This document shows positions 1 through 49,453 of a DNA stretch of 49,453 bases, one piece after another. The notes beneath the pieces are model-generated. The model searched no databases and was not told where the DNA came from. It saw only the letters and a program-made list of their open reading frames with translations. The stretch covers positions 1 through 49,453 of the forward strand of contig JBBIJV010000003.1 in assembly GCA_037445815.1 (NCBI GenBank). Direction: 5' to 3'. Every line of letters begins with the position of its first letter. The first letter of the stretch is position 1. The translations under genes were made by a program, and so were the position numbers. Source of the stretch: Rhodospirillaceae bacterium (lineage in GTDB: Bacteria; Pseudomonadota; Gammaproteobacteria; Steroidobacterales; Rariloculaceae).

Positions 1-2080
1 CCTCGAGCTGCTTCGTTAGGCTGCTCGCGCCGTGCCCCGACTTCGTCTCGATGCGGATCAACACGGGGTTTGCGGGGCTCGCGAGCTCCTGGAGCGTAGC
101 CGCGTACTTGAACGAATGCGCCGGCACGACGCGATCGTCGTGATCGGCCGTCGTGATCAGCGTAGGCGGATACTTCACGCCGCGGCGGATGTTGTGCAGC
201 GGGGAGTACGCGTACAAAGCTTTGAACTCCTCGGGGTTGTCGCTCGAGCCGTAGTCCGCGATCCAGTTCCAGCCGATCGTGAACTTGTGGAACCGAAGCA
301 TGTCCATGACGCCGACCTGCGGCACCGCGGCGCCGAAGAGCTCGGGCCGCTGGTTCATGACGGCGCCCACGAGCAGCCCGCCGTTCGAGCCGCCGTTGAT
401 CGCAAGCCGCGCCGGCGAGGTGTACCTCTGCTCTATGAGCCACTCGGCCGCGGCGATGAAGTCGTCGAACACGTTCTGCTTCTTGAGCTTCATCCCCTGC
501 CGGTGCCATTCCTCGCCGTATTCACCGCCGCCGCGCAGGTTGGCCGACGCGTAGACGAAGCCCTGCTCGAGCAGCGCGATGCGCGCGGCGCTGAACGTGG
601 GGTTCACGACGATGTTGAAGCCGCCGTACGCGTACAGCAGCGTCGGATTGTTGCCGTCGAGCTCGAGCCCCTTGCGGTAGACGAGGAACATCGGGATCCG
701 AGTGCCGTCCTTGCTCGGGTAGAAGACCTGCTTCGTCTCGAATTGATCGGGGTCGTAACCCGGCACGCGGGGGGCGCGGAACACGGTGCTCGTGCGCGAC
801 GCGATGTCGTAGCGGTATATCGTAGGCGGCACGCTGAGCGAGTTGAACGTGTAGAACACGAACGGCGAGTCGTTCGGCCCGCTGAAGCCCGTGGCCGTGC
901 CGGGCCCCGGCAGCGCGATCTCGTTCTCGAGCGTGCCGTCGAGCGCGTACACGTAGGCGCGCGTCGCGACGTCCTTGAGATACGTGGCGAACAGCTTGCC
1001 GCCGGCCGCCGTCACGCTCGCGATCGGCTCCGGCCGCTCCGGCAGTATCGTCTGCCAATTCGACTCGGCGATGTTCGCGGGGTCGATCGAGACGACGCGC
1101 CAGTTCGGCGCACCGTGGTTCGTCGCGACGAGGAGCTTGTCGCCGACGTTGTCGACGACGTAGAACGTGTCGTTCGTGATCTCCGGCACGAGCGGCTGGA
1201 ACTCGGAGCCTGGCTTCGTCAGGTCGCGCACGTAGAGCGCGTTGCCGTCCAGGCCCTTGCCGCGATCGGACACCTCGAGGATCAGGAAGCGCTCGTCCTC
1301 CGTCGTCGACGTGGTATGGAAGCGCTGCGGATTCGCGGGGTCCTCGTAGACGAGCGTATCGGCCGACTGCGGCGTGCCGAGCTTGTGAAAGAACACCTGG
1401 TGGTTCTCGTTGATCGAGGCCCGCTCGCGGCCCTCGGGCGGCTCGGGATAGCGGCTGTAGTAGAAGCCATCGCCGTGCCAGGCGACCTGCGACACCTTCG
1501 CCCACTCGATCGAGTCCGCGAGCTCGCGCTTCGTCGCGAGCTCGAGCACCTTGTACTGCTGCCAGTCGGAGCCGCTGCGCGAGATGCCGTAGACGGCGTA
1601 CTTCGCATCCTTCGACGGCTCGAACGCCGAAAGCTGCACCGTGCCGTCGGGCGACCACGTGTTCGGATCGAGCAGCACCTCGGGCGCCGCGTCGAGGCCC
1701 TGCTGGAGATACAGCACGCTTTGATTCTGTAGGCCTTCGTTCTTGCTGAAGAAGAAATAGGCGCCCTTGCGCGCCGGCGCGCCGTAGCGCTCGTAGTCGT
1801 TGAGCTCGATGACGCGCTTACGAACCGCTTCGCGGTAGGGAATACTTTCGAGGTACGGGAACGTGACGGCGTTTTGCGCTTCGACCCACGCGGCCGTCTC
1901 GGGCGAAGTCTCGTCCTCGAGCCAGCGGTACGGGTCCGCTACCTTCGTCCCGTGATAGTCGTCGACCTGGTCGACCTTCTTCGTCGTGGGATAGCGCACG
2001 GGTCCCTCCACTTTCGGTTGAGCCGTGAGCGCCGCCGCTCCGATGACCGCAGCTGCAACCGCGAACGCCCGACGTTTCAT
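1..2080 (-). CDS. Prolyl oligopeptidase (peptidase S9A), secreted; 3' end runs off the window
   Basis: Not in the ORF track because there is no stop in the window. Manual translation from ATG 2080 gives the signal peptide MKRRAFAVAAAVIGAAALTA, then VADPYRWLED, GSDW, catalytic GGSNGGLL, VGVMDMLRFHKFTIG, DHDDRVVPAHS and KSGHG. Confidence 0.95.
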   Translation of the reverse strand, partial: MKRRAFAVAAAVIGAAALTAQPKVEGPVRYPTTKKVDQVDDYHGTKVADPYRWLEDETSPETAAWVEAQNAVTFPYLESIPYREAVRKRVIELNDYERYGAPARKGAYFFFSKNEGLQNQSVLYLQQGLDAAPEVLLDPNTWSPDGTVQLSAFEPSKDAKYAVYGISRSGSDWQQYKVLELATKRELADSIEWAKVSQVAWHGDGFYYSRYPEPPEGRERASINENHQVFFHKLGTPQSADTLVYEDPANPQRFHTTSTTEDERFLILEVSDRGKGLDGNALYVRDLTKPGSEFQPLVPEITNDTFYVVDNVGDKLLVATNHGAPNWRVVSIDPANIAESNWQTILPERPEPIASVTAAGGKLFATYLKDVATRAYVYALDGTLENEIALPGPGTATGFSGPNDSPFVFYTFNSLSVPPTIYRYDIASRTSTVFRAPRVPGYDPDQFETKQVFYPSKDGTRIPMFLVYRKGLELDGNNPTLLYAYGGFNIVVNPTFSAARIALLEQGFVYASANLRGGGEYGEEWHRQGMKLKKQNVFDDFIAAAEWLIEQRYTSPARLAINGGSNGGLLVGAVMNQRPELFGAAVPQVGVMDMLRFHKFTIGWNWIADYGSSDNPEEFKALYAYSPLHNIRRGVKYPPTLITTADHDDRVVPAHSFKYAATLQELASPANPVLIRIETKSGHGASSLTKQLE

Positions 2081-2400
2081 GGGACCGCCCTCGATGTGCC
2101 TTGCCCAAGGCTTTCGAGCCGATTATGCCATCGGCTCCAAGGCGGCCGTATTGCGTGCGGCGCCGTCGATCAGCCGTTGTCGAGCGGGCTCACGGCCGGG
2201 CACATCCGCCGTGCGTTCGACGCTGTCAGGCACGCGCATGACCCACGCGTTTGCCGGCAAGCCCGGGCGGTGCGGGCGAGTTGCGCGCCGGCTCCGCAAC
2301 ACGGGGCCACTCTGGACGCCGTCGCGGAACCATCCCGGAACTCCGCGCCGTGTGCCATGATTCGCTCCCGGCTCAATCAACTCCTGCTTTGGGGGGAATC

Positions 2401-3345
2401 GTGCGCATCAATACTCTCTTGGCTTGCGGTATCGCGGCATCGTTGGCGGCCGGCGTGGCGCTGGCGCAGCAGGCGCAATCGGGCGGCCCGCAACCGTATC
2501 GCGTCGGCACCCCGCTCGGCGCGACGAACGAAGCGGGCGTACAGCAGCCGCTGTCGAGCAACGTGAAGGTCTACGGCAGCTTTCACTTCGCCGAGAGCTG
2601 CACCTTCGACCCGACGCGCAACTTGATCGTCGCGATGAACGCCGGGAATCCGCAGATGGTGCAGGAGAACGACGGGTTCGTCTCCCTGATCAATCCCGAC
2701 GGCTCGGTTCATACGAGCAAGTGGATCGGCGTCACGCGCGACGGGCTCACGTTGAATCATCCGCTCGGCAGCGCGATCGCCGGCAACACGCTGTACGTCG
2801 CCGACATCGACACGGTTCGCAGATTCGACTTGAGGACGGGAACGCCTGGGGAGGCCACGAAGATCGAAGGCGCAACGATCCTGAACGGCATCGCCGCCAC
2901 GGCCGACGGCACGGTCTACGTCTCGAACACGCGCAATCCCGAGCGCATCTTCAAGATCGCGCCGAACGGCACGGTGAGCACGTTCGCCGAAGGCGCGCCG
3001 CTCGCAGCGCCGAACGGCGTCGCGATGGATACGGACGGCAACATCGTCGTCGTGAACATCGGCACGAAAGACGTCGTCACATACAACCCGGCCGGGCAAG
3101 TCGTGCGCACGGAGCAAGCGGCCGAGAGCGGCAACGACGGCGTCGTCGTGCTGCCCGACGGCACGAAGTACGTGAGCAGCGTGCGTTTCGGCAGCGTATC
3201 GCGCATTCGGCGCGGGCAGCCGGCGGAGATCATCGCCACGGGCATCCCGAGCGCGGCATCGATGTGCTACGACTCGCGGCAGAACCAGCTCGTGATCCCG
3301 CTGAATCCGAACAACGCGCTCGCGTTCATTCCGCTCGGGCGTTGA
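2401..3345 (+). CDS. Secreted SMP-30/gluconolactonase-like beta-propeller protein
   Basis: GTG at 2401 after a G-rich SD; signal peptide ...GVALA-QQ; repeated blade motifs (AESCTFD, LNHPLG, LNGIA, PNGVA, NDGVV). Confidence 0.8.
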   Translation: MRINTLLACGIAASLAAGVALAQQAQSGGPQPYRVGTPLGATNEAGVQQPLSSNVKVYGSFHFAESCTFDPTRNLIVAMNAGNPQMVQENDGFVSLINPDGSVHTSKWIGVTRDGLTLNHPLGSAIAGNTLYVADIDTVRRFDLRTGTPGEATKIEGATILNGIAATADGTVYVSNTRNPERIFKIAPNGTVSTFAEGAPLAAPNGVAMDTDGNIVVVNIGTKDVVTYNPAGQVVRTEQAAESGNDGVVVLPDGTKYVSSVRFGSVSRIRRGQPAEIIATGIPSAASMCYDSRQNQLVIPLNPNNALAFIPLGR

Positions 3346-3383
3346 CGTTTGGGGCGGAGGGCCGCTCGGCGGCTCCCCTACTG

Positions 3384-4187
3384 ATGACGGCTACAGCGAC
3401 CTATCAAATCTTCGCGATCAAGTATGCCAACGTCGGCCGCAAGGCCTGGGGCAACTTCGTCGACGGCGACCCGCACGAAGACTGGGACATGCCGCTCGAC
3501 TACTACGTCTGGGCCATCGTCGGTGACGGCCGCACGTTCGTCGTCGACACGGGCTTCGACGCGGCGATGGCGAAAAAGCGCGACCGCAAGATCGTCCACC
3601 CCGTCGACGAAGGACTAGCCGCCGTGGGCATTCGCCATGCCGACGTCGAAGACGTCATCGTCACGCACATGCACTACGACCACTGCGGCAACGGCGAGCT
3701 GTTCCCGAACGCACGCTTTCATCTGCAAGACACCGAGATGGAGTACGTGACGGGCCGCTGCATGTGCCACCATCAGATCAACCATGCGTTCGAGGCCGAC
3801 GACGTCTCGCGCATGGTGCGCCGCGTCTTCGCGGGCCGCGTGCAGTTCCACGACGGTACCGACGAGCTCGCGCCCGGCATCACGGTGCACAAGATTGGCG
3901 GCCACACGAAGGGATTGCAGTGCGTGCGCGTCGCAACGGAACGCGGCCCCGTCGTGCTGGCGTCCGACGCCACGCACTTCTACGCGCACATCGACTCGCG
4001 GCGCGTGTTCCGAGTGCTCTACAACCAGGGCGACATGCTCGAGGGCTACAACACACTCGAGCGGCTTGCCGGCCACAAGAACCGCGTGATTCCGGGGCAC
4101 GACCCGCTCGTGCTCGAGCGCTATCCCGCGGCGTCCGCGAGCACCGAAGGCTGGGCCGTGCGCGTCGATTTGCCGCCGAAAAATTGA
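3384..4187 (+). CDS. N-acyl-homoserine lactonase family metallo-beta-lactamase-fold hydrolase
   Basis: C-terminal part of track ORF 2424..4187; VDTG, THMHYDH, GGHTKG, LASDA and PGHDP motifs. Confidence 0.9.
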   Translation: MTATATYQIFAIKYANVGRKAWGNFVDGDPHEDWDMPLDYYVWAIVGDGRTFVVDTGFDAAMAKKRDRKIVHPVDEGLAAVGIRHADVEDVIVTHMHYDHCGNGELFPNARFHLQDTEMEYVTGRCMCHHQINHAFEADDVSRMVRRVFAGRVQFHDGTDELAPGITVHKIGGHTKGLQCVRVATERGPVVLASDATHFYAHIDSRRVFRVLYNQGDMLEGYNTLERLAGHKNRVIPGHDPLVLERYPAASASTEGWAVRVDLPPKN

Positions 4188-4254
4188 CCCCGGAGAGCGC
4201 CTAGAACCGCCGCCGACGGCTCCGACTTCGGGTAAACCGGATTATGGTGCAAAG

Positions 4255-4294
4255 CCGGCCACCGCGCGCCTTTGGGGCGGTGCCGGATCTTTTT
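4255..4294 (+). terminator. Possible intrinsic terminator after the lactonase pair
   Basis: GC stem CCGG(C)CACCGC / GCGGTGCCGG followed by ATCTTTTT; the loop is large and the U-tract is offset. Confidence 0.35.
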
Positions 4295-4319
4295 ACGTGC
4301 GCCAGTTCCTTTCCATAAT
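4292..4319 (+). promoter_or_regulatory. Candidate sigma70 promoter for the small ORF at 4443
   Basis: TTTACG-N16-CATAAT. Confidence 0.4.
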
Positions 4320-4442
4320 ACGGCCGTCCGCCGCCCGCAGCCGCGAGGTTGCTCGCCTTGCGCGCGCCGAGTGGACGCTCGATGCATGCGCGCCGAAAAT
4401 TTCCCTCGACTTGTTTTGGTCCGCGAGGATAAGGAAAAAAAC

Positions 4443-4646
4443 ATGAGCTCGCTGTTCGCACGGAAGCGGAATCTCAGCCCGGAGCTGCTCACGCTACCCG
4501 CCTTTTGCGTTCCGGCCGAGGAGTCCGCCCAGCTCAACGCGAAGCGCGAAGCGCAACTTCAGTGGATGCGCGCCCAAGGCGTCGAATACATCCTCGGTAG
4601 CCCGGTGAAGCGGCACACGCCGATCCCGGAAAAGCGCGTCGCATAA
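4443..4646 (+). CDS. Small hypothetical protein (67 aa)
   Basis: Strong SD (GAGGATAAGGA) before the ATG; codon usage resembles the host; fills the gap before convergent argS. Confidence 0.7.
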   Translation: MSSLFARKRNLSPELLTLPAFCVPAEESAQLNAKREAQLQWMRAQGVEYILGSPVKRHTPIPEKRVA

Positions 4647-4672
4647 GCGCGCGTTACGCCGGCGCCTGAGCG

Positions 4673-6418
4673 CTACATGCGCTCGGGCGCGGCGATCCCC
4701 AAAAGACCGAGCCCGCGTGAGAGCACGCGCGCCGTCAGCTCGCAAAGCGCGAGCCGTGACGCGCGCGTGGCTGCGTCCGGCGCTTTGAGCACGGGGCACG
4801 TCTCGAAGAACGCCGTGAACGCGGTCGCGAGATTGTAGAGGTACCCGGCCAAGCGATGCGGGCGCAGCGTCGCGCCCGCTTCCACCACGGCCGCTCCGAA
4901 GTCGAGCAGCTCGAGCGCAAGCGTGCGCTCGGCCGGCTCGGCAATTTGCAGCGCGGCGTTCGCGTCGCAGGTGATGCCGCTCTCGGCGCCCTTGCGGAAG
5001 ATCGAGCAGATCCGCGCGTGCGCGTATTGCAGGTACGGGCCCGTGCGCCCTTCCACGGCGAGCATGCGGTCGAAGTCGAACACGTAGTCCTTGACTCGGT
5101 CGTTCGCGAGATCGGCGTACTTGACGGCGCCGATGCCGATCGCGGCCGCAAGCTCGCGCCGCTCCTTTTCGTCGCGGTCCGCGTCGCGGGCGATGAGCCC
5201 AGCGTCGGCGCGTTCGACGGCCTCGTCGAGCAGGTCCGTGAGCCGCACGGTCTCGCCGGAGCGCGTCTTGAACATCTTCTTGTCGGCGCCAAGCACCGAG
5301 CCGAACGCGACGTGCTCGGCGCGCGCCGGCGGCGCGAGCCAACCGGCCTGCGCCGCGACGGCGAACACCATCGCCAGGTGCTGCGCCTGCGGCGCACCGA
5401 CGACGTACAGGAGCCGCGTGCCGCCTAGCGTCTGCGTGCGATAGCGGATCGCGGCGAGATCCGTGGCGGCGTAGCCATAACCGCCGTCTTGCTTGCGCAC
5501 GATCAGCGGCAACGGCTCGCCGGCGCGGTTCGCGAAGCCCGGCGGGAACGCGCAGAGTGCGCCCTCGTTCAACGTGGCGAGGCCCTTGCGCTCGAGCTCC
5601 GCGGCCACTTCGGATAGCTCCGCGTTGTACGCGCTTTCGCCGCGCACGTCCTCGTCTCGCAGAGTCACGCCGAGCCGCTCATAGACCTGCGTGAAATAGC
5701 GTTTCGACAGATCGACGAGCTGCCGCCACAGAGCGAGCGTGCGCTCGTCGCCCGCCTGGAGCAGCACGACGCGCTGCCGCGCGCGTTCGGCGAAGCCCTG
5801 ATCGGAATCGAACTTCGCGCGCGCAGCGCGGTAGAAATCGCTGAGCTCGCCCATCGTTGCCTGCGCCGCGCGCTCGCCCACGTCGAGCAGATGCTCGATC
5901 AGCATGCCGAACGGCGTGCCCCAGTCGCCGATGTGGTTCTGCCGAATCACGTCGTGGCCCGCGAGCTCGAGCAGCCGCGCGAGCGCGTCGCCAATGATCG
6001 TGGAGCGCAGATGGCCGACGTGCATCTCCTTCGCCACGTTCGGCGCCGAATAGTCGATGACGACGCGATCCTTGACGGCCGCGACGGGCACGCCCAGCCG
6101 CTCGTCGCGCGCGACGCCGGACAACGCTTGCTCGAGCGCCGCCGGCTGCAGCGTGACATTGATGAAGCCGGGCCCCGCGATCTCGACGCGCTCGCAAACG
6201 TCGGCGAGATCGGCGGCGGCGACGACGGCTTCCGCGACCTTCCGCGGCGGCCGCTTCAGCGCCTTCGCGAGCCCCATCGCGAGATCGGCCTGGTAGTCGG
6301 CGCGCTCGGAGCGGCGCACCATCGGATCAACCGCGCCGTGCTCGGCGCCGAACGCCTTCGCGACGGCGGCCCGGAGGCGTGTCTCGAGGGTAGTGCGCGG
6401 ATCGTGCGCGGCCGTCAC
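4673..6418 (-). CDS. argS: Arginine--tRNA ligase
   Basis: DYSAPNVAKEMHVGHLRSTIIGD (HIGH motif), NHIGDWGTPFG, KMFKTRSG, YLQYAHARI and C-terminal PERM. Confidence 0.98.
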   Translation of the reverse strand: MTAAHDPRTTLETRLRAAVAKAFGAEHGAVDPMVRRSERADYQADLAMGLAKALKRPPRKVAEAVVAAADLADVCERVEIAGPGFINVTLQPAALEQALSGVARDERLGVPVAAVKDRVVIDYSAPNVAKEMHVGHLRSTIIGDALARLLELAGHDVIRQNHIGDWGTPFGMLIEHLLDVGERAAQATMGELSDFYRAARAKFDSDQGFAERARQRVVLLQAGDERTLALWRQLVDLSKRYFTQVYERLGVTLRDEDVRGESAYNAELSEVAAELERKGLATLNEGALCAFPPGFANRAGEPLPLIVRKQDGGYGYAATDLAAIRYRTQTLGGTRLLYVVGAPQAQHLAMVFAVAAQAGWLAPPARAEHVAFGSVLGADKKMFKTRSGETVRLTDLLDEAVERADAGLIARDADRDEKERRELAAAIGIGAVKYADLANDRVKDYVFDFDRMLAVEGRTGPYLQYAHARICSIFRKGAESGITCDANAALQIAEPAERTLALELLDFGAAVVEAGATLRPHRLAGYLYNLATAFTAFFETCPVLKAPDAATRASRLALCELTARVLSRGLGLLGIAAPERM

Positions 6419-6591
6419 GCGAGCGGCCTCGCGGAAGAAGGAGAACTGGCGCGGAGCAGAGCGGGCACGGTCGAGGTCCTTGGGATTCGAGGGCGCGTAG
6501 TATACGGCCCACGCTCGACCGCCGAGGCGGCTGAACCGGCCGAGAATGGCGCGGTCTAGTGCGCTCGAAGCCCCGGATAGTAGGATCGCCC

Positions 6592-6903
6592 ATGAAGATT
6601 ACTCGCTCGCAATGGCTCCTTGTGGCTTCGGCTTGCCTGATCGTCGCCTCGTCGGCGGCTCAATCCGGCGCCGATCGTCCGCCCGGCGTCGACGAAAACC
6701 GTTGGGTGCCGATCTCCGCCACGGCAGGAATCGTCCTGACGAACGTCCCGGGGATGCCCACCGCATCTCGGTTTCGGGATGGCGCCGCGGAGCCTGTCGT
6801 TCCGCTTCGAGCCGGAAGCGGAGTTCTGATGGTCAAACACGCCGGGGCCTGGATGCGCGTCGAGCTCGATCTCCCGCAGCCTCGCGTGCAGCCCTTGCTC
6901 TAG
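6592..6903 (+). CDS. Small secreted hypothetical protein (103 aa)
   Basis: ATG after AGGA; signal peptide MKITRSQWLLVASACLIVASSAA. Confidence 0.7.
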   Translation: MKITRSQWLLVASACLIVASSAAQSGADRPPGVDENRWVPISATAGIVLTNVPGMPTASRFRDGAAEPVVPLRAGSGVLMVKHAGAWMRVELDLPQPRVQPLL

Positions 6904-6921
6904 CTCGCGACTGTCGAGCCG

Positions 6922-7893
6922 TCACGGCACGAGGAGCAGCTTGCCGGCCGTGCGCCGCGACTCGAGCGCGCGGTGTGCGTCGGCCGCTTCGGCGAGTCGA
7001 AAGACTCGATCGACCGTGATTTTCAGCTTGCCGGCCGCCAACCACGCGAAGAGATCTCGGGCGCGGCCGACGAGCTCTTCGCGCGTCGCGATGTATTGGT
7101 TCAACCCCGGCCGCGTGAGGAACAGCGAGCCCTTGGCCCCGAGCACGGCGGGATCGAACGGCGCCACGGGCCCGCTCGAGAAGCCGAACAGGGCGAGCAT
7201 GCCGCGCGGCCTCAGGCAATTCAGGCTCTTGTCGAAGGTGTCCTTGCCGACCGAGTCGTACACGACGTCGACCCCCCGCCCGTTCGTGAGCCTCTTGATC
7301 TCCGCCTCGAAATCCTGCCTTCGATAGTCGATGGTCGCCGCGGCGCCCGCCTTGCGCGCAATCTCCGCCTTGGCCTCGCTGCCGACCGTCGCGTAGACGG
7401 TCGCGCCCCGCAGCCGCGCAACCTGCGTCACGAGCTGCCCCGCCCCGCCTGCCGCCGCGTGCACGAGGGCCGTGTCGCCCGGCTTGATTGGATACGTGCT
7501 GTGCGTCAGGTAGTGCGCCGTCAGGCCCTGTAGCATCACGGCGGCGGCCGTCTGCGCGTCGATCCCGTCCGGCACCTGGACGAGCCGCTTCGCCGGCACG
7601 ACTGCGTACTGCGCATACGCGCCGACCACCATCGCATAGGCGACGCGATCGCCGACCGCGACCTCCGTAACGCCCTCGCCGACGGCCGTGACCGTGCCGG
7701 CCGCCTCGGACCCGAGCGTAAATGGGAGCGCCGGCGGCTTGTAGCGCCCAGCCCGCTGCTGCACATCAATGAAGTTCACGCCGGCGGCGGCGATCTTCAC
7801 CAGCGCCTCGCCCGCCTTCGGCTCCGGCGTGGGAACTTCGTCGTAGCGGAGCGCCTCCGGTCCGCCGCATTCGTGTACGCGAATCGCTTTCAT
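6922..7893 (-). CDS. qor: NADPH:quinone oxidoreductase (zeta-crystallin/Qor family)
   Basis: [53 protein letters not shown]. Confidence 0.93.
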
Positions 7894-8036
7894 GCGTGTC
7901 CTGCTGCTGAGAGTCGCGGTGTCTCTTTGACCCACCACCGCCGTTCGATGGCGATACAACGGAACGTCAAAGCGAGACGCCGCTACCGAGCCTCACTATA
8001 TCGCAGGCATGACACGCGACGGTTTACTATGCGCAC

Positions 8037-9329
8037 GTGAATAACGAGGCGCTCCGCTACCAATCGGGCTTCGGGAACGACTTCGCGAGCGAGGCGCTGC
8101 CCGGCGCGTTGCCGATCGGGCAGAGCAACCCGCAGAAGCCGCCGTACGGGCTCTACACCGAAGAAATCAACGGCACGAGCTTCACGGCGCCACGCGCGTC
8201 GATGCGCCGCTGCTGGACGTACCGGATTCGGCCGTCGGCGGTGCACGAGCCGTTCCGCGAAATTGAGTCCGGGCTGATTCGCAGCGCGCCGTTCGACGAG
8301 GTGCCTGCGTCGCCGAATCAGCTGCGGTGGCGGCCGCTGCCGCTCCCCAAAGAGCCGACGGACTTCGTCGCCGGCCTCGTGACGATGGGCGGCAACGGCG
8401 ACCCGGGGCTACAGACCGGCGCGGCCGTGCATATGTACGCCGCGAACCAGTCGATGGTGGACCGGTTCTTCTACGATGCCGACGGCGAGCTCTTGATCGT
8501 GCCGCAGCAGGGCGCGCTGACGGTGCGCACGGAGCTCGGCATCCTCGCGGTCGCGCCGGGCGAGATCTGCGTGGTGCCGCGCGGCGTCAAGTTCCGCGTC
8601 GAGCTCGACGGGCCGGCGCGCGGCTACGTCTGCGAGAACTACGGCGCGCATTTCCGCTTGCCGGAGCTCGGGCCGATCGGGACGAGCGGCTTGGCCAACT
8701 CGCGCGACTTCCTGGCGCCCGTGGCGGCGTTCGAGGAGCGCGACGGCGATTTCCGCGTCGTCGCGAAGTTCTTGGGCAAACTCTGGGAAGCGAAGATCGA
8801 TCATTCGCCGCTCGACATCGTCGCGTGGCACGGCACGTACGTGCCGTACAAGTACGATCTCGCGCGCTTCAACACGATCAACACCGTCAGCTACGACCAT
8901 CCGGACCCGTCGATCTTCACGGTGCTGACGGCGCCGACAGCGACGCCGGGCACGGCGAACATCGACTTCGGCGTGATCACGGACCGCTGGTCCGTGGCTC
9001 GCAACACGTTCCGGCCGCCGCCATTTCACCGCAACGTGTGCAGCGAGTTCGTCGGGCTCGTCAGAGGCCGCTACATCGGCAAGGCCGAGGGGTTCGAGCC
9101 GGGCTGCGCGAGCCTGCACAACTGCATGTCGGGCCACGGCCCGGACAGTGACGCGTTCGAGGCGGGATCGAGCGCGGCCGACGCGCCACAGTACCTCGGC
9201 GATACGGTCACGATCATTTTCGAGACGCAGCTCGTGATCCGTCCGACTCGCTTCGCGCTCGAGACGGAGATTCTCGAGCGCGACTACTACCGCCACTGGC
9301 AGGGCCTCAAGAAGCATTTCCGCCGCTGA
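8037..9329 (+). CDS. hmgA: Homogentisate 1,2-dioxygenase family protein with divergent active-site segments
   Basis: [46 protein letters not shown]; Fe-ligand motifs HRN..SE and HGPD. Confidence 0.9.
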
Positions 9330-9551
9330 GACGGCCTCCTCGTCCCGATCATCGAGGCCGTCCGAGGCCCTCGTTCGTAGAACGGCCGCCCCGGCGCGCT
9401 AAGTTTTCTGGAGCGGAGCCGCCGCACGCGCAGAGAAGCGCGCACCTTGTGCCTTGGCCCGCTACAATTTTGTCGAGGGATCGGGGTCCCGAGCGGTCCG
9501 GAGGCTCTTTGCGGGCCACGAGGCGACTGGCGGAGGAATGGGAAGACTCTC

Positions 9552-11903
9552 GTGCAGACCAGACGACTTGGATTGACCGCCCTGCTGGGCGCGCTGGCCA
9601 CGGGCTGCGGCATGATCGGCAACGACGCGGAGCAGAGCCGCGCGACGGTGGAAAAGGCGTGCCTCGACTGCCACAACTCGGCGGAGCGAACCGCCGGCCT
9701 GAATCTGGAGTCGCGCAACTTCGACGCCGTGGCAGCCGACGCCGAAACCTGGGAGAAGGTGATCCACAAGCTGCGTGCGGGGCTCATGCCGCCGGCGGAC
9801 GGCGGCGCGCCGCTCGATCCCGAAGAGCGCAGCGAGCTCGTCACCTGGCTCGAGAACGAGATCGACGCGCACGCCGAGCTGCACTTGCCGCCCCCGGGCC
9901 TGCACCGCCTGAACCGCACCGAATACTCGAACGCGATCCGCGATCTCTTGGCGCTCGACATCGACGCCACGAAATTCCTGCCCGCCGACGATTCGAGCCA
10001 CGGGTTCGACAACATGGCCGGCACGTTGACGACCTCGCCGGCCCTCATGGAGGCGTACCTCTCCGCAGCCGGCAAAATCAGCCGGCTCGCGATCGGCACC
10101 GAGACCGCGCCGACGCTGGCCGTGTTCGACGCCCCGCACGACACCTCGCAGAACGGCTACATCGAAGGGCTGCCGTTCGGCACGCGCGGCGGCATGTTGA
10201 TCGAGCACGAGTTCCCGGCCGACGGCAACTACGTCTTCACCGTCAAGGGCATGACCGGCTACTTCACGGCCGTGCTCGGCAACGTGCGCGGCGAGCAGCT
10301 CGAGGTTTCGGTCGACGGCAGGCGCGTGTATCTGTTCGACTGGGACAAGGAGATCGCGCCGAACGAAGGCAACGGCGGCCGTACGCCGGAGATCCCGATC
10401 TCGGCCGGCTTCCACAAGATCGGCGTCACGTTCATCGCGACGAGCGATTTGCCGGACACGGGCCTCAACAAGTCGTTCGTCCGCACGATGAACTCGCCGG
10501 GCGCCATCTCGGGCTACACGTTCTACCCGCACGTGGGCCAGGTGTTCATCGAAGGGCCGTTCGACGGCCTCCAGGCCACGAGCACGCAGAGCCGCGAGCG
10601 CATCTTCGAGTGCTATCCCAAGGAGAGCAGCGAGGAGCGCGAGTGTGCGCGCCGAATCATCTCGACGCTCACGACCAAAGCGTTCCGCCGTCCGTCGACC
10701 GAGGCCGACGTCGAGGACATCATGAGCTTCTTCAAGGCGGGCCGCGAAGAGGGCGGCAGCTTCGACTACGGCATCGAGGCGGCGATCCAGCGCATCCTCG
10801 CGGACCCCGAGTTCATCTACCGCTCCGAGATCGAGCCCGAAGACGTCGCTCCAGGCTCGCCTTACCGCATCAGCGACCTCGAGCTCGCTTCGCGGCTCTC
10901 GTTCTTCCTCTGGAGTAGCATTCCGGACGAGGAGCTCATCGAGCTCGCGGCGAGAAACCGCCTGCACGAGGAGAAGGTGCTCGAGCAGCAAGTGGCGCGC
11001 ATGATCGCCGACCCGCGCTCGAACGCGTTCATCGAGAACTTCACGGGGCAGTGGCTGAACGTTCGCGGCATGATGGCCAGCGAGCCGGTCGTCGATCTGT
11101 TCCCGGACTTCGATAGCACCTTGCGGCAAGCGTTTCGCCGCGAGATCGAGCTGTTCTTCGCCAGCGTCATCCACGAAGACCGCAGCATCCTCGATTTGCT
11201 GACCGCGGATTACACGTTCGTCAACGAGCGGCTCGCGAGGCACTACGGCATCCGCGGCGTGTACGGGCCCCAGTTCCGCCGCGTGGAGCTCGGGCCGGAG
11301 CTCGACATGCGCCGCGGGCTTCTCGGCAAGGGCGCCCTGCTCACGATGACGTCCGACGCGGCGCGCACGTCGCCCGTCAAGCGCGGCAAGTGGTACCTCG
11401 AGACCTTCTTGGGTATCGGCCCGCCCGATCCGCCGCCGGGCGTCGAAACGGATCTGACGCCTAACGACGGCGAGGCCCCGAAGACGCTGCGGGCGCGGCT
11501 CGAGGCGCACCGCGTGAACCCGACGTGTGCGTCGTGCCATCAGATCTTCGAGCCGATGGGGCTCGCCATGGAGAATTTCGATGCCGTCGGTGCGTGGCGG
11601 ACGACCGACGCGGGCCAGCCGATCGATCCGACGGGCGTCACGAACGACGGCGTTCCGCTGACGGGCCTCGAAAGCTTGCGCGATTACGCCGTCGCCAACA
11701 GCGAGCTGTTCGCGCAAGCCGTGACGGAGAAATTGCTGACGTATGCGATCGGCCGCGGCTTGGGATACGAGGACATGCCGCTCGTGCGGTCGATTGCGGA
11801 CGACGCCGCCGAGGACGACTATCGGTTCTCGTCGCTCCTCATGGGCGTCATTCAGAGCCCGGCCTTCACGATGAACATGAAGACCGCGGCGAACGAGGAG
11901 TAA
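9552..11903 (+). CDS. DUF1592/DUF1588/DUF1587/DUF1595/DUF1585-type cytochrome c lipoprotein
   Basis: GTG 9552 with lipobox LATGC; CLDCH and CASCH heme-c motifs; family motifs WEKV..KLRAGLMPP, HRLNRTEY, LASRLSFFLWSSIPD, NFTGQWL, RTSPVKRG, ENFDAVG. Confidence 0.9.
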   Translation: MQTRRLGLTALLGALATGCGMIGNDAEQSRATVEKACLDCHNSAERTAGLNLESRNFDAVAADAETWEKVIHKLRAGLMPPADGGAPLDPEERSELVTWLENEIDAHAELHLPPPGLHRLNRTEYSNAIRDLLALDIDATKFLPADDSSHGFDNMAGTLTTSPALMEAYLSAAGKISRLAIGTETAPTLAVFDAPHDTSQNGYIEGLPFGTRGGMLIEHEFPADGNYVFTVKGMTGYFTAVLGNVRGEQLEVSVDGRRVYLFDWDKEIAPNEGNGGRTPEIPISAGFHKIGVTFIATSDLPDTGLNKSFVRTMNSPGAISGYTFYPHVGQVFIEGPFDGLQATSTQSRERIFECYPKESSEERECARRIISTLTTKAFRRPSTEADVEDIMSFFKAGREEGGSFDYGIEAAIQRILADPEFIYRSEIEPEDVAPGSPYRISDLELASRLSFFLWSSIPDEELIELAARNRLHEEKVLEQQVARMIADPRSNAFIENFTGQWLNVRGMMASEPVVDLFPDFDSTLRQAFRREIELFFASVIHEDRSILDLLTADYTFVNERLARHYGIRGVYGPQFRRVELGPELDMRRGLLGKGALLTMTSDAARTSPVKRGKWYLETFLGIGPPDPPPGVETDLTPNDGEAPKTLRARLEAHRVNPTCASCHQIFEPMGLAMENFDAVGAWRTTDAGQPIDPTGVTNDGVPLTGLESLRDYAVANSELFAQAVTEKLLTYAIGRGLGYEDMPLVRSIADDAAEDDYRFSSLLMGVIQSPAFTMNMKTAANEE

Positions 11904-11907
11904 TGCG

Positions 11908-13263
11908 ATGGCGATGTTCATCACGAAGAAGCACATACCACGACGAACGTTCCTGAAGGGCGCAGGCGTGGCTTTGGGCCTCCCGCTGCTCGAGTCGATG
12001 TTTCCCGCTGCGACGGCGCTCGCGCAAGCCGCCGCGGCTCCGCCGCGGCGCTTCTTCGCCGGCTTCGTTCCACACGGCGCGGCACCCGGCTACTGGGTGC
12101 CCGACAAGGAAGGCGCGTTGCCGGCCGAGCTGCCGTATATCTGGCAGCCGCTCGAGCCCTTCCGCCACAGCCTGACGATCCTCACGGGCTTGCACTCGAC
12201 CTCGTCCGAGCCGCCGCCCGGCGAGACCGGCGCCGACCACTGGGTGGCCGCTGCGTTCCTGTGCGCGGAGAAGCCGAAAAAGACGGCGGGCGCCGATGTA
12301 CGCGCCGGCCACACGATCGACCAGATCATCGCGGAGAAGATCGGCCGCGAGACGCTGCTGCCGTCGCTCGAAATGTCGGTCGAGGATCCGGGCTCCGGCG
12401 CCAGCAACTGCGGCGAGGGCTACAGCTGCGTGTACACGAACACGATCTCGTGGGCGTCGCCGACGACGCCGTTGCCGATGGAGCTGAACCCGCAGGTGGT
12501 GTTCGAGCGGCTGTTCGGCAGCGGCAGCACGCCCGAGCAGCGTGTGGCGCGCCGCGAGCGCAATCAAAGCATCCTCGACTCCATCAACAGCAAGATCGCG
12601 CATCTGCGTGCCGAGATCAGCGTTCCGGACCGTTCGCGTCTCGACGCGTTCACGGAGAACGTTCGCGAGATCGAGCGCCGTCTCGAGATCGCCGCGAAGG
12701 CGACGACGGCGGCACCCGAGGATATCGACGTGCCGCCCGGCATTCCGCAGTCGTTCGACGAGCACATCAAGCTGATGTTCGACCTGCTCGCGCTCGCGTT
12801 CCAGGCCGACCTCACGCGGGTCGGCACGCTGCTCTTCGCGCGCGATCTCACGGGACGCCGCTATCCGGAGAGCGAAGCCCCGAACGCGGGCTTCCACGGC
12901 GTGTCGCATCACGGCGAGGACCCGTCGCTGATCAAGGAGCTCGCGAAGATCAACCGCTATCACGTACAGATGGTGGGATACCTGGCCGACAAGCTCTCGA
13001 AAATCGAGGAAGCCGACGGCACGCTGCTCGACCATTCGCTGCTGCTCTACGGCAGCAATATGGGCAACCCGAATCAGCATCTGCACTACGACGTGCCGCA
13101 CATCCTCATCGGCAAGAACCACGGGCGCCTGAAAGGCAACCGCCACCTCGCATATCCCACGAAGACGATCTCGACGGGCAACCTGCTCTTGAGCCTGCTC
13201 GATCAGTTCGATATCCACCGCGACAGCTTCGGCGACAGCACGGGACGACTCGAGAACGTATAG
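11908..13263 (+). CDS. DUF1552 (HXXSHH) family Tat-exported protein
   Basis: Tat motif PRRTFLKGAG..LPLLESM; TIDQIIA, CGEGYSCVYTNTISW, NPQVVFERLFG, FHGVSHH, GDSTG. Confidence 0.92.
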   Translation: MAMFITKKHIPRRTFLKGAGVALGLPLLESMFPAATALAQAAAAPPRRFFAGFVPHGAAPGYWVPDKEGALPAELPYIWQPLEPFRHSLTILTGLHSTSSEPPPGETGADHWVAAAFLCAEKPKKTAGADVRAGHTIDQIIAEKIGRETLLPSLEMSVEDPGSGASNCGEGYSCVYTNTISWASPTTPLPMELNPQVVFERLFGSGSTPEQRVARRERNQSILDSINSKIAHLRAEISVPDRSRLDAFTENVREIERRLEIAAKATTAAPEDIDVPPGIPQSFDEHIKLMFDLLALAFQADLTRVGTLLFARDLTGRRYPESEAPNAGFHGVSHHGEDPSLIKELAKINRYHVQMVGYLADKLSKIEEADGTLLDHSLLLYGSNMGNPNQHLHYDVPHILIGKNHGRLKGNRHLAYPTKTISTGNLLLSLLDQFDIHRDSFGDSTGRLENV

Positions 13264-13267
13264 GCGC

Positions 13268-15109
13268 ATGCGCAACCAGAGACGTGTCGGAACGCGATCG
13301 ATCGTCGGCCTCAAAGCCGTCGCGCTTGCGTGGGCTCTCGCGCTCGCGCAAGCCGCACTCGCGCAGACGGACGTGGCCGACGCCGCCATGCGGCACGACG
13401 TGGAACGGGTGCGCGCGCTCCTGCGGGACGGCGCGGACGTGAACGCCGCGCAACCCGACGGCGCCACGGCACTGCACTGGGCGGCGTACCACCGCGATCC
13501 CGACCTCGCCCGGCTGCTCACCGAAGCGGGTGCCGACGTCTCGGCCGCGAATCGCAACGGCTCGACGCCGATGTGGCTGGCTGCGAGCCAGGGCGACGCC
13601 GCGACGGTGCGCGTTTTGCTCGACGGCGGCGCGGACGCGAACGAGGCGCTCCCGCTCGGCAGGAGACCGCTGATGCTGGCCGCCCGCTCCGGCAGCGTCG
13701 AGGCCGTGCGCGCGTTGCTCGATCGCGGCGCGAACCCGAACGCCCGCGAAGACGCTCGCGGCACCACGGCTCTGATGCAAGCGGCCGATCAAGGCCATGC
13801 CGACGTCATCGAGATTCTCGTCGAGCACGGCGCCGACGTGGCGGCGGTGTCTGCCCCCGTCGTCCGTGACGGGCGCACGGCGGCGCTCGGCAAGTCAGAC
13901 GACCCGCGGCGCGCCGTACGGCGGCAAGTCATCGCGATTCTGTGCGACCAGGAATCGCCGGATTTGAGCAAGCTGCAAGAGCTGATCGCCGCGAGCAGCG
14001 AAGACGCGGTGTTGGCTGCGGCCGCGGGAGAATCGAGCAACGAGTCCGATCCGTGCAACCTCGAACGCGACAACTTGGGGTTCGTGCTCGAAGCGAGCGG
14101 CGGCGGCCGGCGCAACCGCGGGCAGAGGGAGCCCGACGGCGGTGAGATCACGCCGCTCGTCTATGCCGCGCGCGCCGGCCACATCGAGGCCGCCCGCGTG
14201 CTGCTCGAAGCCGGCGCCGACGTGAATCAGGTGACGCGCTACGGCTGGAGCCCGCTGCTCGCCGCTACTCAGAACCGCAATTATCAGATGGGCAAGTTCC
14301 TCATCGAGCACGGCGCCGACGTCAACATCGCAAACAAGGGCGGCTGGACGCCGCTGTACCTCGCCACCGACAACCGCAACCTCGAAGGCGGCGACTACCC
14401 CACGCGCACGCCCGACATGGATCATCTCGAGTACATCAAGCTGCTGCTCGACGCCGGCGCCGACCCGAACGCGCAGTTGATCGAAAGCACAGAGACGCGC
14501 ACGGTTTTCACGAACCAGTGGCTCGATGAGGAAGGCGCGACGGCCTTCCTACGCGCTTCGCAATCCGGCGACCTCGAGCTCATGAAGCTGCTGCTCGAGC
14601 GCGGCGCCGACCCCCACATCTACACGAAGCTCGGCGTCACGCCGCTCGCTGTGGCCGCCGGCATCGGCTGGGTCGAGGGCATCACCTACGAGCATTCGCC
14701 GGAGGAAACGGTCGAGGCCGTCAAGCTGCTGCTCGAGCTCGGCATCGACCCGAACTACCAGGCCGACACGGGACGCGTCGCGCTGCACGGCGCGGCGCAC
14801 AAGGGCGCGACGGAAGTCGTGCGCGTGCTCGTCGCGGCCGGCGCGCGCATGGACATCCGCGACTTCGGCAATACCGACAATCGAGGCAGCCCCGAGCTCG
14901 CGGCGCACACGTGGCTGCCGATCGACTACGCGGACGGGCTCGTGCGCGTGGGCGTGCAGTCTGCGATTGCGCATCCCGAGACTGCGAAGGTGCTGCGCGA
15001 GCTGATGCGCGAAGCGGGGCTCGAGCCGCCCCCGGAAGGACGCACGCTCGAGTCGATCTGCATCGTCGAAGTCTGCTCGCCGGACTACAACCCGATCGAG
15101 ATCAACTGA
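13268..15109 (+). CDS. Secreted ankyrin-repeat protein
   Basis: Signal peptide ...AQAALA-Q; many ankyrin repeats (GATALHWAA, GSTPMWLAA, GTTALMQAA, GWSPLLAA, GWTPLYLA, GVTPLAVAA, GRVALHGAA). Confidence 0.93.
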   Translation: MRNQRRVGTRSIVGLKAVALAWALALAQAALAQTDVADAAMRHDVERVRALLRDGADVNAAQPDGATALHWAAYHRDPDLARLLTEAGADVSAANRNGSTPMWLAASQGDAATVRVLLDGGADANEALPLGRRPLMLAARSGSVEAVRALLDRGANPNAREDARGTTALMQAADQGHADVIEILVEHGADVAAVSAPVVRDGRTAALGKSDDPRRAVRRQVIAILCDQESPDLSKLQELIAASSEDAVLAAAAGESSNESDPCNLERDNLGFVLEASGGGRRNRGQREPDGGEITPLVYAARAGHIEAARVLLEAGADVNQVTRYGWSPLLAATQNRNYQMGKFLIEHGADVNIANKGGWTPLYLATDNRNLEGGDYPTRTPDMDHLEYIKLLLDAGADPNAQLIESTETRTVFTNQWLDEEGATAFLRASQSGDLELMKLLLERGADPHIYTKLGVTPLAVAAGIGWVEGITYEHSPEETVEAVKLLLELGIDPNYQADTGRVALHGAAHKGATEVVRVLVAAGARMDIRDFGNTDNRGSPELAAHTWLPIDYADGLVRVGVQSAIAHPETAKVLRELMREAGLEPPPEGRTLESICIVEVCSPDYNPIEIN

Positions 15110-15176
15110 GCCCGCTCGCGAGGGATTCGCCACCGGATCCTGCCTCACTTTGACGCATTTGGCGTTGTGCCAGGCG

Positions 15177-15278
15177 GTACGCGAGTCCGCCGTCGACGAG
15201 GACGGCGATCTGCGCGCCATGGAGCTCGTCGACCACCCGTTCTTCGCTTGCACGCTGTTGCGGCCCGAGCGCCGGCGC
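15177..15278 (+). pseudogene. Remnant of a CTP-synthase-like glutamine amidotransferase C-terminus
   Basis: DEDGDLRAMELVDHPFFACTLLRPER resembles the family motif D.DG.VRAVEL..HPFFVATLFQPER; there is no N-terminal part and the flanking translation is not protein-like. Confidence 0.6.
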
Positions 15279-15552
15279 GGTTGTCGCCAGCGGCGCGCCG
15301 CCCGTCCGAGCGGCGCGCAAGTGCAGCCGCATCGTAAATGCAGATCGCTGATTGGCACGGCTGAAGCGAGGTGTCTGATGTGCCGACCGATGGCGTTGCC
15401 CCGTAAACGCAGACCCTGCCAAGCGCTGATCGATGATCGCAGCGCCTTCCTCGTGACTCTCGGGAGCAGGAAGGCCATCGATCGCGGCGGATCGTTGGTG
15501 GTATTTGAATATCGCATTTACAATCACTCTCTATCCGCGTAAGCTATTGAAT

Positions 15553-16737
15553 GTGATTGAGAGGACCGTCTCGAGAATCGTGCTGGAGGCCGCCAGCCGA
15601 GCCCCAGTCGTCGTGTTGACCGGACCGCGGCAGTCGGGCAAGTCGACCCTCTGCGGTGCCTTGTTCCCGGACAAGCCGCTGGTATCGCTCGAAGACCCGG
15701 ACCAACGTGCGTTTGCGTTGACCGACCCGCGAGGCTTTCTCACCCGCTACGCGTCGGGCGCCGTGCTCGATGAGATCCAGCGCGCCCCAGACATCCCGTC
15801 CTACCTGCAAGGTATCGTGGATGCCGACCCCGAGCCTGGACGCTTCGTTCTCACCGGCTCCGAGAATCTCACGTTGAGCGCGACGATCGGGCAGAGCCTC
15901 GCCGGGCGAGCAGCCGTCGTTCACGTACTGCCATGCTCGTATGCCGAAGTTCGCAGGTTCGACTCCGCGCCCACGGACCTCGCCACCGTCCTCTGGTCGG
16001 GCGGCTATCCGCGCATTCACGACCGCAAGCTCGCGCCGAACGCGTGGCTCGCAGACTATGTGCGGACGTACGTCGAGCGCGATCTGCGGCAGATCGTCAA
16101 CGTCACGGACCTCGGCGCCTTCCAAACTTTTCTCGGGCTATGCGCCGGCCGCACGGCGCAAGTGCTCAACGCGTCGAGCCTCGGCAACGACGCCGGCGTG
16201 ACGCATCCCACGGCGCGCCGTTGGCTCTCGATTCTCGAGACGTGCTTCGTAACTCATCTGCTGCGGCCCTTCTATCGCAACCTCGGCAAACGCCTGATCA
16301 AGGCACCGAAGCTCCACTTCTGGGACAGCGGCCTACTGTGCTTCCTGCTCGGTATCCGCGACCCCGAGCAGCTTCACACGCACCCGCTGCGCGGCGCCGT
16401 CTTCGAATCGTGGGTCGTGAGCGAAGTGCAGAAGGAGCTGATCGCCCGCGGGGTGCAACATCAAGCGCTCTACTTCAGGGATCAGAAGGGTCACGAAGTG
16501 GACATGCTCGTCGAGCTCGGCGCTCGCACACTCGGCATCGAGTGCAAGGCCGGAGCGACGTTCCCGAGCGATGCGTTCGCCGAGCTCGAGTTTTTCGCCG
16601 CGGCCGCCCGCAGCGATTCACTGCTCGGAACCCTGATCCCGGCTGTCGTCTATGGCGGCAACGACACTCATCAGCGCAGCGACGGCGCCGCCGTTGCGTG
16701 GTCCGATATCGAGTCTTGGCTCGAACAACTCGTGTGA
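15553..16737 (+). CDS. AAA_14/DUF4143 family ATP-binding protein with C-terminal PD-(D/E)xK-like motif
   Basis: GTG start MIERT; Walker A GPRQSGKST, Walker B LDEIQR, LTGS, GGYP, TYVERDL, KAPKLHFWDSG, EVD...IECK. Confidence 0.92.
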   Translation: MIERTVSRIVLEAASRAPVVVLTGPRQSGKSTLCGALFPDKPLVSLEDPDQRAFALTDPRGFLTRYASGAVLDEIQRAPDIPSYLQGIVDADPEPGRFVLTGSENLTLSATIGQSLAGRAAVVHVLPCSYAEVRRFDSAPTDLATVLWSGGYPRIHDRKLAPNAWLADYVRTYVERDLRQIVNVTDLGAFQTFLGLCAGRTAQVLNASSLGNDAGVTHPTARRWLSILETCFVTHLLRPFYRNLGKRLIKAPKLHFWDSGLLCFLLGIRDPEQLHTHPLRGAVFESWVVSEVQKELIARGVQHQALYFRDQKGHEVDMLVELGARTLGIECKAGATFPSDAFAELEFFAAAARSDSLLGTLIPAVVYGGNDTHQRSDGAAVAWSDIESWLEQLV

Positions 16738-16839
16738 CGCCGCCCCTCTGCCGTTGTCGTTTCCGCGGTCGCCGCATAAGCTGACCTCGAGCGCGAGCCG
16801 GCCGCGCCCCGAATCGAACCTACGCCGGCGGGGGGAAGC

Positions 16840-17721
16840 GTGGACGTCGGTTTCGTAGGCCTCGGTGCCATGGGTCAAGTGATCGTGCCGCGGCTCATCG
16901 CCGCGGGGCACAAGGTCACGGGCTGGAACAGATCGCGCGAGCGCGGCGCGCCGCTCGAGGAGCTCGGGATGCGCGTGGCCGAGACGCCGGCCGCCGTCGC
17001 CGCGGCGTCGGAGGTCACGTTCTCGATCGTCACGGACGGCGCCGCCGTCAAAGAGATCGCGCTGGGACCGAACGGCGTCATCGAAGGAATCCGCCCGGGC
17101 GGCGTCTACGTCGACATGGGCACCATCGCGCCCGACGTCACGCGGTTCGTCGCGGCGGAGTTCAAGAAGCGCGGTTTCGAGATGCTCGACGCCCCGCTCT
17201 CGGGCAGTCCCGTCACGGTGCAGCAAGGCAATGCCTCGCTGATGATCGGCGGCGACAAGGCGACTTTCGAGCGCATCGAGCCGTTGCTGCGCGCGATCGG
17301 GCCGAAAGTCACGTACATCGGCGCCAGCGGCCAGGCTTCCGTCATGAAGCTCGCAGTGAACGCGCTCTTGATGGTCGAGGTCATCGCGTTCGGCGAGGCG
17401 GTCGCGCTCGCCGAAAAAGGGGGCGTCGCGCGCGAGATCGCGCTCGACGCAGTGCTGAAGAGCGTCACGGCGGCGCCGGTGCTCGGCTACCGCGGCCCGT
17501 TCATCCTCGAAGGCAAGATGCCGGCCGTGCCGCTCGCCGACGTCACGCTTCAACAGAAGGACATGCTGCTCGTGCTCGAGATGGCGCGAAAGTCCGGCAG
17601 CCCCACGCCGCTCGCGGCCGTCGCGAACGAGATGATGAACGCTTGCCGCGGGCTCGGACTCGACCGCAACGATTTCGTCGTCGCGCACCAGGTGTACCGC
17701 AAGCTCGGGGGGCAATCGTGA
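16840..17721 (+). CDS. NAD(P)-dependent beta-hydroxyacid dehydrogenase (3-hydroxyisobutyrate/tartronate semialdehyde reductase family)
   Basis: VGFVGLGAMG, DAPLSG, catalytic MKLAVN, KDM. Confidence 0.92.
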   Translation: MDVGFVGLGAMGQVIVPRLIAAGHKVTGWNRSRERGAPLEELGMRVAETPAAVAAASEVTFSIVTDGAAVKEIALGPNGVIEGIRPGGVYVDMGTIAPDVTRFVAAEFKKRGFEMLDAPLSGSPVTVQQGNASLMIGGDKATFERIEPLLRAIGPKVTYIGASGQASVMKLAVNALLMVEVIAFGEAVALAEKGGVAREIALDAVLKSVTAAPVLGYRGPFILEGKMPAVPLADVTLQQKDMLLVLEMARKSGSPTPLAAVANEMMNACRGLGLDRNDFVVAHQVYRKLGGQS

Positions 17722-18161
17722 GCGAGCAGAAACCCACGCCGGGGCCGAAGCTGCCACCGTACGGCCGCTCGATCACGCTGGCCGAGGCGAAGCGAGCCGC
17801 CGCGGCGGCGCTCGAGCCCGCGAAAGCGAATGGCTGGACCGTCGCCGTCGCCATCGTCGATCCCGGCGGCCACCTCGTGTATCTCGAGAAGCTCGACGAG
17901 ACGCAGGTCGGCAGCGTGCCCGTCGCCGAGGCGAAGGCGCGCTCGGCCGCCATCTACAAGCGCCCGACGAAGATGCTGCAAGACGTGCTCGCGCGCGGCG
18001 GCGACGGCTTGCGCGTGCTGCGCCTCGAAGGCGCGATTCCCGTCGAAGGCGGCGTGCCGCTCTTGGTCGACGGCAAGCTCGTCGGCGCGCTCGGCATCTC
18101 CGGCGGCTCGAGCGCCGAGGACGAGGCGTGCGCCGTGGCCGGAGCTGCGGCTTTGAGTTGA
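17718..18161 (+). CDS. GlcG/HbpS family heme-binding protein
   Basis: GTGA overlap with the upstream stop; VAIVDPGG, KARSA, GGVPL, GALGISG, ED..CA. Confidence 0.9.
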   Translation: MSEQKPTPGPKLPPYGRSITLAEAKRAAAAALEPAKANGWTVAVAIVDPGGHLVYLEKLDETQVGSVPVAEAKARSAAIYKRPTKMLQDVLARGGDGLRVLRLEGAIPVEGGVPLLVDGKLVGALGISGGSSAEDEACAVAGAAALS

Positions 18162-18194
18162 GGCTGGCGAAACGACGCGCCGGAGGAACCGAAG

Positions 18195-19184
18195 ATGATG
18201 AGTCAATGGATTCGAGCGGCGGCCCTACTCCTCGCGGGCGTGCTCCTTTGCGCCACGGCGCCCGCGCAGCAACCGATCGTCATCAAGTTTCCGCACGACC
18301 TGGCCCCGACGACGCCGAAGGGCCAAGGCGCCGAGCGCTTCAAAGCGCTCGCGGAGGCCGCCTTGCCGGGCCGCGTGCGCGTCGAGGTGTATCCGTCCGC
18401 GAGCCTCATGGACGACCAAACCTCGCTCGAGGCGCTCGCGTTCGGCGAGATCCAGATGATCGCGATCTCGCTGTCGAAGCTCGACCGGCTCACGAAGCGC
18501 TTTCAAATCTTCGATCTGCCGTTCCTGTTCACGGACTTGGCGCACGTCGAGGCCTTCCAGGCGAGCCCGGCCGGCCGGAAGCTCCTTAGCGAGCTCGACG
18601 GCAAGGGCATTCACGGGCTCGCGTATTGGCACAACGGCACGAAGCACATGACGGCGAACAAGCCGCTGCGCTTGCCGTCGGATGCCCGAGGCCTCAAGTT
18701 CCGAATTCAAGATTCCGACGTGCTGCTCGCGCAGTTCCGCGCGATCGGCGGCAACCCGCAGAAGATGCCGTACGGCGAGACCTACCAGGCGCTGCAGCTC
18801 GGCGCCGTCGACGCGCAGGAAAACACCTGGTCGAACATCTACGCGAGCAAATTCCACGAGGTGCAGGCCTACGCGACGGAGACGAACCACGGCTACATCG
18901 GCTACCTCGTCGCCGTGAATCCCGATGCGTGGCGCAAGCTGCCGGCCGACGTGCGCGCGGCGCTCGAGAAGGCGCTCGCCGAGGCCACGCAGTTCGTGAA
19001 CTCGACCGCGCGCCACATCAACGAGGAGGCGCGCAGCGCGGCGCTCGCATCCGGACGCATGCAGCTCGTCGAGCTCGACGACGAAGCGCGCACCGCATGG
19101 CGCGCAGCGATGCGCCCGGTCTGGGATCAATTCGCGGCGGGCATCGGCTCCGAGCTGCTGGAAGCGGCCGGCGCGGCCCGCTGA
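18195..19184 (+). CDS. dctP: TRAP transporter substrate-binding protein (C4-dicarboxylate type)
   Basis: Signal peptide; IKFPH..TPKG, FDLPFLF, GLKFRIQ (conserved carboxylate-binding Arg), QENTWSN. Confidence 0.92.
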   Translation: MMSQWIRAAALLLAGVLLCATAPAQQPIVIKFPHDLAPTTPKGQGAERFKALAEAALPGRVRVEVYPSASLMDDQTSLEALAFGEIQMIAISLSKLDRLTKRFQIFDLPFLFTDLAHVEAFQASPAGRKLLSELDGKGIHGLAYWHNGTKHMTANKPLRLPSDARGLKFRIQDSDVLLAQFRAIGGNPQKMPYGETYQALQLGAVDAQENTWSNIYASKFHEVQAYATETNHGYIGYLVAVNPDAWRKLPADVRAALEKALAEATQFVNSTARHINEEARSAALASGRMQLVELDDEARTAWRAAMRPVWDQFAAGIGSELLEAAGAAR

Positions 19185-19197
19185 TCGACCGGCTCGC

Positions 19198-19719
19198 ATG
19201 ACCCTCAACGCGCTCGATCGCGCCGAGGGGTACTTCGCGGCGGCGTTGCTCGCCGCGATGACGCTGCTCACGTTCGTACAGGTCGTGCTGCGCTACGCGT
19301 TCAACTCGGGCCTCGTCTGGGCCCTCGAGGCGACGGTGTATCTCTTCGGCTGGCTCGTGCTGATCGGCATGTCGCACGGCGTGCGCACAGGCACGCATAT
19401 CGCCGTCGACGTCGTCACGAAGCACCTCGGGCCGGCGGCACGGAAGGTCGTGGCCCTGCTCGGCGCGGGGCTCGTGTTCGTCTACATCGCGCTCATGTTC
19501 ACGGGCGGCTTCACGCTCGTGCGCCGGTTGTACGTATTCGGCAACCTTGCGCACGACATTCCGCTGCCACGCTGGCTGCTCTTGTCGTGTCTCCCGATCG
19601 GCTTCGCGTTGCTCGGCCTTCGGCTCGTGCAGGCGACGATCGAGATCGCGCGCGGCGCGCAGCCGCCCGGCGGGCCCGGCCACGCCGCCGCCGCGCTTCC
19701 AGGCGAGCGGCACCCGTGA
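19198..19719 (+). CDS. dctQ: TRAP transporter small permease
   Basis: Four TM segments; QVVLRY, W..E, HIAVD. Confidence 0.9.
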   Translation: MTLNALDRAEGYFAAALLAAMTLLTFVQVVLRYAFNSGLVWALEATVYLFGWLVLIGMSHGVRTGTHIAVDVVTKHLGPAARKVVALLGAGLVFVYIALMFTGGFTLVRRLYVFGNLAHDIPLPRWLLLSCLPIGFALLGLRLVQATIEIARGAQPPGGPGHAAAALPGERHP

Positions 19720-20999
19720 CCGTCGGTTTCCTGACCGGCTCGCTCCTGCTGCTGCTTGCGCTGCGAGTGCCCGTGGCCGTCGCGCTCGGGCTCTCTAGCG
19801 TGCTCACGCTGGTGCTGTTCGGCGATCAATCTCTGCTCGCGCTCGCACAGCAGTTCTTTCACGCGATGGAGGTGTACCCGCTGCTCGCGGTGCCGTTCTT
19901 CATCCTCGCGGCCACGTTCCTCACGACGGGCGGCGTCGCGCGCCGCCTAATCGATCTCGCGATCGCGCTCACCGGCCACGTGCGGGGCGGGCTCGCGATG
20001 GCCTCGGTGCTCGCGTGCTCGCTGTTCGCGGCGATCTCGGGCTCCTCGCCGGCCACCGTCGTCGCCGTGGGCTCGATCGTGATCGCCGGAATGGTGGCCG
20101 CGGGCTACCGGCGCGAGTACGCGACGGGCGTCGTGACGAGCGCCGGCACGCTGGCCATTCTGATCCCGCCTTCGATCGTGCTCGTCGTTTACGGCGCCAT
20201 CACGGAAACGTCGGTGGGCGCGCTGTTCATCGCGGGCGTCGTGCCGGGCGTGGTGCTGACTCTGTCGATGATGGCTGCGATCTACCTGCGCGGCGGCCGC
20301 GAGACCCTACCGCGCCGAAAGCGTGCCTCCGGCCGCGAGGTGCTGCGCGCAGCGCGCGAGGCGGCGTGGGGACTTCTGTTGATCGTCATCGTGCTCGGCG
20401 GCATCTACGGCGGGATTTTCACGCCGACCGAGGCCGCAGCCGTATCCGCCGTGTACGCCGCGTTCGTCGCGATCTTCGTGCATCGCGACGTTCGACTGCG
20501 CGACTCGCCGAAGGTATTGACGGAGGCCGCGCACCTGACGACGATGCTGATGTTCATCGTCGCGAACGCCTATCTCTTTGCGTTCGTGCTCACGACGGAG
20601 CAGATCCCGCAGGGTATTGCCTCGGCCGTGCTCGCGGCCGAGCTGCCGCCATGGGCGTTCTTGGTCGCCGTGAACGTCATCTTGCTCGCGGGGGGCATGC
20701 TGATGGACCCGACGTCCGTGGTGCTGATTCTCGCGCCGATCGTTTTTCCGATCGCGGTGCAGCTCGGCATCGATCCCGTGCACTTGGGCATCGTCTTCGT
20801 CGTGAACATGGAGATCGGGCTCATCACGCCGCCCGTAGGGCTCAACCTGTTCGTCGCGAGCGCCGTTTCGGAGCTGCCCGTGACGGACGTCATCCGCGTC
20901 AGCCTACCGTGGCTCGCACTGCTGCTCGCTTTTCTCGTCGCGGTGACCTACGTCCCCGCCATGTCCCTGCTGCTGCCAAAGTTCATGCTCGGCGGCTGA
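19716..20999 (+). CDS. dctM: TRAP transporter large permease
   Basis: GTGA overlap; AVPFFILA, AISGSSPAT, LIPPSI, GIFTPTEAA, GLITPPVG. Confidence 0.94.
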   Translation: MTVGFLTGSLLLLLALRVPVAVALGLSSVLTLVLFGDQSLLALAQQFFHAMEVYPLLAVPFFILAATFLTTGGVARRLIDLAIALTGHVRGGLAMASVLACSLFAAISGSSPATVVAVGSIVIAGMVAAGYRREYATGVVTSAGTLAILIPPSIVLVVYGAITETSVGALFIAGVVPGVVLTLSMMAAIYLRGGRETLPRRKRASGREVLRAAREAAWGLLLIVIVLGGIYGGIFTPTEAAAVSAVYAAFVAIFVHRDVRLRDSPKVLTEAAHLTTMLMFIVANAYLFAFVLTTEQIPQGIASAVLAAELPPWAFLVAVNVILLAGGMLMDPTSVVLILAPIVFPIAVQLGIDPVHLGIVFVVNMEIGLITPPVGLNLFVASAVSELPVTDVIRVSLPWLALLLAFLVAVTYVPAMSLLLPKFMLGG

Positions 21000-21049
21000 G
21001 CGATCGAGAACCGGGAAGGGCGGTCGGGGGCCAGTCCGCCCGATCCCAT

Positions 21050-22303
21050 CTAGCCGGCGGGCTCGATGCGCAGTACGGCGCCATCGACTTCAGCCGTGAG
21101 CACGTACAAGAGCCCGTCGGGCCCCTCACGCACGTCGCGGATGCGCTGCTTCAGCTCGCGCAACATCGGCTCTCGGCGGATCTCTTCCCACCGGTCGTTG
21201 AACTCGATTCGTTGCAGCTGCCCCGTGCGCGGCACCTCGCCCTCGCGGAGCCCCCCGACGAAAGCGCTGCGGCGCCAGGCCGTGAACACGTCGCCCTGAT
21301 AGAACGTCATTCCCGTGACCGCGATCGACGGCACCCAATAGACGAGCGGCGGCACCGTGCCCTCGAGCGTCGGGTTCGGCGAGATGGCTTGCCCGCTGTA
21401 GACGCGCCCGTGGCTCACGAGAGGCCAGCCGTAGTTCCCGCCGGGCCGCAACACGTTGATCTCGTCCCCGCCGTTCGGGCCCTGCTCCGTGACCCAGAGC
21501 TCGTTGGTCCACGGGTTCAGCGTCATGGAATGGCCATTGCGGTGGCCGAGCGTGTAGATCGCCGGCAAGTAGCGCGAGTCGTTCACGAACGGATTGTCGC
21601 GCGGGATGGTGCCGTCGTCGTTCAGGCGAATGGTCTTGCCGGCGTAGTCCTGCGGGTCTTGCGACCGCAGCACGGCGGGCCCGACGCCCGGTGCGCTGAC
21701 GGTCATGTGCAGCTTGCCGTCGGCCGCAAAGCCGATGCGCGAGCCTTCGGTGCCCGTCGCGCCCGTCGCGAAGATGTCGCGCACGTCGACGAGCGCGCCG
21801 CTCTCCCAGCGGCCGCGGGCGAGCCTGGTCTCGCCGGCATCTTCGCCGTCCGGCCGATGATAGGAAAGGTAAACCCAGCGGTTCTCCGCAAAGCGCGGAT
21901 GCAGCGCGACGTCCATGAGACCTTGGAGTCCGCCCGCTCGCACGCCCGGAACGCCACGGACCGGGGCCGGAGCGAGCACGCCGTCATGAATGAGCCGCAG
22001 CCGGCCCGGGCGCTCCGTGACGAGCATGTCGCCGTCCGGCAGGAACGCAATGGACCACGGCTGCTCGAGGCCGCGCGCCACCACGACGACGCGCAGGTTC
22101 CGATGCTCGGGCCGCAGCGATTCGATGAGGAAGGGTCCGTCGCCGAGCGGCGGCGAAGGCCAGCCGACGCCGGCCGGAATGCCGGGAATGGCCGCCGTCA
22201 CCTTGTCCGCGTCGAGCGGCCACAACGAAGTCTGGGCATGCGTCGCCGCTGCGAGCCCCAAGAGTGCCACCGCGCCGGCGCGGCGAACGTGAACGTGACG
22301 CAT
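21050..22303 (-). CDS. PQQ-dependent sugar dehydrogenase (GSDH/YliI family), secreted
   Basis: Signal peptide; LEQPWSIAFLPDG, TERPGRL, GLMDVALHP, GHRN, EQGPNGGDEIN, GGNYGWP, RIRDV..GPDG. Confidence 0.9.
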   Translation of the reverse strand: MRHVHVRRAGAVALLGLAAATHAQTSLWPLDADKVTAAIPGIPAGVGWPSPPLGDGPFLIESLRPEHRNLRVVVVARGLEQPWSIAFLPDGDMLVTERPGRLRLIHDGVLAPAPVRGVPGVRAGGLQGLMDVALHPRFAENRWVYLSYHRPDGEDAGETRLARGRWESGALVDVRDIFATGATGTEGSRIGFAADGKLHMTVSAPGVGPAVLRSQDPQDYAGKTIRLNDDGTIPRDNPFVNDSRYLPAIYTLGHRNGHSMTLNPWTNELWVTEQGPNGGDEINVLRPGGNYGWPLVSHGRVYSGQAISPNPTLEGTVPPLVYWVPSIAVTGMTFYQGDVFTAWRRSAFVGGLREGEVPRTGQLQRIEFNDRWEEIRREPMLRELKQRIRDVREGPDGLLYVLTAEVDGAVLRIEPAG

Positions 22304-22490
22304 CGAACTTCCCCCTGTGCGCTGCTGCGTGCGATTGGCACGAGCGATCGTCCGCGCGGCGCGCGGTTCAGTCAACCCGCCTCCTCGTGATCGCTGGTTT
22401 TCCAGTCCGCTGCGAGGATCATGCACGGACTGCCGGCGCGGGCCATTACATGGGGCGTACTTGCGGCCAGACGCGCCGGGCAACTTGCAG

Positions 22491-23408
22491 TCAGTCGTTC
22501 GCGATGACCGGCGCCGGCACGGGCGCGTAGCGGCGGTACTCGCGCCAGAGGATGATGAGCCCGGCCGCGATCACGAGCGGCGCGCCCACCCACATCGACC
22601 AGTGCGGCACTTCGCCGAAGAAGTAGAAGCCGAGCGTCACGGCGAGCAGCAGGTTCGTGTAGTCGAGCGGCGCAAGCGTCGACGCCTCGGCGTAGCGGTA
22701 CGACATCGTCATCAGGAGCTGGCCGAACACCCCGAACACCGCCGACAACAGGATGAACAGCCATTGCTCGCGGCTCGGCATGGGCCAGCCCGCAAAGACG
22801 GTCAGCGCCGAGCACGCCACGGTCGTCAACGAGAAGTAGAACGTGATCGCGAGCGGATGCTCGCCGCCCCTGCCGCTCATGCCGCGCAGCGCGACCATCG
22901 CGAGCGCCGAAAACACGGCGGCGCCGAGCGCGACGAGCACGCCGATCGAGCTGCCGCCGAGCGTCAGATGCGGCCCGATCGTGATCAGCACGCCGGTAAA
23001 GCCGATGACGAGCGCGGACCAGCGATACGCGTGAATCCGCTCGCCCAAGAACAGCATCGCGAGCACCGTCAGGAACATCGGCGCCGTGAAGCTGATCGCC
23101 GTGAAATCCGCGAGCGGTATCAACGTGAGCGCCGTAAACCAGCAGAACATGCTCGCGGTGCCGGACAGCGACCGCACGGCGTGCGAGCGCAGCTTGTCCG
23201 TGCGCAGGATGTGCAGGCCTTCGAGCCGCCACGCCATGAACGCGAGCACGGCCATCGAGAAGACGCCGCGCACGAAGATGATCTGGCCCGTGGGCACGCC
23301 GTCGCCCAAGTACTTGACGCAGGCGGCGAGGCACGACAGCAGCACGACCGACGATAGCTTCAGGAGAACGCCGAGGACCGGCCGGTGGTGGTGCTCGTTC
23401 ACGGCCAC
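22491..23408 (-). CDS. DMT/EamA family transporter
   Basis: About ten TM helices; FLGE..., AEASTLAPLDY, FFGEVP; exact start uncertain. Confidence 0.9.
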   Translation of the reverse strand: MAVNEHHHRPVLGVLLKLSSVVLLSCLAACVKYLGDGVPTGQIIFVRGVFSMAVLAFMAWRLEGLHILRTDKLRSHAVRSLSGTASMFCWFTALTLIPLADFTAISFTAPMFLTVLAMLFLGERIHAYRWSALVIGFTGVLITIGPHLTLGGSSIGVLVALGAAVFSALAMVALRGMSGRGGEHPLAITFYFSLTTVACSALTVFAGWPMPSREQWLFILLSAVFGVFGQLLMTMSYRYAEASTLAPLDYTNLLLAVTLGFYFFGEVPHWSMWVGAPLVIAAGLIILWREYRRYAPVPAPVIAND

Positions 23409-23530
23409 GTGTTCGCCCGCGGTGAAATGGGCGCACACGATAGCAAGGCCGCCGCGTCTTGCGGAGCCCCCCGCACCCGGGCGCTAACGGCCCACTGCGG
23501 CTCGCGCGAAGCCGGTGCTCGCCTTGGGCA

Positions 23531-23926
23531 TCAGCTCACCGCGATGCGCCGCGCGACGGCTTCCTTCACCTTCGGCAGGTCGATCGTCAGCACGCCATCG
23601 GCGAGCGTCGCGGAAATCGCGGCAGAGTCGATCTTCGTCGACAGATGGAACGTGCGCACGAAGTTGCCGACGTTGTACTCGGAGTAGATCGGCCGGAGCG
23701 CCTCGTACTTCGTCGCGTCGATCGCGCCTTTGACCGTCAGCACGCCTTTGTCGAGCTCGATATCGATCGCCTCTTTGGCGACGCCCGGCACCTCCATCGA
23801 CACGATGACGGCACGATCCGTCTCGTGGATGTCGGTATAGGGGCTGAAAACCTTTCCCGCCTCGGTGCGCTCCTGCTCTTGCGTCAGCTCCCGCTTCTCG
23901 CGCGGAGCCACTTCTTGACTGACCAT
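23531..23926 (-). CDS. Hsp20/alpha-crystallin small heat-shock protein
   Basis: PYTDIHET, EVPGV, F.RTF.L, A.LADGVLTI.LPK. Confidence 0.93.
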   Translation of the reverse strand: MVSQEVAPREKRELTQEQERTEAGKVFSPYTDIHETDRAVIVSMEVPGVAKEAIDIELDKGVLTVKGAIDATKYEALRPIYSEYNVGNFVRTFHLSTKIDSAAISATLADGVLTIDLPKVKEAVARRIAVS

Positions 23927-23947
23927 ACTGGTGCCCCTCGCTGCGAA

Positions 23948-24373
23948 TTAGTCGATTGTCACTGTGCGCGGCTTGGCGCTCTCGGCGCGCGGCAATCGTA
24001 GCGTCAGAACGCCGTCGCGATATTCCGCCGACACCTTCGCCGCGTCGACATCGTCGGGCAAGCTCAGCGTGCGGTCGAACTCGCCGGCCGAACGCTCGCG
24101 CCGATGGATGCTCGCCTTCTCATCGTACGCAATCGTCTTCTTTCCCCGGATCCGCAGGGTGTCGCCACGCACCTGAATATCGAGATCCTCCTTTCTCACG
24201 CCCGGCAGCTCGGAGACGACGATGAAATCGTCGCCGTCGCTGAACACGTTGATCAGGGGAAGTGCGCCGGAGCCCGACGTCCGCGTACCGAACCAGTCGC
24301 TACGCATCACGCTCTCCATCGCTCGTTGCAGCCCGAGCAACGTCTCGAACGGATCTCGCACTCGAATGACCAT
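23948..24373 (-). CDS. Hsp20/alpha-crystallin small heat-shock protein
   Basis: PLINV, ELPGV, RRERSAGEFDR, AEYRDGVLTLRLP; SD GAGGAGG. Confidence 0.93.
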   Translation of the reverse strand: MVIRVRDPFETLLGLQRAMESVMRSDWFGTRTSGSGALPLINVFSDGDDFIVVSELPGVRKEDLDIQVRGDTLRIRGKKTIAYDEKASIHRRERSAGEFDRTLSLPDDVDAAKVSAEYRDGVLTLRLPRAESAKPRTVTID

Positions 24374-24425
24374 GCTCGCCTCCTCAAACCACCCGACCTG
24401 GGTGGGCTCGCCGATGGCCCTTTCA

Positions 24426-24451
24426 GTGGGGCCGCGTTTTGGCGATTCAAG
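24426..24451 (-). promoter_or_regulatory. Sigma32 (RpoH) heat-shock promoter of the hsp20 pair
   Basis: Minus strand reads CTTGAA-N14-CCCCAC, against the consensus CTTGAA-N13-17-CCCCAT, about 50 nt upstream of hsp20. Confidence 0.85.
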
Positions 24452-24466
24452 AGGCGCGAGCAGGCG

Positions 24467-24955
24467 CTAGAACACGCGCGCGACGACGATCACACCGATC
24501 ATGGAGAATGCAATGGCGATCTTGGCGGCCGTCCCGAGCGCCAGGCCGAGCGCGGCGCCCACGCCTACGCGCCCCGCCGCCGCGAGACTGCGGCGCACGG
24601 AAAGCTCGCCGATGACGGCTCCGACGAAAGGCCCGGCGAGCACGCCCGGGATGCCGAAAAACAAGCCGACGAGCGCTCCGAGCGTCGCGCCCGTCACTGC
24701 GCGCGCCGAGGCCCCGAACCGCTTTGCGCCGAGCGCGCCGGATATGAAGTCGACGGCCACGGCCAACGCCGTCAGCGCGCCGAGCACGGTCAAGGACGGC
24801 CAGCCGAGATGGACGAAATCCTCGGCCCATGCGGCGAGCAGCGCGCCCATGAAGATCAACGGGGCGCCGGGCAGGATCGGCAGCACCATGCCGAGCGCGC
24901 CGATCACGATCAGCACGCCAGCGGCGATCCACAGGACGATCGTGACGGGTTCCAC
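24467..24955 (-). CDS. DUF456 (YqgC-like) membrane protein
   Basis: C-terminal part of track ORF 24467..25369; LPILPG, GAKRFGAS, GPFVGA..GE. Confidence 0.85.
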   Translation of the reverse strand: MEPVTIVLWIAAGVLIVIGALGMVLPILPGAPLIFMGALLAAWAEDFVHLGWPSLTVLGALTALAVAVDFISGALGAKRFGASARAVTGATLGALVGLFFGIPGVLAGPFVGAVIGELSVRRSLAAAGRVGVGAALGLALGTAAKIAIAFSMIGVIVVARVF

Positions 24956-24960
24956 CGACG

Positions 24961-25545
24961 CTAATTGAGATCTGGCGTGCGAAGCTTCTCCGCGTGCCAC
25001 GCCTTGTTGCGGACGTGCGTGCGCGAGGCGATGCGCCAGCCTTCGGCCGTGCGCACGTAGACGTCCTCGTAGCCGCCATGGCGCGTCACGCTGCCGGGGC
25101 CGTTCATGCCGAGCTGCACGAGATACACGCGGCCCGTGGCGCCTTCCGCCGTCGGCGTGATCTCGTGGTTCAGCATCAGGTGGCTCCAGTCGGTCCAGGG
25201 CAGCTTCGCCTCGCAGCCGCGCGCGCCGCCGCCGACCAGCGTCGCGAGCGCGTCGCGCCCGCGTGCGAGCACGCGTCCGCCTGCGGCGAAGCCGGCCTCG
25301 GAGCTCTTGTCGATGAACACGCCGTCGACGGTGAAGAGATTCGCGTAGTCGTAGCCGACATTCGCGCAAGTATCGATGCCGTAGGCGTAGCGATTGACGA
25401 GCTGACCGATCTCTTGGTAGTCGAGCGCCGTGAACGGCGTGCCCGACTGCGCGGCGGCGTCGTTGCCGTCGCCGACGCGCCCGGCCGCAAAACCGAGCGC
25501 AGCGGCAGCCGCGATCGCGGCGAGCGTTCGCATCTTGACGTTCAT
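24961..25545 (-). CDS. Secreted SnoaL/NTF2-like domain protein
   Basis: ATG after a G-rich SD; signal peptide; LDYQEI.QLVNRYAYGID, LFT.DG.F, H...N..I, GGYEDVYVRT.EGWRI.SR. Confidence 0.85.
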   Translation of the reverse strand: MNVKMRTLAAIAAAAALGFAAGRVGDGNDAAAQSGTPFTALDYQEIGQLVNRYAYGIDTCANVGYDYANLFTVDGVFIDKSSEAGFAAGGRVLARGRDALATLVGGGARGCEAKLPWTDWSHLMLNHEITPTAEGATGRVYLVQLGMNGPGSVTRHGGYEDVYVRTAEGWRIASRTHVRNKAWHAEKLRTPDLN

Positions 25546-25571
25546 TGTTTTCCCCCTTTCTTCGAAGGTCG

Positions 25572-26234
25572 TCATGAGCTCACGAGATCCATGGCCGCGA
25601 CGACGTTGTCGTCGGCCCATTCCGCAAAGCGCTGCCACCACGAAGGGGCGCCGCACGCCCCGTCGATCCTGACGGACAAGGCCTCGCCGCCGGGCTGCGC
25701 GGGCCTGCGCTCGTGCCGCGTGATGATGCCCGTCTGCGTGCGATAGACGCGATAGACGTTGTCGACGTCGATGTCGTGATAGGTCGAGCTGCCGTACGTC
25801 GCGTCGAGCAGAAAATTGAACGCGCCGAGCGATTCCGCCAGCGCGACGAGATCGACGGCCGTGCGGTCGCTCAAGTCGTGCGCGACGTTCGGCTGCGTGT
25901 TCTGCTCGGCGGCCGAGCGATACCGGCCCTCGAGTCGATCGAGGCGGTATTGGGAATCGAGGCCGAACAGCAAGGCCCAGTACTTCCACTTCAAGAACTC
26001 GGCATCGACGCGCCACTGATCGCCGTACAGCGGAAGCACGAGCTCGTCGCAGCGGTCGCCGGTTCGAAGATGAGCCGCGTACTGCCGTTCGCCGGTCGAG
26101 TCGAACCAGAGCTCGGCGATCAGCGTCTCGGCGCTCAAGCGGTCGTAGGTGTAGACGGTGGCGGTCAGCAGAACCACGCACGAGGCCGCCAGCAGCACGA
26201 CCATCGTTAGCGAGATCTTGAAGACTCTTCTCAT
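25572..26234 (-). CDS. Conserved hypothetical N-terminally membrane-anchored protein
   Basis: One N-terminal TM segment; motifs GDQWRVDA..LKW, YRLDRLEGRY, DATYGSSTY; host-like codons. Confidence 0.75.
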   Translation of the reverse strand: MRRVFKISLTMVVLLAASCVVLLTATVYTYDRLSAETLIAELWFDSTGERQYAAHLRTGDRCDELVLPLYGDQWRVDAEFLKWKYWALLFGLDSQYRLDRLEGRYRSAAEQNTQPNVAHDLSDRTAVDLVALAESLGAFNFLLDATYGSSTYHDIDVDNVYRVYRTQTGIITRHERRPAQPGGEALSVRIDGACGAPSWWQRFAEWADDNVVAAMDLVSS

Positions 26235-26327
26235 GACATCCGTTGCCCTGAGGTCGGCAGCCGCGGCGGTGCCGTGCGAGAATACCACGCCGTTCGCGGC
26301 GCCCTGTTACGCTGCGAGGAGCTTCGT

Positions 26328-26951
26328 GTGTTGACGATTTACGGCCGTGTGAACTCCGTCAACGTTCAGAAGGTGCTTTGGTGCCTCGCCGAGCTCCAAG
26401 TGCCCTACACGCGCATCGACGCCGGGCTCGAGCACGGCAAGAACGACGAGCCGTGGTATCTCGCGCTGAACCCGAACGGCCGAGTGCCGCTGATGGTGGA
26501 CGGCTCATTCTCGCTGTGGGAATCGAACACCATCGTCCGCTACTTGGCGGCCAAGCACGGCTTCGGCAGCCTCTGTCCGGCGTCGCTCGAGACGCGCGCG
26601 CTCGCAGAGCGCTGGATGGACTGGCAGCTTTCGACGCTGGTCCTACCCGTCTCCATCGTCTTCCAAAACTTGTTTCGCCGCCCGGCCGGCGAGCGCGACA
26701 TGGCCGCCGTCGAGCGCAACGTTCCCGTGGCGAACCGCGCGGTGGCGTTGCTCGACGCGCACCTCGAGAAGCAGCCGTACGTCGCCGGTGACGCCTTCAC
26801 GATGGGAGACATACCGGTGGGAGCCACGGTGCATCGCTGGCTCGAGATCCCCGCTATCGACCGTCCGCCGTTTCGGGCCGTCCGCGCTTGGCGCGAGCGG
26901 CTCGCCGCCCGCCCGGGCTTCAGGGCTCACGTCGACCTACCCCTGTGGTAA
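26328..26951 (+). CDS. Glutathione S-transferase (GstB/YliJ-like)
   Basis: GTG after GAGGAG; GR.NSVNVQKVLW, LNPNGRVP, LWESNTIVRYL, WMDWQ, FTMGDI. Confidence 0.93.
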   Translation: MLTIYGRVNSVNVQKVLWCLAELQVPYTRIDAGLEHGKNDEPWYLALNPNGRVPLMVDGSFSLWESNTIVRYLAAKHGFGSLCPASLETRALAERWMDWQLSTLVLPVSIVFQNLFRRPAGERDMAAVERNVPVANRAVALLDAHLEKQPYVAGDAFTMGDIPVGATVHRWLEIPAIDRPPFRAVRAWRERLAARPGFRAHVDLPLW

Positions 26952-26957
26952 AAAGCT

Positions 26958-26986
26958 TTGACGGCACGCAAGAGGTGCTGTAATTT
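26958..26986 (+). promoter_or_regulatory. Candidate sigma70 promoter of the lytic transglycosylase gene
   Basis: TTGACG-N17-TAATTT in an AT-richer intergenic region. Confidence 0.55.
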
Positions 26987-27141
26987 CCGGCCGTAAGCCG
27001 ATAGAAACAAACGAGAAAAACCGAGCGGACAAGATGCTGCCCACTCCCCGTTTCGTACGTGAACCACGTCAGGGACGGAAGCGGGCTCGATGGACATAAT
27101 CCAATAACGACCAGAGCTCGCAGGGAATCGGAAGCCACTAC

Positions 27142-29400
27142 ATGCGCATTGCATATCGCTCGCTGGCGGTAGCCTACACGCTCGTTTTCCTCACGTTTCA
27201 GTCGCATGCCCAAACGGAGCTGTTCCCTCGTCCCGCGGCGCTCGAGCCCGCCGTCAAGTTCTGGACGCGCGTTTACACCGAGATCGACACGCAGTCGGGT
27301 TTCATCCACGACTCGCTGCGCATGGACATCGTCTATCAGACGGTGCGCGTGCCGAACGATCTCGGCTCGCGCGAGCGGCGCCGGCGCATCGAGCGCGCGA
27401 CGGAGTCGGTTCGCGAAGCGCTGGCGAAGCTCGCGAGCGGCGCCCGCCAAGGATTGAGCAACGACGAAGAGCGAATCCTCGCGTTGTTCCCCGCGGGAAC
27501 GAGCAATGCCGAGTTCGGCGCGGCGGCCGGCCGCTTGCGCTTCCAGCTCGGCCAGGCCGACCGATTTCGCGCGGGACTGATCCGCTCCGGCACGTGGAAG
27601 CCGTACATCCGCGATGTGCTCGCGAAACGCGGTTTGCCGCTCGAGCTCGCGGCGCTGCCGCACGTCGAGTCGTCGTTCGATCCCACGGCGTACTCGAAGG
27701 TCGGCGCGGCCGGCATGTGGCAATTCACGCGCTCAACGGGCGTGCGCTACATGCGCATCGACCACATCATCGACGAGCGCCGCGATCCGTTCTTGGCCAC
27801 GGACGCCGCGGCCCGATTGCTCGCCGACAACTACAGTGTCGTACAGTCGTGGCCGCTGGCGCTGACGGCGTACAACCACGGCCTGGCCGGCATGCGCCGC
27901 GCCGTGGCGCAGCAACAGACCACCGACATCGCGACGATCGTCGCCAAATATCAGAGCCGCTCGTTCGGCTTCGCCTCGCGCAATTTCTACACGGCGTTTC
28001 TCGCGGCGCTCGAGATCGACCAGAACCCCGAGCGCTACTTCCCGAACCTCAAAATCAACCCGCCGTCCGACACGGACACCATCGTCGTGCCGGCCTACAT
28101 GACCGTCGACACGCTGGCCGACGCGCTGAACCTGCGCGAGAGCGCGCTGCGCGAGCTCAATCCGGCGCTCACGGACATCGTCTGGTCCGGCGACAAGTAC
28201 GTTCCCCAGGGTTTCCCGCTGCGCGTGCCGCGCGCCACGGCCGCCGTCGCCGAAGCGCTGCTCGGCACGATCGACGCGGACAAAATGTTCGCCGCGCAAG
28301 TGCCGGACCGCGAGCATCGCGTGCGCCGCGGCGACACGCTGTCGCGCATCGCCGCGGAGTACCGCGTCAGCCTCGCGGCGCTGCTGCGCGTCAACAACAT
28401 GACGAGCCGCGACATCCTCCGCGTGGGGCAGCGCATCCGCCTGCCGGTCGACGGCGTCGTTCCGCCGCCCGACGCGACGCTCGTGCGTGCGGAAGAGCCC
28501 GCACCCGAGGAGGCCACGCCGGCTTTGGCCGCGACGAGCGCCGAGGGCATCTACGTCGTCCGCCGGGGCGATAGCATCGAGCGCATCGCGGGGCGACTCG
28601 GCGTCGACCCGCAAGCGCTGATCGCCGCGAACGGCATTCGTAACCGCAACCTGATCCAGGTCGGCCAGCAGCTCATCATCCCGACGACGCCGGGCGCCGT
28701 CGTGGCCGTGGCGGCCGTCGCGGCGCAGCCGCAACAAGGCGAGGCGCCGCTCGCGTCGGCGGAAGAATTGCCGGTACCCGTCGCGGCCGCGCCGGCATCG
28801 GCAGCCGAGGTGACGGCCGCCCTCGCCCCGGCCGTGCTCGAGAACGGCGAGCCGGCGCCGGCAGCCGAAGAAGAGGTCGGCGACGTCAACGCCCTCGCGG
28901 CCGAGCAGGACGTGCTCGCGGCGGACCCGAGCGACTACTCCGTCAGCGCGGCGAACGAGATCACGGTGCAAGCGCTCGAGACGCTCGGCCACTACGCCGA
29001 TTGGCTCGAGATCCCGACACAGCGCCTGCGCGACCTGAACTCGCTGTCCTTCCGCGAAGCCGTCGTGCTCGGCCAGAGCCTCGAGCTCGATTTCTCGCGC
29101 GTCGACGCGTCGACGTTCGAGCAGCGCCGCCGCGCGTACCACCAGCAGATCCAGAGCGACTTCTTCGCAGCGCACCGCATCGAGGACATAGAGAGCCACG
29201 TAGTCAAGGCCGGCGAGTCGTTGTGGATTTTGGCCGCGCGCCGGTACAACGTACCCGTATGGCTGCTGCGCCAGTACAACCCGGACCTCGATTTCGACCG
29301 GATCCAGCCCGGCACGGTCGTGAAATTCCCGCGGCTCAAGGCCATCGCCGAGGAGAACGCCGCGACGGCCGGGTCGCAGGTCGTGGCCGACAACGCCTGA
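27142..29400 (+). CDS. MltD-like lytic transglycosylase with LysM domains
   Basis: Signal peptide; SLT motifs VESSF, AAGMWQF, AYNHG; three LysM repeats (HRVRRGDTL, YVVRRGDSI, HVVKAGESL). Confidence 0.92.
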   Translation: MRIAYRSLAVAYTLVFLTFQSHAQTELFPRPAALEPAVKFWTRVYTEIDTQSGFIHDSLRMDIVYQTVRVPNDLGSRERRRRIERATESVREALAKLASGARQGLSNDEERILALFPAGTSNAEFGAAAGRLRFQLGQADRFRAGLIRSGTWKPYIRDVLAKRGLPLELAALPHVESSFDPTAYSKVGAAGMWQFTRSTGVRYMRIDHIIDERRDPFLATDAAARLLADNYSVVQSWPLALTAYNHGLAGMRRAVAQQQTTDIATIVAKYQSRSFGFASRNFYTAFLAALEIDQNPERYFPNLKINPPSDTDTIVVPAYMTVDTLADALNLRESALRELNPALTDIVWSGDKYVPQGFPLRVPRATAAVAEALLGTIDADKMFAAQVPDREHRVRRGDTLSRIAAEYRVSLAALLRVNNMTSRDILRVGQRIRLPVDGVVPPPDATLVRAEEPAPEEATPALAATSAEGIYVVRRGDSIERIAGRLGVDPQALIAANGIRNRNLIQVGQQLIIPTTPGAVVAVAAVAAQPQQGEAPLASAEELPVPVAAAPASAAEVTAALAPAVLENGEPAPAAEEEVGDVNALAAEQDVLAADPSDYSVSAANEITVQALETLGHYADWLEIPTQRLRDLNSLSFREAVVLGQSLELDFSRVDASTFEQRRRAYHQQIQSDFFAAHRIEDIESHVVKAGESLWILAARRYNVPVWLLRQYNPDLDFDRIQPGTVVKFPRLKAIAEENAATAGSQVVADNA

Positions 29401-29419
29401 CGCGGCGGTCCGAGGTCTC

Positions 29420-30262
29420 ATGAGCGCGCCGTCCGACGAATTCGGCCGCGTGCTCGCCGGCAAGGTGGTCGCCGTGCCGGAGGCACGCCAGCTCGACGTG
29501 CTCGCGAGCCTGCTCGAGCGCCGCGGAGCGAGCGTGCTGCGCTGCCCCCTCGTCGGCATCGCGGACTCGCCCGACGAGCCCGCCGTCGTCGCCTGGATCG
29601 ACCGGCTGATCACCACTCCGCCGGATCTCCTCGTCTTCTACACCGGCGAAGGCGTCGAGCGCCTGGCCGGCTTCGCGCACCGCGCGGGGCGTGGCGCGGC
29701 GTTCGTCGCGGCGCTCGGCCGCACGCGTAAGCTCACGCGCGGCCCGAAGCCGAAGCGGGCGCTGAAGAAGCTCGGCCTCGACGCCGAATATGCGGCGAGC
29801 GAGCCGACGACGGCGGGACTGATCGAGACCGCGAAGAGCATCGCGGCACCGCTCGAGCGCGTCGCGATTCAGCTCTACAGCCGGGAACAAGACCGCCAGC
29901 TCGCCGCCTACTTCGCGGAGCGCGGCGCCGCCGTCGATTGCATCGCACCGTACGTCTACGCTTCGGCGGCCGACGACGAGCGCGTCGTCGCGTTGCTCGA
30001 GGAGATGGCCGCCGGCCGCGTCGATGCCATCGCCTTCACGAGCCAGGCGCAGGTGCAGCGGCTCGTGGAGCTCGCGAAGAGGCGACGGCTCGACACCGTG
30101 CTGCGCACGGGGCTCGGCAAGACGAAGGTAGCGGCCGTCGGCCCCGTCGTGGCGGCCGCGCTGAACGAAGCCGGCTTCCGCGTCGACGCGACGCCGACCG
30201 ACAGCTATTCGATGAAGCCGCTCGTGACGACGCTCTGCGAGCTGCTCGAGAAACGGCCCTAA
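29420..30262 (+). CDS. hemD: Uroporphyrinogen-III synthase
   Basis: PEARQ, FYTGEG, RGPKP, PYVY, DAIAFTS..QV, AVGPV. Confidence 0.85.
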   Translation: MSAPSDEFGRVLAGKVVAVPEARQLDVLASLLERRGASVLRCPLVGIADSPDEPAVVAWIDRLITTPPDLLVFYTGEGVERLAGFAHRAGRGAAFVAALGRTRKLTRGPKPKRALKKLGLDAEYAASEPTTAGLIETAKSIAAPLERVAIQLYSREQDRQLAAYFAERGAAVDCIAPYVYASAADDERVVALLEEMAAGRVDAIAFTSQAQVQRLVELAKRRRLDTVLRTGLGKTKVAAVGPVVAAALNEAGFRVDATPTDSYSMKPLVTTLCELLEKRP

Positions 30263-30753
30263 CGCTTGGCGCGCCGAAGCTCCATGGCCGTAGGCCGGCC
30301 GTCCGCCGCGGGCTGATACCAGACGGAGAAGTCGGAGAGCGCCGTGCGGTAGTCGCCGAGCGGGTCCTTGCTCTCGATCTCGAACGCATCGAAACCCGTC
30401 CGCAGCATGAAGAAGAGCTGCTCGAGCAGCACCTCGCCGACGGCGCGCACCTCTCCCTTGTAGCCGTAACGCTCGCGCAGCAGCCGCGCATAGGAGTACG
30501 CGCGCCCATCGCGAAACTTCGGGAACTCGAGCGCCACGACGGCGAAATACTCGAGATCCGCGGCGATGAGGTCGGGCGGCTGATCGCTGTGCAAGCGAAT
30601 ACCGAGCGGCGTGCCGCGCGCGAGCAGCTCCTCACGGCGGGCCCTCCATTGATCGACGCTGACGATCACGGGACCCGAGGGCGGAATCGCTTCCGCGCCG
30701 CTAGCATCGACGAACGAGCTCGCGACGAGCTCACCGTTCTTCACGAGCGCCAT
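30259..30753 (-). CDS. DUF934 family protein (sulfite-reductase associated)
   Basis: C-terminal part of track ORF 30259..32139; FPKFRDGRAYSYARLLRER, EVRAVGEVL.EQ, RTGFDAF, YQ. Confidence 0.9.
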   Translation of the reverse strand: MALVKNGELVASSFVDASGAEAIPPSGPVIVSVDQWRARREELLARGTPLGIRLHSDQPPDLIAADLEYFAVVALEFPKFRDGRAYSYARLLRERYGYKGEVRAVGEVLLEQLFFMLRTGFDAFEIESKDPLGDYRTALSDFSVWYQPAADGRPTAMELRRAKR

Positions 30754-32420
30754 CAGGCCGCCTGGCTTTGGTCGCCGTAAACGGCGCTCTTGAACGGCTC
30801 TATGCCGACGCGCCGATACGTATCGAGGAAGCGCTCGTTCTGCTCGCGCATGACGAGATACGTGTCGACGATCTTGCGAATCGCGGCCGGCACCTCGGCT
30901 TGCGGCAGTCCCGGGCCGAGCCGGTCGCCGAGCGAGGCGTGCTGATCCGACGAGCCGCCGAGCGTGAGCTGGAAGAACTCCTGGCCGCGCTTGTCGACGC
31001 CCAGGATGCCGATGTGGCCGACGTGATGATGGCCGCAGGCGTTCATACAGCCCGAGATGTTGATCGTGAATTGGCCGATCTTCTGCAGCTCGTCGAGATC
31101 CGTGAACGCGCGGCCGATGTCCTGCGCTATCGGAATCGAGCGCGCGTTGGCGAGCGCGCAGAAGTCCAAGCCCGGGCAGCAGATGATGTCCGACAGCAAC
31201 CCCAAGTTCGGCGTCGCGAGCTCGAGAGCGGCGAGCTTGTGCCACAGCTCGTAGAGATCGGACTGCTTGACGTCGACGAAAACCAGGTTCTGCCGGTGGC
31301 TCACGCGGATCTCGCCCATGCTGTACCGGTCCGCGAGGTCGGCGACGGCGTCCATCTTGTCGGCCGTGATGTCGCCGGGCGCCTTGCCGGGCGCCTTCAG
31401 CGATAGGTTCACGATGGCGTAGCCCGGCACCTTGTGCTCGACGACGTTGCCGCGCATCCAGCGATCGAACGCGCGGTCGCCGGCGCGCAGCTTCTCGAGC
31501 AGCTCCGTCTCGTCGGCGAGCTTCTCGTACTGCGGCGGCGCGAAGTACGCGTTGATGCGCGCGACCTCTTCGTGGGGAACCTTCAGCGCGCCGTTCTTCG
31601 TGAACTCCCAGTCCTCGTCGACGAGCGCGCGGTACTTGTCGATGCCCATCTGGTTCACGATGATCTTGATGCGCGCCTTGTGGATGTTGTCGCGCCGCCC
31701 GTGCATGTTGTAAACGCGCAGGATCGACTCGACGTACGACAACAAGTCCTCCGGCGCCAGCCACTTCCTGATCGTCTGGCCGATGTACGGCGTGCGGCCG
31801 AGCCCTCCGCCCACGAGCACCTCGAAGCCGATCTCGCCCTGCTCGTTCTTGTGCATCCGCAGCCCGATGTCGTGCACGGCCACGGCCGCACGGTCGTTCG
31901 GCGAGCCCGTCACGGCGATCTTGAACTTGCGCGGTAGGTACGAGAACTCCGGGTGCAGGAACGAGTACTGGCGCAGTAGCTCGCAGTACACGCGCGGATC
32001 GGCAAGCTCGTCCTTCGCGCGCCCCGCGTACTGGTCCGACGTGATGTTGCGGACGCAGTTGCCCGACGACTGTATGCTCGTGACCTCGACCTCGGCGAGG
32101 TGCTCGAGGATGTCCGGCACCTGCTCGAGCTTGATCCAATTGAACTGCAAGTTCTGCCGCGTCGTGAAGTGACCGTAGTTCTTGTCGTACGCGCGCGCGA
32201 GATAGGCGAACTTGCGCATCTGCCGCGAAGACAACGTGCCGTAGGGCACGTTGATGCGCAGCATGTACGCGTGCAGCTGCAGGTACAGCCCGTTCATGAG
32301 CCGCAGCGGGCGGAACTGATCCTCGGTGAGCTCGCCGTTCAAGCGGCGCTTCACCTGGCGGCGAAACTGCGCGACGCGCTCCTTGACGAAGCGGGCGTCG
32401 AATTCATCGTAGCGATACAT
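30753..32420 (-). CDS. cysI: Sulfite reductase hemoprotein (Pseudomonas-type CysI; nitrite/sulfite reductase family)
   Basis: MYRYDEFD, GLYLQLHAYMLR, HFTTRQN, LPRKFKIA; siroheme/4Fe-4S ligand motifs CPGLDFC and SGCMNACG. Confidence 0.92.
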   Translation of the reverse strand: MYRYDEFDARFVKERVAQFRRQVKRRLNGELTEDQFRPLRLMNGLYLQLHAYMLRINVPYGTLSSRQMRKFAYLARAYDKNYGHFTTRQNLQFNWIKLEQVPDILEHLAEVEVTSIQSSGNCVRNITSDQYAGRAKDELADPRVYCELLRQYSFLHPEFSYLPRKFKIAVTGSPNDRAAVAVHDIGLRMHKNEQGEIGFEVLVGGGLGRTPYIGQTIRKWLAPEDLLSYVESILRVYNMHGRRDNIHKARIKIIVNQMGIDKYRALVDEDWEFTKNGALKVPHEEVARINAYFAPPQYEKLADETELLEKLRAGDRAFDRWMRGNVVEHKVPGYAIVNLSLKAPGKAPGDITADKMDAVADLADRYSMGEIRVSHRQNLVFVDVKQSDLYELWHKLAALELATPNLGLLSDIICCPGLDFCALANARSIPIAQDIGRAFTDLDELQKIGQFTINISGCMNACGHHHVGHIGILGVDKRGQEFFQLTLGGSSDQHASLGDRLGPGLPQAEVPAAIRKIVDTYLVMREQNERFLDTYRRVGIEPFKSAVYGDQSQAA

Positions 32421-32456
32421 CGGTGCTCCCCATCCTGTCGGCGTGCCGCGCGGAGC

Positions 32457-32744
32457 TCAAACCTCGGTGAGGTCCGTGCGCACCGTCGGCCCGAAGGCCC
32501 GAATCGCCTCGCGGATCGCCGTCGGGCGCGGCGTGCCGTCCTTGAGCTCGACGTCGATCAGCTGCGGATCGATGACCTGGCACTCGGCCTCGTGCCGCTT
32601 CGCCACAGCCATGAGCCGCGTCGCTTCGCCCTCGTCGTCGATGAGCGCACCGGCCCCGATCGAGGTGTCCCACGCCTCGCCCGGCGCCAAGAAAACGACC
32701 GCGCCGTCGCGCAGCCGGTTCGCAATGATCATCTGCGGCATCAA
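32457..32744 (-). CDS. DUF2849 family protein
   Basis: ANRLRDGAVVFL...REAIRAFGPT; typical position upstream of cysI. Confidence 0.88.
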   Translation of the reverse strand: MMPQMIIANRLRDGAVVFLAPGEAWDTSIGAGALIDDEGEATRLMAVAKRHEAECQVIDPQLIDVELKDGTPRPTAIREAIRAFGPTVRTDLTEV

Positions 32745-32831
32745 CGATTCGTGCGGCCACGGCCGCCAGTCGCCCCTTTTTGGGAGGGCGTATTCTACAC
32801 AGCGTCATGCACACGGCTGCAGCTTCCGAAA

Positions 32832-32866
32832 CTGTGCACAAAATCTGTGGATAACGCTGTGGAGAA
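32832..32866. promoter_or_regulatory. Cluster of three DnaA boxes (DARS-like core)
   Basis: CTGTGCACA (forward, 2 mismatches to TTWTNCACA) -5 bp- TGTGGATAA (perfect, reverse) -3 bp- TGTGGAGAA (reverse, 1 mismatch). Confidence 0.8.
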
Positions 32867-32954
32867 GTATTTGAAAATCGCCGCGCACCGCAGTCTTCAT
32901 TAATCCGAAGTCAATTTGGTCAAAAAACCGTCAAAAAAGAACTCTTCCTTAGAA

Positions 32955-32967
32955 TATCAAAAACTTA
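32955..32967 (+). promoter_or_regulatory. IHF binding site
   Basis: TATCAA-AAAC-TTA matches WATCAA-N4-TTR exactly, with A-tracts upstream. Confidence 0.7.
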
Positions 32968-33144
32968 CGTCACGTTACGACGATGGCGCATAAGGAACGG
33001 ACGACAACCGGTCGGGCCCCGAACGTTAATTCCAATTCTTGGAACGGAGCTGTGTACAGCCGCGCTCGGAAAGCATGGCTTCGGACCCGCTGCGGCTCGT
33101 CGTTCGCATGACGTATAGTTTCGACGGACGACGGGGGGATCGCC

Positions 33145-34026
33145 ATGAATATTCGTTCGAAGCTAATGCCCGTGGCGGTGCTCGCGGCGACGGCAGGCGG
33201 TGTTGCACCGGAAGCGCGGAGCGCGCCGTCGGTCCAATCCGACATCCCCTACGCGACGAGCTCGGGCGGCGAGCTGCTCGAGCTCGACCTCTACTTGCCC
33301 GACTCGGCCGGCGCACCGCTCCTCGTCTGGATTCACGGCGGCGCCTGGGAAAACGGCGATAAATCGGCGATGCCGCTCGAGCCGTTCGTCGAGCGCGGTT
33401 TCGCCGTTGCGAGCCTCGACTTCAGCCCCGCCTCGAAGGCCCGCTTCCCGGGCCAGGTGCACGAGATTAAGGCCGGCATCCGCTTTCTGCGGGCGCAGGC
33501 GAAACGCTACGGCTACGCCGCCGGGCGCATCGCCATCCTCGGCGCCTCGTCGGGCGGTCATCTCGCCGCGGTCGTGGGCACGAGCAACGGCATGGCCGAG
33601 CTCGAAGGCACGCTCGGCGATCACCGCGACGAGTCGTCCGACGTTCACGCGATCGTGTCGTACTTCCCCGCCACGAACCTGACGACGATTTTGCAACAGT
33701 CCACGCCGTTCGGGCTCCGGATCCGCGAGCCGGCGTTGACGCGCCTGCTCGGGGCGGCGCCGACCGATGTAGAGCCGCTCGCACGCCTCGCGAGCCCCGT
33801 GTTCCAGGTCGACCGCACCGATCCGCCGCTCATGCTGCTGCACGGCGATCAGGATCCACAGATGCCGATCAACCAGTCGCACGAGCTCGAGGGCGCGTAC
33901 GCCCGCGCGGGAGCGCAAGCGGAGCTCATCGTCGTGCACGGTGCCGCGCACGGCGGCGATGCGTTCTATTCGCCCGAGAACGTGCAGCGCGTCGAGCGGT
34001 TCCTGCGAGCGCAGCTCGATCGCTGA
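33145..34026 (+). CDS. Secreted alpha/beta hydrolase (HSL-like esterase)
   Basis: Signal peptide; IHGGAW, GASSGG nucleophile, HGDQD, GAAHG. Confidence 0.9.
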   Translation: MNIRSKLMPVAVLAATAGGVAPEARSAPSVQSDIPYATSSGGELLELDLYLPDSAGAPLLVWIHGGAWENGDKSAMPLEPFVERGFAVASLDFSPASKARFPGQVHEIKAGIRFLRAQAKRYGYAAGRIAILGASSGGHLAAVVGTSNGMAELEGTLGDHRDESSDVHAIVSYFPATNLTTILQQSTPFGLRIREPALTRLLGAAPTDVEPLARLASPVFQVDRTDPPLMLLHGDQDPQMPINQSHELEGAYARAGAQAELIVVHGAAHGGDAFYSPENVQRVERFLRAQLDR

Positions 34027-34046
34027 GCGGCGCGCGGAGCGGCGAC

Positions 34047-34280
34047 TCAGCCGCCGTTCGGACGGTCGGGAGGGTCTTCGGGCGGCCCGCCGCCCCACTG
34101 TTCGCGATGAGCTTCTTCGGCCGCGCGTTGCACGTCGGCGTGCCGCCGGCTGAGCAGCAGGCTGCCCGGCGGGCAGACCCGCGCGCGGATCAGCCCGAGG
34201 TCGGCAGCGGCATCGAATAGGCTCGGATACCACTGTCTCCAGCCCGGCAGCAACCGATCCACCTGGTCGCGCAAGCTCAT
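34047..34280 (-). CDS. Small hypothetical protein (77 aa)
   Basis: Protein-like sequence (LLPGWRQWYPSLFDAAADLGLIRARVC...EQWGG) that fills the gap exactly. Confidence 0.7.
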   Translation of the reverse strand: MSLRDQVDRLLPGWRQWYPSLFDAAADLGLIRARVCPPGSLLLSRRHADVQRAAEEAHREQWGGGPPEDPPDRPNGG

Positions 34281-34335
34281 TTATCGAGCCTATCGGAGCG
34301 CGCCGGGGCCCGCAATGACGCCCGCACGGGAGGTG

Positions 34336-35337
34336 TCAGCGCAGGAAATCCGCGGGATCGCGAGCGCCACCGCGCCGTCCCGGCTCGCGCACGTACACGC
34401 CGAAGTGCAGATGCGGCGGCGTGCTGATCGCATTGCCGGTGTTGCCGACGGCGCCGAGCGGCTGACCCGCGGTCACGAACTCGCCGGGCTCCACCCACTG
34501 CTCTGCCAGATGCGCGTAGTAGACGCGCATGTTGCCGAACAGCGGCTGCATCCAGATCACGTTGCCGCCGACGCGCGTCGTCTCGACACGCGTGATCCAA
34601 GCGTCGGTGGCCGCGAGCACCGGCGTGCCGCGCGCTGCGAAGATGTCGACGCCGCGATGCGCGCGCCGTCCGCCGTCGCGCTCCGCTCCGAAGCCGCTCC
34701 AGATCGCGCTGCCGCCGACCCCTTGAACGGGGAACTCAAGCAGCGCTTTGGCTTCGAGCTCGAGGTCGAGCTCGACCGTCTCGCCGACCGGTGGCTGAGC
34801 GCGCAGCACGTAGTCGCCGCCTTCGACGACATCAATCGTGAACGGCTCTGCACGGCTGCCGGGCAGCGCGCCGGCCACGCGCTCGTAGCGCGGCGACGAG
34901 CCGCGAAAAACGTCAACGAACAGCTCGGTGGCGGCGCCTTCTGCACCCGCAACCTTGATGGCGAGGCGCCGGCCGGACGGAACCGTGAACGCATAGCCGA
35001 CGGCCGTCGCTCCGCTCGCCTGCGCGCCGATCCTGCGCAGCGGCAGCTCGACGCGCTCGGGCTCGAAAAGCGCCCGCTCGGCCGCGGCGATCCATTCGCC
35101 CGCGAGCGGGTTTCGCTGCAGCCGCGTGAGCGCGAGCTCGTAGCCGTACGCCTGATGCGGGTACTGCGGCGAATACGGCGGCATTTCGATCGTGTTGACG
35201 GCCGGGGCAAGCGACATGATCGGCGCAAGCGAAAGCATGCTGGCCGCGCTCAACGCGAAGAAGTTTCGGAACGAGCAACACGAAAACGCGCGCTGCGCCG
35301 CCCGCCGGAGAGCGCCTTGACCCGCCCGCACTGCCAT
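34336..35337 (-). CDS. M23 family metallopeptidase
   Basis: HRGVD (HxxxD), YYAHL, GNTGNA, PHLHF; start uncertain, an alternative ATG lies near 35238. Confidence 0.88.
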   Translation of the reverse strand: MAVRAGQGALRRAAQRAFSCCSFRNFFALSAASMLSLAPIMSLAPAVNTIEMPPYSPQYPHQAYGYELALTRLQRNPLAGEWIAAAERALFEPERVELPLRRIGAQASGATAVGYAFTVPSGRRLAIKVAGAEGAATELFVDVFRGSSPRYERVAGALPGSRAEPFTIDVVEGGDYVLRAQPPVGETVELDLELEAKALLEFPVQGVGGSAIWSGFGAERDGGRRAHRGVDIFAARGTPVLAATDAWITRVETTRVGGNVIWMQPLFGNMRVYYAHLAEQWVEPGEFVTAGQPLGAVGNTGNAISTPPHLHFGVYVREPGRRGGARDPADFLR

Positions 35338-35469
35338 CGAAATCGATGGTACGCGCGATCGAGAGACGGTGTCGAGCAGCGAACCTGCAGAAAAATTCAG
35401 CGCCTGCCCGTTGACCGGGCCACCCCTGCTCCCTACGTTAGCCCCAGTCTCTTGGCCGGGTTTCGGTAC

Positions 35470-36681
35470 ATGCTCTTTGGCGAGATCGTCATCGTTGCTC
35501 TTCAGTCGATTCGCGCGAACCTGTTCCGCGCAATCCTGACGATGCTCGGCATCATCATCGGCGTCGGGGCGGTCATCACGATGCTCGCAGCCGGCGCGGG
35601 CGCCCAGAAGCGCATCGACGACCAGATCGCGGCTTTGGGCGCCAACATCCTCACGGTGAACGCGTCGCAGTTCTTCTCGGGCGGCATCTCTCGCGAGCGG
35701 CAAACGCTCGTCGTCGACGACGTCGACGCGCTGCTCGCGGACGCGCGGTATCTCGACGCCGTCGTGCCCGAGATGCAGAACCGCGGCCAGCTCAAGCTCG
35801 ACAACTTGAACACGAACACGCGGCTCATCGGCACGACGGCCGACTACGCACGAGTGTTCAATTACAAGCTGGCGCACGGCCGGTTCTTCACGCCGGCCGA
35901 GGACGAGCAGCGAAAGCGCGTCGTCGTGCTGGGCGCGGACATTCCGGGGCAGCTCGACAAGGATCCCGCCGAGCTCGTCGGCCGCACGATCGCGGTCAAC
36001 GGCCAACCGTTCGAGATCGTCGGCGTCTTCGAGAGCATCGGCGGCGGCTTCGGCAATCAGAGCCCGGACTTCGCGGCGCTGATTCCGTTCCGGACGGCCC
36101 AGCAGCGCGTCTTCGGCCGCGAGCAGCTCGACAACATCAACGTCCGAGTCTCCGAGGGCGCGTCGATGGAACGCGCCATGGTCGACATCGAGCGCGTGCT
36201 GCGCCGCGAGCACAAGCTGATGCCGGGCGCGGCAAACGATTTCTCGATCGTCGATCGGCGCGAGTTTCTCGACACGCAGCAGGAAGCGCAGCGAACGTTC
36301 ACGATGCTGCTCGCGAGCATCGCGGGCGTCAGCCTCCTCGTCGGCGGCATCGGCATCATGAACATCATGCTCGTCAGCGTCACGGAGCGGACGCGGGAGA
36401 TCGGAATTCGCATGGCGCTCGGCGCGACGCGCTTCAGCATTCTCTTGCAGTTCCTCGTCGAGTCCGTCACTTTGTGCCTTTTGGGCGGTGGACTGGGCAT
36501 TGCTCTTGGCACTCTCGCAGCACGAACGCTGTCACGTTTCGCAGGCTGGGAAACCTTCGTGTCGCCGGAATCCGTGGGGCTCGCTTCGGCGTTCAGCGTC
36601 GGCGTCGGGCTGTTCTTCGGCATCTGGCCCGCGCGCCGCGCCGCGCGTCTCGATCCCATCGAAGCGTTGCGCTACGAGTAA
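35470..36681 (+). CDS. MacB/FtsX-like ABC transporter permease
   Basis: LTMLGIIIGV, GGIGIMNIMLVSVTERTREIGIR.ALGA, QFL.ES, PARRAA.LDPIEALRYE. Confidence 0.95.
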   Translation: MLFGEIVIVALQSIRANLFRAILTMLGIIIGVGAVITMLAAGAGAQKRIDDQIAALGANILTVNASQFFSGGISRERQTLVVDDVDALLADARYLDAVVPEMQNRGQLKLDNLNTNTRLIGTTADYARVFNYKLAHGRFFTPAEDEQRKRVVVLGADIPGQLDKDPAELVGRTIAVNGQPFEIVGVFESIGGGFGNQSPDFAALIPFRTAQQRVFGREQLDNINVRVSEGASMERAMVDIERVLRREHKLMPGAANDFSIVDRREFLDTQQEAQRTFTMLLASIAGVSLLVGGIGIMNIMLVSVTERTREIGIRMALGATRFSILLQFLVESVTLCLLGGGLGIALGTLAARTLSRFAGWETFVSPESVGLASAFSVGVGLFFGIWPARRAARLDPIEALRYE

Positions 36682-37759
36682 AGCGCGGTCGGCCGCGCGC
36701 GCCGCGTGGCTCAGGGCGTCCGCGGCCGTGCTCCTTCTCGCGAGCACGGGCTGCGTGCTGCACGTGCAGCGCGCGCTCGAGCCGCCGCCGGGATTCGAAT
36801 ACGTGCCGCCGCAAAGCGCCGTCTCCCCATTCGACTCGTTCGAGCGGAATCCCGTCGTGCTGTCCGAGCCGTTCGACGAGACTCGCACGCACGAGATCGT
36901 GCATCTGTCGTTCGAATCGAGCGGCCGCAACGGCCACCCGCGCAATCTCGTCGAAGGACGATACTTCCGCTCGAAGGGCGTCGGCCGCAAGAGTCTCGTC
37001 GTGGTCTTGCCGATCTGGGGGACGAGCACGTATCCGCCGGCGAAGATCTCGGAAGGGTATGCGCGCCACGCGGGCCACGATACGCACGTCATCTGGATCT
37101 ACGGCGACGCCCCGATCTTCCCGTGGGACGAGCTGAGCACCGTGCCCACCGAGGAGGGATTTCGGGCCATGGCCCGCGACAGCGTCGAGCGCTATCGGGC
37201 GAGCGTCGTCGACATGCGAAGGCTCGTCGATTGGGCCGCGCAGCAAGCGGAGATCGATTCGACGCGCATCGCCTTCGTCGGATTCAGCATGAGCGCGCTG
37301 GTAACGGCCACACTGCTCGCGAACGAGCCGCGAGTGGCAGGCGGCGTGCTGATGATGGGCGCGGCCCGGTTCGCGGACGTATTCGCCTTCTGCCGCAATC
37401 GCGCGGGCGAAGTGCGCGAGCACGCGCTGCGCTCGTTCGGCTGGACCGCCGACGAGTATCGAGAATTCTTCAAGGGGCTGTTCGACCCGGCCGATCCGGC
37501 GCGCTTCATCGGCCGCTACGATCCGAACGAGATCCTCATGATCGACGCGATGTTCGACGATTGCATGCCGGAATCCTCGCGCGCCGCCCTGTGGGAGATC
37601 ACGGGCCACCCGCAGCGGGTGACGTTCCTGTACCGGCACCGCAGCGCGTTCTACTCGCTGACTCCGCTCGGCCTCAACGTGTCGCGGCGCAAGATCTACC
37701 GCTTCCTCGACGAAACCATCGGCAACCAGCGCGGCCGCCACGCGCCGGCGGCCGATTGA
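36674..37759 (+). CDS. Alpha/beta-hydrolase-fold lipoprotein; apparent ACG start
   Basis: Lipoprotein signal (M)SKARSAARAAWLRASAAVLLLASTG-C; RIAFVGFSMS nucleophile elbow; FDDC and H near the C-terminus. Confidence 0.8.
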   Translation, partial: TSKARSAARAAWLRASAAVLLLASTGCVLHVQRALEPPPGFEYVPPQSAVSPFDSFERNPVVLSEPFDETRTHEIVHLSFESSGRNGHPRNLVEGRYFRSKGVGRKSLVVVLPIWGTSTYPPAKISEGYARHAGHDTHVIWIYGDAPIFPWDELSTVPTEEGFRAMARDSVERYRASVVDMRRLVDWAAQQAEIDSTRIAFVGFSMSALVTATLLANEPRVAGGVLMMGAARFADVFAFCRNRAGEVREHALRSFGWTADEYREFFKGLFDPADPARFIGRYDPNEILMIDAMFDDCMPESSRAALWEITGHPQRVTFLYRHRSAFYSLTPLGLNVSRRKIYRFLDETIGNQRGRHAPAAD

Positions 37760-37837
37760 CATAACAGCACCCCGTGTCCTGCCGTTCCTGCGCGGGAATC
37801 GCTTGCGCAAGGCACCGTAACTCGGCGATATTCGGCG

Positions 37838-37932
37838 TTGCCGATCAAAGGTAAACCCGGCGAAAGCCGGGGACACAAAGCTTCCGGTCTAATGGGCTGT
37901 TCGAGGCCTTACGACAGCGGGGTTGCCGGCCA
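37838..37932 (+). ncRNA. Cyclic di-GMP-I (GEMM) riboswitch
   Basis: GGTAAAC-CCGGC-GAAA-GCCGG-GGACACAAAGCTTCCGGTCTAA...TACGACAGCGGGGTTGCC. Shows the P2 GAAA tetraloop, the CTAA...TACG receptor in P3 and P1 GCCG/CGGC, and aligns base for base with the V. cholerae Vc2 aptamer core. Confidence 0.95.
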
Positions 37933-38005
37933 CTTCGGGCAGTGCGCTCGCGGCGCTTCGCATCGTTCGACCGGCGGCACGGAATGTTAGGGAGTCCGTC
38001 CGCTC

Positions 38006-39376
38006 ATGAATACCGCCGTCGCGCGCAAACGGAATTTCAGCGTTGCTTTCCCGCCGGCCGGCTTGGGCCCGGCAACGACGGTCGAGGTCTCGACGCCGAG
38101 CGAGATTCAGCAGGTCTTGGCGGATGCCAAGCGTTATCCGAGCCCCGTGCGCCCGGTCGGCTCGGGCAGCTCGACGACGCGCTGCGTCACGGCGAACGGC
38201 GGCACGCAGCTCGATCTCTCGACCATGAACCGCGTGCTGAAAATCGACCGCGACCGTGTCACGGTGCAGCCCGGCATCGCGCTGACCGAGCTCGCCGAGG
38301 TCCTGAGCGACGAAGGGCTCGAGCTCGTCGGCGGATTCGACCTCGCCAACCGGACCGTCGGCGGCGCCGTGTCCGCGGCGGGGCTCGAGGCGTCGATGGC
38401 CGGCGACGTGGGCCAGTTCGCCTCGCACGTCGTGCAGCTCAAAGTTCTGAGCCCGAACGGGAAGAAGTTCGTCGTCAGCGAGAAGACCAAGAGCTTGCTC
38501 GCGCTGATGCGGCTGAGCTACGGCCTGCTCGGCGTCGTCTACGAGATCACGCTGCGCGTGCGGCCGATTCAAGGCTTCGCCGTGCAAACGGCGAAGGTGT
38601 CGTTCAAGGATTTCGGCAAGCTCGGCTCGAAGCTGCTCGGCGCGACGGCCGGCGTGAAGCTCTACCTGCTCCCGTTCCGCGATCGCATTTACCTCGAGCT
38701 GCGTCGGCCCGCGGCCGAAGCCGATCCGGGGCGCAAGTTCGCCTGGCGGTTCAAGGACTGGGCCGTGTACTCGGCGCTGCCGGAAGCCGCGCGATCGCTC
38801 GCCAGGGCCGTTCCGATCCGGCAGATTCGCTATCCCTTGATCGACAGCCTGAGCGAGGTGGCGCAGTCGATCGTCAACAATGCGCTCGTGCAGAGCGGCA
38901 GCAACGCAGTAGAGCAGAGCGGCCGCTACCGCCTGCTGGGGAGCAAGAGCCGGTTCTCGTACACGACGTGGGCGTTCCCGGCCGCCGAGTTCGCGAACAC
39001 GACGCTCGCCTACAAGCTGTTCTGCAAGGAGTACTACGCACGCACGGGCTTCCGCTGCGACATGCCGACGGTCGGCTTCCGCTTGAACCGCGATCGCAGC
39101 GCGCTGCTCTCGCCGTCGTTCGACAGCCCGATGTTCACGCTGAGCCCGCTGTCGACGCAGGTCGACGGCTGGGACGACTTCGTCCTCGACTTCGCGGACT
39201 TCGCGGCCAAGCACCGCGGCGTGCCGTTTTTCAATCAGACGCGCAACGCCACGCCCGAGGTCGTCGCTCAGCACTTCGGCAGTCGCCTCGCCTTCTTCAA
39301 CAAGGTCCGCCGCGAGCTCGACCCGACCGACCGCCTCGTCAACCAGTTCTTCCAGTCCTACCTCCCGCAAACGTGA
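38006..39376 (+). CDS. FAD-linked oxidoreductase (VAO/aldonolactone-oxidase-like FAD_binding_4 domain)
   Basis: RPVGSGSS, LDLSTMNRVL, VTVQPG, TVGGAV, YGLLGVV.EITL, C-terminal RRELDP....N. Confidence 0.88.
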   Translation: MNTAVARKRNFSVAFPPAGLGPATTVEVSTPSEIQQVLADAKRYPSPVRPVGSGSSTTRCVTANGGTQLDLSTMNRVLKIDRDRVTVQPGIALTELAEVLSDEGLELVGGFDLANRTVGGAVSAAGLEASMAGDVGQFASHVVQLKVLSPNGKKFVVSEKTKSLLALMRLSYGLLGVVYEITLRVRPIQGFAVQTAKVSFKDFGKLGSKLLGATAGVKLYLLPFRDRIYLELRRPAAEADPGRKFAWRFKDWAVYSALPEAARSLARAVPIRQIRYPLIDSLSEVAQSIVNNALVQSGSNAVEQSGRYRLLGSKSRFSYTTWAFPAAEFANTTLAYKLFCKEYYARTGFRCDMPTVGFRLNRDRSALLSPSFDSPMFTLSPLSTQVDGWDDFVLDFADFAAKHRGVPFFNQTRNATPEVVAQHFGSRLAFFNKVRRELDPTDRLVNQFFQSYLPQT

Positions 39377-39592
39377 CGGCGGAGCCCGACGCCCGCATCA
39401 CGCGCGGCGCCATGAGATCCGGATAGCCATTGCGCAGGCGCTCGCTGCGCGGCCGATGTCATTTCCGTGCGGATCTGTTGAGCGCGGCGCTCGGCACGCG
39501 GCGGCAGCTTCCGATCCCGGCGTTCGGCGTCGTCGTCATGACGGCCGCCGTAGTCGCAAGCGCCTTGGCGCGCAAGAAACGTTCGTGTGCCG

Positions 39593-41305
39593 TTACTTGA
39601 CGAACCCCAGCGCCTCGAGCTTTACGATGATGCGGTGCGCGGACATATCCGGCGTCGCGTCTGTCGTGTCGAGCCGCATCTCGGGATTCTCGGGCACCTC
39701 GTACGGATCGCTGATGCCCGTGAACTGCTTCAGGATGCCCGCGCGCGCCTTCGCATAGAGACCCTTGCGGTCGCGCTGCTCGCAAACCTCGAGCGGCGTG
39801 GCCACGTGCACCTCGATGAAGCCGCCGAGCGGCTCGATCATCTCGCGCACGAGCTTGCGCGTCGCGGCGTACGGAGCGATCGGGGCGCAGATCGCGATGC
39901 CGCCGTTCTTCGTGATCTCGCTCGCGACGTAACCGATGCGCTGGATGTTGAGATCGCGGTGCTCCTTCGAGAAGCCGAGCTCGCTCGACAAGTGCTTGCG
40001 CACGAGATCGCCGTCGAGCAGCGTCACGGGCCGGCCGCCCATCTCCATGAGCTTCACCATCAGCGCGTTCGCCACCGTGGACTTGCCCGAGCCCGAGAGG
40101 CCCGTAAAGAAGACCGTAAAGCCTTGCTTGTGGCGCGGCGGATGCGTGCGGCGCAGCTCGGCGACGACGGCCGGGAACGAGAACCACTCCGGAATCTCGG
40201 CGCCTTCCTGGAGCCGCCGGCGCAGCTCGGTGCCCGAGATGTCGAGCGTGCGAGCGCCGGGCTCGATCTCGTCCTCCGGGAAATACTGAGCCTTGTCCTC
40301 GACATACACCATGTTCTTGAACGGCACCATGGCGATGTCGAGCTCCTTTTCGAGCTCTTTCATGAGCCGCTGCGCGTCGTACGGGCCGTAGAACGGCTTG
40401 CCGTTCGAGTCCTTGCCGGGGCCCGCGTGGTCGCGGCCGACGATGAAGTGGGTGCAGCCGTAGTTCTTGCGGATGATCGCGTGCCAAACCGCCTCGCGCG
40501 GCCCGCCCATACGCATCGCGAGCGGCAGCAAGCTCAATGCCGTCGTCTGCTCCGGATAGACCTTGAGCAGGTGCTCGTAGCAGCGCACGCGCGTGAAGTG
40601 ATCGACGTCGCCGGGCTTGGTCATGCCGACCACGGGGTGAATCAACAGATTCGCTTCGACGTCCTTGGCGGCGCGGAACGTGAGCTCTTGATGCGCGCGG
40701 TGCATCGGATTGCGCGTCTGGAACGCCACGATGCGGCGCCAGCCGAGCTTCTGGAAGCGATCTCGAAGCTCTTTAGGAGTATCTCGCAAGTGCTTGAAAT
40801 CGTAATGAACAGGAGCCTCGACGCCGCGCAGCTTGCCGCCGAGATAAACCTCGTTGCTGCGCGTCTTCAAGTAGCTCACGCCCGGATGCTTGGTGTCGGT
40901 CGTGCCAAACACCGACTTGGCCTCGAGCTCGCGATCGGGGCGGTACACGCTCGAGATCTCCATCGTCGCCGTCAGGACGCCCTCGCCGTCGCGCAGCGCG
41001 ATCGTATCGCCCTCCTTGAGCTTCTCGGCGAACTGCGGCGTCACGTCGAGCGTGATCGGCATCGGCCAGATCACGCCGCTCGTCAGGTGCATCTTCGAGA
41101 GCACGCTCTGGTAGTCGGCTTCGTCCAAGAAACCCTCGAGCGGCGAGAACGCGCCGTTCAACAGCATCTCGATGTCGCAGAGCTGGCGCATCGTGAGATC
41201 CCAGGAAGGCAGATCTCGCGCGCGGGCCTTTTCCTTCGCGACGCCCGCTTCGTCGAGATACAAGTTTTTCAGTGTCCCGCCGTGGGGATCCTTCAATGAA
41301 CCCAT
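39593..41305 (-). CDS. Bifunctional sulfate adenylyltransferase / adenylyl-sulfate kinase (Sat-CysC fusion)
   Basis: PHGG, GAFSPL.GF, QTRNPMHRAH, GRDHAG; APS-kinase P-loop GLSGSGKST, LDGD, FTGISDPYE. Confidence 0.95.
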   Translation of the reverse strand: MGSLKDPHGGTLKNLYLDEAGVAKEKARARDLPSWDLTMRQLCDIEMLLNGAFSPLEGFLDEADYQSVLSKMHLTSGVIWPMPITLDVTPQFAEKLKEGDTIALRDGEGVLTATMEISSVYRPDRELEAKSVFGTTDTKHPGVSYLKTRSNEVYLGGKLRGVEAPVHYDFKHLRDTPKELRDRFQKLGWRRIVAFQTRNPMHRAHQELTFRAAKDVEANLLIHPVVGMTKPGDVDHFTRVRCYEHLLKVYPEQTTALSLLPLAMRMGGPREAVWHAIIRKNYGCTHFIVGRDHAGPGKDSNGKPFYGPYDAQRLMKELEKELDIAMVPFKNMVYVEDKAQYFPEDEIEPGARTLDISGTELRRRLQEGAEIPEWFSFPAVVAELRRTHPPRHKQGFTVFFTGLSGSGKSTVANALMVKLMEMGGRPVTLLDGDLVRKHLSSELGFSKEHRDLNIQRIGYVASEITKNGGIAICAPIAPYAATRKLVREMIEPLGGFIEVHVATPLEVCEQRDRKGLYAKARAGILKQFTGISDPYEVPENPEMRLDTTDATPDMSAHRIIVKLEALGFVK

Positions 41306-41391
41306 TCGCTTTGCTCCCGTGTGAATCCAATTGCGCGCTCTCACGCTCGGACCGTCGGCCTCGAGCCGCAGCGCTCGAAATAGTGTTTCGC

Positions 41392-42372
41392 TCAAGCGGC
41401 CGATAATTGCTCGGCCGTCGCGCGGATCGTCGCGGCGTTGATGGCGGGCAGGTACTGCGCTTGATGCTCTCGCCATTTCAAGGATTTCTTGATGATCGAC
41501 TCGAGGTTCGGCCGCTTGCCCTCGGGCCCCTCGCCTTTGCCGATACCGCCGCCGAGCTCGACGACGGTATCGATTCCGGCATCCACCGCCGTGTTGATGC
41601 ACGACACCCACTTCACCGGATTGAAGAGCTGGAAAAACAACCGCGAGCGGATCGCGTTGCTCGCGGACTCGTGCAGCTTGCCCGTGTAGTTCGACAGCGT
41701 GTCGACTTCGAGCGGCGCGAACTCCGTCTGCTCGAGCACCTTCCGAAACTCTTGCGCGGCACCGACCATCAGGTATGTGTGGAACGCGCCTTCGGTATTG
41801 AGCCGCACGCCGCGCTTCTGCGGGTACAGCGCGGCCATCTCCGCCGCCAAGGCATCGAGGTCGGCCGTCTCGCCGGCGACCACGGTCTGATCGGGCAGAT
41901 TGCAGCCGCCGATGCCGCAAAAGTACTTGTCGGCCAGCGCCCGAGCCTCGGGCAGCTCGAGCGTCGTCGCGAGCATCCCGCCGCGGCCGTGCTCGCTCAT
42001 GAGCTCGCCGCGCCGCTGCACGAGCTTGAGTGCGGCTTCGAACTCGAGCGCGCCGGCCATCACTAGCGCGGAGTACTCGCCCAAGCTGTGGCCCGCGCCC
42101 AAAGACGGCCGCACGCGGTCGCCGACGAGGCTGCGGAACGACTCGAGGCAAGCGATCTCGTGTGTCAGCAGCGCGGGCTGCGTGAAGCGGGTCTTGTTGA
42201 TCTCGTCGCGCGGGTCGCGGAACGAAAGCTCGGCCATGTCGTACCCAACGACGGCGCTTGCGCGCGCGTAAAGCTCCTTGGCGACGGGAAACTCGTCGAC
42301 GAGATCGGAGCCCATTCCCCGGTACTGAGACCCCTGCCCCGGGAAGACGAATAGAACCTTCTTGTCGGCCAC
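41392..42372 (-). CDS. fabD: ACP S-malonyltransferase (FabD-like), stand-alone
   Basis: FPGQGSQ, TQPAL, GHSLGEY, RG.LM, GAFH, PVKW. Confidence 0.88.
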   Translation of the reverse strand: MADKKVLFVFPGQGSQYRGMGSDLVDEFPVAKELYARASAVVGYDMAELSFRDPRDEINKTRFTQPALLTHEIACLESFRSLVGDRVRPSLGAGHSLGEYSALVMAGALEFEAALKLVQRRGELMSEHGRGGMLATTLELPEARALADKYFCGIGGCNLPDQTVVAGETADLDALAAEMAALYPQKRGVRLNTEGAFHTYLMVGAAQEFRKVLEQTEFAPLEVDTLSNYTGKLHESASNAIRSRLFFQLFNPVKWVSCINTAVDAGIDTVVELGGGIGKGEGPEGKRPNLESIIKKSLKWREHQAQYLPAINAATIRATAEQLSAA

Positions 42373-42481
42373 GCGAGATGATTGCCCGAAACTTTCGGTG
42401 AGTCGCGTACCATGCCCGAACAGCCCCGCGAAGCCAAGACGAAGCTGGAATCGCGTTATGCCGCTGCGGTAGAACGCCCCT

Positions 42482-43783
42482 TCAGCCGCCCGCGAGCGCG
42501 GCGCGCCGGCCGCGCTCGGGATCGACGGCGAGCAGCACGGCGAGCCCGAGCACGAAGAACAGCCCCGTGATCAGCATCGCCGTGCGATGGTCGTTGTCGG
42601 TGAGCCACGTGACGGCGCCGTACGTGAGCGGCCCCAAGATCGACGCCAGCTTCACGGCGAAGCCCCAGAGCCCGAAGAACTCCGCGTGCCGGTCCGCGGG
42701 GCTCAAGTAGCCGACCAGCGCGCGGCCCGCGGATTGGCTCGCCCCCAAGCATATGCCGGCGATGTTGGCGGCCACCCAGAAGCCCGACCGGCCCGTGGTG
42801 AAGTAGGCAATCAGCACCATCGAGCACCAGCCGAGCAGCGTCAGCGTGAGCGTTCGGCGGTGCCCCAACCGATCCTGCCACTGGCCGAACACGAAGGCGC
42901 CCAAGCTCGCCGTGATGTTCACGAGCAGCACGAGCACGATCGTGTCTTGCGTCGTGAAGCCCATGGCCTCCTGAGCGTAGATCGCGGCCAACGCAATCAC
43001 GGTCTGCACCCCGGACTGGAACAGCACGATGCAGCCCAAGAAGCGCAACAGGTCCTTGAACTGCGCGGCGTGGCGCAGCGTCTCTGCGACGCGCGCGAGC
43101 GCGCTCGTGGCAGCGCCCTTGCGAGGCTCCTGCGGTTGCGCACGCTCTTTCAAGACGAGGAAGGTGAACGAGGCTGCGAGCGCGAAGACGGCCGCCGTGA
43201 TCAACATCGTGACGGGGACGAACTCGGCCTCCGTTTGCCCATTGCCCCTCGCCCAAATGACGTAAGCGAGACACGCCGCGAGCGTGAGCAGCCCGCCGAT
43301 GTAGCCGAGCGACCAGCCCCACGCGGAGACTTTGCCCATGGCTTCGCCGCGCGCGAGCTCCGGCAAGAACGCCGCCACGATGTTCTCGCCGGTGCCGAAG
43401 AAGATGTTCGACAGCACGATCAACGCGAACGCGAGCGCGACGTCGCCGGGACCGACGAAAGACAGGAGCGCCGTGCCGAGCACGCAGCCCACCGTCGTGA
43501 TCGCGAGCAATTTCTTCTTCGATGCGTGCGCGTCCGCATGCGCACCGATGATCGGCGCCGTGACGATGATCAGCGCGTAGCTGACCGACAGCGCCAGCGT
43601 CCACGCGAACGTGCCCCAGCTCTGCCCCGCCGCCACGACTCCGACGAAATAGGCGTTGAAGACGGCCGTGATCACGACGGTGGTGTAGCCCGAGTTCGCG
43701 AAGTCGTACATCGCCCAGGCCCACACCTCGCGCGGGCGCACGCCGGGTTGCAGAACGCCGGTGCGATTCGAAGCCGCGCTCAT
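42482..43783 (-). CDS. MFS transporter (UMF1/ATG22-like)
   Basis: WAMYDFANSGY, GWSLGYIGG, AEFFGLW; about 12 TM segments. Confidence 0.9.
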   Translation of the reverse strand: MSAASNRTGVLQPGVRPREVWAWAMYDFANSGYTTVVITAVFNAYFVGVVAAGQSWGTFAWTLALSVSYALIIVTAPIIGAHADAHASKKKLLAITTVGCVLGTALLSFVGPGDVALAFALIVLSNIFFGTGENIVAAFLPELARGEAMGKVSAWGWSLGYIGGLLTLAACLAYVIWARGNGQTEAEFVPVTMLITAAVFALAASFTFLVLKERAQPQEPRKGAATSALARVAETLRHAAQFKDLLRFLGCIVLFQSGVQTVIALAAIYAQEAMGFTTQDTIVLVLLVNITASLGAFVFGQWQDRLGHRRTLTLTLLGWCSMVLIAYFTTGRSGFWVAANIAGICLGASQSAGRALVGYLSPADRHAEFFGLWGFAVKLASILGPLTYGAVTWLTDNDHRTAMLITGLFFVLGLAVLLAVDPERGRRAALAGG

Positions 43784-44841
43784 GCCGGCGACGACGCGCC
43801 GCCGAGCAACGAGCGGCCGCCAAACCGCTCGCGCCACTTGGCCACGGCCTCGGTGTTGTAGACGCGCTCGGGCAGTTCGCCGCGCAGCGCCGCGAGCGCG
43901 GCTTCCGCGGCCCACGGGATCGCGGCGCCGAGCGTGCCGCCCTGATTCGCGGCCACCATGTGCGGCGACAAGAGCACGCGATCGCCGAGCTCGAGAATGC
44001 GCGCGCCGCGCGGCGGCGGCTCCTCGGGGAAAACGTCGAGCGCCGCGGCCGCTAGGCGGCGCGCTTCGAGCGCGTCGCACAGCGCGTCGAGATCGACGAC
44101 GGCGCCGCGCGCCGTGTTGACGAGCACGGCCGTCGGCTTCAAGAGCGCGAGCCGGCGAGCGTCGATGAGGCCGCGTGTCTCGGCCGTCAGATTGCAGTGC
44201 AGCGTCACGACGTCGGACTCGCGCAGAAGAGTGTCGAGATCCGTGCGCTCGGCGCCGTGGCGCGCGAACTTGCCGGCCTCGACGTACGGATCGGCCGCGA
44301 GCACGCGCGCGCCCCATGGGCGAAGCAGGTCGGCGACGCGCGAGCCGGCGCGCCCCAACCCGACGATGCCGATCGTGATGCCGGGATACCCGTCGCCGCG
44401 TTTGCCGACGTAGGTGCCGTAAATCGGCGGCTCGCGCCAGCCGCCTGCCTTGACGTGCCGGTCGCGTTCGACGACGCGCTTCAGCAGCGCCAGCATCAAC
44501 GCGACGGCGCCTTCGGCGACGCCGCCGAAATTCGCCTCCGTGGGGCTGTGGGTGACGAGCACACCGAGCGCGCTCGCGGCGTCGACGTCCACGTCGTCGA
44601 CCCCGATCGTGTATTTCGCGACGAGACGCAGGTTGGGCGAGATCGTCAAGAACGCGTGGTCCATGTAGCCCCGGAACGTGGCGCCTACCAACACGTCCGC
44701 GCCGACGGCGAGCTCGGAGATCGCGGCGCGGTCCGCGTCCGGCGCCGCTACGACGACGTCGCAGCCGGCCGCCTCGAGCAGGCGGTGCGAGGCGCCGCTC
44801 TCGTCGACCGGCCGGTAGATCAGGACTTTCGGCCGGCTCAA
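43780..44841 (-). CDS. D-isomer-specific 2-hydroxyacid dehydrogenase
   Basis: GVDDVD, GIVGLGRAG, VNTARG, LDVFPEEP, SPH. Confidence 0.92.
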   Translation of the reverse strand: MSRPKVLIYRPVDESGASHRLLEAAGCDVVVAAPDADRAAISELAVGADVLVGATFRGYMDHAFLTISPNLRLVAKYTIGVDDVDVDAASALGVLVTHSPTEANFGGVAEGAVALMLALLKRVVERDRHVKAGGWREPPIYGTYVGKRGDGYPGITIGIVGLGRAGSRVADLLRPWGARVLAADPYVEAGKFARHGAERTDLDTLLRESDVVTLHCNLTAETRGLIDARRLALLKPTAVLVNTARGAVVDLDALCDALEARRLAAAALDVFPEEPPPRGARILELGDRVLLSPHMVAANQGGTLGAAIPWAAEAALAALRGELPERVYNTEAVAKWRERFGGRSLLGGASSPA

Positions 44842-44854
44842 CGCTATGTGCCGC

Positions 44855-45745
44855 CTACTGAAGCTCGGCCTTGACCGCGCTGTAGAACGCCGGGATCAGC
44901 CGTTCCGGCGAGCCGTATTTCGCGTCCAAGTCCGCCGTAGGCTTCGCCGCGACGACTTGCTCGAGCGTCATGCCTTGGCGAATCAAGTCCGTGAAGCGCT
45001 TCTCGAGCTCGATCGTGAGATCGCGAAACGCCGCGACGTCCTCGCGCGTCGACACGACGCCGTGCCCCGGAAGGATCTTCGTGTTCGGGCCCGCCATGTC
45101 GACGAGCGCCTGCAGCGCCTCGATCGTGCCGCGCACGCTGCCGCCGTTGTTGAAGTCCACGCCTGGGTAGCCGACCGTGCGGAAAACGTCGCCGGCATGT
45201 ATGACGTCGGCCTTCACGAACTGGATGTAGCTGTCGCCGTCCGTGTGCGCCGGCGGCAGCTTGCCGATGTTGATCGTCTCGCCGTTCAAGTGCACCGACA
45301 TCTTGTCGCCGTACGTGACGATGGGCAGCGCTGCGGCCGGCGATGGCGGGCCCGAGTTGACGCCGCGCGCGAGCCGCGCGCGCACGTTGTCGTGTGCGAC
45401 GATGTCGATGCCCATCTTGCCGAAGTTCTCGTTGCCGCCCGTATGGTCGCCGTGCACGTGCGTGTTGACGAGCAGGCGGATCGGCCTGTCCGACAGCGCG
45501 CGGATCGCGGCCAGCAGCTTTTCCGACAGCGGCGCGAACTGGTCGTCGATCATCAGCACGCCGTCGTCGCCGACGAGCACGCCGACGTTGCCGCCTTGGC
45601 CCTCGAGGTAATAAACGTTGCCGGATACGCGATGCGTCTTGATCTCGACCGCCGAAAAATCCTGCTGCCCCTGCGCAAAAGCGGAGCCCAGAGCGAGCAG
45701 GGCGAACGGTAACGAGCCGAACGCGAGCTTCGACGACTGCAACAT
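44855..45745 (-). CDS. Secreted MBL-fold metallo-hydrolase (cyclase-like)
   Basis: Signal peptide; GGNVG, IDDQF, NTHVHGDHTGGN, AHTDGD, HAGD, PGHG. Confidence 0.9.
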   Translation of the reverse strand: MLQSSKLAFGSLPFALLALGSAFAQGQQDFSAVEIKTHRVSGNVYYLEGQGGNVGVLVGDDGVLMIDDQFAPLSEKLLAAIRALSDRPIRLLVNTHVHGDHTGGNENFGKMGIDIVAHDNVRARLARGVNSGPPSPAAALPIVTYGDKMSVHLNGETINIGKLPPAHTDGDSYIQFVKADVIHAGDVFRTVGYPGVDFNNGGSVRGTIEALQALVDMAGPNTKILPGHGVVSTREDVAAFRDLTIELEKRFTDLIRQGMTLEQVVAAKPTADLDAKYGSPERLIPAFYSAVKAELQ

Positions 45746-45859
45746 GCCTCTCCCCCGAATCAACACCTCGCGCATGGTTGCGCGTCCGGGCCGATCATAG
45801 CACCGGCCGCACGGCTCGGGGCACGGTCGGCGGAGGCGGCGCGTGCGATACTGCGCGCC

Positions 45860-46321
45860 GTGACGGAACGCACCGCGCTTTTGAACGAGCTCGCCGCGAC
45901 TTGGCGCCGCGATATCCCGCTCACGGCCGCGCTGGGTATCGCCGTCGAGAGCTACGACGGGGTCACGCTCGCCGTACGGGCCCCGCTATCGGCGAACCGC
46001 AACCTGCACGGCACCGTGTTCGCTGGGAGCCTGTTCTCCGTGTGCGCGCTGACGGGGTGGGGCGCCGTGTGGCTCGCGCTTCGCGAGAGCGGCCAGGACG
46101 GCGTCATCTTCGCCGCCGACAGCCACGTTCAGTTCCGCAAAGGAGTCGCCGGCGATTTCGTCTGCCGCTGCACACCGGACACCGGCGGGCTGCGAGCGGG
46201 CCTCGACGCATTCAAGTCGAAGGGACGCGCGAGCATCGACGTGGCGTGCACGATCGACCAGGACGGAAAGCGCGCGGTGACGTTCACGAGCCGGTACGTC
46301 GTCCACGCGAAGCACGCGTGA
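45860..46321 (+). CDS. YiiD C-terminal-like hot-dog thioesterase domain protein
   Basis: IPLT.ALG, APL..N.N.HGTVFAGS, LTGWG. Confidence 0.85.
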   Translation: MTERTALLNELAATWRRDIPLTAALGIAVESYDGVTLAVRAPLSANRNLHGTVFAGSLFSVCALTGWGAVWLALRESGQDGVIFAADSHVQFRKGVAGDFVCRCTPDTGGLRAGLDAFKSKGRASIDVACTIDQDGKRAVTFTSRYVVHAKHA

Positions 46322-46960
46322 TCACGCGGCCGCTTCGACGAGCTCGAGCGTGCCTTCGAAGATCATGCGCAACGACACGTAGAGAATGATCGCGAGACCG
46401 ACGTAAGCGATCCAGTGGAAGCGCCCGAGCAGCCGCGCGATGAGGGCGGCGGCGAGCCCCATGAACGCAACGGACAGCGCGAGGCCGAACACGAGCACCC
46501 AGGCGTGCTCGCGCGCGACGCCCGCAACGGCGAGCACGTTGTCGAGCGACATCGAGACGTCGGCGACGATGATCTGCAGGGCGGCCTGACGCATCGTCTT
46601 CGGCGGCGCGGCCGGGCGCGTGGCCTCGACCGGCACCTCGTGCGGACCCTCCTCCATCGCAGCGTCGATGAGGCGCCCCGTGCGCAGCTCCCGCCAGAGC
46701 TTCCAGCAGACCCAAAGCAGCAGGACGCCGCCGGCGAGCAGCAGCCCGATGATCTGTAGAAGCTGCACCGTGAACGCGGCGAAAACGATGCGAAGCAGCG
46801 TCGCGGCCGCGATGCCGAGGACCATAACCCGCCAGCGCTTCTGCACGGGAAGCCCCGCGACGGCAACACCTACGACGATGGCGTTGTCCCCGGCCAGGAC
46901 GAGGTCCACGAGGATGACCTGCACGAGCGCCGAGAGCTCGGTCATCGAGATGAAGTCCAT
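46322..46960 (-). CDS. TerC family (YjbE-type) membrane protein
   Basis: DLVLAGDNAIVV, QIIVADVSMSLDNVLAVAG. Confidence 0.92.
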   Translation of the reverse strand: MDFISMTELSALVQVILVDLVLAGDNAIVVGVAVAGLPVQKRWRVMVLGIAAATLLRIVFAAFTVQLLQIIGLLLAGGVLLLWVCWKLWRELRTGRLIDAAMEEGPHEVPVEATRPAAPPKTMRQAALQIIVADVSMSLDNVLAVAGVAREHAWVLVFGLALSVAFMGLAAALIARLLGRFHWIAYVGLAIILYVSLRMIFEGTLELVEAAA

Positions 46961-47129
46961 AAGCGAAGATTTCCCGTGGGGCCCGCCAGTGTGCCCGGAA
47001 GACCGCGCCAATTCACGCCTGTAGCGCTGCCGCGACGGCGCGTCGGCGCCGCGCCGCCGTTGAAGCCGTTACCCCCGCTGGGCCATGATAGCGGGCCAAC
47101 CACGCCTCGAAAATCCACGGAACCCCCCC

Positions 47130-49223
47130 ATGCACCGATTTCGCCGGCCCGTTTGCCTCGCTTGTTGCGCGGCCCCGACCTTAGGTCTTGGCACAACTGC
47201 GTTCGCGCAGGCGCAGCCTGCGAATGGAGTGCTCGAAGAGATCGTCGTGACCGCCACGATGCTCGAGCGCACACTCGACCGTGTACCGGCCGCGATCAGC
47301 GTCGTCATGGAGGACGACATACAGGGAGCGCGGCAACAACTCGCGCTCGACGAGGCCCTCGGCCGCGTACCGGGGCTCTTCATGCAGAACCGCTACAACT
47401 TCGCGCAAGACCTGCGCGTCTCGATCCGCGGCTTCGGGTCGCGCGCGCAGTTCGGCATCCGCGGGATCAAAGTGCTCGTCGACGGGATCCCCGAGACATT
47501 GCCGGACGGCCAGGGCTCCGTCGACAGCATCGACTTGGGCGCCACGAGCCAGATCGAGGTCATTCGCGGTCCGAGCTCGTCGATGTACGGCAACGCCTCG
47601 GGCGGCGTCATCAGCTTGACGACGCAAGGCGGCAGTGCCGAGCCCTATGCGCAGATGCGCGTCTCGGGCGGCAAATACGGCTACCGGAAAGCGCAGTTCA
47701 AGACGGGCGGCCGAACCGATCGTCTCGACTATCTCGTCAGCTACTCCGACCAAGAGCTCGAAGGCTTCCGCCAGCAGAGTGCCTACGAGAACGAGCTCCT
47801 GACGGGGCGCTTCGACGTCGATCTCGGCAACGATCGCAGCCTCCTGAGCGTCGTGAGCTTCACGGACCAGCCGGTGTCCGACGACGCCGGCGGTGTAACG
47901 CGCGCGATGGCGCTCGCCAATCCGCGCGCGGCCTGGCCGGCGAACGTCACGTTCAACGCCGGCGAGGCGCTCGAGCAATCGCGCGTCGGCTTCGTCTACT
48001 CGATGCCGGTCGGCGAGCGCGGCTCGATCCAGGCGCGCAACTACTACGTCTGGCGCGACTTCGCCAATTCGCTGCCCGTTCTGGCCGGCGGCGTCGTCGA
48101 CCTCGATCGGCGTTTCGTCGGCGGCGGATTCAACTATAGCTACGACGGTTTCTGGCTCGACCGGCCGAACAGGTTCATCGTCGGCGTCGACTTCGACGAT
48201 CAAGACGACGATCGGCGGCGCTTCAATAACGACGCGATCGGCGCGTTGACGTTCGACCAGAACGAGCACGTGACGAGCCAGGGCCTCTTCATCCAGAACG
48301 AGCTCAGCGTGTCCGAGCGCGTGCTGCTCACGCTGGGGCTGCGCTTCGACACCGTGGAGTTCGACGTCACGGATCACTTCCTCGCCGACGGCAACGACTC
48401 CGGGGTGCTCGACTTCGACGACACGAGCCCGATGGCCGGCGTCGTCGTCGACATTACCGACGCTCTGAGCTTTTATTCGACGTATTCGAGCGCGTTCGAG
48501 ACACCGACCACCACGGAGCTGAACCAGCCGTTCCTGACGCAAGGCGGGTTCAACCCGAACTTGAAGCCGCAGTTTGCGGAGAACTTCGAGGTCGGCCTGC
48601 GCGGCACGATCGGCGCAAAGCACCGCTACGAAATGGCTCTGTTCACGATCGACGTCGACGACGAGCTGATTCCCTTCCCGGTGTTCACGGCGCCGGGCGG
48701 CACCGTCGTTTCGGGCCGCAACTACTACCAGAACGCCGCGAAATCCTCGCGCGAGGGCGTGGAGTTCTCGTGGGTCGGAAAGCCGACGGACCGGCTGCGC
48801 ACGACCGTGAGCTACGCGTACTCCGACTTCAAGTTCGACAATTTCGTGGACTCGAGCGGCACGAGCTTCGACGGCAACGTGATTCCGGGCACCGCGGAGA
48901 ACGTGCTGTATGGCGAGATTGCGTACACGGCGCCGCGCGGGTGGTTCGTCGCGGGCGACGCGCTCTACACGGGCGAGCAGTTCGCCGATAACGCCAACAC
49001 TGCGGCGGGCGCCGTGGAAGACTACACGCTCGTCAACTTGCGCTTCGGCTACGACATCGAGCTCGGCGGCCTGACGCTGTCACCGTTCGCCGGCGTGCAC
49101 AACCTCACGGACGAGGCGTACACCGCCAACGTCCGGTTGAACGCGTTCGGCGGCCGCTTCTTCGAGCCCGGCCCCGGCCGCAACGGCTACGCGGGCGTCA
49201 CCGTCGATTGGAAGTTCCGCTAG
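47130..49223 (+). CDS. TonB-dependent receptor, YncD/PqqU-like
   Basis: EEIVVTAT TonB box; plug RYNFAQDLRVSIRGFGSR..GIRGIK..VDGIP.TLPDGQG; FETPT..EL; C-terminal FEPGPGRN.Y.G...F. Confidence 0.9.
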   Translation: MHRFRRPVCLACCAAPTLGLGTTAFAQAQPANGVLEEIVVTATMLERTLDRVPAAISVVMEDDIQGARQQLALDEALGRVPGLFMQNRYNFAQDLRVSIRGFGSRAQFGIRGIKVLVDGIPETLPDGQGSVDSIDLGATSQIEVIRGPSSSMYGNASGGVISLTTQGGSAEPYAQMRVSGGKYGYRKAQFKTGGRTDRLDYLVSYSDQELEGFRQQSAYENELLTGRFDVDLGNDRSLLSVVSFTDQPVSDDAGGVTRAMALANPRAAWPANVTFNAGEALEQSRVGFVYSMPVGERGSIQARNYYVWRDFANSLPVLAGGVVDLDRRFVGGGFNYSYDGFWLDRPNRFIVGVDFDDQDDDRRRFNNDAIGALTFDQNEHVTSQGLFIQNELSVSERVLLTLGLRFDTVEFDVTDHFLADGNDSGVLDFDDTSPMAGVVVDITDALSFYSTYSSAFETPTTTELNQPFLTQGGFNPNLKPQFAENFEVGLRGTIGAKHRYEMALFTIDVDDELIPFPVFTAPGGTVVSGRNYYQNAAKSSREGVEFSWVGKPTDRLRTTVSYAYSDFKFDNFVDSSGTSFDGNVIPGTAENVLYGEIAYTAPRGWFVAGDALYTGEQFADNANTAAGAVEDYTLVNLRFGYDIELGGLTLSPFAGVHNLTDEAYTANVRLNAFGGRFFEPGPGRNGYAGVTVDWKFR

Positions 49224-49453
49224 ACGACGCTGCCGAAGGCGAAGAACCGCCGCCGCTGGCCGCCGCAAGCGGACGCGGCGCCGCGCTCGGAACGTATTAC
49301 GACCGCCTCGAGCGCTGGACGGCCGCGGCTCGCCATTGGGGCTACGGCGGCGGCCGTCACTCGCTGACGGTGCACCGGGCGCTGGCCGACCCCAGAGCCG
49401 GCGGAGCGCCGACGCCGCAGCGTCTGCACGACGTGCTGCTCGCGACGCTCGGC

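Follow-up and report, generated by a model that had tools for sequence, protein, structure and literature searches.

The question raised by this locus is what is built by three adjoining genes, all with predicted export signals, in a genome of Rhodospirillaceae bacterium. The window (the whole stretch of DNA that was analysed) covers 49,453 nucleotides, and the three same-strand open reading frames are separated by two gaps of 4 bp:

9552..11903, + strand: gene 1, exported two-haem c protein of the PSCyt3/PSD (DUF1592) family, 783 aa (Pfam; AlphaFold2 model)
11908..13263, + strand: gene 2, DUF1552 (HXXSHH) protein with predicted alkaline-phosphatase/sulfatase fold, 451 aa (Pfam; model; Foldseek)
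13268..15109, + strand: gene 3, Sec-type exported ankyrin-repeat protein, 613 aa (Pfam; adjacency)

Gene 1 starts with GTG and an identical 783-aa protein exists in a public record; the signal peptides of genes 1-3 were called from motif and hydropathy only. The original prediction had described this layout together with a lipobox and two CxxCH motifs in gene 1 (LATG-C19; CLDCH and CASCH), a Tat signal, a C-x5-C pair and HGVSHH in gene 2 (RRTFLK, C168/C174, H330-H335) and a Sec-type signal with ankyrin repeats in gene 3, all of which were recovered. It did not mention the sulfatase/phosphatase fold of gene 2, the CBM-like domain of gene 1 or the 15-fold paralogy. By their sequences, genes 1 and 2 are assigned to the known but uncharacterised PSCyt3/PSD (DUF1592) + DUF1552 pair; no paper on the trio of PSCyt3/PSD, DUF1552 and ankyrin genes was found in the literature.

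Conservation of the module

The genome holds 15 copies of DUF1552, and members of the genus hold 13-47. The three genes stand together at 11 of the 15 copies, the other 4 stopping within ~210 bases of a contig end. Gene 1 lies immediately upstream of DUF1552 in 77/80 related loci and an ankyrin gene adjoins 73/80, so that the predicted ankyrin adjacency holds within this branch. Ankyrin open reading frames of the gene-3 type are found within 3 kb of a module in 12 of 18 cases, such flanks making up 1.7% of the genome; this clustering, and the retention of the trio in 11 of 15 copies, indicate more than chance. Among 10 trios of the same genome the distances of genes 1 and 2 co-vary (r 0.82), and those of gene 3 track them. 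These observations support the trio as a single conserved exported module.

Gene 2: a predicted sulfatase-like fold with a probable histidine site

The following features were located in gene 2:

11908..12024, + strand: Tat signal with twin-arginine motif RRTFLK (sequence)
12238..12240, + strand: His111, at or one residue from the sulfatase/phosphatase nucleophile position (alignment via DUF1501)
12424..12681, + strand: helical insert, residues 173-258, contributing the larger part of the interface predicted with gene 1
12895..12912, + strand: HGVSHH motif, His330, His334 and His335 (conservation)
13078..13080, + strand: His391, fourth conserved histidine (145/146)

Gene 2 matches HXXSHH/DUF1552 (PF07586) at E 3e-82, with 277 bits against a cut-off of 30. 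The Tat motif was found in 72/77 trios, and the signal is unusually conserved among paralogues (65%). No solved relative of gene 2 was found by sequence. Its structure model (pLDDT 92.5) resembles the sulfatase 7stt (Z 16.0, rmsd 3.8, 267 aligned residues); 68 chains reached Z of at least 8, all 50 among the matches listed being alkaline-phosphatase-superfamily proteins, and Foldseek gave E 4e-5, with 56 matches at E <= 0.001. The model shares its core with sulfatases, NPPs and phosphoethanolamine transferases (Z up to 16.0, rmsd 3.4-4.6, ~225-280 aligned), and the predicted fold of gene 2 is accordingly classed as the alkaline-phosphatase/sulfatase alpha/beta/alpha core. Compared directly by profile, DUF1552 and sulfatases gave no significant match (P 3%); an indirect route leads from DUF1552 to DUF1501 (P 94-97%) and from DUF1501 to sulfatases (P 91%).

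Along this route His111, kept in 140/141 non-gap rows, aligns with the His of DUF1501, which in turn aligns with the sulfatase Cys. H330 and H334 occur in 146/146 aligned clusters of relatives and H335 in 130/146, and the four histidines H111, H330, H334 and H391 are also retained in distant branches. The conserved residues of gene 2 fall at active-site positions of the alkaline phosphatase superfamily, to which identity is 8-14%, but the Ser/Thr/Cys(formylglycine) nucleophile, the first-strand Asp and S-D-H-G are missing; four His are present instead, plus the helical insert that is predicted to dock on the cytochrome. The first-strand Asp position reads P-N/H-G in DUF1552, and the S-D-H-G position reads S-(G70,N25,S16,E16)-(M63,I46,L33) among 146 relatives and S-N-M-G in gene 2. 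A formylglycine sulfatase was rejected as an identity for gene 2 (no C/S-x-P-x-R nucleophile motif, with His there; no first-strand Asp-Asp; no sulfatase Pfam match), and so was a canonical alkaline phosphatase or NPP, whose hallmarks, a Ser/Thr nucleophile and a two-zinc site with S-D-H-G ligands, are both lacking.

The metal-binding role first proposed for gene 2 stands in part. The four near-invariant histidines are likely to form a metal site, their clustering in space being judged from alignment position and not from coordinates, while the pair C168-x5-C174, each Cys of which is retained in 101/146 aligned relatives, is a dispensable, local trait and not a family-wide one.

Gene 1: a two-haem protein with a variable sandwich

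Six regions were delimited in gene 1:

9552..9608, + strand: lipoprotein-type signal ending LATG-C19 (sequence; 116/119 close orthologues)
9624..9872, + strand: N-terminal class I cytochrome c domain (conservation; fold match)
9900..10094, + strand: PSD3 (DUF1587), predicted as the main surface on which the gene-2 protein docks (Pfam; interface residues 115-175)
10104..10571, + strand: inserted beta-sandwich resembling CBM6/CBM35/CBM36 (fold comparison)
10644..10829, + strand: PSD5 (DUF1595), second predicted docking surface (Pfam; interface residues 389-428)
10869..11867, + strand: helical core PSD4-PSCyt3-PSD2, with CxxCH 659-663 (11526-11540) and His653 (11508-11510) (conservation)

The Pfam order is PSCyt1/Cytochrome_CBB3, PSD3, PSD5, PSD4 (DUF1592), PSCyt3 and PSD2, all above curated cut-offs, and five of these domains (E 6e-47 to 2e-18) place the protein in PSCyt3/PSD group III. 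The AlphaFold2 model has pLDDT 92.4 and pTM 0.92; by sequence no solved relative was found apart from weak cytochrome c matches. The two haem motifs are CLDCH at residues 37-41 (9660-9674) and CASCH at 659-663. C37, C40, H41 and M79 are each kept in 135/135 non-gap rows, Met79 being the likely distal ligand of a His/Met haem, and the N-terminal domain resembles a domain of the cytochrome c peroxidase YhjA (Z 9.6, rmsd 2.2, 85 aligned). C659, C662 and H663 are present in 136/136 rows and H653 in 134/136. With two invariant CxxCH motifs, a predicted export signal and a haem attachment system in the genome (ccmF, as CcmF_C, was found, as was tatC), gene 1 would qualify as a c-type cytochrome. No fold match was found for the helical core, which was barely covered and had no separate model of its own.

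Membrane anchoring, another part of the original prediction, fits close orthologues, 116/119 of which carry the lipobox, and not the wider set, where a loose regular expression found it in 13/76 loci; by eye it is present in 6/14 paralogues of gene 1. Lipid anchoring thus appears to be a trait of the orthologue group and not of the whole family.

The sandwich (residues 185-340) is closest to CBM6/35/36 (best Z 9.3, rmsd 2.5-2.7, 104-107 aligned), followed by TNF/C1q and other jelly rolls (Z ~7), and gene 1 has no CBM match in Pfam. It is the least conserved region of gene 1 among paralogues (28% vs 43-56%), and on the model it is a likely specificity module. The listing of a wheat-straw metasecretome includes a DUF1592 protein with a CBM2, according to the part of the record available (PMC6004670).

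Predicted complex and possible electron-transfer partners

Prediction of genes 1 and 2 together, with the N-terminal cytochrome omitted and no metal, gave a score of 0.70 against 0.01 for the best control, a mark reached by 116/157 solved complexes and 2/215 mismatched pairs. The runs share at least 77% of contacts, and partner pLDDT is at least 85. Genes 1 and 2 are therefore predicted to bind directly as a two-subunit complex. The confident interface, as listed, includes neither H111, H330, H334 and H391 nor the C-terminal haem motif, residues unnamed in the list being uncertain, and direct haem-to-metal contact is thus unsupported by the model. Of what had been proposed for structure prediction, an association was obtained for genes 1 and 2, and the proximity of haem to the His cluster was not. 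The interface shows no conservation beyond the average (0.55 vs 0.63 in gene 1, 0.53 vs 0.51 in gene 2).

Gene neighbourhoods provide a separate source of evidence. The Sphingobium-type branch lacks the N-terminal cytochrome domain and has only the C-terminal CxxCH (36/36), which is the family-wide haem motif. In this branch a cytochrome c' gene lies directly downstream in 25/34 loci with room (11/17 clusters at 85% identity, the other 6/17 having no adjoining cytochrome c'), and b561 is nearby in 15/34 loci (8/17 clusters). Cytochrome c' and b561 are a common gene pair independently of the module. Among 4 cases examined, one relative has the same core fused to a glucose/sorbosone dehydrogenase, to three CBM26 domains and to additional cytochromes. 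The neighbourhoods and fusions hint at electron transfer independently of the complex model, and the proposed haem electron relay finds its support here and not in the interface. No conserved neighbour pointing to a substrate was found around the modules.

The ankyrin protein

Gene 3 has a hydrophobic N-terminus and matches Ank_2 at E 1e-78 in 6 stretches; in its alignment the conserved columns are ankyrin-type, and no invariant His, Cys or Tyr was found. Identity as a Dot/Icm ankyrin effector was rejected (best 133 bits against an NCBIfam cut-off of 600). As a part of the module it was upheld within its own branch, by adjacency and co-divergence, and not in distant sets, where an ankyrin gene occurs in 1/20, 0/45 and 0/4 loci. 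Its absence there places it outside the catalytic core, and an obligate three-protein system was rejected on the same counts. Ankyrin helpers of haem enzymes are described in the available portions of two sources: AnkB, with catalase KatB, as periplasmic and required for full activity, and Cj1386 with KatA (PMC12754779, PMC11442138). In these systems the ankyrin gene is co-transcribed with that of a haem enzyme, as would hold for gene 3; unlike them, the gene-3 type is much longer (about 500-610 aa), its partner is not a catalase, and it has no invariant Tyr/His like the haem ligand of Cj1386. Gene 3 is likely a scaffold or assembly helper in its own branch of the family.

Relation to known systems

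The closest system is the pair of PSCyt3/PSD group III (PF07627 with PF07631, PF07624, PF07626 and PF07637) and DUF1552 (PF07586) in Planctomycetota and Verrucomicrobiota, whose function is given as unknown in the text available; its CBM appendages prompted the suggestion of a role with carbohydrates (He et al., 2017; PMC5615132). The PSCyt/PSD domains were first named by Studholme et al. (2004), as cited in the accessible parts of PMC2754498 and PMC3542564. The same Pfam domains occur in the same order, with gene 1 adjoining gene 2; the present module differs in its gammaproteobacterial genus, its 13-47 copies and its third, ankyrin gene. The word "ankyrin" is absent from the bioRxiv text and the searched supplements of He et al. 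(2017), and neither the fold nor the altered His site nor the heterodimer predicted here was found in the parts of that work available (PMC5615132).

DUF1501 (PF07394) pairs with PSCyt2/PSD1 (DUF1549/DUF1553) or with DUF1800, and an electron-transport role is proposed in the sections available (Kamneva et al., 2012; PMC3542564; PMC5122149). It is homologous to DUF1552 and has a Tat signal, a His at the nucleophile position and a large partner often with c-type haems. It differs in having W-D-x-H where DUF1552 has H-x3-H-H, and the N-terminal cytochrome region is all that its partners convincingly have in common with gene 1 (P 96.8%), comparison of the helical cores giving P under 9% and DUF1800 P under 1%. 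No CxxCH was found in DUF1800 proteins (7/7 open reading frames checked), so a c-type haem partner need not always accompany this fold family.

Proposed mechanism and alternatives

On the predicted structures, genes 1 and 2 likely form a so far undescribed exported redox enzyme. The reading that we favour, with somewhat less than even confidence, is a periplasmic metal-dependent oxidoreductase fed electrons through haem, which would activate O2 against dissolved organics and would likely be assembled with the help of the ankyrin protein. Gene 2 would fold, take up Cu or Fe and be exported by Tat, and gene 1 would be exported by Sec and haem-loaded by the Ccm system. H111, H330, H334 and H391 would make one mononuclear site in place of the nucleophile and the first-zinc ligands. 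The shuttle of electrons to this site would be the N-terminal His/Met cytochrome, whose tether lies at the edge of the predicted interface; cytochrome c' and b561 would stand in where that domain is missing. With electrons from the haems the metal site would activate oxygen for attack on dissolved organics, likely sugars, and the ankyrin protein would likely aid assembly. Specificity would be set by the CBM-like sandwich of gene 1 and by the loops on either side of H111, the two regions in which paralogue divergence concentrates (28% and 18-22%); this is the explanation proposed for the 13-47 diverged copies per genome. The direction of electron flow is favoured because of known chemistry: where a Cu site of 3-4 His is supplied by a haem donor, the enzyme is a reductase or a monooxygenase, as in copper nitrite reductase, peptidylglycine monooxygenase and LPMO served by cellobiose dehydrogenase, and dehydrogenases require an organic or Mo cofactor. 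In the cellobiose dehydrogenase-LPMO system electrons reach a His-ligated metal by way of a mobile cytochrome, and carbohydrate-binding modules are attached; the module resembles it in proposed logic only, with no relation in sequence or fold.

The strongest alternative, itself unlikely, is that gene 2 is still a hydrolase (of phospho-, sulfo- or lactone esters) that acts through a nucleophilic His or through zinc bound by 3 His, gene 1 being a scaffold or substrate binder whose haems are coupled or regulatory. All 50 fold matches listed are superfamily hydrolases, transferases or inactive relatives, H111 occupies the nucleophile position, the predicted interface lies away from the haem motif, and DUF1501 can pair with DUF1800 proteins that have no CxxCH; PSCyt genes are reported beside sulfatases (PMC5615132, in part), and exported metallo-beta-lactamase-fold genes are enriched beside modules (5/23). 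However, the canonical Ser/Thr/Cys nucleophile and the second-metal ligands are lost, the C-terminal CxxCH is invariant in both 136/136 and 36/36, and the fused cytochrome is lost where separate cytochrome genes are gained.

Opposite flow is unlikely as well: substrate electrons would pass in a periplasmic dehydrogenase or oxidase from the His site to the C-terminal haem (likely bis-His), the His/Met cytochrome and the respiratory chain. Pfam, Foldseek and fold comparison gave neither a motif nor a fold for flavin, PQQ or Mo cofactor, and a lone His-bound metal is not known to act as a hydride acceptor unless a protein-derived radical forms; the dehydrogenase fused to the same cytochromes in one case would supply electrons, not need them. 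The haem ligands H653/H663 and H41/M79 nevertheless suggest a low-to-high potential chain, bis-His haem having the lower potential and His/Met haem the higher, cytochrome c' and b561 could equally carry electrons inward, and the 32 open reading frames of PQQ-dehydrogenase type in the genome form a similar paralogous periplasmic repertoire.

It is quite improbable that the catalytic centre is the C-terminal haem of the gene-1 helical core, acting as a peroxidase or as a maturase that modifies gene 2, with gene 2 binding substrate or metal. The core has no fold match (though barely covered), a near-invariant polar ring surrounds the haem region (E531, Y565, R587, R611, H653, E674, R683), and YhjA is the best fold match of the N-terminal domain; that match, however, spans an ordinary class I cytochrome domain only, conservation of the four gene-2 histidines equals that of the haem motif, and one-to-one pairing and co-divergence of every copy fit two subunits better than a maturase. 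A non-enzymatic device that handles or senses metal or haem, such as a redox sensor, a chaperone or a buffer for metal, is very improbable: the site is His-rich, DUF6152 neighbours begin with His-His and ankyrin proteins act elsewhere as haem-trafficking or catalase helpers (PMC11442138, PMC12754779, as far as available), but DUF6152 is not enriched beside modules in the genome (2/58), no conserved membrane signalling gene was found near them, the ankyrin protein has no invariant ligand residue, and varied carbohydrate-binding and dehydrogenase fusions with 13-47 diverged copies suggest many substrates.

Implications

Held still more tentatively than the favoured oxidoreductase is the wider claim that an alkaline-phosphatase/sulfatase scaffold was turned into an O2-activating Cu or Fe four-His enzyme with its own haem electron supply and dozens of substrate-specific copies. 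No earlier redox enzyme class is known to us in the alkaline phosphatase superfamily, in which the module would be the first. If the claim is true, the module would follow the cellobiose-dehydrogenase/LPMO logic as a self-contained system in the periplasm, attacking dissolved organic carbon, with copies spread over uncultured Gammaproteobacteria, Acidobacteriota and PVC bacteria.

Organization of the Locus

The three genes originally noted to lie together on one strand were recovered at the same coordinates, with gaps of 4 bp between genes 1 and 2 and between genes 2 and 3.

Genes of the trio (window coordinates)
9552-11903, + strand: gene 1, ORF; two-haem c protein of the PSCyt3/PSD (DUF1592) type, 783 aa, with the lipobox LATG-C19 and CxxCH at 37 and 659; Pfam
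11908-13263, + strand: gene 2, ORF; HXXSHH/DUF1552 protein, 451 aa; Pfam
13268-15109, + strand: gene 3, ORF; ankyrin-repeat protein, 613 aa; Pfam

The Pfam domains of gene 1 follow the order PSCyt1/CBB3-type cytochrome, PSD3, PSD5, PSD4, PSCyt3 and PSD2. The genes that flank the trio, a homogentisate dioxygenase upstream and an AAA_14/DUF4143 ATPase downstream (Pfam), are unrelated to it. A recent horizontal arrival is not indicated, as the GC3 of the trio (0.87-0.91) is like that of the flanking genes (0.90-0.91). A scan for promoters and terminators gave 0 and 3 sites, respectively, which is the chance level. Four sequence runs of uncertain type contained short fragments of relatives only and were set aside as evidence on expression. 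The ATPase gene (15505-16737) has a GC3 of 0.79, below that of its neighbors, is barely covered by the contigs of relatives and is likely a later insertion. Elsewhere in the window, a - strand ORF (39596-42151) encodes a fusion of ATP sulfurylase and APS kinase, and sulfite-reductase-like and DUF934 genes occur at about 30259-32420. The source assembly is 88% complete, ccmF and tatC are found in the genome, and the close homologs that bear names are labelled Gammaproteobacteria.

Paralogy and Distribution

The source genome encodes 15 DUF1552 ORFs, 16 gene-1 ORFs, of which one is fragmentary, and 18 related ankyrin ORFs. DUF1552 is matched in each of the other 22 genomes in the genus (13-47 matches per genome), in 2 of 16 genomes that represent other families of the order, and over the cut-off in 4 of 300 genomes sampled from the rest of the phylum, each with a single copy; a profile search retrieved 6,239 clusters (50% identity) at E <= 1e-30. 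One DUF1552 copy of the source genome (L005:109-1434, G000:C27) is found at a contig end without an upstream gene 1, and its partner may lie downstream, as in several PVC loci. Two cultured strains carry the module: a complete trio, left without annotation in the plasmid table, is present in Novosphingobium sp. KACC 22771 (L210:9428-14626, NZ_CP117882.1), and the short form in Sphingobium herbicidovorans MH.

Predicted Fold and Conserved Histidines of Gene 2

The AlphaFold2 model of gene 2 (pLDDT 92.5, from 146 sequences) matches the alkaline-phosphatase superfamily fold. Foldseek returned 56 matches at E <= 0.001 with sulfatases on top, and a wide structural search gave a sulfatase at Z 16.0 (rmsd 3.8, 267 residues) and an NPP at Z 15.9. 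Searched against the PDB, the single sequence had no match and the profile a best, non-significant E of 1.5, and the NCBIfam search gave nothing over the cut-off. By profile alignment, DUF1552 was related to DUF1501 (P 94-97%) and DUF1501 to sulfatases (P 91%), the DUF1501 His falling on the sulfatase Cys; the direct DUF1552-sulfatase alignment (7 sequences) was not significant (P 3%), though it gave the same mapping, and neither was the comparison with NPP (one NPP sequence).

Four histidines of gene 2 are near-invariant, namely H111 (140/141), H330 and H334 (146/146 each) and H391 (145/146), and they are also kept in members from Sphingobium, Planctomyces, Bacteroidota and distant Verrucomicrobiota. 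From their spacing, the secondary structure and the motifs of the superfamily, we take H330, H334 and H391 to occupy first-zinc ligand positions. The first strand ends in P-N/H-G instead of Asp, and the S-D-H-G position, which reads S-N-M-G in this gene 2, is mostly non-ligating in relatives. To judge from the sequence, the hydrolase chemistry of the superfamily is not kept in gene 2. A hydrolase with a His nucleophile, which would agree with the fold and with the His-for-Cys mapping and would have to operate with these altered positions, is unlikely.

Among paralogs, the most diverged parts of gene 2 are the loops around H111 (18-22%). The C-x5-C pair was rejected as a family-defining feature, since C168 and C174 each occur in 101/146 sequences and are gone from whole branches, and H335 was rejected as well. 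The Tat leader (window 11908-12024) is 65% conserved among paralogs, above every part of the mature protein, and has a fixed L-P-x-L-(D/E)-x-M-x-P beyond the hydrophobic region; a factor may recognize the leader, or it may stay in place.

Domains of Gene 1

The model of gene 1 (pLDDT 92.4) contains a class I cytochrome domain, matched to YhjA at Z 9.6, and a jelly-roll insert, the sandwich, closest to CBM36/CBM6/CBM35 (Z 9.3, as against about 7 for unrelated jelly rolls). The whole-chain fold search recovered the cytochrome and sandwich domains only and barely probed the helical core, for which homology to DUF1553 or DUF1800 was not supported. Against the PDB, the single sequence had no match and the profile gave weak cytochrome c matches. 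The two CxxCH motifs and M79 do not vary, and H653 is present in 134/136. The sandwich is the most diverged part among paralogs (28% vs 43-56%). The lipobox was rejected as family-defining, being found in 116/119 close orthologs and in 13/76 wider loci. Homolog searches also pointed, no more than as leads, to DUF1501 (0.82) and to a cluster with CBM60 (0.84).

Larger versions of gene 1 were also detected. A 2,157-aa fusion (L263:720-7190, G300:C1) combines three CBM26, a glucose/sorbosone dehydrogenase and additional cytochromes, with four CxxCH in all, and ends in the PSD3-PSD5-PSD4-PSCyt3-PSD2 core, followed by a DUF1552 partner that keeps the four His; in two other genomes gene 1 has added Ig-like or DUF2231 domains. 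One homolog of 1,862 aa with Ig-like repeats (L264:8359-13944) lacks the His before the C-terminal CxxCH that nearly all others have. A DUF2231 membrane domain is fused to the N-terminus of gene 1 in two unrelated genomes (L261:3674-6955 and L215:6360-9998) and may provide a further attachment to the membrane. The tables on a wheat-straw metasecretome (PMC6004670) include a DUF1592 protein that bears CBM2.

Predicted Complex of Genes 1 and 2

Genes 1 and 2 are predicted to bind each other, in line with the interaction originally proposed. Residues 114-185 and 340-778 of gene 1 were co-folded with residues 45-451 of gene 2 and one haem, the N-terminal cytochrome being left out for size. The complex score was 0.70 (runs 0.66, 0.71 and 0.70), against 0.01 for the best of three controls; of 157 solved complexes 116 attain this score mark, as do 2 of 215 mismatched pairs, counts that are rough here because own alignments and a ligand were used. 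The runs share at least 77% of contacts, with a pLDDT of at least 85 for the partners. In the models, gene 2 contacts PSD3 and PSD5 of gene 1 through its helical insert (173-258) and through residues 127-129 and 155-161, and the interface residues are not more conserved than the remainder.

The expectation that a haem would lie close to the His cluster is not supported by the listed interface, which includes none of the four His and not the C-terminal haem motif (CxxCH 659-663). The N-terminal cytochrome ends a few residues before contacts 115-117, so its haem would probably be the likelier of the two to come within reach of gene 2.

The Ankyrin Gene

An ankyrin gene adjoins 11 of the 15 DUF1552 copies of the source genome, and the remaining 4 end at most about 210 bases from a contig end. 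A wider scan, seeded with the paralogs of the source genome, gave at least 590 loci. The best 80 of these (mostly Acidobacteriota, plus Gammaproteobacteria and single records from other groups) are biased to the branch of the source genome; the ankyrin gene directly follows the pair in 57, precedes it in 10, is divergent in 6, lies nearby in 2 and is missing from 5, 3 of the latter being cut by a contig end. Farther away it occurs in 1 of 20 regions chosen from 30 matches of two PVC-labelled genomes, in 0 of 45 Sphingobium-type loci (relatives with a short gene 1 without the fused N-terminal cytochrome), in 0 of 4 single-copy loci and in 1 of 6 annotated plasmid records examined (of 15). The conserved adjacency thus holds within its own branch and fails in distant ones, which indicates a core of two genes, with the ankyrin gene as an accessory dedicated to it in one branch.

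Protein distances of gene 3 correlate with those of genes 1 and 2 (r 0.73 and 0.84, 10 trios of the source genome; 0.81 and 0.86 across 77 trios overall). Co-duplication alone predicts such a correlation, which is therefore evidence that the genes remained together and not that their products are in contact. The conserved columns of gene 3 are ankyrin-type residues, no invariant His, Cys or Tyr was found in the 77 trios, and a C-terminal Cys pair was rejected as family-defining (18/77).

Other Branches and Neighboring Genes

In the Sphingobium-type branch the short gene 1 has the C-terminal CxxCH only (36/36). Cytochrome c' directly follows in 25 of the 34 loci with room, and b561 is present in 15 of 34; clusters at 85% identity (11/17 and 8/17, respectively) are the fairer count, because similar metagenomes contributed many of the loci. 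The same cytochrome c' arrangement was seen in one further randomly sampled genome. The short gene 1 is immediately preceded by the gene for an exported protein of ~410 aa that matches no Pfam family (L213:9075-10331, L212:9057-10277 and most of L220-L259). A divergent AraC regulator frequently lies ahead of that gene, and the ~410-aa protein may be a third partner in place of the ankyrin found here.

The search for a fourth conserved gene covered 830 neighbor ORFs of 99 loci, the top cluster being a merge of three abundant families. Near modules of the source genome, DUF6152 (2/58) and PQQ dehydrogenases (2/32) were not enriched, an EYxC-type family was weakly enriched (5/72) and metallo-beta-lactamase-fold genes modestly so (5/23 within 3 kb). 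Exported genes of the latter fold adjoin or interrupt modules at L008:4851-5861, L001:11893-12813, L009:7368-8450 and L012:3-824. By approximate profile counts, the source genome has large exported families: 72 ORFs with a C-terminal EYxC-type motif and no family name (e.g., L019:2072-3460), 58 DUF6152 ORFs with His-His right after the signal, and 32 PQQ-dehydrogenase-type ORFs.

Possible Function of the Module

Genes 1 and 2 would constitute a periplasmic heterodimeric oxidoreductase, in which a His-bound Cu or Fe site on gene 2, with electrons supplied through the haems, would activate O2 on dissolved organics. The sandwich and the active-site loops would set specificity, and the ankyrin protein would aid assembly once the subunits arrive by different export routes. 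This proposal as a whole is tentative, at somewhat under an even chance; that the module is a redox enzyme, in either direction, is modestly probable. The direction of electron flow is argued from general chemistry, and a dehydrogenase, which would have the same components with electrons running the opposite way, is unlikely.

DUF1501 relatives also pair with DUF1800 proteins, CxxCH being absent in 7/7, and this pairing counts against a strict need for haem. A catalytic haem or a maturase is improbable, and a non-enzymatic module very improbable.

The DUF1552 pair has been described as a conserved arrangement without a known function (PMC5615132), and the sister DUF1501 module likewise (PMC3542564). 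In a literature search covering few subscription journals, neither a DUF1552-ankyrin link nor a redox member of the alkaline-phosphatase/sulfatase fold was found. Added here are a predicted heterodimer together with its geometry, the limits on the range of the ankyrin gene, the cytochrome c'/b561 substitution and the cultured test strains.

Concluding Remarks

No function is assigned to the very large DUF1552 family, of which the source genus carries 13-47 loci per genome. The fold, the four His, the predicted heterodimer and the minimal cytochrome c'/b561 version make the question testable in cultured strains. A His-nucleophile hydrolase, if true, would also be new chemistry for the superfamily; the redox reading, if true, would add a new class of enzymes built on a hydrolase scaffold and a hidden route by which organic carbon is oxidized.

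Follow-up and report, generated by a model that had tools for sequence, protein, structure and literature searches.

The closest described systems are the Escherichia coli elements DARS1 and DARS2, at which DnaA releases its ADP, and datA, which has the opposite biochemical effect. In the K-12 sequence, DARS1 lies in the bioD–uvrB spacer and reads TTATCCACT-5-TGTGGATAA-3-TGTGTATTA, and DARS2 lies in the rppH–mutH spacer and reads TTATTCACC-5-TGTGGATAG-3-TGTGAAGAA, the numbers being base pairs between the three DnaA boxes (I to III); an initial annotation of the DNA studied here had given these spacers correctly. The accessible passages of PMC6868365 describe boxes I and II as opposite in orientation with a 5-bp space, describe box II of DARS1 as a full consensus, and state, citing work from 2009, that the spacing of the boxes is conserved across species. 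DARS1 requires neither IHF nor Fis, and no IHF consensus is found within 200 bp after its box III in E. coli. For DARS2, the accessible passages of PMC4245941 describe FBS1, IBS1-2 (3 bp apart), FBS2-3 and boxes IV-VI, of which IBS1-2 and FBS2-3 are essential while FBS1 and boxes IV-VI are dispensable. In the E. coli sequence after box III of DARS2, a Fis-like site is found at +29, IHF sites at +59 and +75 (3 bp apart), an exact Fis consensus at +111 and a DnaA box at +177. The definition of datA includes an IHF site between boxes 2 and 3, box 7 beside box 2, and hydrolysis of ATP-DnaA; read on the opposite strand (L208, 1745-1927), it presents a head-to-head pair of boxes with a 3-bp gap, then 84 bp, the IHF site, 56 bp and another box. 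In the literature passages available, conservation of the DARS2 core, IBS and FBS is described just for E. coli-related gammaproteobacteria, and in the searchable literature as a whole DARS is described just for E. coli and its close relatives, with no DARS-type element or composite of core and accessory sites reported outside them and the term “DARS-like” absent.

Here we describe an element in the window, by which we mean the whole stretch of DNA analysed (49,453 nt). That stretch makes up all of contig C3 in a draft genome that totals 3.52 Mb in 313 contigs, with a GC of 67.5% and a completeness of 88%. The genome belongs to a gammaproteobacterial genus, in agreement with the high-GC lineage far from the enterobacteria that the initial annotation had assumed. 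We read the element as a probable DARS2-type DnaA regulatory element, a non-coding assembly site that would be neither a gene nor an origin, and put the probability of this reading at roughly 55%.

The three-box core

The core occupies positions 32832-32866 and reads CTGTGCACA-AAATC-TGTGGATAA-CGC-TGTGGAGAA (Table 1). Its sites and spacing are as initially annotated, with box I opposite to boxes II and III, and alignment with the two E. coli DARS cores, which that annotation had proposed as a check, gives identical orientations and the same 5/3 spacing. The strong-consensus box II of a DARS core, from which assembly starts, is present as a perfect TTATCCACA; in this the core is like that of DARS1, which in E. 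coli is found in the uvrB promoter region, although DARS1 works without IHF and Fis. Box I holds the palindrome TGTGCACA and in this genome can also be read on the minus strand (TTGTGCACA, 32833-32841). The head-to-head reading is nevertheless settled by relatives, since all 17 loci aligned from the genus keep the T-N-C-A-C-A of box I in the plus orientation. Box II is invariant in all 17.

Table 1. Features of the element and its surroundings, in window coordinates; offsets are counted from box III
Feature	Position	Strand	Remarks
cysI-type sulfite/nitrite reductase gene	30753..32420	-	NIR_SIR and NIR_SIR_ferr domains
DUF2849 gene, first of the sulfite reductase operon	32457..32744	-	PF11011, E 3.9e-20; on the box I side
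Conserved GTATTCTACAC motif	32790..32800	-	Outside the element; reads TAGAAT on the minus strand
Composite: core, Fis-like site, IHF site and distal box	32832..33059	+
DnaA box I, CTGTGCACA	32832..32840	+	Head-to-head with box II; 2 mismatches to TTATNCACA
DnaA box II	32846..32854	-	Perfect consensus TTATCCACA on the minus strand (TGTGGATAA on plus); 5 bp from box I
DnaA box III	32858..32866	-	TTCTCCACA on the minus strand (TGTGGAGAA on plus), 1 mismatch; 3 bp from box II
Conserved A-tract block TTTGGTCAAAAAACCGTCAAAA	32915..32936	.	Contains the Fis-like 15-mer (32918-32932), offset +52
IHF consensus site TATCAAAAACTTA	32955..32967	+	Offset +89; separated from box III by 88 bp
Weak fourth DnaA-box-like site TGTGTACAG	33051..33059	-	Oriented as boxes II and III; offset +185
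Secreted BD-FAE family esterase gene	33145..34026	+	On the accessory side of the core

Single DnaA boxes are not enriched in the window (3 found, 1.43 expected), and the 3.52-Mb assembly has just three perfect ones, namely box II, one in the dnaA–rpmH spacer and one on contig C33. The genome was scanned for box I with up to three mismatches, a gap a, box II with up to one mismatch, a gap b and box III with up to two, a and b each running from 0 to 10 bp. The 5/3 spacing gave two matches, the window core and C33:628-662 upstream of rpmE, and the other 120 of the 121 spacer pairs gave none. Within the window the core pattern matches once, as compared to none in 100 shuffles, even with two mismatches allowed; on these two results, the shuffles and the 120 other spacer pairs, we rejected a chance cluster of box-like words. 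The AT-rich island of the initial annotation is borne out as well: positions 32791-32990 have the lowest GC of all 200-bp stretches in the window (0.44; next lowest 0.535), and genome-wide only 10 of 69391 stretches of that length have a GC of 0.45 or less. An Rfam scan of 32300-33400 returned a single match, at 19.9 bits against a family threshold of 60.

Accessory sites on the box III side

Beyond box III, the window element has a Fis-like site, an IHF site and a DnaA box, in the order in which DARS2 has them and on the same side of a 5/3 core. For these searches the DnaA-box and IHF consensus sequences were taken as printed in the literature passages available; the Fis consensus was applied as a 15-mer, the printed form having four central n and the accessible text of PMC4245941 speaking of a 15-mer. 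The Fis-like 15-mer (GGTCAAAAAACCGTC) has two mismatches to that consensus. The A-tract block that holds it is the most conserved sequence outside the core in the 17-locus alignment, where it reads TTTGGTCAAAAAA-N-CGTCAAAA, and it is also found at the rpmE copy in relatives. Weak as the initial annotation had judged it to be, the 15-mer sits at +52, which is the peak position of the Fis consensus across the wide element family described below.

The perfect IHF match 88 bp downstream, also initially annotated, is the only one in the window (0.10 expected; at least one in 10 of 100 shuffles). In 16 of the 17 genus loci the best IHF match lies at +88 or +89, and in the remaining one (L017) at +93. 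Mismatches number 0 in two loci, 1 in two, 2 in ten and 3 in three, a mean of 1.8 as compared to 4.06 in random windows from these loci. An IHF site on the box III side, as in DARS2, is thus predicted from the consensus. The fourth-box site has the form TGTG-N-A-N-A-G at +185, of which TGTG-N-A is conserved in the genus alignment.

The likeness to DARS2 has its limits. Offsets here are +52 (Fis-like), +89 (IHF) and +185 (box), as compared to +29, +59/+75 and +177 in E. coli. The distal box is oriented as boxes II and III, whereas that of DARS2 has the opposite orientation, and for the essential FBS2-3, whose exact consensus stands at +111 beyond the IHF sites of DARS2, no counterpart was found here. 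Both elements lie outside oriC and in a promoter region, that of mutH for DARS2, whereas the neighbours of the window element are DUF2849–cysI and the esterase gene.

Conservation in the genus and a second copy at rpmE

The region was matched in 22/22 genomes of the genus as compared to 0/18 outside it, and the strict core pattern is present in all 22; the conservation in relatives that the initial annotation had called for therefore holds, and it holds regardless of neighbours. Sixteen of 19 relatives' loci compared contain the core, the misses (L009, L016 and L019) being loci centred on the DUF2849 start, from which the box segment is ~4.7 kb off. Among relatives the 35-bp core is unchanged while the flanks have diverged.

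The proposed tie to the cysI promoter fared less well. Fifteen of the 17 genus loci have the esterase gene on the right of the core, and in three loci (L010, L014 and L015) the element stays with the esterase gene with no cysI nearby. Two others (L018 and L021) show the converse, the element remaining with DUF2849–cysI with no esterase gene, and in at least 7 of the 22 genus genomes the element and the DUF2849–cysI start are ~4.7 kb apart. This association is thus not conserved. The ~4.7-kb separation was observed in G002, G003, G012, G016, G017, G019 and G021; elsewhere in the genus the distance is about 90-200 bp.

The 17-locus alignment has the GTATTCTACAC motif conserved wherever DUF2849 is adjacent, with a spacing to the DnaA core that varies. 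It is more likely a cys promoter than a part of the element, and its TAGAAT may be the -10 of DUF2849–cysI; a sigma-70 promoter scan of 32650-33250 found no consensus promoter. On the other side, ~30 bp upstream of where the esterase gene begins, a small hairpin (CGTCGTTCGCATGACG) precedes a conserved CGTATAGT (33098-33118). Most loci with the esterase gene retain both, and this stretch could serve as a leader element or as a promoter -10.

The second element of this genome (C33:628-662, L169) lies between a Ham1/rdgB-like gene and rpmE. It is mirrored with respect to the window copy, reading CTCTCCACA-3-TTATTCACA-5-TGTGGATAA, and with a perfect fourth box at C33:450 it spans C33:450-662, although its accessory sites are otherwise degenerate in this genome. 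In 12 relatives, the rpmE copy follows the plan of the window copy: its A-tract block is accompanied by an IHF site at +86..+88 and, at +170..+172, by a perfect DnaA box. Of 13 loci, including our own, 6 match the IHF consensus perfectly, 4 with one mismatch and 3 with two (three weak rpmE matches that failed the core filter, L038-L040, were excluded), and box II of this copy varies solely at the N position of TTATNCACA. In four relatives this copy is 77-105 kb from dnaA. Two copies are present in 15 of 22 genus genomes and a single copy in both genomes available from the same family. From the same order, 12 of 16 genomes match (11 of 15 without the unpublished G039), two of them with two copies. 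From these copy counts we conclude that the copy upstream of rpmE is the older of the two and that the one in the window was added specifically in this genus. A mobile repeat was considered and set aside, as the copies have motifs at fixed offsets in common, not overall sequence.

A wide family in Beta- and Gammaproteobacteria

A scan of one genome per species with the pattern CACA-N5-TGTGNATAA-N3-TGTGGA retrieved at least 121 stretches. By title, nearly all of the matches listed are from Gamma- or Betaproteobacteria; the six outsiders among them are two Clostridia, Catellatospora, Merdiplasma, Bacteriovoracaceae and one labelled Planktophila. The last (L063, titled Candidatus Planktophila lacus) has a GC of 0.63, an rpmE flank 80% identical to that of our genome, and the composite; it is probably a mis-binned contig.

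Among the 123 unique elements listed, the four positions of box I that the pattern leaves free match the consensus without mismatch in 55 and with one mismatch in 48. A Fis consensus with at most one mismatch is present in 98 of these 123, with its peak at +52, and exact Fis matches number 47 in the +50..+59 bin as compared to ~1 per bin elsewhere; beyond the IHF site, the elements listed show no enrichment of the Fis consensus. In the same set, there are 79 matches to the IHF consensus (at most one mismatch) at +82..+89, and 89 matches to a box oriented as II and III at about +150..+180 (modes +157 and +170), the distance from IHF site to box having modes of 72 and 84 bp. All three accessory sites occur together in 57 of the 123. 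In its widespread form the composite thus combines a Fis-like site at +52, an IHF site at +85..+88 and a DnaA box at +157 or +170.

The genes beside the family elements differ by lineage (rpmE, priA, xseA, hemN-like, engB, ECF sigma, exbB), and dnaA is not among 78 left-flank reading frames. Genomes often have two copies; in three single-contig genomes these are 0.12-0.25 Mb and 0.5-1.0 Mb from dnaA (sizes rounded).

An even sample of the class, with a first gap of 1-9 bp allowed, yielded the core in 195 of its 401 genomes (193 of 399 without the unpublished G181 and G335), so that DARS-type elements are not peculiar to this lineage. The first spacer was exactly 5 bp in 144 of 150 among the matches listed, with a further 143 matches beyond these. 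When instead the second gap was left free within 0-8 bp, 51 matches came from 34 of 81 genomes, every one of them with a gap of 3 bp. A reversed-pattern control gave 0 among the matches listed. These prevalences are lower bounds, because the strict pattern misses E. coli's own DARS1 and DARS2, with CACT or CACC at the end of box I and TGTGTA or TGTGAA at the start of box III. Outside the class, a sample of the phylum (L214-L233) includes one coded family, f264, that has the full composite; four others (f267, f271, f275 and f282) have three strong boxes in a DARS1-like form, without the Fis, IHF and fourth-box sites.

DnaA and partner proteins

The genome encodes a DnaA 67% identical to that of E. 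coli, with the DNA-reading residues unchanged and with L290, F239, K243, V211, R285, R399 and D433-T435 conserved. Accessible literature passages report that Gln208 of E. coli DnaA, at the head-to-head interface, is needed for the DARS-dependent release of ADP. In this genome residue 208 is Ser and not the Gln of E. coli, and five other carriers have Gln, Ala, Ala, Val and Ala at this place; all other interface residues checked are invariant. As for the partners, IhfA (165 bits), IhfB (154 bits) and Fis (99.6 bits; cut-off 99) are all encoded, and Hda is encoded as a fragment at a contig end, so that the proteins needed for the IHF and Fis involvement proposed in the initial annotation are at hand.

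Relation to the replication origin

With its DnaA boxes, IHF site, Fis-like site and AT-rich DNA, the element has a likeness to oriC, and the initial annotation had named GC skew as the means of telling the two apart. Throughout the 49-kb window the skew stays negative. In the relative G021, its sign switches on contig C2 at ~900-920 kb, and dnaA is found there, at 903.9 kb; the orthologue of the window site is at 226 kb of another contig, C4, in a 331-kb stretch with negative skew throughout, and the rpmE copy is at 981 kb of C2, inside the right replichore. There is thus no switch at the window site nor at its orthologue, and the window element does not have the position of an oriC, at a GC-skew minimum with an unwinding element; oriC was rejected on the skew in the window and in G021.

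That the element is an origin, or else an AT-rich promoter in which box-like words happen to cluster, we consider very nearly negligible. Three observations can be put in its favor: nowhere else in the assembly are TTATNCACA-like words packed as densely as in the core region (5 in 75 bp), the DNA is AT-rich with an IHF site, and the dnaA–rpmH spacer has but a single perfect box. They are outweighed, for an origin, by a skew minimum that in G021 falls at dnaA and by the presence of two copies per genome, and, for chance, by the shuffles and spacer pairs given above.

In our genome, the dnaA–rpmH spacer is at C11:29361-29578. In the 400 kb around dnaA of G021, the only cluster of at least three strong boxes is the rpmE copy, and no group of at least three strong boxes within 500 bp was found at the skew minimum and dnaA (C2, ~900 kb). 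The origin of this genus must use weaker or differently spaced boxes.

Proposed function and alternatives

The sequence comparisons give good support to the reading of the element as a DnaA–Fis–IHF regulatory element of DARS2 architecture. Regeneration of ATP-DnaA appears the most likely of several activities that such an element might have. By analogy with DARS2, the steps of binding, bending and nucleotide release would be as follows. DnaA, whose DNA-reading residues are identical to those of the E. coli protein, would bind the perfect box II first, and from there would recruit a second DnaA head-to-head onto box I across the 5-bp gap; a third, on box III beyond the 3-bp gap, would join head-to-tail. 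The Fis-like site at +52 and the IHF site at +89 would bend the DNA, with the centre of the IHF bend ~112 bp from the centre of the core and ~94 bp from the fourth box at +185, distances at which the occupant of the fourth box would be folded back onto the core. The strained ADP-DnaA oligomer would then release its ADP, as at E. coli DARS2, and the freed DnaA would rebind ATP and be active again for initiation, counteracting the Hda-dependent inactivation.

We hold ATP-DnaA regeneration less firmly than the architecture, because Gln208 is not conserved, the geometry is datA-like and the rpmE copy is origin-proximal, as datA is. Also counting against the DARS2 reading are the weakness of box I and box IV, the two mismatches of the Fis-like 15-mer, and the lack of a counterpart to FBS2-3. 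The accessory layout alone does not tell reactivation from inactivation, because datA on its opposite strand has a similar box–IHF–box geometry. An unlikely alternative, then, is a datA-like element, at which a DnaA–IHF assembly would stimulate hydrolysis of DnaA-bound ATP, or would titrate DnaA, and so restrain initiation. In both systems DnaA boxes flank a single IHF site, and the 84 bp, IHF site in the same orientation and 56 bp of datA come close to the gaps of 85-87 and 59 or 71 bp in the composite family; the rpmE sister copy at 77-105 kb from dnaA and a DnaA lacking Gln208 would fit as well. Yet datA separates its head-to-head boxes by 3 bp and lacks a third one in tandem, whereas the 5/3 triple is invariant in the element family, and the composite has a Fis-consensus site at a fixed place, whereas datA has none and the literature passages available mention no Fis requirement for it.

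The position of the element in a divergent intergenic region raises another question, whether DnaA, IHF and Fis might act here on transcription of DUF2849–cysI or of the esterase gene, with no part in the nucleotide cycle. DnaA is a known transcription factor (accessible passages of PMC11317965), DARS1 and DARS2 themselves overlap the uvrB and mutH promoter regions, and the core would be about 35-75 bp from the conserved -10-like cys motif. We nonetheless think such a control region improbable: the element is kept where either cysI or the esterase gene is missing, its distance to the DUF2849-linked motif varies by ~90 bp among relatives, the composite adjoins unrelated genes elsewhere (rpmE, priA, xseA, hemN-like, engB, ECF sigma), and the promoter scan of the intergenic region found no sigma-70 consensus. 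More improbable again is a DnaA–Fis–IHF complex with some other chromosomal role, whether structural or tethering near the origin macrodomain or as a replication checkpoint. The composite is widely conserved at a fixed helical phasing while DnaA residue 208 varies, and oriC is built from the same parts, DnaA, Fis and IHF sites, all of which would suit such a role; but no positive evidence points to it, and the core matches the sole arrangement with a shown activity, namely ADP release.

We tentatively consider a broader proposal, which is possible though doubtful: the composite of core, Fis site, IHF site and box IV could be the ancestral switch for the nucleotide state of DnaA, both in the Beta- and Gammaproteobacteria and in one or more other coded families of the phylum, with E. 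coli DARS2, and perhaps datA, as its rearranged descendants. Since most carriers have Ala, Ser or Val at residue 208, such an ancestral device would use a different DnaA–DnaA contact. If the proposal is true, the DnaA on box IV, delivered by the IHF bend, is possibly the active partner, and the device might even drive the opposite reaction.

With its core spacing, its Fis-like and IHF sites at fixed offsets, its helically phased fourth box and its frequent occurrence in two copies, the composite is a concrete object for asking whether chromosomal regeneration of ATP-DnaA is general in bacteria. It also brings out a sharp and testable conflict, in that carriers do not conserve a residue that DARS activity in E. 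coli is reported to depend on. By record title, the carriers include the cultured genera Acinetobacter, Vogesella, Massilia, Duganella and Noviherbaspirillum, in which experiments are possible.

Follow-up and report, generated by a model that had tools for sequence, protein, structure and literature searches.

c-di-GMP riboswitches are mainly found ahead of genes for pili, flagella, adhesins, chitin, signalling, and cytochromes. The targets given in Table 2 of the GEMM paper comprise pili, flagella, chemotaxis, signalling, chitin, membrane, and peptide genes, together with tfoX and cytochromes (PMC1950547). The words "oxidoreductase" and "FAD" are absent from the main text of that paper and Table 2 contains no such enzyme, although its supplements might name one (PMC1950547). 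For OFF switches, of which Cd1 is an example, a P-A-T-H scheme has been set out whereby P pairs with A and T with H when ligand is bound, and A pairs with T when it is not (PMC9262584). Here, a stretch of 49,453 bases (the window) was analyzed, in which a c-di-GMP-I aptamer precedes the gene of an FAD-binding flavoprotein. Full-text literature searches for a c-di-GMP riboswitch with a lactone oxidase, and for Woeseia with c-di-GMP, returned nothing.

For identification of the aptamer, a combination of Infernal searches against Rfam and inspection of the resulting alignment was used. RF01051 (c-di-GMP-I) matched the forward strand at 37840–37930 with 74.7 bits (gathering threshold 35, E 6e-13), extending over model positions 1–87 of 87 without truncation, and was the sole Rfam family above its gathering threshold in the whole window. 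A whole-genome search with the same model again gave 74.7 bits for this copy. Model positions 11, 38, and 83 were taken to be the equivalents of G20, A47, and C92 of Vc2, which in the hand-read cmscan alignment correspond to G37850, unpaired and preceding the first helix, A37877, intercalating, and C37926, following the last helix. At model pair 13/36, within a two-pair stem, the consensus C-G is replaced by U37852–A37875, a double change that keeps the pairing. All 26 pairs of the window aptamer are canonical (22 Rfam pairs plus the 4-bp P1, 37840–43 with 37927–30), and the GAAA tetraloop is present at 37862–65. A preliminary description of this DNA had claimed a complete GEMM-I aptamer with G20 and C92 equivalents at 37850 and 37926 and a compensatory U-A pair at 37852/37875, and each of these was located exactly there. 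Across 23 leaders the ligand-contact columns, including the G20, A47, and C92 equivalents, showed no variation, whereas P1 covaries among relatives, being mostly G-C and A-U in two loci (L017 and L018). With every testable defining feature of the class present, the window aptamer is confirmed, far beyond chance, as a genuine c-di-GMP-I aptamer, and selective binding of c-di-GMP would be expected of it. On the reverse strand, the aptamer hairpin was the only terminator-like match in a scan of 37600–39700.

The genome assembly that contains the window (3.5 Mb, 313 contigs, 88% complete) has 27 GGDEF matches and three further GEMM-I copies, positioned before an M23 peptidase gene, pilM, and an ORF of 217 aa. 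By these sequence matches, the organism places c-di-GMP riboswitches before classic lifestyle genes as well as before the flavoenzyme gene. For the other three copies the best score comes from a variant model, RF03167, as it does for some homolog-linked aptamers from other families (L080–L082, L094–L097, and L100), and the ligand might therefore be 3′3′-cGAMP or another dinucleotide in place of c-di-GMP. We regard this as highly improbable for the window, where RF01051 is the best-scoring model, the three contact nucleotides are those found without exception in the 23 leaders, and A20, the signature of cGAMP variants, is absent.

The gene downstream of the aptamer (38006–39376, forward strand) encodes a 456-aa flavoprotein of the VAO/PCMH fold, and its ATG at 38006 lies 75 nt past the end of the aptamer, in agreement with the gap of about 75 nt reported earlier. 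It is monocistronic, since the next gene, for a bifunctional sulfate adenylyltransferase/adenylylsulfate kinase (39593–41293, reverse strand, start approximate), is convergent and marks where the unit under the riboswitch ends; this assignment comes from a match to NF004040 at 967.8 bits, spanning residues 287–852 of a long ORF at 39593–42151. Upstream of the leader are an ORF without a Pfam match and a MacB-type permease. No operon partner was conserved in the riboswitch-bearing loci examined, and gene context there gave no hint of function.

Conservation of the pairing was then examined at two depths. Hundreds of metagenomic proteins are 80–96% identical to the window flavoprotein. A relative is encoded at 24 loci in species-representative genomes, and RF01051 was found upstream on the same strand in all 22 that have upstream DNA; the remaining two are L025, whose 5′ end is cut, and L028, a partial match of 42% in a Planctomycetaceae genome, without aptamer. 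Metagenome contigs provided a further 43 loci, with the aptamer in 35 of the 35 that have at least 184 nt upstream; left out of this count were L060 (74 nt upstream), L071 (a 40% partial match), and six loci truncated at the 5′ end. Overall, the aptamer was present at every close-relative locus with enough upstream DNA (57/57). For the leader comparisons below, 5 of 58 leaders duplicate others, leaving 53 distinct sequences.

Within the order, the flavoprotein was matched in 58 of 201 sampled genomes and in 25 of 60 genera. An aptamer of the GEMM-I clan lies 60–300 nt upstream, on the strand of the homolog, in 46 of the 57 other genomes (46 of 55 informative ones, G003 and G006 being uninformative at contig ends), with the proviso that these genome sets overlap the species-representative loci and are interrelated, so the counts are not independent events. 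The 46 linked genomes are made up of 18 assigned by matching coordinates, 20 of 20 checked loci, and 8 of 19 checked loci. Nine genomes lack the aptamer, namely all seven of one family (f17) together with G014 and G004, and their homologs are 31–35% identical to the window protein; linkage is still present at 31% protein identity in G145. Close relatives of the f10 homolog bear the source-given names Woeseiaceae and Woeseia sp., and the order is therefore probably Woeseiales, as judged from the names of homologs and not from the coded genomes. On this comparative evidence, the riboswitch–gene pair appears to be old and to have persisted throughout an order of Gammaproteobacteria, most of them uncultured. 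The earlier suggestion of c-di-GMP control over a redox flavoenzyme, for which a survey of homologs for the same upstream aptamer had been proposed, is much strengthened by these two sets of counts.

Conservation extends upstream of the aptamer. In an alignment of 23 loci, CTTGC and A-T-A-.-T are invariant and held at a fixed distance of 17–18 nt, and this element finishes 7–8 nt before the aptamer. In the window it occupies 37802–37832 of the forward strand, with CTTGC at 37802–37806, a −35-like TTGCGC at 37803–37808, a −10-like GATATT at 37827–37832, a spacer of 18 nt, and 7 nt to the aptamer. A sigma-70 consensus scan returned no promoters, this element included. From its conservation and position, CTTGC…GATATT is probably a promoter, and the mRNA would then carry the aptamer at its extreme 5′ end. 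Sequencing runs were also searched, and the stretch itself was present in one DNA run only, which is possibly its source. RNA-labelled runs covered only small shares of it, with contigs from relatives at 85–95% likeness; most of these pieces correspond to the conserved aptamer core alone (approximately 37846–37890) and probably come from other GEMM-I loci. Two longer contigs from RNA runs cover 37850–38041 (X20 record 26, 219 nt) and 37904–38031 (X15 record 7, 187 nt). Positions 37700–37807 were covered by no run, and the RNA-library contigs indicate no transcription start site, strand, or transcription.

Between the aptamer and the start codon, the leaders of the clade usually follow a set order, whereby GCGGCRCUCCC is succeeded by a U-rich stretch, an A-rich stretch, GGGAG, and the ATG. 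The Shine-Dalgarno (SD) sequence GGGAG (37990–37994 in the window, forward strand, 11 nt before the ATG) is found at a constant distance from the ATG in 21 of 23 leaders, the other two having CAGGAG (L011) and TCGGAG (L024). CTCCC occurs in 46 of 58 linkers, and a pentamer complementary to the SD in 48 of the 53 distinct leaders. The strand GCGGCRCUCCC (T) is complementary both to the SD and to the 3′ strand of the aptamer, GGGGUUGCCGG (37919–37929 in the window), and both pairings occur in minimum free energy (MFE) folds, in different leaders.

A partner-swap test was employed to compare the linkers with their own ribosome-binding sites (RBS). Native linker–RBS duplexes had a mean energy of −19.50 kcal/mol, against −18.20 kcal/mol for permuted partners (z −4.08, 0 of 5000 permutations); when one leader was retained per RBS-flank type (25 types), the values were −18.19 and −17.09, with a median p of 0.012 and a maximum of 0.126. 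Ungapped extension of the helix past its 5-bp core, anchored on that core, added 1.33 pairs in native combinations and 0.66 in permuted ones (0 of 5000), or 1.21 and 0.72 with one leader per flank-pair type (n = 28; 6 of 5000). The sequences are related, and the permutation p-values of both tests therefore overstate independence. Flank pairing could be seen directly, for example in CCUU|CUCCC with GGGAG|AAGG and in CCCU|CUCCC with GGGAG|AGGG; at the first flank position, the two largest groups have A with U or G with U.

Two other comparative measures gave little. RNAalifold on the 53 leaders past the aptamer returned 3 pairs (CCC with GGG) with 0 compensatory changes at −0.13 kcal/mol, from a MAFFT alignment that shifts register between subclades, and the anchored count was used instead. 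Duplex z-scores against mononucleotide shuffles were weak (mean −1.35 for the anti-SD pairing and −0.42 for the anti-aptamer pairing); these scores had too little power in this GC-rich RNA, and the partner-swap tests were substituted. The pairing of T with the aptamer cannot covary because the aptamer strand is invariant. When the aptamer was enforced in partition-function folding, the mean probability that GGGAG is unpaired fell from 0.44 to 0.20, and 17 of the 23 leaders followed this trend (p 0.004, Wilcoxon); between aptamer-enforced folds and folds with the 3′ strand left free, the difference at the SD was marginal (16 of 23 leaders, p 0.056).

Taken as a whole, we consider it probable, though some way from assured, that a functional-looking c-di-GMP-I aptamer heads a monocistronic flavoenzyme mRNA and that the leader of the clade is a translational OFF switch. 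In this scheme, c-di-GMP would keep the aptamer closed (P with A), leaving T free to pair with H, the SD GGGAG and its flanks, and translation would be blocked; without ligand, the aptamer 3′ strand GGGGUUGCCGG would capture T and the RBS would be free. Synthesis of the enzyme would then proceed while c-di-GMP is low and cease when it is high, a switching direction that we infer. Of the platforms put forward in the preliminary description, the translational one gains comparative support from the covariation between anti-SD strand and RBS.

The same pairings could also be read as an ON switch acting by transcription attenuation, in which GGGGUUGCCGG paired with GCGGCRCUCCC and followed by the U-rich stretch would form a terminator in the absence of ligand, which c-di-GMP would prevent. 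T does pair with the aptamer 3′ strand in the unconstrained MFE folds of L005, L007, L009, L020, and L023. The 10 nt past the pentamer hold more U than the GC content would suggest, with a mean of 4.06 T where T makes up only 0.169 of the linker, and with 5 T or more in 17 of 48 cases; this run could belong to a terminator. Such an arrangement is common, terminators overlapping P2 in 78 of 322 GEMM instances (PMC1950547). However, a terminator scan of 37600–39700 found no site on the forward strand, as had been claimed, and no GC-rich hairpin with a U tract, as in intrinsic-terminator-type GEMM platforms, precedes the start codon. The two arms in the clade lie 20–30 nt apart, often with a hairpin of their own between them, unlike compact intrinsic terminators, and the flanks covary with the RBS and not with the invariant aptamer strand. 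In the folds of several leaders, L026 and L015 among them, the U-rich stretch pairs instead with the A-rich stretch before the SD. Attenuation would also be self-defeating, as the CUCCC freed after read-through still sequesters the SD. With no compact terminator and a freed T that blocks the SD, this ON switch fits less well than translational control, and we hold it to be distinctly unlikely.

Rho-dependent termination, or some other kinetic route in place of SD occlusion, would be compatible with a 75-nt leader that has no intrinsic terminator. We rate it as very unlikely: the conserved anti-SD strand is better explained by translational control, and a GC-rich leader with as much structure as the folds show would not favour Rho loading. 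Rho and a translational mechanism could also act together.

The copy in the window departs from the clade pattern. At 37950–37961 (forward strand), where relatives have GCGGCRCUCCC, the window has a degraded T strand, GCGGCGCUUCGC. The SD-complementary pentamer is missing from the window and from L020, L030, L031, and L042, of which L030 and L031 (both 90% identical to the window protein) and L042 (84%) are among its closer relatives; L029 (94%) and L032 (90%) have kept only a wobble-compatible UUCCC or UUUCC. The window linker pairs with its own RBS at −16.4, which is weaker than the −19.5 that linkers from other lineages reach with it, and the SD is predicted to be approximately 0.8 unpaired in every state (0.78, 0.84, and 0.84). 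The locus had been described as an intact riboswitch, which holds for the aptamer but may not hold for the window's platform, given its degraded anti-SD strand and an SD whose accessibility is predicted to stay the same.

With its T strand decayed, the window copy may respond weakly, no longer respond, or do so by a different route. Decay of the platform in this lineage, with an aptamer that may still bind ligand and expression that is largely constitutive or under residual control, is consistent with all of these observations on the linker and SD. It is harder to reconcile with the aptamer itself, which is under clear purifying selection, scoring 66–79 bits in L029–L032 and L042, and would be difficult to explain as functionless; the window aptamer is no less conserved than the rest. 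A predicted hairpin at 37971–38004 (forward strand; duplex −16.4 kcal/mol) could moreover supply a switch that equilibrium folding misses. Its arms, CGGCGG-C-ACGGA (approximately 37972–37983) and UCCGUCCGCU (37995–38004), are predicted to leave the SD in the loop, and it is present in the MFE, aptamer-enforced, and 3′-strand-free folds of the window alike. Its 5′ arm CCGGCGGC is predicted, from reading by hand, to complement GUUGCCGG of the aptamer as well, and the hairpin might thereby give an alternative switch. On balance, a decayed platform in the window's lineage seems unlikely to us.

The identity of the enzyme was examined by profile searches, structure prediction, and comparison within its family. 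The ORF at 38006–39376 matched Pfam FAD_binding_4 (77.7 bits, gathering 26.4) and ALO (28.6 bits, gathering 23.1), bearing out the earlier designation as an aldonolactone-oxidase-like flavoprotein. Every curated NCBIfam cut-off was missed by far, among them those for bact_FAD_ox (79 against 292), sugar 1,4-lactone oxidase (74.7 against 396.8), GLDHase (60.4 against 458.25), and DprE1 (43.2 against 500). With scores this far under the curated cut-offs, identity as a sugar 1,4-lactone oxidase, GLDH, or DprE1 was rejected. The best PDB sequence match was L-galactono-1,4-lactone dehydrogenase (E 2e-19), over residues 29–251 only. An AlphaFold2 model (pLDDT 87.5, pTM 0.88, from an alignment of 39 sequences) resembles GLDH, alditol oxidase, type II cholesterol oxidase, DprE1, and cytokinin oxidase with TM values of approximately 0.6–0.8, at 13–21% identity to the matched solved structures; against GLDH, Foldseek gave an E of 1.8e-25 and a TM of approximately 0.7, and the two-domain fold is present. 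The modelled fold thus appears to be generic VAO/PCMH, carrying no specific enzyme assignment. The first 19 residues have low model confidence and contain no hydrophobic stretch, for which reason the protein is taken to be cytoplasmic.

A search of 1.84 billion representatives yielded just 99 clusters (50% identity) at E ≤ 1e-30, which makes this a small family. Fusions to SDR reductases, GMC oxidoreductases, or an MpaB/Lcp domain occur in its distant members, and at 28–35% identity these were considered too distant for transfer of function. The SDR fusions recall the DprE1/DprE2 oxidase–reductase pair, which at the same identity serves as a lead only.

Residue 55 of the window protein is Ser (GSGSS), a position at which His (GSxHS) stands in 20 of the 39 family members aligned. 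The histidine of G-x-x-H-S carries covalent 8-alpha-histidyl FAD in aldonolactone oxidases and is missing in GLDH; the window protein does not have this covalent-flavinylation histidine. Among 12 loci examined more closely, His-55 was missing from 10 of 10 riboswitch-linked homologs (S, T, or Y) and present in 2 of 2 riboswitch-less homologs from f17, which at both loci are closely grouped with yccF and a gene for an aldehyde dehydrogenase. Because every linked homolog examined lacks the histidine and both unlinked ones have it, the riboswitch appears to mark a distinct His-less subfamily. The absence of His at residue 55 suggests that FAD would be bound non-covalently, perhaps with dehydrogenase rather than oxidase chemistry.

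Drawing these lines together, it may be speculated that in Woeseiales-like Gammaproteobacteria c-di-GMP signalling has, since ancient times, had the His-less VAO flavoprotein among its core outputs, as a dedicated dehydrogenase that is translationally off at high c-di-GMP; this is offered tentatively, as a rather unlikely proposal. Such a dehydrogenase would possibly be DprE1-like and act on a precursor sugar of the envelope or exopolysaccharide, or on another lifestyle metabolite. If true, second-messenger control by riboswitch would reach a specific redox reaction of the low-c-di-GMP state. As no close relative examined was without the pairing and most genomes of the order with a homolog have it too, the enzyme offers a tangible starting point for finding a metabolic or envelope reaction under c-di-GMP control, in an order that, from the names of homologs, includes the Woeseiaceae, a globally abundant sediment family. 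The natural series of leaders, with intact and decayed anti-SD strands, could show how a translational c-di-GMP switch works and how it erodes, and Woeseia oceani, a cultured relative, may allow direct tests.

Compared with known systems, the locus shares with Vc2 and GEMM-I (RF01051) the helices, the GAAA tetraloop, and the G20/A47/C92 contact nucleotides, as well as a cis location in the 5′ UTR, here in a genome rich in GGDEF proteins. The enzyme has FAD_binding_4 and ALO, or the fold, in common with GLDH, alditol oxidase, DprE1, and type II cholesterol oxidase. The P-A-T-H logic proposed for the clade leader is the same as that of Cd1, a transcriptional OFF switch of Clostridioides difficile, but H in Cd1 is the 3′ arm of a terminator (PMC9262584), whereas in the clade leader it is the SD region, for which reason control would be translational. 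It is in the target that the window departs from known GEMM-I systems: the riboswitch class is a known one, and the gene family that it precedes is new, deeply conserved, and tied to its riboswitch more tightly than most known targets.

Three further GEMM-I aptamers were found in the source genome, on contigs C108 (L001:1500-1585, minus strand), C33 (L003:1503-1599, plus strand) and C112 (L004:1502-1576, plus strand). The first lies upstream of an M23 peptidase gene, the second upstream of pilM, and the third upstream of a functionally uncharacterised ORF of 217 aa. Under clan competition, the variant model RF03167 (c-di-GMP-I-GGC) was the top model for all three, at 63-68 bits with a gathering score of 59; the same aptamers also scored 59-79 bits with RF01051. 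At L004, the aptamer match ends at position 1576 and the ATG of the 217-aa ORF begins at 1577 (L004:1576-1580), such that the start codon abuts the 3' end of the aptamer. Because of this, the closing helix P1 would overlap the translation start, which would make for a very compact platform.

Across the order, GEMM-I matches ranged from 2 to 21 per genome, with 21 in G030 and 17 each in G115 and G052. Tandem aptamers on the same strand were observed in two relatives, G156 (C2:1718215-1718299 and 1718412-1718500) and G045 (C78:93192-93291 and 93402-93502), with a spacing of about 110-210 nt. The sole terminator-like match of the scan, at 37856-37871 on the minus strand of the window, was rejected as an artefact of the aptamer sequence, being its own P1b hairpin in the minus-strand reading, followed by TTTACCTTTG.

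For the riboswitch-less, His-containing homologs of family f17, two genomes carry a same-strand cluster of the flavoprotein, a yccF-like membrane protein and an aldehyde dehydrogenase (L121:4957-8550 and L122:2783-6411), which hints at an alcohol-to-aldehyde-to-acid route for this paralogous group.

Both in the window (34315-37759) and in the related genome G114 (L120:6656-9107), the region 5' of the riboswitch contains a MacB-type permease and a hydrolase-like ORF that lacks annotation. In the 788-aa window ORF (34315-36681, plus strand), the domains MacB_PCD and FtsX fall at residues 407-781, and the first 400 residues are Arg/Ala-rich and domain-free; the true start of this gene is therefore probably much further downstream. 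HlyD-family membrane-fusion genes were present within 1-3 kb in all four f10-family loci examined (L111-L113 and L118), two of which also carry PadR alongside. In terms of gene neighbourhood, these MacB and HlyD genes may reflect an old synteny of the riboswitch with a MacAB-like exporter.
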